Assembly: GCA_039920285.1 (NCBI GenBank)
Contig: JBDSDX010000001.1
Span: 390,001-422,000 of the forward strand
Length of the DNA stretch: 32,000 nucleotides
Reading direction: 5' to 3'
Source of the DNA: Candidatus Saccharimonadota bacterium
Lineage (GTDB): Bacteria > Patescibacteriota > Saccharimonadia > Saccharimonadales > Saccharimonadaceae
The position numbers were made by a program, and so were the translations under genes. The notes beneath the pieces are model-generated. The model ran no database searches, was not told where the DNA came from, and saw only the letters and a program-made list of their open reading frames with translations. Numbering within the stretch: position 1 is the first letter of the stretch; each line of letters starts with the position of its first letter. Below are positions 1 to 32,000 of this stretch, one piece after another.

Positions 1-10
1 GTATAATCGT

Positions 11-2830
11 ATGGTTATGTCAGAGGTAATTAAGGTCGTCGGCGCACGCGAACATAATCTTAAAAACATCAGTGTTGAGATTCCGCGTGACAAACTTGTC
101 GTAATAACTGGACTCAGTGGGTCTGGTAAATCTTCGCTTGCGTTCGATACAATCTATGCCGAGGGACAGCGACGTTATGTTGAAAGTCTTTCAAGTTACG
201 CTCGTCAATTCTTGGGATTAATGGAAAAACCTGATGTTGATCAGATTGATGGACTGAGTCCAGCGATCAGTATCGACCAAAAGTCTACCAGTCGAAACCC
301 TCGCAGTACCGTTGCAACCGTGACTGAAATCTATGACTATCTTCGTCTTTTGTTTGCTCGTATTGGTATTCCACACTGTCCAGTCTGTGGCAAACCAGTC
401 ACTCGTCGAACACCTGATGATATCATCGATGAGGTAATGAAATTAACATCTGGCGCACGTTTGATGATATTGGCACCAATCGTCAAAAGTAAAAAAGGCG
501 AGTTTGCGCATATTCCTGAACAATACAGTCGTCTTGGCTTTGCGCGTGCTCGTGTTGACGGTGTTATCTATGCACTCGATGAGTTTCCAGAACTCGACAA
601 AAAGTTCAAACACGATATTGAAATTGTTGTTGACCGTATCGCACTGAGTGACGATGTTCGTTCACGTATTGCACAGTCAGTCGAACAATCACTTGATATT
701 GCTGATGGTGTTGTTCAGATTCTCGATGTCGACGCTGAAAATACCTATGTCTATAGTCAACGCTACGCTTGTGTCGATCACCCAAATGAAGAAATTCCCG
801 AACTTGAACCACGACTCTTTAGCTTTAACGCGCCTCAGGGTGCTTGCCCAGTCTGTACTGGTCTTGGTAACCGACTTGAAGTTGATCCTGAGCTTGTTTT
901 CAACCCGAGCTTGACGATTGCGGAAGGTGCGATTCGTCCATACAATCGCGTCAATAGTGACGCATGGTACATGAAACGATTGCAAGCAGTGGCAGAACGT
1001 CATGGCTTTAGTCTTCGTGTTCCTGTTAAAGAATTAAACGATGAAGCGATTCAAAAGATTCTGTATGGAACGGGAGAAGAAAAATACCGTGTCTCACTTG
1101 GCGACGGACGTGCGTATGATGCTGCCTATGAAGGAGTTATCCCGAATCTTGAGCGCCGTTTCAAGGAAACTGATAGCGACTTTATGCGCCGCGATATTGA
1201 ACGTTTCATGCGTGAACGAGAATGCCATGCCTGTCATGGTGCACGTTTGAAGCCGGTCGTTTTGGCGGTGACTGTTCATAATTTGAATATTATGGATATC
1301 TGTAATCTTGGTGTTGATGCAGCACTCGATCTCTTAACAAACAATCTGAAACTCAATGATCAAGAACAGTTCATTGCGGCCCAGATTATGAAGGAAATTA
1401 ATGCTCGGCTTGGATTTATGAGTAACGTTGGGTTGAGTTATCTTGAACTGTCACGTGCCGCCAATACACTTTCCGGCGGTGAAGCACAGCGTATTCGTCT
1501 TGCAACTCAAATTGGTTCAGGGCTTCAAGGGGTCTTGTACGTATTGGACGAACCTTCAATCGGTTTACACCAACGCGATAATGATCGTTTAATTGCGACA
1601 CTGAAGCATCTGCGTGATCTTGGAAATACTGTCTTGGTTGTTGAACACGACGAAGACACGATTCGCCACGCTGACTACCTACTTGATATTGGGCCTGGCG
1701 CTGGTATCGCTGGTGGTGAGGTTGTTGCCGCAGGAACTCCTGAAGAAGTTGCCAATAACCCCAATAGCATCACAGGTCGCTATTTGAGTGGTGTCGAGAA
1801 AATCGAAGTGCCAAAGAAGCGACGTGCAGTACAAAAAGACCGTAACCTGATTATAAAAGGTGCGCGTGAAAACAATCTTAAGAACATTGACGTGACGATT
1901 CCGCTTGGTTTGATTACTGTCGTGAGTGGTGTGAGCGGCTCAGGCAAATCAACACTCATTAATGATATCTTAGCGAAGGAACTATCGGCTCGTCTTCACC
2001 GTGCGCATGAGGTACCAGGAACTCATGACAACATCGAGGGTATCGAACAACTTGATAAAGTTATCGTTATCGACCAGTCCGCTATTGGTCGCACACCTCG
2101 TTCAAACCCGGCAACATACACCGGAGTATTCACGCCGATTCGTGATCTTTTCGCAGGCACAACTGAAGCTAATATCCGTGGATATAAAGCCGGCCGTTTC
2201 AGCTTTAACGTTAAGGGTGGACGTTGCGAGAACTGTCAGGGTGATGGTGTGATTAAGATTGAGATGCACTTCTTGCCAGACGTCTATGTCACCTGTGATG
2301 TCTGTAAGGGTAAACGCTACAACCGTGAAGCTCTCGAGATTAAATATAAAGATGCCACAATTAGCGATGTCCTTAATATGACTGTTGAGCAAGGTGCTGA
2401 TTTCTTTAAGAATATTCCTGCGATTGCACGCAAGCTCGATACTCTTGTTGATGTGGGACTTGGGTATATTAAACTTGGTCAACCAGCCACAACCTTTAGT
2501 GGCGGAGAAGCACAGCGTATTAAATTAGCATCTGAATTGTCACGTCGTTCAACAGGCAAGACGATGTATATTCTTGATGAACCAACAACAGGACTTCACA
2601 GTGCTGATGTGAAACGACTTCTTGGTATTTTGCAGAAGCTTGTCGAAGGTGGCAACAGCATGATTATCATTGAACATAATCTTGACGTTATTAAGACAGC
2701 TGACCACATTATCGATATGGGTCCCGAAGGAGGACTTGGTGGAGGTATGATTGTGGCGACTGGCACACCAGAAGATATTGTTAAGGTAAAAGACTCGTTT
2801 ACTGGTTCGTATCTTAAGTCTCTGCTGTAG
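11..2830 (+). CDS. uvrA: excinuclease ABC subunit A (UvrA)
   Basis: 939-aa ORF with two ABC ATPase modules: Walker [14 protein letters not shown] and [13 protein letters not shown], and two LSGGEAQR signatures. Also CxxC zinc-finger pairs. TATAAT at 2-7; the in-frame ATG at 17 may be the real start. Confidence 0.95.
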
Positions 2831-4601
2831 CAGGATCTTGTGTAAGAATAACGATATTAAAGTCGGCAAGCTCGATACTAATTTGTGAATTCTCATCAGT
2901 CATAACTGATGAGACTTTCGTTTCATTGAAGTCTGAACTATAGCCTTTCCAGCTACTATTGAAACGAACATGCCATAGTCCCGGTACAGGAACGTATAGT
3001 TTATAGTCAGTAAATCTTTGATCGCTACAATTAATAATAACGAGGACGTCATCGTGTGCGCCACCGTCACGCCAGCGATGATATGCCATGACGTGATTGG
3101 ATATGTCTTCGTGGAAGATGTTAATTGAAGGGCCGGTGAGTCCTGTCGTGTTGCCATAAGTATTTTTACGAAGATTGATAAGATGTTGATGGGCGAGTAC
3201 GATACCGGCAAACTGAGTCGTTTTATCCCATTCCAACATTTTCCAGTCATTAAAGTTTCCTTCTTGAAGGAATTCTTCACCTTGTAGAATCATTGGAATA
3301 CCAGGTGCGGTGAGAGCGATAGCATTTGCAATGAGGTCATACTGACGAGCAAAAACACTGGCTGCGTTCCCTGGCGTCACTGCTTCATTAAGTCGAACGG
3401 CACCATTGGCTGCAGTATCGTGTGAATCACCAAAGATCACTTTTTGAAAAGCGTCGCCATTATAAGCAAGACTAAGTTCATAATCGAGCGAATTGTTATA
3501 GCTATTGACGTTCGATAATCCAAGGCTTTGGCGAATACCTTGTGGGAAACTAATACCCCATTGTGCATCGAATCCGGTGCCACCTTCTTTCACAGGTTTG
3601 GTGATAGATTCATTACCTGAACTATCTTCAGCGATCATGAGCGCATGCGGATTAATCTTGTGGGCGAGTGTTGTCATTTCTTGGAGGAGTGTCCAAGTGT
3701 CACCAATAGCTGTCGACTCGTCACCTTCAGGACCACGGGTGTTACGCATGTACGTTGTTGAGTCGAGACGGAGACCATCCACACGGTAGTCAGTCAGCCA
3801 CATAGCGACATTATCGAGTAGGTATTGTCGTACTTCGGGGCGACCGTAGTCTGGACGCATACCCCATGGTGTGTCACCGCGTTCGTCGTTGTAGAAGTAA
3901 ATTCCACCGCGGCCATTTTCGCTCCAGCCATCAAATTGTCGAAGGTCGGTCTTATCGTAAAAGTGATTATATACAACGTCGAGAATGACGGCGATACCAT
4001 GTTTGTGACATGCTTTGACGAAGTCCAGGAGGCCACGTCGACCACCATAGGTATCTTCTACGGCATAAATACTCATTGGTTCGTATCCCCAGCCCACACC
4101 GGCTTTCATGCTCGTGACAGGCATGAGTTCGATAGTAGTAATACCAAGATTTTGAAGATAATCAAGTTTCTCAATCGCTGTCGCAAACGTTCCCGAAGTT
4201 GATGCATCGGGTCGGTTGAACGTTCCGATATGGAGTTCGTAAATAACTTGTTTCTCTTTTGGAATAATAGGCGCTTCGACGCCTTCCCAGTCAAAACGAG
4301 GGTCAACAATGACTGAGGCGCCAATATCTGAATCGGTTAGCTGTTCTGCACGAGGATCATTACGGTCAAGTATTTGGTCATCTCTTGTATAAATACGGTA
4401 TTTGTACGACTGGCCAGCTTCAGCTTCTTTGATCGTTGCTGCCCAATACCCATCATCCTCACTGAGAAGTGGGCTTTCAGCTGAGCTGAATGAGTCGTTG
4501 ATTAAGACACTGACATTTTTAGCGAACGGTGCCCAGACACGAAACTCAACACCATCATTGGTGAGTGTTGACCCTAGGTTTTTCTTGACCTGATGCCCCA
4601 T
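2814..4601 (-). CDS. GH13 alpha-glucan-active enzyme with N-terminal CBM48-like domain (TreZ/GlgB/GlgX-like; specificity not resolvable by eye)
   Basis: 595-aa ORF. N-terminus VEFRVWAP...GYW...YKYRI is CBM48-like. GH13 conserved regions: [30 protein letters not shown]. Its 3' end overlaps the uvrA 3' end by 17 nt (convergent). Confidence 0.8.
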
Positions 4602-4656
4602 AATTTCTCTAGTATGGAGGCATAAGCAGTTTTTGACAAGTCAGAGGTGGCGCGAA

Positions 4657-5358
4657 TTATTTCTTTTTGCTAAAGATAGAATTGAGTTCGCGTTTGGTTC
4701 CTTCCCAAAAAGCGACACGAGTTCTTTTGTTTCTAAAAATGTGGATAGCAGGTGGAAGCACTGAGATTAAGATGATTATTGCTATAACGGGAAGAATAAC
4801 TTGATCTATTTCAAGACCTGATCGTTGGAATAGTTCCCCTAACATATAACCAGCCGACGTGATGAGACTCACCCAGAGCAGTGCGCCGATGACGTTAAAT
4901 GATAAGAAACGACGATAGGGCATTTGACCCGTACCGGCAACGATCGGAGCAAATGTACGAACGATTGGAATAAAACGAGCGATAATTATTGTTTTACCAC
5001 CGTGTTTCTCATAAAATGCTTGAGCGCGACGAATATATTCTTGTTTAAATAATCGCGCATCAGGTTTATTGAAAACTCGTGGTCCTGCTCGACGACCGAA
5101 AGCATAGCCGACACTGTCGCCCAATACCGCTGCGACAAATAGTAACGCAATCAAGACAAAAATATTAACATTAATTAATCCTGTCTGAACTAATACACCG
5201 GCGGTAAAAAGCAGACTATCCCCAGGCAAGAAGAATCCAATCAGTAAACCTGATTCGGCGAAAATTACAAAAGCAATCGCGAGAACACCGAGACTCGTGA
5301 TTATATCTACGAGGTCAGTTAAAAAAAATGAGCCAAACACTGTTAGTGATTCAATCAT
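4657..5358 (-). CDS. DedA/SNARE-associated (VTT domain) family membrane protein
   Basis: 233-aa multi-TM ORF with DedA-type motifs (FLPGDSLLFTAG, GYAFGRRAG, ARFIPIVRTFAP). On its own strand, TGtTAGAAT ends 8 nt before the ATG. Confidence 0.85.
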   Translation of the reverse strand: MIESLTVFGSFFLTDLVDIITSLGVLAIAFVIFAESGLLIGFFLPGDSLLFTAGVLVQTGLINVNIFVLIALLFVAAVLGDSVGYAFGRRAGPRVFNKPDARLFKQEYIRRAQAFYEKHGGKTIIIARFIPIVRTFAPIVAGTGQMPYRRFLSFNVIGALLWVSLITSAGYMLGELFQRSGLEIDQVILPVIAIIILISVLPPAIHIFRNKRTRVAFWEGTKRELNSIFSKKK

Positions 5359-5443
5359 GTCCTCTTATTCTAACACGCCTTATATCTGTTAGATATGGTA
5401 TAATAGTGACAGATTATTACCAGAGGAAGGAAACAGAAGACGC

Positions 5444-6136
5444 ATGCACGAAATATCGCTGAAACTTGATACTCGTACCGTAAGCGGTAAGAAGGTATCG
5501 GCGCTCCGTAGAGAGGGGCTTGTTCCTAGCGTCATTTATGGTGGCAACGAGGAACCAATCTCAACTCAATCTGCAGTTGTTGCAACGACGAAGGTTGTTC
5601 ACGCGGCAGGAAAGCACTCACCAGTTAATCTCACGATTGATGGAAAGAAGCAGCTCGCAATTATTAAAAGTATTGAATACGATCCTATCAAACGGACTGT
5701 TCAACACATTGCGTTCCACGCGATTAAGCAAAACGATGTCATTACGACTGATGTGCCAATTGTTCTTATTGGTGAAGGTGAAAGTGCAGCAGAAAAAGCT
5801 GGTCTGATTATCCTTCAAGCAATTGAGACTATTGAAATCAAAGCCAAACCTGCAGCACTGCCTGAATCTTTGGAAATTTCAATCGCTAACTTGGCCACAA
5901 CTGATGACCGTTTGACGATCGCTAACCTGACACTCCCAGAAGGTGTTGAGTTTGCTGATGTTGAACAGGACCTTGATCTTGTGATTGCCAATGTCTACGA
6001 ACCTGCAGCACTTGAAGCAGCTAACGAAGCTGCCGCTGGTGATGCAACGATCGATGACGAAGTTGAAGCTGATAACGGCGAAGCCGAAGTCCCAGCTGAA
6101 GACGCAAGCAAAGACGAGTCAAAAGAGTCTAAGTAA
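5444..6136 (+). CDS. rplY: 50S ribosomal protein bL25, long Ctc form with acidic tail
   Basis: 230-aa ORF. N-terminus R..GK...LRREG.VP.V.YG is the L25/Ctc signature. Acidic D/E-rich C-terminus. TATAAT at 5398-5403 and GAGGAAGG SD upstream. Confidence 0.9.
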   Translation: MHEISLKLDTRTVSGKKVSALRREGLVPSVIYGGNEEPISTQSAVVATTKVVHAAGKHSPVNLTIDGKKQLAIIKSIEYDPIKRTVQHIAFHAIKQNDVITTDVPIVLIGEGESAAEKAGLIILQAIETIEIKAKPAALPESLEISIANLATTDDRLTIANLTLPEGVEFADVEQDLDLVIANVYEPAALEAANEAAAGDATIDDEVEADNGEAEVPAEDASKDESKESK

Positions 6137-6145
6137 CACTCGTTA

Positions 6146-6186
6146 CAAAAAAGAAAGTCCCGCTCGTACGAGCGGGATTCTTTTTA
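6146..6186. terminator. bidirectional rho-independent terminator between convergent rplY and ABC exporter genes
   Basis: Stem TCCCGCTCG (6158-6166), loop TA, stem CGAGCGGGA (6169-6177). Flanked by an A-run upstream and TTCTTTTT downstream, so it reads as hairpin plus U-tract on both strands. Confidence 0.65.
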
Positions 6187-7932
6187 TTCTTCGATAAAGC
6201 CACCGGATTGGTGGGACCACAGTTTGGCGTAGGTGCCATGTTGAGCGAGCAGTTCTGCATGAGTGCCATCTTCAACAATTGAGCCATTCTCCAGCAGAAC
6301 GATACGATCGAGCTTGGCGATAGTCGATAGACGGTGAGCAATGACAATGCTCGTACGGCCCTTCATAAGCTGTTGCAGTGCATCCTGGATTAGTTTTTCA
6401 CTCTCACTATCAAGTGCTGAGGTTGCTTCGTCGAGGACAAGGATAGGAGAGTCCTTAAGAATGGCACGAGCGATCGCGATGCGTTGACGTTGTCCGCCAG
6501 ATAACTTCACACCACGCTCACCAACCATAGTATCGAGACCGAGTGGAAGACGTTCGATGAACTCAATTGCATTAGCAAGCATTGCGGCATGGATAACTTC
6601 CTCGTCGGTAGCATTTGTTTTTCCGTAGGCAATGTTGTCACGCAGTGATCGGTGGAAGAGCATTGGTTCTTGAGGAACGTAAGCGATCGAGCTGTGGAGA
6701 CTTCTTTGTGTGACGTCAGCAATGTCTTGACCGTCAATCAAAATCTCTCCGCTCTCGATGTCGGAGAAACGAAGTAGGAGGCGAGTGAGGGTTGTTTTGC
6801 CTGAACCAGAATGTCCGACGACACCAACTCGTTGACCGTTTGGAATTGAGAGTGAGAAGCCCTTGAATAGCGCATCTTCGTTATCTTGATGTGTAAAGGC
6901 GACACCTTTAAACTCGACGTCTCCCTGTGTTACTTTGAGTTTCTTGGTGCCATTATCGACGACCGATGGGGGTAGATCAAGAATCTCAATCATGTCATGG
7001 GCATCACCAATAATACGATTGTAGTTACGGAGGATTGAGTTCATTTCCCACAGCTGACGACCGATAGTGAAGGTATACGTAATGGCGAGGTAGATACTGG
7101 CGATTGAAATGAGGTGTCGTTCTGATGCCCAAATGGCTGCAATAAAGACAGACACGTAGAGCACCATAATGAGTGCCGAGTAGGCCGTGCTGACACCCAA
7201 GAACTGGCGCAGGTTTGCAAAACTTTTTTCACGGAAAATGTTTGCTTTAATGAGTAGCTCTTTTTGTTCAAATCGTTCAGAGCCGTAAGCTTTGATAGTT
7301 GAGATGTTTGTCACGACGTCCGCAACGTATCCGTTAGCCGCAGTTTGGGCTTGAGCTTCTTCCCGAGTTGTTCGTTTCATACTTCGTGAACCAATAAATA
7401 CAACGAGTACGAAGACGATCGAAATGACAGTTAATATAATTGCATACTGCCAGAACACAAATGAAAGTATAGCTATACCAGCAATGATGCTTGCGAATGA
7501 TGGGACGAGTTGCCAGATGATGGTGTCCCAGAATCGTTCGAATGACCCAACAAGCTTTGTCGTTTGTGAAACGAGTGAACCACCAAAACGATTGGCATGA
7601 AAATTAAGACTGTGAGCAGTTAATTTATTGAATATCTTTTCATACAAATCACGTTGACCAGACGCTTCCATTGTCCAAGCGAAGTATAGGTTAATACGTC
7701 CACCGGCAACTTGACCGTACGTTTGCACAACTGTATACGCGATCAAGAGCGGCAAACCAGTCGTAAAGTTAAGGTTATTTGATTGAACGAGTGTCAGGAT
7801 CTGTGCGATGATGAATGGTCCGATGAAGCCGGCAATGACTGACGTAAAGCCAGAGTTAAGAATTGCGATCCAGGTGTGAACTGGATATCGCATGGCAATC
7901 TTCCAAAATAACGATAACGTTTTTCGTTGCAT
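6184..7932 (-). CDS. ABC exporter, fused permease/ATPase (MsbA/type I exporter-like)
   Basis: 582-aa ORF. N-terminal multi-TM half, then an NBD with Walker A GHSGSGKTT, signature LSGGQRQR and Walker B ILVLDEATSALD. Confidence 0.9.
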   Translation of the reverse strand: MQRKTLSLFWKIAMRYPVHTWIAILNSGFTSVIAGFIGPFIIAQILTLVQSNNLNFTTGLPLLIAYTVVQTYGQVAGGRINLYFAWTMEASGQRDLYEKIFNKLTAHSLNFHANRFGGSLVSQTTKLVGSFERFWDTIIWQLVPSFASIIAGIAILSFVFWQYAIILTVISIVFVLVVFIGSRSMKRTTREEAQAQTAANGYVADVVTNISTIKAYGSERFEQKELLIKANIFREKSFANLRQFLGVSTAYSALIMVLYVSVFIAAIWASERHLISIASIYLAITYTFTIGRQLWEMNSILRNYNRIIGDAHDMIEILDLPPSVVDNGTKKLKVTQGDVEFKGVAFTHQDNEDALFKGFSLSIPNGQRVGVVGHSGSGKTTLTRLLLRFSDIESGEILIDGQDIADVTQRSLHSSIAYVPQEPMLFHRSLRDNIAYGKTNATDEEVIHAAMLANAIEFIERLPLGLDTMVGERGVKLSGGQRQRIAIARAILKDSPILVLDEATSALDSESEKLIQDALQQLMKGRTSIVIAHRLSTIAKLDRIVLLENGSIVEDGTHAELLAQHGTYAKLWSHQSGGFIEE

Positions 7933-7975
7933 ATCTCTCTAATATAACACTAGTAATCGTGCTATAATATGGTTC

Positions 7976-8875
7976 GTGCAAAAAATCCTACTGTATTATA
8001 CATTCACCCCAATTAAAGACCCGGAAACTGTTCGCCTATGGCAAAAAACATTAACTGGTAGTCTTGATCTTCGTGGACGAATTCTTATTTCGCCACACGG
8101 TATCAACGGAACGGTTGGTGGTGAGATGGATGACTTAAAAGCGTACATCAAAGAAACAAAACAATTCGCAGGATTTAAGAAGATGGTTTTTAAATGGAGC
8201 GATGGAACACGTGATGAATTTCCACGTATGAGCGTGAAGGTTCGCGATGAAATTGTGGCTTTCGATGCAGCCGACGAATTACGGGTTGATGAAAACGGTG
8301 TTGTTGGGGGTGGTGTTCATTTGAAACCTAAAGAAATTCACGCACTTGTTAAAGAGCGAGATGACGTGATTTTCTTTGATGGCCGCAACGCCCACGAAGC
8401 AGCGATCGGAAAGTTCAAAGGAGCGGTTGTTCCTGATACTCACACAAGCCGTGATTTTATTAGAGAATTAGAAAGTGGCAAGTACGACGACATTAAAGAT
8501 AAGCCAATCGTGACGTACTGTACGGGTGGTATCCGTTGCGAAATCCTAAGCTCCCTGATGATTAATCGCGGATTTAAGGAAGTCTATCAAATCGATGGGG
8601 GTATTGTAAAATACGGCGAAGCGTATGGTGACGATGGATTATGGGAAGGAAGCCTTCGGGTCTTCGACGATCGTATGACCGTTAATTTTTCTGACCATAC
8701 TGCCGTTATTGGTATCTGTAGCCATTGTAAAGAGACGACCAGCAATTATGAAAATTGTGCTTTCGCTAATTGTAACGACCTTGTACTTATTTGTGAGAAT
8801 TGTAAGAGTGACCCTGAGCTTCTTTTTCACACAAAAAAATGCCGCGAACTCTCGCTGGCATTACAACATAACTAG
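7976..8875 (+). CDS. trhO: rhodanese-domain protein of the UPF0176/TrhO family (tRNA U34 hydroxylase-like) with C-terminal Cys-rich tail
   Basis: 299-aa ORF with GTG start. N-terminus LLYY.F..I.DPE, rhodanese active-site loop [10 protein letters not shown]-terminal CxxC...C..C..C cluster. TGcTATAAT at 7959-7967 ends 8 nt before the GTG. Confidence 0.8.
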
Positions 8876-8888
8876 AAGTGGGATATTC

Positions 8889-9156
8889 CCGTGTGAGATC
8901 CGCACGCCGCAGGATCTCACACGGAAGTGTTGGCAATGGTGATGGGTGAGAGTTGGAAACGATCCTTATGGTCGTAGATTGACGTCTATGTCCTACGAAC
9001 TTGTGGTCGACCATCTTACTTCTCTATCGAGACATCCGCTCTTGTGGCGTGACGGCTATTCCGATATTGTGCGTTTTGTGCGCCCTGTTTCCCATGATTC
9101 CCCGGCCCCGAGACCGGGTCATCGCCAATCCAGTCGGACAAGTCGACAACTGGATT
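8889..9156 (-). ncRNA. candidate structured non-coding RNA, family unassigned, about 270 nt; strand inferred from promoter
   Basis: 340-bp non-coding gap, locally GC-rich (9061-9120 is 37/60 G+C by hand count). Helices: 13-bp hairpin 8889-8901/8912-8924; 10-bp hairpin 9127-9136/9151-9160; ATGGTCG/CGACCAT 8968-8974/9008-9014. A long-range 9-bp helix 8930-8938/9120-9128 has a G.U on the minus strand but an A.C mismatch on the plus strand. ORFs here look non-protein-like. No tmRNA, RNase P or SRP signature motifs were found. Confidence 0.35.
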
Positions 9157-9162
9157 GGTCGT

Positions 9163-9191
9163 ATTCTAGTCCTTAGTTTTTTGCTTGTCAA
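9163..9191 (-). promoter_or_regulatory. near-consensus sigma70 promoter on the minus strand (TTGACA-17 nt-TAGAAT) driving the candidate ncRNA
   Basis: Minus strand reads TTGACA (plus 9186-9191), a 17-nt spacer, then TAGAAT (plus 9163-9168). Predicted TSS is near 9156. Quality matches the tRNA promoters in this window. Confidence 0.5.
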
Positions 9192-9256
9192 CAAAATGAC
9201 TGACGTTTAGTGAGATGCCATTTCGAAATCGATTTTCTTCGAGGTACAATAGATAT

Positions 9257-10810
9257 ATGAATGCAAAACTTGAAGCGAAGCTCAAGACACTGCCCCGAAA
9301 CCCTGGGGTGTATTTTCATAAATCAAAAACAGGCGAGATTATTTATGTCGGTAAAGCGGCAGTTTTAAAGAATCGTGTTCGACAGTATTTTCAAAGTACT
9401 CGAGATATGGATATTAAAACCCGAGCACTTGTCGAAGAAATCGAAGACACTGATTGGGTTGAAACCGAAAGTGAACTTGATGCGTTATTTCTTGAATCAG
9501 AAATGGTCAAACGCTACATGCCTCGTTACAATATTTTGCTTCGTGACGATAAGTCACAGATGTTCATTCGTATTGATATGAAGAGCGAGTGGCCAACAAT
9601 TAGCTTTACCCGTAATCCAGCCGACGATCAAGCGGAATATTTTGGCCCTTACTATAATGGGTTTGCGATTAAAAAAGCACTCCGCTATTTGCGTAAAGTT
9701 TTCCCGTATTACATGACTCCGCCAAAAGAAGGTACTCGTCCTGATCTCGATGCACATATTGGTTTAAGCCCGCGACCTGGGATATCAAGCAATGAGTATA
9801 AGCAGACATTGAAACGGTTGATTCGGTATATCGAAGGCGGTCGCCGCACAATCGTAAAGGAACTCGAGAAAGAAATGCAGTTGGCCGCAAAATTGCATGA
9901 CTTCGAAAACGCTGCACTATTGAGAAATAGAATGAATGATCTCAAAACCTTGCAACAAAAGATCATGTTCGGTGATAAAGAATTCCTTGATATCAGTAAA
10001 GATAAAGCACTGAGTGATTTAGTAGATTTATTTATGCTCACGAAAATTCCTGCTCGCATTGAAGGCTATGACATTAGCCATATGGGCGGGACAAATGTGG
10101 TTGCCAGTATGGTGGTATTCACTAATGGGGTGAGTGATCGTGCGAATTATCGAAAATTCAAAACGCGCATCGAGCAAAACGACGACTATGCCAATATGTA
10201 CGAAACATTGTCACGTCGTACAAGTGAAAAGAATATGAAATCATGGGGTGTGCCTGATTTAATTTTGATCGATGGAGGAAAAGGTCAACTCGATGCCTCA
10301 CTACGCGCGCTTGAAGAACGAAATCTACACATTCCAATGATCAGTATCGCAAAACGTGAGGAAGAAATTATTATTCATCGAACCCGCTCCAATATAAATG
10401 TTGAGAAATTAGAGAGTTATATTACCGAACAGGATAGCGGTCTCGTCGTGACGAAATCTGGTGAATATTTAACAGTCAATCTTCACCCAGGACAATTGAA
10501 TGCATCGGGTCACTCTAAGAATCTTCGTGGTGGTACAACCGTCGCAACGCATATGGATGTTACAAAGCTATTTCAAAGAATCCGTGATGAATCACACCGA
10601 TTTGCCGTGAGTTACCATACGGTTTTGAAGCGTGCAAAACAAACTGCCAGTACGCTCGAAGAGATTCCAGGGATTGGTCCAGTCACGCGTCGGACGTTGA
10701 TAAAGACGTTTGGAAGTATGCGCGGCGTTGCGTCAGCTGAACGAGTTGATATCGTCAAGACGATTGGTGAAAAGAAAACTGCACTCATTCTTCCATACCT
10801 CCAGCAATAA
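9257..10810 (+). CDS. uvrC: excinuclease ABC subunit C (UvrC)
   Basis: GIY-YIG N-terminus (GVYFHKSKTGEIIYVGKA...NRVRQYF), UVR motif region, C-terminal helix-hairpin-helix (IPGIGPVTRRTLIKTFGS). The ORF is open from 9215. ATG 9257 sits 6 nt after TACAAT (9245-9250) and gives a canonical N-terminus. Confidence 0.9.
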   Translation: MNAKLEAKLKTLPRNPGVYFHKSKTGEIIYVGKAAVLKNRVRQYFQSTRDMDIKTRALVEEIEDTDWVETESELDALFLESEMVKRYMPRYNILLRDDKSQMFIRIDMKSEWPTISFTRNPADDQAEYFGPYYNGFAIKKALRYLRKVFPYYMTPPKEGTRPDLDAHIGLSPRPGISSNEYKQTLKRLIRYIEGGRRTIVKELEKEMQLAAKLHDFENAALLRNRMNDLKTLQQKIMFGDKEFLDISKDKALSDLVDLFMLTKIPARIEGYDISHMGGTNVVASMVVFTNGVSDRANYRKFKTRIEQNDDYANMYETLSRRTSEKNMKSWGVPDLILIDGGKGQLDASLRALEERNLHIPMISIAKREEEIIIHRTRSNINVEKLESYITEQDSGLVVTKSGEYLTVNLHPGQLNASGHSKNLRGGTTVATHMDVTKLFQRIRDESHRFAVSYHTVLKRAKQTASTLEEIPGIGPVTRRTLIKTFGSMRGVASAERVDIVKTIGEKKTALILPYLQQ

Positions 10811-10813
10811 CAC

Positions 10814-10842
10814 TTGTGCTTACGCCCTATTAGCTATACGAT
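10814..10842 (+). promoter_or_regulatory. putative promoter of the first collar-pilin gene (TTGTGC-17 nt-TACGAT); duplicated at 13023-13051
   Basis: TTGTGC at 10814-10819 and TACGAT at 10837-10842 (inside gcTATACGAT). AGGGG SD-like element at 10856-10860. The same string recurs upstream of the paralog. Confidence 0.4.
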
Positions 10843-10865
10843 AAAAGGAGTAAAAAGGGGTACCT

Positions 10866-13007
10866 GTGACTCACAACCGTCAAACGGCGTTTACGATTGT
10901 CGAACTTATCGTTGTTATATCGGTTATTGCTGTATTGGTGGCCATCTCAATCGTTTCTTATAGCGGCTGGCAGAATGGTGTGCGTGCCTCTGTGGTAAAA
11001 AATGATCTTAATGCCGCTGCCGCAACGCTTGAGAATGCTCGTAGTTTAGCAACGGTCGGCGGATACCCCACAACTGACCCTTCGTTTACCCGTAGTGAAA
11101 ACGTCAGTATCACCTTTACGATGCTCCAGACTGACCAGTATTGTGTCGATGGGCACTCAATTCAAGATACGTCGATAGAGTATTATATGTATTCGAAAAC
11201 AAAAGAAGGTGGTCCAAAAGCAGGCAGCTGTGCAACTCGCACAGACCTCACGCCACCAGTCGCACCAGCAAGTATTACGATAGCTTCTTCGACTGGAACG
11301 ACCGCCATTGTAAACTGGCCTTCAGTGGCTGACGCGGACACGTATATTGCACAGTGTGCATCTGATCCCGCATTCATCTATGGTTTAAAGCAAACGACAG
11401 CAGTAAATAACTCAGGAACCGTTAGTGCGACAGTGAACAATCTGACGCCCAGTAGCCTGTTTTATTGTCGGGTGAAATCGGTCAATGCGAAAGGCGTGAG
11501 TCTTTGGTCAGGAGCGAGTACCGCAACCACCAGTACGACATATGATGCGTTTGCGACGGCAACGTCGATCGAAGGGTATTGGACCTCGCCACCAGAGGGT
11601 TTCTTGCTTGAAGATGGCTCAGCTGTCTCACGCACGACATACGCTGATTTATTTGCAGTCATTGGTACTACGTACGGGCCTGGTAACGGTACCACAACTT
11701 TTAATGTACCTGATTCTCGCGGCCGAGTAGCCGTGAATAAGAATCCGTCAGATGCTGAATTCGACACCATGGGTGAGAAGTACGGTGAAAAAGCACACAT
11801 ACTCACGATTGCCGAGATGCCATCACATACTCATAAGCTCCCTTATTTAACTACTGACGTATCCGATTATTTCGGAGGTGGGGGGAATCCTTACGGTATA
11901 TCGTCATCCTACGCGACGAAAACCGGCACTTATGATCCACTTGAACCTGTTGGTGGCGATGGTGCGCACAATAATATTCAGCCTTCAATAGTAAAGACAT
12001 CCGCTATCAAGTTTACCGTCTCTTCGGGATCTCAATCGACACTTCCGTCAGGAACTTCTAGTGAAGGGTATTGGACGACTGCGCCGAGCGGCTATCTGCT
12101 TGAAGATGGTGCAGCAGTTTCACGAGCAACCTATTCTGATCTTTTTGCAGCGATAGGCACGACATATGGGGCTGGTAATGGCTCGACAACCTTTAACGTT
12201 CCCGATTCTCGTGGCAGGACTGCAGTTAATAAAAACCCGTCAGATACAGAGTTCGACACCATGGGTGAGAAATACGGTGAGAAAACACATACCTTAACGA
12301 TTGCTGAAATGCCCTCACACACTCACAAGATACCCTATCTAGCGAGTGGAAATGATGTATCAGATTACTTTGGAGGATCTGGTACGCCCTATGGTATCGC
12401 AACTTCTTACGTAACGAAATCAGGCACGTATGACTTACTTGAACCCGTCGGTGGCGATGGTGCGCACAATACCATTCAACCTTCGATAGTGAAATTATTC
12501 GCAATCAAATACACCCCCGCAGCAGGGACCGCTGCGGCAGTTGCAAAAGGCAGCACAATTAAGGGATATTGGACGACTGTCCCTAGTGGGTATCTGTCTG
12601 AAGACGGTACAGCAGTTTCACGAGCAACCTATTCAGATTTATTTGCAGTCATCGGGACAACATATGGAGCAGGTAATGGGACGACAACGTTTAACCTGCC
12701 AAATTCTCGAGGCCGGACATCAGTTAATATGAGTCCAGTTGATGCTGAATTCAATACGATAGGCGAGAAGTATGGCGAAAAAGCACACACACTCACTATT
12801 GCAGAAATGCCCTCACATACTCACAAAATACCGTATTTGAATAGTGATGTATCTGATTATCTTGCGGGATCTGGAGCAGATTATGGCATCTCGACTTCAT
12901 ATTCGACGAAATCAGGGGTGTATGACTCCCTCGAACCTGTTGGTGGTGATGGGGCTCATAATACCGTTCAACCTTCAATCGTAAAAATGTTTGTGATTAA
13001 GTTTTAA
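10866..13007 (+). CDS. modular type IV pilin-like protein: prepilin signal + pilin head + FN3 + three tandem phage tail-collar (MdpB-like) units
   Basis: 713 aa, GTG start. N-terminus MTHNRQTA|FTIVELIVVISVIAVLVA has Phe+1 and Glu+5. Cys pair QYCVDG...SCATR. FN3-like aa ~128-225. Three units with GYW at aa 237, 401 and 567. Each unit has GYLLEDG.AVSR.TY.DLFA.IGTTYG.GNG.TTFN.P.SRGR ... MPSHTH ... GGDGAHN.IQPSIVK...IK(F/Y). Confidence 0.9.
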   Translation: MTHNRQTAFTIVELIVVISVIAVLVAISIVSYSGWQNGVRASVVKNDLNAAAATLENARSLATVGGYPTTDPSFTRSENVSITFTMLQTDQYCVDGHSIQDTSIEYYMYSKTKEGGPKAGSCATRTDLTPPVAPASITIASSTGTTAIVNWPSVADADTYIAQCASDPAFIYGLKQTTAVNNSGTVSATVNNLTPSSLFYCRVKSVNAKGVSLWSGASTATTSTTYDAFATATSIEGYWTSPPEGFLLEDGSAVSRTTYADLFAVIGTTYGPGNGTTTFNVPDSRGRVAVNKNPSDAEFDTMGEKYGEKAHILTIAEMPSHTHKLPYLTTDVSDYFGGGGNPYGISSSYATKTGTYDPLEPVGGDGAHNNIQPSIVKTSAIKFTVSSGSQSTLPSGTSSEGYWTTAPSGYLLEDGAAVSRATYSDLFAAIGTTYGAGNGSTTFNVPDSRGRTAVNKNPSDTEFDTMGEKYGEKTHTLTIAEMPSHTHKIPYLASGNDVSDYFGGSGTPYGIATSYVTKSGTYDLLEPVGGDGAHNTIQPSIVKLFAIKYTPAAGTAAAVAKGSTIKGYWTTVPSGYLSEDGTAVSRATYSDLFAVIGTTYGAGNGTTTFNLPNSRGRTSVNMSPVDAEFNTIGEKYGEKAHTLTIAEMPSHTHKIPYLNSDVSDYLAGSGADYGISTSYSTKSGVYDSLEPVGGDGAHNTVQPSIVKMFVIKF
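11559..13004 (+). repeat. three in-frame tandem coding repeats of about 0.5 kb (collar units A1-A3)
   Basis: Units approx 11559-12014, 12051-12512 and 12549-13004. Long stretches of near-identical DNA are visible, e.g. cagcagtttcacgagcaacctattc in units 2 and 3. Confidence 0.85.
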
Positions 13008-13022
13008 GCATTGACATATAGC

Positions 13023-13051
13023 TTGTGCTTTAGACCTATTAGCTATACGAT
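13023..13051 (+). promoter_or_regulatory. putative promoter of the second collar-pilin gene (duplicate of 10814-10842)
   Basis: TTGTGC at 13023-13028, 17-nt spacer, TACGAT at 13046-13051, AGGGG before GTG 13076. The shared core cttgtgctt...cctattagctatacgataaa is conserved with the upstream copy. Confidence 0.4.
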
Positions 13052-13075
13052 AAAGAGAATAAATAGGGGTGTCTC

Positions 13076-15325
13076 GTGATCCATAATCGTCAAAAGGCGT
13101 TTACAATTGTTGAACTGATTGTTGTGATATCAGTCATTGCTGTATTGGTAGCTATTTCGGTTGTTTCATATAACGGATGGCAAAGTGGCGTGAGAAAAGC
13201 AGCGGTAAAGAGCGATCTCAACGCCGCATCTGCGACACTTGAAAATACACGGAACTTAGCCGGCTCTGGGGGATACCCAACCTCAAACCCGACATTTACC
13301 TCCTCTGATAATGTCACCGTGGTCTTCACTATGCTCCAAGTAGATCAATACTGTATCGACGGCCAGTCAATTCAAGATGTTTCAATTCAATATTATATAT
13401 ACTCGAAGGTAAAGAATAGTGGTCCACAAGAAGGAACGTGTGCGACACGTACCGACCTCACGCCTCCACTTGCTCCTGCGAGTGTTACAATCGCTTCTGC
13501 AACCGGAACGACAGCGATTGTGAACTGGCCTTCGGTGGCTGGTGCGGCATCTTATATTGCACAGTGCGCATCTGATCCGGTGTTTATCTATGGAGATCGA
13601 CAATCAACCGTGACGAACAATTCAGGAACAGTCAGCGCAACAATAAATGATTTGACGCCGAGCACCTCTTTTTATTGTCGGGTGAAATCAATTAATGCAA
13701 AAGGGACGAGTACATGGTCAGGTATTAATAACGCCAATACTGACTCATCATACGGTTCACTGGTAGTCGGAACGTCAATTGATGGTTATTGGACGACGCC
13801 ACCTCAGGGATTTTTAATGGAAGATGGTTTAGCTGTGTCTCGTACAACCTATGCGGCACTTTTCGCTGTTATTGGTACCACTTACGGCGTTGGAGATAAC
13901 TCAACAACCTTTAACCTACCCGATTCCCGTGGACGGACAGCCGTTAACAAGAACTCAACGGATGTTGAGTTTGCAACGGTGGGTCAACTTAGCGGCTCGA
14001 AAGCAGAACAGATAACTATTGCACAGCTACCATCACACACACATATTCAAAACCCACATAACCATAATAGTGGTAAACCGAACCTGTACGTTACTACTGG
14101 CCCAGGTATCAATGTAGATACAGCCAATGGCTCTGCCTTCGGATTTAAATACAATGTTACAACCCCCTCTCCAAGTACGGTTGCTGTAAACCAAACTACA
14201 GGAGGTGATCAAACGCACAATAATATTCAACCTTCAATCGTAAAATTATCGGCAATTAAATTTTCTCTGCCCGACATAGGTGCTACGACTCTTCCCGAAG
14301 GTAGTTCGATCAATGGGTATTGGTCAACAGCTCCGACAGGTTATTTGCTTGAAGACGGGGCTGCTATTTCACGGACTACGTACAGTGCACTCTATGCGGC
14401 GATCGGTACGACTTACGGTGTCGGAGATGGTTCAACAACATTTAACGTCCCTAATTCTAAGGGCCGAGCTGGTGTGAATATTAGTAGCGCAGATACGGAG
14501 TTTGACACGATGGGCGAGAAGACTGGTTCTAAGCGTGAACAATTGTCAGTTGCGCAGATTCCGTCACACACACACATTCAAAACTCACACAACCATAACG
14601 GCGGTGCACCAAACCCCTATGTCACGGATGGCTCATTGGGTGGGGTTGCGGTAACTTCTGCAGCCGCAGCTTATTATGGATTCAGGCTTCAAGCTGCTCC
14701 AAATACGACGGCGACAAATCAGAACACTGGTGGAGATCAAGATCATAATAATATTCAACCATCTATCACAAAATTATCTGCCATTAAATATACAACAACG
14801 AGTGGAGCGTCGGGGAGTGCCGTGCCGACAGGGACGTCATTGTCGGGGTATTGGCCAACAACCATCCCGACGGGCTATTTATCTGAAGACGGCTCAGCCA
14901 TATCAAGGGTTATATACGCCGATCTTTATAGGGCCATTGGAACAACGTATGGTGTCGGTGATGGCTCATCAACTTTCAATATCCCAGATTCAAGGGGTCG
15001 TGTCGGTGTGAATCGTAACTCTGTGGATACACAATTCGATACGATGGGCGAAAAATACGGCGAAAAAAGTCACGTCCTCACTATCGCAGAAATGGCTTCC
15101 CATACTCATATCCAGAACACCCATGATCATAATAGTGGCGGCATTACCTATATTAGTGACGGGAGTTTTGGTGGATCTGCAGCTACCTCAGCTAATGGAA
15201 CAGCCTACGGATTCACACTTATTGCTCAGCCAAGTGTCACGGCAACTAACCAGAATACGGGTGGTGGCCTCTCACACAACGAAATTCAACCATCAATTGT
15301 TAAGCGATTCATCATTAAATATTAG
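13076..15325 (+). CDS. modular type IV pilin-like protein, paralog of 10866-13007: prepilin signal + head + FN3 + three tail-collar units with His-rich inserts
   Basis: 749 aa, GTG start. N-terminus MIHNRQKA|FTIVELIVVISVIAVLVA. The first ~230 aa are mostly identical to the upstream paralog by eye. GYW at aa 237, 414 and 591 (period 177 aa). Each unit carries SHTHIQN.H.HN. Confidence 0.9.
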   Translation: MIHNRQKAFTIVELIVVISVIAVLVAISVVSYNGWQSGVRKAAVKSDLNAASATLENTRNLAGSGGYPTSNPTFTSSDNVTVVFTMLQVDQYCIDGQSIQDVSIQYYIYSKVKNSGPQEGTCATRTDLTPPLAPASVTIASATGTTAIVNWPSVAGAASYIAQCASDPVFIYGDRQSTVTNNSGTVSATINDLTPSTSFYCRVKSINAKGTSTWSGINNANTDSSYGSLVVGTSIDGYWTTPPQGFLMEDGLAVSRTTYAALFAVIGTTYGVGDNSTTFNLPDSRGRTAVNKNSTDVEFATVGQLSGSKAEQITIAQLPSHTHIQNPHNHNSGKPNLYVTTGPGINVDTANGSAFGFKYNVTTPSPSTVAVNQTTGGDQTHNNIQPSIVKLSAIKFSLPDIGATTLPEGSSINGYWSTAPTGYLLEDGAAISRTTYSALYAAIGTTYGVGDGSTTFNVPNSKGRAGVNISSADTEFDTMGEKTGSKREQLSVAQIPSHTHIQNSHNHNGGAPNPYVTDGSLGGVAVTSAAAAYYGFRLQAAPNTTATNQNTGGDQDHNNIQPSITKLSAIKYTTTSGASGSAVPTGTSLSGYWPTTIPTGYLSEDGSAISRVIYADLYRAIGTTYGVGDGSSTFNIPDSRGRVGVNRNSVDTQFDTMGEKYGEKSHVLTIAEMASHTHIQNTHDHNSGGITYISDGSFGGSAATSANGTAYGFTLIAQPSVTATNQNTGGGLSHNEIQPSIVKRFIIKY
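13769..15322 (+). repeat. three in-frame tandem coding repeats of about 0.53 kb (collar units B1-B3)
   Basis: Units approx 13769-14263, 14300-14791 and 14831-15322. Defined from the recurring GYW...EDG...IGTTYGVGD...SHTHIQN...NNIQPSI.K motifs. Confidence 0.85.
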
Positions 15326-15367
15326 CAAAAGCAGTTCCACCCCTTTGTGCTATACTAAAACTATTAT

Positions 15368-15760
15368 ATGAAAGAGCAATTTTTCGTTTTTCTCGTCCGT
15401 TGGCTCCTCAACTCATTTGGGCTTTGGGTAGCGGTTCGTCTTTTTGGGACTGGCTACGAACACGTTGATGTCACTGCTGGTATGTGGGGATTTTTGCTTG
15501 CTGGACTGATTTTTTCGGTCATTAATAGTATTTTGAAACCACTGGCCGTGATCTTCTCACTTCCCGCTATTTTATTGACGCTTGGTCTTTTCATGCTGAT
15601 TGTGAATGGGGCTCTGGTGTATCTGTCAGTTGCAATTGCTCCGGGCATTTCTATGTCATTCATGAACTCAATTCTTACCGGAATTATCCTTAGTCTGATA
15701 AACTATATAGTAAGTGCAGCCGTTGAAATTGGCGGAAGTAAATCAGGAGTGAAGGAATGA
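15368..15760 (+). CDS. small 4-TM membrane protein, DUF360 / phage holin family 4-like
   Basis: 130-aa ORF. The pattern F..R.L.N...LW....L, then four hydrophobic segments and INGAL.YL, is typical of PF04020-type proteins. Its stop overlaps the secG start (ATGA at 15757-15760). Confidence 0.55.
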   Translation: MKEQFFVFLVRWLLNSFGLWVAVRLFGTGYEHVDVTAGMWGFLLAGLIFSVINSILKPLAVIFSLPAILLTLGLFMLIVNGALVYLSVAIAPGISMSFMNSILTGIILSLINYIVSAAVEIGGSKSGVKE

Positions 15761-15990
15761 ACATCGATTCAATATTGCAAATTGTTATGTTTGGCTCAGC
15801 CATTCTTATGATCATTGCGATTCTATTACAACAACGAGGCGCAACTTTGGGTGCTGGCTTTGGAGCTTCTGGTGAACTCTATACAACTCGTCGTGGTGTC
15901 GACAAAAATCTATTTGAAGTGAGTGTTGTTTTAGCGGTTGTCTTTGTTCTATCGATTTTGGTCGGCCTTTTACTACCAGCCCTAGGCTAG
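15757..15990 (+). CDS. secG: preprotein translocase subunit SecG
   Basis: 77-aa two-TM ORF with the SecG-like central motif LLQQRGATLGAGFGASG. Confidence 0.7.
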   Translation: MNIDSILQIVMFGSAILMIIAILLQQRGATLGAGFGASGELYTTRRGVDKNLFEVSVVLAVVFVLSILVGLLLPALG

Positions 15991-16002
15991 AGGAGTATAC
16001 AC

Positions 16003-17796
16003 GTGGCTGATAACCAACCAAGTAAATGGAATCGTCTTCCAAAAATGAGCTTTAACTCGAAAGAGTTGAGGCAACGAATGAAAAAAGTCGAGGGTGCGAC
16101 GGTGAAGCACGCTCGTCGTTTTGTGTTTCGTCGTCTCGACAACTTCCGTGAGGTCCGTCGTCACATTGCTCTATGGATTATTGCAATTGGGATTGTGGTT
16201 GGCGCGAGTGGCCTACAACTTATGTGGTATCAGCAAAGCTATCGTACACAGGCTTTTGCCAACGATGGCACCTATGCTGAAGCAGTGCTCGGCCCAGTTA
16301 ATACGCTGAACCCAATCTTTGCCAATACGAGTGCTGAGGAATCTGTCAGTAATCTTTTGTTTTCGAAATTATTAACGTATGACAAAACTGGCCATTTGAA
16401 TTATGACCTCGCTGACAGTATGAAGATCAGCGATGACCGCACAACATACACCTTGACGATTCGTCCTGATGCTCGTTGGACAGACGGTATTTACGTACGA
16501 GCAAAAGACGTTGTTTTCACGGTGAATCTATTGAAGAACCCAGCTACTCGCTCAACGATTACGGGGTGGAACGACATTACAGCAACAGCTGTCGATGATC
16601 TCACGGTTTCTTTCAAACTCCCTTCAGTCTATGCAGCATTCCCACATGCTTTGAATTTCTTGCCAATCTTGCCTGAGCATACTTTACGCAATATTGAACC
16701 AGGGGCGATTCGCGAGAATATTTTCAGCACAAAACCAATTGGAAGTGGTCCATTTACGCTGCGTTTTGTGCAAGATATTGACCAGCCGACGGGACGTAAG
16801 ATTATTCACTTAGCCCGAAACGCTAATTATTATCGTGGTATCCCGAAGCTTGATCGTTTTCAGTTACACGTCTACGGAACTAGTGATGCAATCGCTAAAG
16901 CGTTTTCAACTGCTGAAGTAAACGCAGCGAGCGATCTCACTGTGAGCGACGTTGCTCGATTGAGTACTGATCGTTATTCTGTCGATCGTAGGCCGATCAA
17001 TAGTGGCGTCTATGCGCTGTTTAACACGACGACGTCAGTTTTGGCAGATAAATCCGTTCGTCAGGCGCTTCAGGCTGGAACGGATGTTGGTAAGGTCCGA
17101 GACGCGCTTGGTAAAGGTACACCAGAGCTCCACTTACCATTTGTGAACGGACAGGTCACCGGAGCAGTTCCGGATGCAACTGTGTACAACAAGGCTGCTG
17201 CAGAAGCTGCACTTGAGGCAGCCGGCTGGAAATTAGACGGTACTGTTCGAAAGAAAGATGGTGTGCCTCTGAAGTTGTCTGTTGTAACTACTAAAAATAA
17301 TGACTTTGAAAAGACACTAGATATCCTAGCGTCGCAGTGGCGTGGCTTAGGAATAACCGTGACAACAAGTATCGTCGATCCAACCGATGCCTCACAGAAC
17401 GTTGCTAAAGATATTCTGCAACCTCGTCGTTACGACGTGCTCCTGTACCAGCTGACGATTGGCGGCGACCCTGACGTCTATGCTTACTGGCATTCATCAC
17501 AGGCAACAAACGGATTTAACTTTTCGAACTATGCGAGTGCAATAAGTGACGATGCTCTCGTGAGCGCACGTTCACGTGTTGAACCTGACCTCCGTAATGC
17601 GAAGTACCTCACTTTTGCTCGTCAATGGATGGCGGACGCACCAGCAATTGGTTTATATCAAGCTACGACACAATATGCATACAGTAAAAGTGTTCACGCG
17701 TTACCAGCAGATGAGGTGCTCATCTCAGCAAATGATCGCTACGCCGAAGTCTTATATTGGTCAGTCGGTAATCGTCAAGTTCAGCAAACCCCGTAA
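16003..17796 (+). CDS. membrane-anchored solute-binding protein, family 5 (peptide/nickel-type SBP)
   Basis: 597-aa ORF, GTG start behind an AGAGGAG SD. N-terminal TM anchor (IALWIIAIGIVVGASGL), then an SBP_bac_5-like body. No permease or ATPase genes adjacent. Confidence 0.75.
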   Translation: MADNQPSKWNRLPKMSFNSKELRQRMKKVEGATVKHARRFVFRRLDNFREVRRHIALWIIAIGIVVGASGLQLMWYQQSYRTQAFANDGTYAEAVLGPVNTLNPIFANTSAEESVSNLLFSKLLTYDKTGHLNYDLADSMKISDDRTTYTLTIRPDARWTDGIYVRAKDVVFTVNLLKNPATRSTITGWNDITATAVDDLTVSFKLPSVYAAFPHALNFLPILPEHTLRNIEPGAIRENIFSTKPIGSGPFTLRFVQDIDQPTGRKIIHLARNANYYRGIPKLDRFQLHVYGTSDAIAKAFSTAEVNAASDLTVSDVARLSTDRYSVDRRPINSGVYALFNTTTSVLADKSVRQALQAGTDVGKVRDALGKGTPELHLPFVNGQVTGAVPDATVYNKAAAEAALEAAGWKLDGTVRKKDGVPLKLSVVTTKNNDFEKTLDILASQWRGLGITVTTSIVDPTDASQNVAKDILQPRRYDVLLYQLTIGGDPDVYAYWHSSQATNGFNFSNYASAISDDALVSARSRVEPDLRNAKYLTFARQWMADAPAIGLYQATTQYAYSKSVHALPADEVLISANDRYAEVLYWSVGNRQVQQTP

Positions 17797-17800
17797 GATA

Positions 17801-17829
17801 TTGCCTAAAGGGGTCATTTACGCTACAAT
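17801..17829 (+). promoter_or_regulatory. promoter of tRNA-Val (TTGCCT-17 nt-TACAAT)
   Basis: TTGCCT at 17801-17806, 17-nt spacer, TACAAT at 17824-17829, 12 nt before the tRNA 5' end. Confidence 0.5.
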
Positions 17830-17841
17830 ATCTCCTTAGTC

Positions 17842-17918
17842 GGGCGCTTAGCTCAGCTGGCTAGAGCATCTCGTTTACACCGAGAGGGTCGGGGGTTCGA
17901 ACCCCTCAGCGCCCACCA
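17842..17918 (+). tRNA. tRNA-Val (anticodon TAC), CCA encoded
   Basis: Acceptor GGGCGCT/AGCGCCC, D arm GCTC-AGCTGGCTA-GAGC, anticodon arm TCTCG-TTTACAC-CGAGA, T arm GGGGG-TTCGAAC-CCCCT, then ACCA. Confidence 0.93.
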
Positions 17919-17925
17919 CAGAATG

Positions 17926-17950
17926 ACACTCACGCAAGTGGGTGTTTTTC
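17926..17950 (+). terminator. rho-independent terminator after tRNA-Val
   Basis: ACACTCAC-GCAA-GTGGGTGT (8 bp including one G.U, GNRA loop), followed by TTTTT. Confidence 0.7.
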
Positions 17951-17964
17951 TATTGTCGTGCAAC

Positions 17965-17993
17965 TTGCATTTTCGCCGTTCTACCCCTATAAT
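17965..17993 (+). promoter_or_regulatory. promoter of tRNA-Leu (TTGCAT-17 nt-TATAAT)
   Basis: TTGCAT at 17965-17970, 17-nt spacer, TATAAT at 17988-17993, 10 nt before the tRNA 5' end. Confidence 0.55.
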
Positions 17994-18003
17994 GTAACAG
18001 TCT

Positions 18004-18090
18004 GCGCGCGTGCTGGAATTGGTAGACAGGCTAGCTTGAGGTGCTAGTGTTCGCAAGGACGTGGAGGTTCAAGTCCTCTCGCGCGCACCA
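18004..18090 (+). tRNA. tRNA-Leu (anticodon GAG), long variable arm, CCA encoded
   Basis: Acceptor GCGCGCG/CGCGCGC, anticodon arm CTAGC-TTGAGGT-GCTAG, long variable arm, T arm GGAGG-TTCAAGT-CCTCT, then ACCA. Confidence 0.92.
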
Positions 18091-18105
18091 GATGACATTA
18101 TATAA

Positions 18106-18133
18106 ACTGCTTCATTCGTGGAGTGGTTTTTGT
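18106..18133 (+). terminator. rho-independent terminator after tRNA-Leu
   Basis: ACTGCTTCA-TTCG-TGGAGTGGT (9 bp with three G.U pairs, UUCG loop), followed by TTTTT. Confidence 0.55.
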
Positions 18134-18217
18134 TTAAGGAGACCCTCAAAGGGTTGATTAAAAAGCTTATCTATGCTTTAATTACAGATAAGGAAGCCCG
18201 TTAATGGGCATATTTTT

Positions 18218-20035
18218 ATGAAAGACCCACAACAAATTCGAAACATCGCTATTATTGCTCACGTCGACCACGGAAAGACGACATTGCTTGACGGACTCTT
18301 AAAGCAAAGTAATACATTCCGCTCTAATCAAGCTGAAATGGAACAATCACTGATCATGGATAGTGGTGACCAGGAACACGAACGTGGGATCACGATTACT
18401 GCCAAGCAGACCGCTGTCTACTACAAAGATTATAAGATCAATATTGTCGACACCCCAGGACACGCCGACTTCTCAGGCGAAGTTGAACGAACCCTCAATA
18501 TGGCTGACGGTGTCCTTTTGATCGTTGATGCTCAAGAAGGTCCAATGCCTCAAACGAAGTTCGTTTTGTCTAAAGCACTTGAACTTGGATTGAAGCCAGT
18601 TGTTGTTATTAACAAGATCGACAAACCATCACGCCGTATCGAAGAGGTGATTGATGAAGTATCTGAACTTTTCTTGGAACTCGCTATCAGCGACGACCAA
18701 CTCCATTATCCTGTCTACTACGCGATTGGTCGTGAAGGCAAGGCATGGCCTGAACTCCCTGAAAACACCGATCTTCATACTGATCTGACGCCTATCTTTG
18801 AAGCGATTATTAACGATATTCCTGCGCCAACAGCTAAGGTTGACGGACCATTCCAGATGCTCGTGACCTCTCTTTACTATGATTCATTCCTCGGTAAATA
18901 CGCTATCGGCCGTATCTCTCGTGGAAAAATCAACAAAAGTCAGCCGATTGTCCTTATTAAGCGTGACGGTTCAGTCGTTTCTGCGAAAATCGACAAACTT
19001 TTCGCTTACCGTGGCCTTCAACGCGAAGAAATTACCGAAGCAGGTGCTGGTGATATTGTTGCACTCACTGGAATTTCAGACGCTCATATTGGTGAAACGA
19101 TCACAGACAAAGAACACCCTGATGCACTTCCTGTTATTGACATTGAAGCACCGACACTCAGTATGTATCTTGGTCCAAACACGAGCCCACTCAAGGGTAA
19201 AGAAGCGAAATATAACACGAGTCGACAAATTGGTGATCGTCTTCGTCAGGAAACTGAAACTAACGTATCACTTCGTGTTCGCGAAGAAGGAATCGGTTTC
19301 GTTGTTTCTGGACGTGGCGAACTTCACCTGTCAGTGTTGATTGAAACACTTCGCCGTGAAGATTTCGAATTTGAAGTCGGTCGACCTCAAGCCGTTACTA
19401 TCGAAGAAGAGGGTATCACAAAAGAACCTGTTGAAGAACTTTTGGTTGAAGTCGGTGCTGAATTCCTCGGTGCTGTGAGCCAAGAACTTGGTACTCGTCG
19501 CGCAACTCCTATCAAACAAGAGCAGACAAGTAGTGGAACAACTCGTTCAACCTACATTATTCCAACTCGTGCAATGATCGGTCTTCGTAACCTGCTTTTG
19601 ACTGCAACCAAGGGAACAGTTATTATGAACAGCTTGCCTCACGGATACCAACCACTTGGTGCGAAACTCCAACAAACTCGTAACGGTGCATTGGTTGCGA
19701 CCGAAGCTGGTGCAACAACCGCTTTCTCACTCGATAATGCATCTGCACGTGGTGAACTGTTCGTTGGCCCTGGCACAACTGTCTATCAAGGTATGATTGT
19801 CGGTATGTATAACCGCGGCGGTGACCTCGATGTGAACGTCTGTCGTGGAAAACAACTGACTAATATGCGTACGTCATCAAGTGATGGAACGATTCAGTTG
19901 ACACCATTTACCGACCTTAGTCTCGAACAGTCTATCGACTTTATTGAAGACGATGAACTTCTCGAAGTCACACCAAAGAGCGTTCGTCTCCGTAAACGAT
20001 TCCTCGACCCGAACCAGCGCAAACGTAACAAATAG
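18218..20035 (+). CDS. typA: translational GTPase TypA/BipA
   Basis: 605-aa ORF with G-domain motifs [17 protein letters not shown] and NKID, then EF-G-like domains and a BipA-type C-terminus. Confidence 0.95.
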
Positions 20036-20101
20036 AACACTCATCTATTTGATGGGTTTCACTTTCAATCTACTCATGCTTAACTGGGAGCAGAGTATCG
20101 C

Positions 20102-21691
20102 ATGCCAAAATATATAGATCAAAATCTCGATGTAATAAAAAGTTCACTTGTCATGACGGCAGGACTTTTAATACGTGCGAAACGAAAGGGTCCAGATGAA
20201 CTTCTGGGTGATTTGTTTTGGGAGGTTCAGAAACAGCAGATTTACGCTGATGGTAAAACATTTGTTGATCTCGTTCCAAAGAAGCGCATCGGTGCGATTC
20301 AACAAGAGTACGCACTATTAAAGGAAGATCCCAACTTCGACCTTCGTGAATTTATTGGTCGTCATTTTTATGATCTTGCAACAACGGTTCATAAAAAAGA
20401 TCCGTTTATTGTGAATCCATATGATTCGATCGAAGAACACATAGGTAAGCTATGGACCTATCTTGAACGACGCAATCGTATCGATAGGGGCTCATTGATC
20501 GCACTCCCACACAAATATATTGTGCCTGGAGGGCGTTTCAGTGAACAGTTTTATTGGGATAGTTACTTCATCATGATCGGTTTAGCCGCAGGTGATAAGT
20601 GGTCCGAAGTTGAATCAATGCTCAAAAACTTCGCGTACATGATTCGTAAATATGGATATATACCTACTGCCAATCGAACTTATTTCTTGAGTCGTTCACA
20701 GCCACCTTTCTTTGTTATGATGGTGCGGCTACTCGCTGGACATAAAGGCAAGCGAGTCATTCGTGAGTATCTGCCACTACTCTTGATTGAATATCGATTT
20801 TGGATGCGTGGACGACTGAAGCTAGAGGAAACAGAGCATAATGCTTATCGTCGTGTTGTACAGATGCCGAATAAGACGTTATTGAATCGTTATTATGATA
20901 ATAAAGTAACCCCTCGTCCTGAATCGCTTCGAGAAGATACTGAAACAGCAGTCACGTCTGAAACACGAACACCTGATCGTTTATTCTTACACCTCCGTGC
21001 TGCTGCTGAGTCAGGTTGGGATTTTAGTTCTCGTTGGTTTAGGAATCCTAAAAATATACATACTATTCATACGGCTGATATTATTCCTGTCGATCTCAAT
21101 TCATTACTCTATATAATCGAAGAAACGATTGCTGATGGCTATAACACGCTTTTGCACCCGATTATGGTGCGCCGCTATCGAAAAAAAGCGGCCACTCGAA
21201 AAGAAGCAATCAACAGCTACCTTTGGAGTGAGAACCGTGGATTTTACATGGATTACAATTTTCATATTCATAAACGAACGAGCGTGATGAGCCTCGCTGC
21301 TGTCTTCCCACTTTATGCCGGTATTGCAACGGAGCGTCAAGCGAAACTTGTCGCTGAAAAACTAAAAGAAGAATTTTTGAGACCTGGTGGGCTCGTCACG
21401 ACACTCGAAGAGACAGGCCAGCAATGGGATAGTCCAAATGGTTGGGCGCCGTTGCAATGGATCGCCGTTGAAGGACTTCGTCGATATGGGTATGTCGATT
21501 TAGCTGAAGATGTGTCGGATAGGTGGATGGAATTAGTAGAGAAGGTGTTTAAGAAGACCCATCGTCTGATTGAAAAGTATGATGTCACAAGTGTTGATGG
21601 GCTCGGTGGGGGTGGTGAATACGTGCTTCAAGATGGCTTTGGTTGGACGAACGGCGTCTATATGGCGCTTAAAAAATCTTCTCGTTCTTAA
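20102..21691 (+). CDS. alpha,alpha-trehalase (glycoside hydrolase family 37)
   Basis: 529-aa ORF with GH37 signature blocks PGGRFSEQFYWDSYF and QWDSPNGWAPLQW, plus ESGWDFSSRW. Confidence 0.88.
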   Translation: MPKYIDQNLDVIKSSLVMTAGLLIRAKRKGPDELLGDLFWEVQKQQIYADGKTFVDLVPKKRIGAIQQEYALLKEDPNFDLREFIGRHFYDLATTVHKKDPFIVNPYDSIEEHIGKLWTYLERRNRIDRGSLIALPHKYIVPGGRFSEQFYWDSYFIMIGLAAGDKWSEVESMLKNFAYMIRKYGYIPTANRTYFLSRSQPPFFVMMVRLLAGHKGKRVIREYLPLLLIEYRFWMRGRLKLEETEHNAYRRVVQMPNKTLLNRYYDNKVTPRPESLREDTETAVTSETRTPDRLFLHLRAAAESGWDFSSRWFRNPKNIHTIHTADIIPVDLNSLLYIIEETIADGYNTLLHPIMVRRYRKKAATRKEAINSYLWSENRGFYMDYNFHIHKRTSVMSLAAVFPLYAGIATERQAKLVAEKLKEEFLRPGGLVTTLEETGQQWDSPNGWAPLQWIAVEGLRRYGYVDLAEDVSDRWMELVEKVFKKTHRLIEKYDVTSVDGLGGGGEYVLQDGFGWTNGVYMALKKSSRS

Positions 21692-22841
21692 GATCATCAG
21701 GCAAAAAGCCTTTATCGTGTTGGAAGTCGGCTTCCCATTTATAATCTTTTCCATAGCCGAGGTCTTTCATAAGTTTTGTTGGGGCATTGCGTAGATGAAT
21801 CGGTACAGGAGAATCAGGAAATTTTTTAGCGAGTGATTGGGCGCGGTTCATGGCATCGCTGGTTTGACGTGACTTCTCAGACTTAGCGAGTGCTGTTGCG
21901 ACGTGAAAGAGAATGTAGCTTGATTCAGGCATGCCAATACGTTCAACAGCTTGGAAGGCGTTTAGTGCCAGTCCTAAGGCACCATTACCAGCGAGTCCAA
22001 TATCTTCTGAAGCGAAAATTAACATACGACGAGCAATAAACTTAGGGTCTTCGCCAGCGTCGATCATACGAGCAAGATAATAGAGCGTCGCATCAACATT
22101 GCTGCCGCGCATACTTTTAATAAAGGCGCTAATAACGTTGTAGTGCGTCTCGCCCTTTTTGTCATAGCCGGGAACGCGTTTTTGCGCCGCAACTTTGACT
22201 GTTTCTGGTGTGACCTTTTTTGCCATCCCGAGTGCAAGCTCCAAGTTACCGAGTGCGACACGGGCGTCACCCCCAGATAGTTCAGCTAAATAATCTAAAG
22301 CATCAGCTGATACTCGTGACGTTGCTTTCTCGATCTTAAGGGCTCTTTTTGAGATATCGATAATCTCTTCTTTTGTTAACGGCTCTAAAACAAGCACACG
22401 GCTCCTGCTAAGGAGAGGGTTGATAACTTCGAAACTAGGGTTTTCAGTCGTTGCACCAATCAGCGTAATGAGTCCGGATTCAACATGAGGGAGAAAGGCA
22501 TCTTGCTGGGCTTTATTGAAGCGGTGAATTTCATCAACGAAGAGAATTGTCCTAAGTTGAAGGTTCCAGTTTTGACGTGCGTGTTCAACGACTTTTTCAA
22601 CGTCTTTCTTGCCGCTGGTAACAGCAGACATTTCCATGAATTCAGCACTGACTTCTTTGGCAATGATGCGTGCGAGCGTCGTTTTACCAGATCCGGGCGG
22701 ACCCCAAAGTATAAGACTAACTGGTTCTTTATTTTTGACGATTTGACGTAAGATTTCGCCGTTCCCTAAAAGATGGGTTTGCCCAATGACTTCGTCCAGT
22801 GTTTGAGGACGCATTCTCTCCGCTAATGGTACTCGATGCAT
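21669..22841 (-). CDS. rarA: replication-associated recombination protein A (RarA/MgsA AAA+ ATPase)
   Basis: [17 protein letters not shown], Walker [10 protein letters not shown], Walker [11 protein letters not shown], MgsA C-terminal domain. The ORF is open to 22946. ATG 22841 lies 6 nt after a minus-strand TATAAT (plus 22848-22853) and gives the canonical N-terminus. Its 3' end overlaps the trehalase 3' end by 23 nt. Confidence 0.9.
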
Positions 22842-22922
22842 ATCTCTATTATAACTCGTATGAAAAGCATGAGTGTCTTTACGCTTACTATCTGGGGAAC
22901 AGTGCCGTATAATAAGAGCAAT

Positions 22923-23681
22923 ATGAAGATTGTCCTTGAAGGCCAACTTGTTGAATATAAAGATGAAGGCAAAGGCAAGGTCGTTGTCCTACTTCATGGG
23001 TGGGGTCAAGATCACAAGTCTCTTGATGGTTTAGCTGCGCACCTCGTAAAACACTTCCGTGTCATTCGACTCGATTTTCCGGGATTTGGTGGGAGCCCGA
23101 AACCAACCAGCGATTGGTATATTGGTGAGTATGCTCGATTTATCGCCAGCTTTCTAAAGAAACTCGAAGTTAAGAATGTCTATACGCTTATCGGACATTC
23201 ATTTGGTGGTCGCGTCATCATCAAATCAATCGCTGAAAAATTAGTTGATCCACAAAAAGTTATTTTGATGGGTGCTGCTGGCGTAAAGCCACGCCAAAAT
23301 GTAAAAAAAGCTTTCTATAAGATTATCGCCAAGACTGGTAAAGCAGTCACGGCATTGCCAGGACTGCGCTTGATGCGCGAAGGGCTACGTCGTAAACTCT
23401 ATGCGTCAGCGGGTTCGATGGATTATTACAATGCTGCAGAAATGCGAACTATTTTTCAGCATACTATTGATGAAGACTTGCTCCCATTTGTGGAGCGTAT
23501 CACGCAACCTGCGCTACTCATTTGGGGTATCAGTGATACTGAGACACCCGTTGCTCAAGCACATGCCATGATGAGCAAATTAAAGAACGGTGAACTATTC
23601 ATTGTCGATAATGCTGGGCACTTTGTGTTTAATGATCAAGCTGAAGTCGTTGAAAAAAAGATTGATGAGTTTTTGGCATGA
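22923..23681 (+). CDS. alpha/beta-fold hydrolase
   Basis: HGWG oxyanion motif and GHSFGG nucleophile elbow; a C-terminal His region is present. The ORF is open from 22836, but ATG 22923 follows TATAAT (22908-22913) by 9 nt. Its stop overlaps the next start (ATGA). Confidence 0.8.
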   Translation: MKIVLEGQLVEYKDEGKGKVVVLLHGWGQDHKSLDGLAAHLVKHFRVIRLDFPGFGGSPKPTSDWYIGEYARFIASFLKKLEVKNVYTLIGHSFGGRVIIKSIAEKLVDPQKVILMGAAGVKPRQNVKKAFYKIIAKTGKAVTALPGLRLMREGLRRKLYASAGSMDYYNAAEMRTIFQHTIDEDLLPFVERITQPALLIWGISDTETPVAQAHAMMSKLKNGELFIVDNAGHFVFNDQAEVVEKKIDEFLA

Positions 23682-25111
23682 ATTATTATTTCCCGCGCCT
23701 CTATATAAACGCGCTTCTTTATATGTTACAAAACACTGAATATAAGTTACATGATTACTTTGCTTGGTGGTATCGGACGAATGATTTTCGAACAGTCATG
23801 AAGCGTCGCAGTCTTGAACGGACTCGAAAGATTAAGCTTTTACAGATGACACTATGGGGTGCATGGATACTTTTGACGTCGTGTGCGATTTTCTTGATCG
23901 CCATGGGTTTTATTACCCATGCATATGTCATTATTTTCCTGGGTGTACTTGTGCTCGTTATGACGCCACGTATGTTGGCGTATGGGATCACACTTCCACT
24001 TCTTGTGGGACGTGTACTCATTCAGCTTCCGAAAGAGCGAGCGATGATTCGAGAAGCAAAGAAGATACTCGCGAATCACTCTGCAACCAAGATTGCTATC
24101 GTGGGAAGCTACGGTAAAACGACAGTGAAAGAAATTTTAGGAACCGTTTTAGCAGAACATAAGAAGATAGCCGTCACACCTGGCAATATGAATACTGCAA
24201 TTGGTATCAGCCGTTTTGCAAAAAAACTTACCGGTGATGAAGAGATTCTAATTATTGAGTTTGGTGAAGAGAAGCCGGGTGATGTCTGGCACTTGGCACA
24301 ACTCACTCATCCTACTATGGCAGTTATGACGGGTATCAATGAGGCGCATCTTTCAAGCTTTAAATCGCTGAAACATACGACGGAGACAATTTTTGAAATC
24401 GTGACGTTTTTGGGACGAAAAGCCAAGATCTATAAAAATGGCGAGAGTAATATCTTGCTGGCTGAATTAAAAAAAGATGATCCGCTTCTGTATGACCGAC
24501 GCGGGGTTGATGGTTGGAAAGTACGAGACATCAATATCTCACTTGAACAGGGAACCAGCTTTACTGCTAAAAAAGGTGACAAGATCGTCCGTGTTCGTAC
24601 TGGCTTGATTGGACGACACAACATTGGACCGAGTGTCTTAGCGGTTTCAATAGCCGATAGCCTAGGTGTTTCGGTGAAGAACATTGAATCAGGACTAAAG
24701 AAAGTGACGCCATTCGAACACCGAATGGATCCGAAAAAAATTCATGGTGCGTGGATTATCGACGATACCTACAATGGGAATAGCGACGGCGTCGCGGCTG
24801 GCTTGGCACTTCTCAAGACACTTCCAGCTAAGCGACGTATTTATGTGACTCCCGGGCTGGTTGAAGTGGGAAGCAAGAATGAAGAAGTACATACATTGAT
24901 TGGAAAACAGATCGCGAGTAGTGCCGACATGGTCGTTTTGATGAATAATTCAGTCACCGATTTCATCGTCAGTGGTTTGAAAGCCAAGAAGTTCAAGGGC
25001 GAAATACTCGTTATAGATAACCCGCTTGATTTCTATACCAATATCGATCAATTTGTCGCTGCCGGCGATGTCGTCCTGATGCAGAACGACTGGACGGATA
25101 ACTACCAATAA
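23678..25111 (+). CDS. murF: Mur ligase family protein, MurF-like (UDP-MurNAc-tripeptide--D-Ala-D-Ala ligase-like) with an N-terminal two-TM hairpin
   Basis: 477 aa. P-loop VGSYGKTTVKEIL. Also TPGNMNTAIG, MTGINEAHL, DDTYNGN and a C-terminal Mur ligase domain. Hydrophobic segments at aa ~54-78 and ~82-104 replace the usual soluble N-terminal domain. Directly upstream of ddl. Confidence 0.75.
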   Translation: MNYYFPRLYINALLYMLQNTEYKLHDYFAWWYRTNDFRTVMKRRSLERTRKIKLLQMTLWGAWILLTSCAIFLIAMGFITHAYVIIFLGVLVLVMTPRMLAYGITLPLLVGRVLIQLPKERAMIREAKKILANHSATKIAIVGSYGKTTVKEILGTVLAEHKKIAVTPGNMNTAIGISRFAKKLTGDEEILIIEFGEEKPGDVWHLAQLTHPTMAVMTGINEAHLSSFKSLKHTTETIFEIVTFLGRKAKIYKNGESNILLAELKKDDPLLYDRRGVDGWKVRDINISLEQGTSFTAKKGDKIVRVRTGLIGRHNIGPSVLAVSIADSLGVSVKNIESGLKKVTPFEHRMDPKKIHGAWIIDDTYNGNSDGVAAGLALLKTLPAKRRIYVTPGLVEVGSKNEEVHTLIGKQIASSADMVVLMNNSVTDFIVSGLKAKKFKGEILVIDNPLDFYTNIDQFVAAGDVVLMQNDWTDNYQ

Positions 25112-25130
25112 ACTGGTATAATACATCTAT

Positions 25131-26261
25131 ATGAAAAAAACAGTAGCAGTATTCTTTGGAGGCCGTTCAACCGAACATGATATCTCTATTATCACCGCGC
25201 TGTCTTCGGTGATTAAACCACTCGAATTATCAAAGAAATTCACTGTCGTGCCTGTGTATATTACCAAGTCTGGTAAATGGGTGAGTGATGCTGCACTCAA
25301 AAACGTTGAACTCTACCGCACAAAACGAATTAATGAATTTGTTGAAAAAACAAAGCCAGTTCAGATGACATTCGATGGCGGCTTAATCTTAAATAAAAAA
25401 CGTATTGATGTCGCTTTCCCTTCGATGCACGGATCATATGGTGAAGACGGCTCATTGATGGGATTCCTTCGCATGGCGAACATTCCATTTGTCGGTGCCG
25501 ATATGGAAGCAAGTGTGGTTGCGATGGATAAAGTCCTCACAAAACAAGTTGCGGCCGCCAATGACATTCCTGTTTCGAAGTTTGTTTTCTTTTCACGCAC
25601 TGATGTTTTGGGTGACGTAAAAGAAGCAGTAAAAATCAGTATGAAAGAGCTCGACTTTCCATTATTCGTAAAACCTTCTCACCTGGGCTCAAGCATTGGG
25701 ATTAGTCGCGTGACGACACAAAAAGAATTAATCAACGCCCTTGAAGTCGCTGCTTATTATGATGAGAAAATTATTGTTGAAGAAGCAGTCAATAACTTAA
25801 TTGAAGTCACCGTTCCAATTATGGGTAACGATGTCCTCGAACCTGCTCTCGTCGAACGGCCCTTAACTCACTCTGAAGAATTCTTCGACTTTGAAACCAA
25901 GTACATTAATGGTGGTAAAAAAGGTGGTGGAAAATCTGGCGCACAAGGCTATAGTGAGCTACCAGCCGTTCTTCCCGGAAAACTCTATGATCAGTCAGTC
26001 GATGTTGCCAAAGCAGTCTACAAAGCAATTGGTGCAACCGGCATCTCACGCATTGATCTTCTGATCGACAGTAAGACATCAAAGGTCTACTTTAACGAAG
26101 TAAATCCACTCCCTGGAGACCTGTATCGTCATAACTGGCGTGCAGCCGGTACTTCATCAGTTGATCTTGTCACGAAGCTCGTCGATCTCGCCGAAAAGCG
26201 CTTCGTAGATAAACAAAATCTGAATACAACTTTTGACTCAAACTTCCTTCAACAGTTTTAA
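25131..26261 (+). CDS. ddl: D-alanine--D-alanine ligase
   Basis: 376-aa ORF. N-terminus VAVFFGGRSTEHDISI, plus HGSYGEDGSLMGFL, an ATP-grasp core and C-terminal EVN..PG. TATAAT at 25117-25122 ends 8 nt before the ATG. Confidence 0.92.
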   Translation: MKKTVAVFFGGRSTEHDISIITALSSVIKPLELSKKFTVVPVYITKSGKWVSDAALKNVELYRTKRINEFVEKTKPVQMTFDGGLILNKKRIDVAFPSMHGSYGEDGSLMGFLRMANIPFVGADMEASVVAMDKVLTKQVAAANDIPVSKFVFFSRTDVLGDVKEAVKISMKELDFPLFVKPSHLGSSIGISRVTTQKELINALEVAAYYDEKIIVEEAVNNLIEVTVPIMGNDVLEPALVERPLTHSEEFFDFETKYINGGKKGGGKSGAQGYSELPAVLPGKLYDQSVDVAKAVYKAIGATGISRIDLLIDSKTSKVYFNEVNPLPGDLYRHNWRAAGTSSVDLVTKLVDLAEKRFVDKQNLNTTFDSNFLQQF

Positions 26262-26292
26262 ATTGTTACAATAGAGAAAACAAGGAGGTTTT

Positions 26293-27066
26293 ATGTTTCT
26301 TATTTGGACTATAGTCATTGTCGTCGGTATCTTTATTCTTAGTGGACTAAAGGTGATCAATCAATATCAACGTGGTGTCGTTTTGACGCTTGGTAAATAC
26401 ACAGGTACTCGTCAACCAGGCCTGCGCGTCGTCGTTCCAATCATCCAAAAAATGATTCGGGTTGATATTCGTTCAACGCCAATTGATGTGCCGAAGCAAG
26501 AAGTGATCACGAAGGACAACGTCACCGCGGCGGTTGATGCTATCGTCTATATTCGCGTTGTCGATCCTGTAAAAGCAGTACTTGAAACAACCAACTATGT
26601 GTATGCAACGAGCCAATTTGCTCAGGCGGCTCTTCGTGATGTGACGGGTAACGTCGAGCTTGACGATTTGCTCTCGAAGCGTGAAGATATTAGTACTCAG
26701 ATCAAGGACATCGTCGACAAGCAGACCGACCAATGGGGTGTCGACATCGAAAACGTTCGTGTCCAGAACATTGAACTGCCACAAGACATGAAACGCGCCA
26801 TGGCGAAACAAGCTGAGGCAGAACGTGAACGCCGTGCGAACATTATTAACGCTGACGGTGAAAAACTAGCTGCACAAAATTTAGCAGATGCAGCTGAAAT
26901 CTTCTCGAAGATTCCTGGAGCACTGAACTTACGTACACTGGGAACTCTTGAGCGCATCAGTACTGAACCAAGCCAAAAGACGATGTTCTTATTCCCCGTT
27001 GAGATGATTGACGCTCTCCGTGGTATGAGTGGTGTACTGACCGGAAACAACAAAGACAAGAAGTAG
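26293..27066 (+). CDS. SPFH/band-7 (stomatin/prohibitin-like) membrane protein
   Basis: 257-aa ORF. N-terminal TM helix, the typical stretch V.QY.RGVV..LGKY......PGL....P, and a coiled-coil segment AEAERERRA. TACAAT promoter and AAGGAGG SD upstream. Confidence 0.88.
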   Translation: MFLIWTIVIVVGIFILSGLKVINQYQRGVVLTLGKYTGTRQPGLRVVVPIIQKMIRVDIRSTPIDVPKQEVITKDNVTAAVDAIVYIRVVDPVKAVLETTNYVYATSQFAQAALRDVTGNVELDDLLSKREDISTQIKDIVDKQTDQWGVDIENVRVQNIELPQDMKRAMAKQAEAERERRANIINADGEKLAAQNLADAAEIFSKIPGALNLRTLGTLERISTEPSQKTMFLFPVEMIDALRGMSGVLTGNNKDKK

Positions 27067-27105
27067 TCACTTTCACAACATAATGCCTATGCTAAAATAG
27101 GGATA

Positions 27106-28464
27106 ATGACAGGTCGTCGTATTACCCCGAATCAGATACAGCGAATAACTCGTGGGTTTACGATCGTCGAATTGCTTATTGTCATCGTCGTGATTGGCAT
27201 TCTCGCGACGCTGGCAATTATCGCGTATACAGGGGTACAGAGTAAGGCGATTATTGCTTTGGTGACTGAAGATCTTCAACAAGCCAATAAACAGCTGAGT
27301 ATCTATCACTCTGAAAACAATGAAACATACCCAGTTGATTTAGCGAATACCAATAACGGTACCGGTCTTAAGTTTAATAGTCAGTCGACTCTTATATACA
27401 CGGCATACAACGAAAATACCCCCGTTACGTACTGTTTAACAGCCCTCGTTGGGACAATTGTCTATCACGTTGAAGCTAATGCGCCACCCGTACAGGGATA
27501 TTGCCCGGATCATGAACCTCTCGGTATTGTGGCAGCACCAGCAATTAACACGACAGTTAATAGCTATTCTCAGATAACGGTAGATTGGGATCTTGTTGAT
27601 GATGCTGATTCGTACAGTATTCAGTACACGCCTGACGCTAGTTTTATGAGTGGAATTTCCACGATATCAGGCATTACGGCAGCTACTCAGGCTGTGACTG
27701 GCCTGAATCCCTCAACAACCTATTACTTCCGTGCCTTTTCGGTCAATAGTGTCGGCACGAGTACGGCATCATCTGTCGTATCCGACGATACGCCGGCAGC
27801 ACCAATTGCCGGGTCACCTGACTGTACTGTCGCGGTGAATTCACCGTCACAAATAACCGTCTCGTGGACGAGTGTCCCGGGAGCCGTTTCTTATACGATT
27901 GAGTATTCTACTTCAAGTACCTACACAACGAAGACGACTTTGAGTGGTTTAACGACGAGCCCTCGCGTTATCACCGGGCTATCTGCCGGAATAAAATACT
28001 ACGTTCGTTGCTTTAGTGTCAATGCGAGTGCGGTTGCTGGCCCTACGTCACCGTCCGCCACCGGTATAACGACCATTTCGGCGCCAGATTCACCAACGGT
28101 CTCGGCATCAATCCCTGGTTCTGCTCGCGCCGCGTCATCTGGACCGTGGGCGAAGAACTATCATGGGGATCCGTCATCTGGAACTTGGTATTATGTAGTG
28201 GCGGCAATGTCGAGCTCAACCTGCGCATCGGGAACAACAAAAGAGTATCGTGCGCGTATGCAATACAATTCGCCAACCACGTGGGGAGCATGGACTGGCT
28301 GGACGACAAGTTCATCGTTCTATGCCGTACAGCCAAATAGTGGATATGGTGCTCGTTTCGAGGCTCAAACTCACTGTAAGACCTCAAACTATACTTCAAG
28401 CGGCTCGGCATACAGCTATGGGTGTCGTTGGCGATCAGGCTCAACCACTTGCTCAGGGTTCTAG
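27106..28464 (+). CDS. modular type IV pilin-like protein: prepilin signal + head + two FN3 modules + unassigned Cys/Trp-rich C-terminal domain
   Basis: 452 aa. N-terminus MTGRRITPNQIQRITRG|FTIVELLIVIVVIGILATLAIIAY has Gly-1, Phe+1 and Glu+5. Cys pair TYCLTA...GYCPDH. FN3-like aa ~143-222 and ~232-315. C-terminal ~128 aa has 4 Cys and many W/Y/S/T. TGcTAAAAT ends 7 nt before the ATG. Confidence 0.88.
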   Translation: MTGRRITPNQIQRITRGFTIVELLIVIVVIGILATLAIIAYTGVQSKAIIALVTEDLQQANKQLSIYHSENNETYPVDLANTNNGTGLKFNSQSTLIYTAYNENTPVTYCLTALVGTIVYHVEANAPPVQGYCPDHEPLGIVAAPAINTTVNSYSQITVDWDLVDDADSYSIQYTPDASFMSGISTISGITAATQAVTGLNPSTTYYFRAFSVNSVGTSTASSVVSDDTPAAPIAGSPDCTVAVNSPSQITVSWTSVPGAVSYTIEYSTSSTYTTKTTLSGLTTSPRVITGLSAGIKYYVRCFSVNASAVAGPTSPSATGITTISAPDSPTVSASIPGSARAASSGPWAKNYHGDPSSGTWYYVVAAMSSSTCASGTTKEYRARMQYNSPTTWGAWTGWTTSSSFYAVQPNSGYGARFEAQTHCKTSNYTSSGSAYSYGCRWRSGSTTCSGF

Positions 28465-28472
28465 TGCTACCC

Positions 28473-28501
28473 TTGTGAAACGGACTGTTCTTTAGTAGAA
28501 T
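28473..28501 (+). promoter_or_regulatory. promoter of tRNA-Phe (TTGTGA-17 nt-TAGAAT)
   Basis: TTGTGA at 28473-28478, 17-nt spacer, TAGAAT at 28496-28501. Confidence 0.5.
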
Positions 28502-28524
28502 ATACAGAGCAGAACGCTGACCAT

Positions 28525-28600
28525 GGCTCTTTAGCTCAGTTGGTAGAGCAGTGGATTGAAGATCCACGTGTCCCCAGTTCGAGTCTGGGAGGAGCCACCA
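28525..28600 (+). tRNA. tRNA-Phe (anticodon GAA), CCA encoded
   Basis: Acceptor GGCTCTT/AGGAGCC, D arm GCTC-AGTTGGTA-GAGC, anticodon arm GTGGA-TTGAAGA-TCCAC, T arm CCAGT-TCGAGTC-TGGGA region, then ACCA. Confidence 0.92.
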
Positions 28601-28603
28601 ATT

Positions 28604-28635
28604 AAAAAATCTCAACCTCGCCGTTGAGATTTTTT
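28604..28635 (+). terminator. rho-independent terminator after tRNA-Phe (A-run/hairpin/T-run, potentially bidirectional)
   Basis: AAAAAATCTCAAC-CTCGCC-GTTGAGATTTTTT. Confidence 0.75.
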
Positions 28636-28662
28636 AATTGAGCGCTTTTTTGACGTGTAAGG

Positions 28663-28691
28663 TTGAAAAAACCACTGTTATTCGCTATACT
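28663..28691 (+). promoter_or_regulatory. promoter of tRNA-Gly (TTGAAA-17 nt-TATACT)
   Basis: TTGAAA at 28663-28668, 17-nt spacer, TATACT at 28686-28691. Confidence 0.5.
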
Positions 28692-28702
28692 TTTCTAAGT
28701 AT

Positions 28703-28778
28703 GCGGGTGTAGCTCAGCTGTTAGAGCGCATCCTTGCCAAGGATGAGGCCCAGGGTTAGAGTCCCTGTACCCGCACCA
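28703..28778 (+). tRNA. tRNA-Gly (anticodon GCC), CCA encoded, atypical D-loop/T-loop elbow
   Basis: Acceptor GCGGGTG/TACCCGC, D arm GCTC-AGCTGTTA-GAGC, anticodon arm CATCC-TTGCCAA-GGATG, T arm CAGGG-TTAGAGT-CCCTG, then ACCA. Confidence 0.88.
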
Positions 28779-28793
28779 AAAAATTCGAATTAC

Positions 28794-28812
28794 GAGCCGC
28801 AAGGCTCTTTTT
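28794..28812 (+). terminator. short rho-independent terminator after tRNA-Gly
   Basis: GAGCC-GCAA-GGCTC followed by TTTTT. Only a 5-bp stem. Confidence 0.45.
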
Positions 28813-28840
28813 CTTTGCCATAATGAGGTAAAATGAAACT

Positions 28841-29272
28841 ATGAAAGAAATGACATTCTCACTTGAAATCCATGCCTCTAAAGAGACGGTATGGAATACT
28901 TTATGGCAAGATGAAACACTTCGCGAATGGATGGGTGTTATTGACCCAGGAACGTATATGGTTGGTGATCTTAAGGAAGGTAATGAAATACAGTATATTT
29001 CTGCTGAAAATGGTTACGGCGTAACAAGCTTGGTCGAAACTCTCGTCAAATATGAATTCGTATTGTTCACACACACTGCAGATACGCAGGATACTGGAAA
29101 GCGTGAGCGTGCGAAAGAGTGGACTGGTGGTAAAGAGAGCTACTTACTCGTCGAGAAAGATGGAATCACAACACTGAAGGCTGTGTATGATGTTCCATTA
29201 AAAATGGTAGAGTATTTTGAAGTTGCCTATCCTAAAGCGCTGGGTAAAGTAAAGGAATTGGCTGAAAAGTAA
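28841..29272 (+). CDS. SRPBCC superfamily protein (AHSA1/START-like)
   Basis: 143-aa ORF. The N-terminus I.ASKE.VW..L.....L..W is typical of the AHSA1/polyketide-cyclase-like fold family. TAAAAT at 28829-28834 ends 6 nt before the ATG. Confidence 0.6.
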   Translation: MKEMTFSLEIHASKETVWNTLWQDETLREWMGVIDPGTYMVGDLKEGNEIQYISAENGYGVTSLVETLVKYEFVLFTHTADTQDTGKRERAKEWTGGKESYLLVEKDGITTLKAVYDVPLKMVEYFEVAYPKALGKVKELAEK

Positions 29273-29311
29273 CGACAATTTGGTATAATACATCTAGTAC
29301 ATCATTAACCA

Positions 29312-29447
29312 ATATCAAGAGTACAGCGAGAGTCCTAGCTCTATGACCTGTCGCCAACCTACTGTTTTTAGTAAGGTGGTACACCTAGCCCGCAGGGGAA
29401 GGATAAGAATCATTCTTGATCCTTTCTATGCATGAAAGGATATTTTT
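29312..29447 (+). promoter_or_regulatory. SAM riboswitch of the SAM-I clan (S-box-like; SAM-I versus SAM-IV subtype not resolved) with intrinsic terminator
   Basis: Downstream of TGgTATAAT (29281-29289). ATCAAGAG...CAGCGAGAG...GCTCTATGACCTGT (P2 with an ATGA kink-turn-like bulge), GCCAACC, P3 CCTACT-GTTTT-AGTAAGG, then GGTGGTACACCTAGCC, CCC-GCA-GGG and GAAGGATAAGA. This is the order and wording of the S-box core. Terminator ATCCTTTC-TATGCAT-GAAAGGAT+ATTTTT abuts the metK ATG. Confidence 0.65.
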
Positions 29448-30395
29448 ATGTCAACATTTAGAACCGCTGAGTCGGTCTCACCGAAACATCCAGACAAGGT
29501 ATGTGATCAGATTTCTGATGCAATCTTGGATGCACATTTGAAACAAGATAAAGATGCTCGCGTCGCGATTGACGTCGCTGGTGGTCATGGTGTTGTTTTC
29601 GTGACGGGAGAAGTGACTTCAAAAGCCAAGAGTATCGATGTAGAAGCGATTGTGAAGCGTATCGCAGGTGATGTGAAGGTAATTGAGCATATTGCCGCCC
29701 AAAGTCCTGAAATTGCACACGGTGTCGATACGGGCGGTGCAGGTGACCAAGGTATTATGGTTGGTTATGCGACTGACGAAACACCAGAATACTTGCCACT
29801 TGAATATGTATTGGCTCGAAAGCTCAACCAAAATTTGTATGAACGCTGGCCGTACGACGGTAAGACCCAGGTGACGATAAAAGATGGAGTAATTGTGTCT
29901 ATTGTCGCAAGTTTCCAACATGCTGAACGAAAAGAATTGGCAGCTCAGGTGTTAACTTGGTTAAAACATGAACCGCTCGCAAAAACTGACGAACCTGTGG
30001 AGTTTCATATTAACCCTGCAGGTGATTGGGATCTTGGTGGTTTCGACGCTGATGCTGGATTGACGGGCCGAAAACTCGTCGTCGATAATTACGGACCACG
30101 CATTCCAATTGGTGGCGGTGCGTTCAGTGGCAAAGATCCGAGTAAAGTCGACCGCTCGGGTGCGTACATGGCACGTAGAATCGCAGTTGATTATCTGAAA
30201 AAACGACAAGCCAAAGAAGTCTATGTGTATTTGGCCTATGCGATTGGCTACGCACACCCACTTGAAGCGACAGTCATTATCGATGGCAAGCGTGAATTGG
30301 TAGAAGGATATGACCTTTCGCCGAATGGGATTATAACATTATTAAATCTGAAACATATTGAGTACGAGCCATTGGCTCGGTACGGACATTTTTAA
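29448..30395 (+). CDS. metK: S-adenosylmethionine synthetase, compact form (315 aa)
   Basis: ESVS.KHPDKVCDQISDAILD, GAGDQGIMVGYA, DGKTQVT, DAGLTGRKLVVDNYG and GGGAFSGKDPSKVDRSGAYMAR. The protein ends at ...ARYGHF. Confidence 0.9.
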   Translation: MSTFRTAESVSPKHPDKVCDQISDAILDAHLKQDKDARVAIDVAGGHGVVFVTGEVTSKAKSIDVEAIVKRIAGDVKVIEHIAAQSPEIAHGVDTGGAGDQGIMVGYATDETPEYLPLEYVLARKLNQNLYERWPYDGKTQVTIKDGVIVSIVASFQHAERKELAAQVLTWLKHEPLAKTDEPVEFHINPAGDWDLGGFDADAGLTGRKLVVDNYGPRIPIGGGAFSGKDPSKVDRSGAYMARRIAVDYLKKRQAKEVYVYLAYAIGYAHPLEATVIIDGKRELVEGYDLSPNGIITLLNLKHIEYEPLARYGHF

Positions 30396-30428
30396 TGAAC
30401 TATAACAAAATCATCTACAGTAACGAGA

Positions 30429-30457
30429 TTGCAAATACCTGAAACCACGCTTACAAT
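30429..30457 (+). promoter_or_regulatory. promoter (TTGCAA-17 nt-TACAAT) for the 30485-31018 gene
   Basis: TTGCAA at 30429-30434, 17-nt spacer, TACAAT at 30452-30457. AGAGGAG SD sits before ATG 30485. Confidence 0.5.
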
Positions 30458-30484
30458 AAGCACCACTAATAAAGAGGAGTTTGT

Positions 30485-31018
30485 ATGCCAAAGCCAGCAA
30501 TTATTGTCGCAGGAATCGTAGGAGCAGTTGTTGTTATTGGAGGCGGTACATTCCTGGCCCTCAACATGATGAAACCAGGAGCTAATTCATCAACATCGAG
30601 CACGAGCTCAACCTCAAAAGTAGCCTTAGTTGACCCTGACGGTGTGTATGATTTCTTCTCAGATCCAAGCGTCACGAAGCACCCTGAAAAGAATGCTAAA
30701 TTTGGTAATGGTCAAACATTCACTTTTGAATATGATGGTTCTAAAACCAATAACGACCCATACGCAACATTATCGTACCAGCTCTATTACATTCAGAATG
30801 ATGGAAAAACTCAACCAATTGGTGGCGGTAACGTTGTCGGTAAGGGAAGTGGTACATTCACCGTTTCTGATAAAGTGTACGATTCAAACACGAAAGATCG
30901 CAACGGATTCTTTGAACTTCAGGGGACTTACGATACAGGATTGACCGACGCGGGTGCGATCAATGGCAAGAATGTGAAACTGGGTATGTATCCTATCACT
31001 TTTGACTACGCAGAATAA
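30485..31018 (+). CDS. hypothetical membrane-anchored extracytoplasmic protein
   Basis: 177-aa ORF with a good SD. N-terminal TM helix (AIIVAGIVGAVVVIGGGTFLAL), a Ser/Thr linker (SSTSSTSSTS), then a ~120-aa G/T/Y/D-rich domain that is probably beta-rich. No family recognised. Confidence 0.6.
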   Translation: MPKPAIIVAGIVGAVVVIGGGTFLALNMMKPGANSSTSSTSSTSKVALVDPDGVYDFFSDPSVTKHPEKNAKFGNGQTFTFEYDGSKTNNDPYATLSYQLYYIQNDGKTQPIGGGNVVGKGSGTFTVSDKVYDSNTKDRNGFFELQGTYDTGLTDAGAINGKNVKLGMYPITFDYAE

Positions 31019-31027
31019 ATATTCGTA

Positions 31028-31072
31028 GATACGAAAAGTTCGCCGTCTGGCTCAAGCCAGAGTATGGCGAAC
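31028..31072 (-). terminator. rho-independent terminator for the minus-strand orphan gene; also separates the convergent genes
   Basis: Minus strand reads GTTCGCC-ATAC-TCTGGC-TTGA-GCCAGA-C-GGCGAAC followed by TTTTCGT. Confidence 0.6.
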
Positions 31073-31089
31073 CTTTCGGCGAACGGGTG

Positions 31090-31440
31090 TTACTGAGCCA
31101 GACCAAGCCACTCCGCTTCGATCCTCGGATCTCCCTTTCTGTTTTGAAAAAGACGAACGAGCCGAATCATGGGATAGCGATTGCTCGCCAGCAGATGATT
31201 CGTGTTCAAGACCATCACGGTGAAGTCGAGCGTGTACTCGTCTTCGGAGATCTTTTCGATCGTTAGGTTGACGGAAGAGTCGGGCGCGAGGCTGACACCG
31301 GGATGCATGAGAAGCGTATCGATGCTGCGCTTGGCCATCCTAGCCCAGGCGCGCTCGGAATACTTCACTTTGACTGGAAACGTTACCACGAAGTGGACAG
31401 TTTCCTTGTACTCAGGTTTTTTTTCGAGCGTTCGGCGCAT
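31090..31440 (-). CDS. hypothetical protein (orphan, 116 aa) in a locally GC-rich segment
   Basis: ATG 31440 is preceded by a GGAAGG SD 5 nt upstream. The longer TTG-initiated ORF (to 31494) would start inside the -10 box of its own promoter. No family recognised. Confidence 0.5.
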   Translation of the reverse strand: MRRTLEKKPEYKETVHFVVTFPVKVKYSERAWARMAKRSIDTLLMHPGVSLAPDSSVNLTIEKISEDEYTLDFTVMVLNTNHLLASNRYPMIRLVRLFQNRKGDPRIEAEWLGLAQ

Positions 31441-31485
31441 AACGGCCTTCCAATTGTGTCGAATGTGCGAAGGTGTAACAGTGGT

Positions 31486-31514
31486 AATATACAATAATTA
31501 CATTAAAAAAGCAA
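31486..31514 (-). promoter_or_regulatory. promoter (TTGCTT-17 nt-TATATT, minus strand) for the orphan gene
   Basis: Minus strand has TTGCTT (plus 31509-31514), a 17-nt spacer, then TATATT (plus 31486-31491). Confidence 0.45.
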
Positions 31515-31531
31515 GATAATGAACGCTGTCG

Positions 31532-32000
31532 TTATTGTGCGCCGATTTTTAGGACGTCACCACTTAGTTTGTCGCGGAAGTAGCCATCGTGACTGACATA
31601 GATAATCGCGCCAGAGTATTTACCAAGAGCTGTTTCTAATTCTTCGACACTAGGGAGGTCAAGGTGGTTCGTCGGTTCGTCGAGGATGAGAAGTTGTGGA
31701 TCATTGGCGAGCATGGCAATCAATTGAAAACGAGCTTTTTGTCCACCGCTGAGGCGTTTGACAGGAGTTTTACCATCACCTTCGCTAAAAAGGTAGTCAC
31801 TCATAATTGAACGAATCTTAGTCGTCGTGATAGGTAATTCGCGCGATAAGTACATTTTTTCGATCGCTTCTTCGAGAGGCATTTCAAAATAAGTTGATGA
31901 CACTTCTTGTTCGTAGATACCGACACGGACTTGCTTGTCGAGTGAAAGTTCGCCGTCATAAGTTGTGACCGAGTCATCACCGAGGATTGCTTTAATGAGT
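31532..32000 (-). CDS. ABC-F family ATPase, C-terminal part (gene continues beyond the window end)
   Basis: LSGGQKARFQLIAMLANDPQLLILDEPTNHLD gives the signature plus Walker B, followed by an H-loop (VSHD). The reading frame stays open upstream of the listed GTG at 31903 through position 32000. Confidence 0.85.
   Translation of the reverse strand, partial: LIKAILGDDSVTTYDGELSLDKQVRVGIYEQEVSSTYFEMPLEEAIEKMYLSRELPITTTKIRSIMSDYLFSEGDGKTPVKRLSGGQKARFQLIAMLANDPQLLILDEPTNHLDLPSVEELETALGKYSGAIIYVSHDGYFRDKLSGDVLKIGAQ

What the first reader, a model, noticed from the sequence alone, without database searches (positions are those of the whole stretch)
10866..15325. Tandem modular type IV pilins, each displaying a single-chain triple phage tail-collar (MdpB-like) module
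**Seen:**
- Both ORFs start with a prepilin-type signal: a short basic leader, then FTIVELIVVISVIAVLVA with Phe+1 and Glu+5.
- This is followed by a ~100-aa head with one Cys pair, one FN3-like module, and then exactly three tandem units.
- Unit periods, measured between GYW motifs, are 164 and 166 aa in gene A and 177 and 177 aa in gene B.
- Every unit contains the full signature I associate with the phage tail-collar/MdpB family (PF07484/COG4675 type): GYW..P.G(Y/F)L.EDG.A(V/I)SR..Y..L(F/Y)..IGTTYG.G(D/N)..TTFN.P(D/N)S(R/K)GR ... PSHTH ... GG(D/G)..HN.IQPS ... IK(F/Y).

**Established:**
- Free-standing members of this family are ~170-200 aa.
- The collar and receptor-binding parts of phage short tail fibres work as homotrimers.
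- Pilins with grafted adhesive modules exist, e.g. Streptococcus sanguinis PilB and PilC.
- Some minor pilins, e.g. CofB, trimerise at the pilus tip.

**Inference:**
- Three collar units in one chain would fold as an intramolecular pseudo-trimer.
- One pilin anchor would then carry a complete phage-RBP-like knob, spaced from the fibre by FN3.
- In a putatively host-dependent small-genome bacterium, this is a strong candidate for a host or surface recognition device.
- I am not aware of this architecture having been described.
Basis: partly seen in the sequence, partly recalled or inferred. Interest (0 to 1): 0.9.

Follow-up and report, generated by a model that had tools for sequence, protein, structure and literature searches.

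The report
Pilins carrying single-chain phage-fibre knobs
Two neighbouring genes of an ultra-small Saccharibacteria bacterium encode pilus subunits whose outer end is a phage receptor-binding knob built from three tandem copies in one chain; this is a strong but untested candidate for how these epibionts recognise the bacteria they live on.

Summary
ORFs 10866-13007 (713 aa) and 13076-15325 (749 aa) each contain:
- a prepilin signal (Pfam N_methyl above threshold);
- a pilin-fold head (AlphaFold model; the top Foldseek hits are type IV pilins);
- one FN3 domain;
- exactly three Collar+Gp10_C units, with periods 164/166 and 177/177 aa.

The intramolecular pseudo-trimer idea is well supported.
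- The knob alone models as one rigid body (pTM 0.87).
- All six HxH histidines are invariant.
- Across 110 homologs the number of HxH motifs per unit ranges from 1 to 4 (to 6 by regex) but is identical in all three units of a protein in 107 cases (0 of 10,000 permutations).
- Phage-like proteins with serial units do not show this matching.

Context:
- The genes sit among conserved housekeeping genes (uvrC … SecG) in Saccharimonadales genomes, not in a prophage, yet PGAP names them "tail fiber protein".
- The closest phage relatives (~50% identity over a full unit) are single-unit tail proteins of Microbacterium and Arthrobacter phages.

The architecture appears once, without comment, in a 2021 supplementary table. 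Filament incorporation, metal binding, the receptor and the genome's pilus machinery remain untested.

The parts
10813..10845 (+). Conserved upstream element of gene A (cttgtgcttacgccctattagctatacgataaa), followed by an AGGGG Shine-Dalgarno-like motif
   Evidence: It is 30/33 identical to the element upstream of gene B, whereas the coding DNA is only 72-75% identical. Its function as a promoter or 5' UTR is inferred. The promoter scan did not call it.
10866..13007 (+). Gene A: 713-aa modular type IV pilin (NCBI MEO6109780.1, annotated 'tail fiber protein')
10866..11261 (+). Gene A pilin module (aa 1-132): 8-aa leader, cleavage after Ala8, Phe+1, Glu+5, alpha1 helix aa 8-57, beta-sheet head, Cys93/Cys122
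   Evidence: N_methyl scores 22.1 bits. The AlphaFold model has pLDDT 85.7. The top 7 Foldseek PDB hits are type IV pilins. F9, T10, E13 and C93 are invariant.
11262..11522 (+). Gene A FN3 spacer (aa 133-219), with Cys164/Cys201
   Evidence: PF00041 scores 26.3 bits against a cut-off of 25.
11562..12053 (+). Gene A knob unit 1 (aa 233-396): Collar + Gp10_C-like, HxH at aa 321-323 (nt 11826-11834)
12054..12551 (+). Gene A knob unit 2 (aa 397-562), HxH at aa 485-487 (nt 12318-12326)
   Evidence: phrog_9116 'tail protein' matches at E = 1.2e-40. It is 51-53% identical to Microbacterium and Arthrobacter phage tail proteins.
12552..13004 (+). Gene A knob unit 3 (aa 563-713), HxH at aa 651-653 (nt 12816-12824)
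13022..13054 (+). Conserved upstream element of gene B (cttgtgctttagacctattagctatacgataaa), followed by an AGGGG motif
13076..15325 (+). Gene B: 749-aa modular type IV pilin (NCBI MEO6109781.1)
13076..13471 (+). Gene B pilin module (aa 1-132)
   Evidence: N_methyl scores 25.9 bits and TIGR02532 scores 19.4 against a cut-off of 16.3. The first 225 aa are 73% identical to A.
13472..13720 (+). Gene B FN3 spacer (aa 133-215)
   Evidence: PF00041 scores 30.4 bits.
13772..14302 (+). Gene B knob unit 1 (aa 233-409), two HxH motifs at aa 321 and 328 (nt 14036-14065)
14303..14833 (+). Gene B knob unit 2 (aa 410-586), two HxH motifs at aa 498 and 505 (nt 14567-14596)
14834..15322 (+). Gene B knob unit 3 (aa 587-749), two HxH motifs at aa 676 and 683 (nt 15101-15130)

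Best explanation
Genes A and B encode modular type IV pilins of a Saccharimonadales (Saccharibacteria/TM7) bacterium.

**Proposed mechanism**
1. A prepilin peptidase cleaves after Ala8.
2. The hydrophobic alpha1 helix inserts the small pilin head into a type IV filament, most likely as a low-abundance subunit at or near the tip.
3. One FN3 domain acts as a spacer.
4. The three C-terminal Collar+Gp10_C units fold together, within the one chain, into a pseudo-threefold copy of the homotrimeric receptor-binding knob of phage tail fibres.
5. The HxH motifs of the three units meet on the axis and ligate metal ions through six histidines per layer: one layer in A, two in B, and up to six in relatives.
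6. The hypervariable loops beyond the HxH motifs form the ligand-binding end.

Putting three units in cis removes a symmetry mismatch, because one pilin subunit then carries a complete 'trimeric' adhesin. The knob most likely binds a cell-envelope glycopolymer or protein of the epibiont's host. The two paralogs would provide two specificities.

**Shown:** the architecture, the pilin fold, the rigid three-unit body, the lock-step evolution, the chromosomal context and the phage kinship.

**Inferred:** filament incorporation, tip location, metal binding and the ligand or host.
For: **Architecture.** Pfam gives N_methyl, fn3, Collar x3 and Gp10_C x3, all above their curated cut-offs in both proteins.

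**Pilin fold.**
- AlphaFold of aa 1-132 has pLDDT 85.7, with a helix at aa 8-57 plus a beta-sheet.
- The top seven Foldseek PDB hits are type IV pilins, led by 6xxd PilA4 (probability 1.00).

**Knob as one body.**
- AlphaFold of aa 226-713 gives pLDDT 87.5 and pTM 0.87 for the 488-residue three-unit chain.
- All six HxH histidines are invariant in 85 sequences.

**Lock-step evolution.**
- 110 of 120 homologs parse as exactly 3 units.
- 107 of those 110 have the same HxH count in all three units, although the count varies from 1 to 4 between these proteins, and up to 6 per unit by regex in homologs the HMM parse split. Permutation reaches this in 0 of 10,000 trials (maximum 55).
- Unit lengths correlate at r = 0.991.
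- HxH spacing patterns (e.g. 7,7,9,7,7) are identical between the units of a protein.
- This is not mere homogenisation: 254 of 330 units are closest to the same-position unit of another protein.

**Internal controls.**
- Giant proteins carry several triplets that match within a triplet but differ between triplets ([4,4,4]+[3,3,3]).
- Phage-like proteins with three serial units are unmatched ([1,3,1], [1,5,1], [3,2,1]).

**Relatives are trimeric fibres.**
- All PDB relatives are homotrimeric fibres (8kec, 6ov6, T4 gp10/gp12/gp37).
- All BFVD viral relatives span only one unit (TMq <= 0.26).
- In trimeric fibres, HxH motifs bind Fe octahedrally on the axis (PMC11705849).

**Variability.** The hypervariable, indel-rich segment lies between HxH and GGxxAHN.

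**Context and biology.**
- The uvrC-pilin(s)-holin-like-SecG-SBP synteny is conserved, with one or two copies.
- Type IV pili mediate host binding in cultured Saccharibacteria, and the machinery is conserved across TM7 genomes (PMC9894109; PMC11623550).
- The closest full-unit phage relatives are tail proteins of Microbacterium and Arthrobacter phages.
- A cultured Saccharibacterium parasitises Leucobacter, which belongs to Microbacteriaceae.
Against: - No pilus assembly or prepilin peptidase gene lies in the window or next to homologs in other genomes. The rest of this genome could not be read.
pTM shows a fixed arrangement, not which arrangement.
- Foldseek TM-scores to solved fibres are low (<= 0.26). 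That is expected when a single chain is compared with one chain of an intertwined trimer, but it is not positive proof.
- Similarity to the Micrococcales phage proteins lies in the conserved scaffold, not in the hypervariable segment, so it says nothing direct about the ligand.
- The phage collection is rich in SEA-PHAGES isolates.
- Ala at -1 is a less common cleavage-site residue.
- For protein A, TIGR02532 falls just under its cut-off (16.0 against 16.3).
- No expression, localisation or binding data exist.
Confidence: 0.6

Rival explanations
1. Pilin-like anchor only. The class III signal and hydrophobic helix simply tether the protein in the cytoplasmic membrane, or in a short pseudopilus stub. 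The FN3 domain and knob are displayed on the cell surface without being incorporated into a long type IV pilus. The knob is still a single-chain adhesin.
For: - No assembly genes are adjacent in any locus examined.
- The locus is 'orphan', sitting between uvrC and SecG.
- Giant relatives of 4,600-4,800 aa with pilin-like N-termini and long FN3 arrays seem too large to be filament subunits and look more like anchored fibres.
Against: - Glu+5 and the full N_methyl motif are invariant or nearly so, as expected for subunits that dock into a filament.
- The head has a canonical pilin fold.
- Modular pilins of comparable design are incorporated into pili in S. sanguinis (PMC8179133) and in TM7x (PilX1/PilX2).
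Confidence: 0.15
2. Trans-trimer. Three pilin chains associate, as CofB does, so that each of the three serial units forms its own homotrimeric knob. The result would be a fibre with three knobs in series rather than one intramolecular knob.
For: - All solved relatives are homotrimers.
- Some minor pilins trimerise at the tip (CofB, discussed in PMC8179133).
- Phage-like proteins with 2-3 serial units exist.
Against: - Serial knobs need not match, and in phage-like proteins they do not ([1,3,1], [1,5,1]). Pilin-anchored triplets match in 107 of 110 cases and always number exactly three.
- The monomer alone models as one rigid body with pTM 0.87.
- Short linkers of about 15 residues are conserved between units.
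Confidence: 0.1
3. Same architecture, different job. The pilins belong to a competence pilus or a type II secretion-like pseudopilus. The knob would bind something other than a host cell, such as the bacterium's own envelope, DNA, an abiotic surface, or phage as a decoy.
For: - NCBIfam gives weak N-terminal matches to GspG, ComGC and PpdD-type pilins.
- Saccharibacteria are naturally competent and carry pseudopilin-like minor pilins (PMC10633639; PMC11623550).
Against: - Those matches cover only the generic N-terminal helix and lie far below the family cut-offs.
- Every characterised relative of the knob is a cell-surface receptor-binding domain of a phage fibre.
- The hypervariable distal segment fits an arms-race ligand better than DNA or self.
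Confidence: 0.1
4. Prophage or tail-fibre remnant, as the public annotation ('tail fiber protein') implies.
For: - PGAP gives this name.
- The profile matches to phage tail families are strong.
- A Phage_holin_4_2-family gene lies downstream.
Against: - The window contains no other phage gene.
- The flanks are uvrA, uvrC, L25, SecG, BipA and murein genes.
- The same chromosomal position is conserved in different genomes.
- The N-terminus is a prepilin signal with a pilin fold.
- No viral protein in BFVD has the three-unit chain.
Confidence: 0.02

Closest known systems
Modular type IV pilins: Streptococcus sanguinis PilB (vWA) and PilC (lectin); TM7x PilX1 (beta-jelly-roll) and PilX2 (beta-propeller)
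   Same: A small N-terminal pilin module with a class III signal is linked to a bulky adhesive module displayed by the filament. In TM7x, PilX2 contributes to host binding (PMC8179133; PMC11623550).
   Different: - The grafted module here is a phage receptor-binding domain present as three tandem copies, not a single vWA, lectin or propeller domain.
- An FN3 spacer is interposed.
- The genes are not in a pilus locus.
- None of these papers discusses the Collar architecture. It appears only as one line (count 1) in Dataset S1 of PMC8179133.
Phage T4 gp12 / gp10 / gp37 C-terminal receptor-binding domains (PF07484 Collar, PF21939 Gp10_C) and related fibres (cyanophage A-1(L) 8kec, Bizionia C24 6ov6)
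   Same: The units match these domain families by profile and by fold. They share the HxH motif that binds metal on the threefold axis in trimeric fibres (PMC11705849).
   Different: Those are homotrimers with one unit per chain and are part of a virion. Here three units lie in one chain, anchored to a pilin, in a housekeeping context.
Minor tail proteins of Microbacterium and Arthrobacter phages (e.g. Phrancesco gp40, 189 aa; CastorTray gp22; phrog_9116)
   Same: These are the closest sequence relatives of a whole unit: 41-53% identity over 86-89% of the unit, with E-values down to 3e-35 and 1.2e-40 against phrog_9116. They share the SHTH and HNNxQP motifs. Phrancesco gp40 is the last tail gene before the lysis genes.
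   Different: They have a single unit per chain and are virion components. Their hypervariable segment is unrelated to that of A or B.
MdpB / COG4675 'microcystin-dependent protein' free-standing collar proteins
   Same: They share the Collar core. Some homologs of A are labelled this way by JGI.
   Different: They are free-standing single-unit proteins of about 170-200 aa with no pilin anchor.
CofB-type tip minor pilins of type IVb pili
   Same: A pilin module plus C-terminal beta-rich adhesive domains is presented at the tip as a threefold object (discussed in PMC8179133).
   Different: CofB reaches threefold symmetry by trimerising three chains. Here the threefold object is encoded in one chain.
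Bdellovibrio mosaic adhesive trimer (MAT) fibre proteins
   Same: A bacterium that lives at the expense of other bacteria uses phage-fibre-like adhesins to recognise them (PMC10769870).
   Different: MAT proteins are homotrimeric fibres on the predator surface. They are not pilin fusions and not single-chain pseudo-trimers.

Membership tests
Type IV pilin (class III signal peptide protein) | Short basic leader, Gly/Ala at -1, Phe+1, Glu+5, and about 20 hydrophobic residues (N_methyl / IPR012902) | tested here: met
   PF07963 scores 22.1 (A) and 25.9 (B) bits against a cut-off of 21.2. TIGR02532 scores 19.4 for B (cut-off 16.3) and 16.0 for A, just under. F9, T10 and E13 are invariant in 87 sequences. 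The -1 residue is G in 75 and A in 41 of 120 proteins.
Type IV pilin (class III signal peptide protein) | Lollipop fold: an alpha1 helix of about 50 residues packed on an antiparallel beta-sheet head | tested here: met
   The AlphaFold model of aa 1-132 has pLDDT 85.7, a helix at aa 8-57 and strands at 80-88, 91-98 and 105-109. The top 7 Foldseek PDB hits are type IV pilins (6xxd, 5g2f, 4bhr, 4d40, 4noa, 5v23, 9egp).
Type IV pilin (class III signal peptide protein) | C-terminal disulfide-bonded region in the head | tested here: inconclusive
   Cys93 is invariant and Cys122 is at least 90% conserved. Disulfide formation itself was not shown.
Type IV pilin (class III signal peptide protein) | Genome encodes a prepilin peptidase and an assembly machine (PilD, PilB, PilC, PilM/N/O) | not testable with these tools
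   None is present in the 32-kb window or in the flanks of homologs. Walking beyond the window failed. The literature reports conserved T4P clusters in all analysed TM7 genomes (PMC9894109).
Type IV pilin (class III signal peptide protein) | Incorporated into an extracellular filament | not testable with these tools
   This needs proteomics of sheared pili or imaging.
Modular pilin (sensu Raynaud et al. 2021) | N-terminal IPR012902 motif plus at least one additional domain not specific to pilus biology | tested here: met
   N_methyl + fn3 + Collar x3. The identical architecture string is listed in Dataset S1 of PMC8179133.
Phage tail collar / gp12-gp10-type receptor-binding domain (PF07484 + PF21939) | Significant profile match to the Collar and Gp10_C models | tested here: met
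   Collar scores 187.8 and 175.2 bits (3 stretches each). Gp10_C scores 59.3 and 54.7 bits (3 stretches each). phrog_9116 'tail protein' matches at E = 1e-40.
Phage tail collar / gp12-gp10-type receptor-binding domain (PF07484 + PF21939) | HxH motif that forms an axial six-histidine metal site | tested here: inconclusive
   The motif is present in every unit and all six histidines are invariant. Metal binding and geometry were not measurable.
Phage tail collar / gp12-gp10-type receptor-binding domain (PF07484 + PF21939) | Assembles as a homotrimer of three separate chains | tested here: not met
   Three units lie in one chain, and the monomer models as one body with pTM 0.87. Matched triplets are found in 107 of 110 proteins. 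It works like a trimeric knob but is not a homotrimer on this evidence; the oligomeric state was not measured experimentally.
Phage tail collar / gp12-gp10-type receptor-binding domain (PF07484 + PF21939) | Encoded in a phage tail or baseplate gene cluster | tested here: not met
   The neighbours are housekeeping genes and the chromosomal synteny is conserved.
MdpB / COG4675 free-standing collar protein | Single-unit protein of about 170-200 aa without other modules | tested here: not met
   The proteins are 713 and 749 aa, with a pilin module, an FN3 domain and three units.

The most novel reading that the evidence does not exclude
The pilus-tip knob is a host-range determinant that Saccharibacteria share, by descent or exchange, with the phages that infect their actinobacterial hosts. 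Knob type (metal-layer number plus the hypervariable loops) would then predict which host an uncultured epibiont attaches to. Tandem paralogs such as A and B would encode alternative host specificities. More generally, single-chain 'cis-trimerised' phage receptor-binding domains would form an unrecognised class of bacterial adhesin module, deployed on pilins, on giant FN3 fibres and on Rhs-type toxins.
Probability: 0.25. Interest if true: 0.85.

Novelty: new variant of a known kind. Interest (0 to 1): 0.72.

Why it matters
How ultra-small CPR/Patescibacteria epibionts find and choose their bacterial hosts is a central open question. Type IV pili are implicated, but the recognition elements are known only for one oral strain (TM7x PilX1/PilX2).

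This family is large: more than 120 clusters (at 90% identity) share the full architecture, named records come from Saccharibacteria/Saccharimonadales MAGs, and the genomic position is conserved in the genomes examined. It offers a concrete, testable candidate adhesin whose closest viral relatives are receptor-binding proteins of phages that infect Micrococcales.

It also illustrates a neat structural solution. Encoding a normally homotrimeric phage knob as three tandem units lets a single pilin subunit carry it, and the metal-zipped needle can lengthen only if all three units change together.

On the practical side:
- the public annotation 'tail fiber protein' is misleading and could inflate prophage calls in CPR genomes;
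- knob typing might help predict hosts for uncultured Saccharibacteria.

Tried and rejected
- **Walking out of the window.** I looked up terminal window proteins and protein A itself to find pil genes. UvrA and P0001 were 'not on record', and the 177-aa protein was found only on a 2.5-kb contig.
- **Motif scan for pilus machinery.** I scanned all fetched loci for PilB/PilT Walker A, RQDPD and PilD GxGD boxes. The only hit (L010) was a chance RQDPD in an unrelated 262-aa protein, so no Saccharibacterial PilB/PilD bait was available for a database search.
- **Model geometry.** Model coordinates are not exposed in the sandbox, so the His-His geometry and the pseudo-threefold axis could not be measured.
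- **Promoter and terminator scan.** It found nothing on the + strand and fewer hits than in shuffles.
- **DNA repeat search.** Unit copies are only 62-75% identical with no long exact repeats, so there is no evidence for cassette switching or active recombination.
- **IMG/VR peptide-pattern scan.** It found only weaker relatives (<= 43% identity).
- **Prophage hypothesis.** Rejected on context and synteny.
- **Continuous repeat homogenisation** as the sole cause of matched HxH counts. Rejected because most units are positionally orthologous, and because giant proteins hold differently matched triplets in one chain.
- **Literature.** Searches for Saccharibacteria + type IV pili + tail fiber, tail collar + prepilin, and pseudo-trimer + tail collar found no description of this family.
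- **The 'tail fibre-like protein' near the pam operon** in the 2026 preprint could not be identified.


Full report
**Observation.** The two ORFs are real and lie at the stated coordinates: 10866..13007 (713 aa) and 13076..15325 (749 aa), both on the + strand with GTG starts. AGGGG Shine-Dalgarno-like motifs precede both starts.
- Pfam assigns four families to both proteins, all above their curated cut-offs: N_methyl (aa 4-28), one fn3 (aa 133-219), three Collar stretches and three Gp10_C stretches.
- GYW motifs lie at aa 237/401/567 and 237/414/591.
- The exact proteins are in NCBI as MEO6109780.1 and MEO6109781.1. They are named 'MAG: tail fiber protein [Candidatus Saccharimonadales bacterium]' and sit on a 795,370-bp contig.

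**Pilin module.**
- The N-terminus is a class III signal: an 8-residue basic leader, Ala at -1, Phe+1 and Glu+5.
- F9, T10 and E13 are invariant across 87 family members.
- The -1 residue is Gly in 75 and Ala in 41 of 120 homologs. From my own knowledge, Ala is the one substitution generally tolerated by prepilin peptidases.
- AlphaFold2 on aa 1-132 with an 87-sequence alignment gives pLDDT 85.7, a 50-residue helix (aa 8-57) and a small beta-sheet.
- The seven best Foldseek matches in the PDB are all type IV pilins: Thermus PilA4 (probability 1.00), TTHA1221/1222, a Shewanella pilin, P. aeruginosa PilE, N. meningitidis PilV and a Geobacter pilin.
- Cys93 (invariant) and Cys122 (at least 90% conserved) fit the usual head disulfide.

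**Knob units.**
- Each unit is a Collar core followed by a Gp10_C-like part.
- The best PHROG is phrog_9116 'tail protein', at E = 1.2e-40.
- The conservation profile across 330 units has four zones:
  - the Collar core (unit positions 1-60) is very conserved;
  - the SHxH motif is invariant;
  - positions 91-130 are hypervariable and hold nearly all the indels;
  - the GGxxAHNxIQPSIVKxxxIK(Y/F) end is conserved again.

**Evidence that the three units form one intramolecular pseudo-trimer.**
1. *Rigid body.* AlphaFold2 on the knob alone (aa 226-713, 85-sequence alignment) gives mean pLDDT 87.5 and pTM 0.87 for the 488-residue chain. Low confidence is confined to the same hypervariable loop in each unit. 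A pTM this high means the units have a defined mutual arrangement.
2. *Invariant histidines.* All six HxH histidines are invariant. In homotrimeric fibres, HxH motifs from three chains form octahedral metal sites on the threefold axis (PMC11705849).
3. *Copy number.* 110 of 120 homologs parse as exactly three units. The other ten are envelopes split by long inserts; most of these give three units, or counts consistent with three, by regex.
4. *Lock-step change.*
   - In the HMM parse the HxH count per unit varies from 1 to 4 between proteins, and the regex count reaches 5 and 6 in homologs whose HMM envelopes were split. Yet it is identical in the three units of 107 of 110 proteins; 0 of 10,000 permutations reach this, and the maximum is 55.
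   - Unit lengths range from 152 to 205 aa but differ by only 1 aa on average within a protein (r = 0.991).
   - The extra motifs form an HxHxQNx array whose spacing pattern (for example 7,7,9,7,7) is the same in each unit of a protein.
5. *Not just homogenisation.* 254 of 330 units have their nearest relative at the same position in another protein. Protein A is an exception: all three of its units resemble unit 3 of its relatives.
6. *Natural controls.* These come from an exhaustive HMMER search (49,853 hits at E <= 1e-3; 405 at E <= 1e-30).
   - Giant proteins hold several triplets that match within a triplet but differ between them. P0138 has [4,4,4]+[3,3,3]. P0121 has [3,3,3], [4,4,4], [2,2,..] and [3,3,3].
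   - Phage-like proteins with three serial units are unmatched ([1,3,1], [1,5,1], [0,1,2], [3,2,1]). That is what one expects if each of their units forms its own knob in a homotrimer.
7. *Relatives.* Solved structural relatives are all homotrimeric fibres: cyanophage A-1(L) 8kec, Bizionia C24, and T4 gp10/gp12/gp37. None of 54 significant viral models in BFVD spans more than one unit of the knob (TMq <= 0.26).

**Context and distribution.**
- The window is ordinary chromosome: uvrA, a branching-enzyme-like gene, L25, an ABC exporter, a rhodanese, uvrC, then A and B, a Phage_holin_4_2-family 4-TMS protein, a 77-aa SecG-like ORF, SBP_bac_5, tRNAs, BipA, trehalase, Mur ligase, Ddl and MetK.
- It contains no phage genes and no pilus assembly genes.
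- The same uvrC - pilin(s) - holin-like - SecG - SBP order recurs in other Saccharibacteria genomes, with one or two pilin copies.
- Strong matches in species-representative genomes are all Saccharibacteria or Patescibacteria MAGs.
- A third pilin at 27106-28464 shares the pilin-FN3 chassis (30% identity, E = 7e-15) but has a different C-terminus.

**Phage kinship.**
- A single unit used as a tblastn query finds 518 phage records. About 257 of these cover at least 80% of the unit.
- In the records listed, full-unit matches at 39% identity or better (up to 53%, E down to 3e-35) all come from Microbacterium (226 records) or Arthrobacter (33 records) phages.
- Other phages match only the Collar core, or match the full unit at 36% identity or less.
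- Phrancesco gp40 is a free-standing 189-aa single unit and the last tail gene before lysin A.
- Cultured Saccharibacteria parasitise Actinobacteria, including Leucobacter (PMC9894109), which belongs to Microbacteriaceae.
- The similarity lies in the scaffold, not in the hypervariable segment, so this is suggestive only. Simple database bias is unlikely, because Escherichia phages give only 8 hits and Mycobacterium phages do not appear among the top host genera.

**Mechanism (inference).** One pilin subunit, processed and inserted like any minor pilin, carries a complete threefold receptor-binding knob at the end of an FN3 spacer. Cis-triplication solves the mismatch between a single tip subunit and a trimeric adhesin. 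The axial metal layers act as a zipper whose length can only change in all three units at once. The hypervariable distal loops would bind the target, most plausibly a host cell-envelope component. Paralogs A (one layer) and B (two layers) would offer two specificities. The 33-nt element upstream of each gene (30/33 identical) suggests separate but similar control of the two genes.

**Novelty.**
- Modular pilins are an established concept, and the exact architecture string IPR012902-IPR003961-IPR011083x3 is listed once in Dataset S1 of Raynaud et al. 2021. It is not discussed in that paper's main text.
- The TM7x pilus paper, the Cell 2023 genetics paper, and searches combining Saccharibacteria, pili, tail collar/fibre and pseudo-trimer do not describe it.
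- A 2026 preprint notes an unspecified 'tail fibre-like protein' near the pam pilus operon.
- What appears to be new: the size and conservation of the family, the cis-trimer logic with lock-step metal-site evolution, and the link to phages of Micrococcales.
- Single-chain matched triplets also occur in non-pilin proteins, such as secreted proteins of about 500 aa, Rhs-like toxins and giant FN3 fibres. The pilin fusion is therefore one deployment of a broader, apparently undescribed module.

Noticed in passing
window 27106-28464 (+): A third prepilin-type protein (452 aa) has N_methyl plus two FN3 domains and a Cys-containing C-terminal region with no family match. It shares the pilin-FN3 chassis with A and B (30% identity, E = 7e-15), so the same anchor seems to carry interchangeable distal modules.
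   Followed up: partly
window 10813-10845 and 13022-13054 (+): A 33-nt element upstream of both pilin genes is 30/33 identical, more conserved than the coding DNA (72-75%). It may be a promoter (TTGTGC-N17-TACGAT) or a 5' UTR element. The sigma-70 scan did not call it.
   Followed up: partly
window 11562-13004 (gene A units): Unlike most family members, all three units of protein A are 74-79% identical to each other, and each is closest to unit 3 of relatives P0004 and P0005. This suggests a recent intragenic homogenisation or re-triplication that nevertheless restored exactly three matched units.
   Followed up: partly
proteins P0121 (4832 aa), P0138 (4616 aa), P0135, P0211, P0236: Giant proteins carry several matched collar triplets. 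Two have truncated pilin-like N-terminal helices and long FN3 arrays. Three (P0135, P0211, P0236) have what appear by eye to be Rhs/YD-repeat toxin-like bodies, although the triplets parse cleanly only in P0135. Single-chain collar triplets therefore seem to be a general adhesin module beyond pilins.
   Followed up: partly
window 15368-15990 (+): A Phage_holin_4_2-family 4-TMS protein (130 aa) and a 77-aa SecG-like ORF lie immediately downstream of the pilins. The same order is conserved in other Saccharibacteria genomes (L001, L003). Any functional link to the pilins is unknown.
   Followed up: partly
L015 (JAAOYE010000083.1, 2.2-kb contig binned as Candidatus Woesearchaeota): A short 53%-identical match to the knob lies on a contig assigned to a DPANN archaeon. 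Either the contig was mis-binned or a collar unit is present in another ultra-small episymbiont lineage.
   Followed up: no
public annotation of MEO6109780.1 / MEO6109781.1 and many homologs: PGAP names these pilins 'tail fiber protein', JGI names homologs 'prepilin-type N-terminal cleavage/methylation domain-containing protein' or 'microcystin-dependent protein/Tfp pilus assembly protein PilE'. The inconsistent names hide the family and could cause false prophage calls.
   Followed up: yes
bioRxiv 10.64898/2026.03.03.709456, section 9: The preprint on the CPR Pam pilus reports an unspecified 'tail fibre-like protein' consistently co-localised with the pam operon. Whether it belongs to this collar-pilin family could not be determined.
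   Followed up: partly
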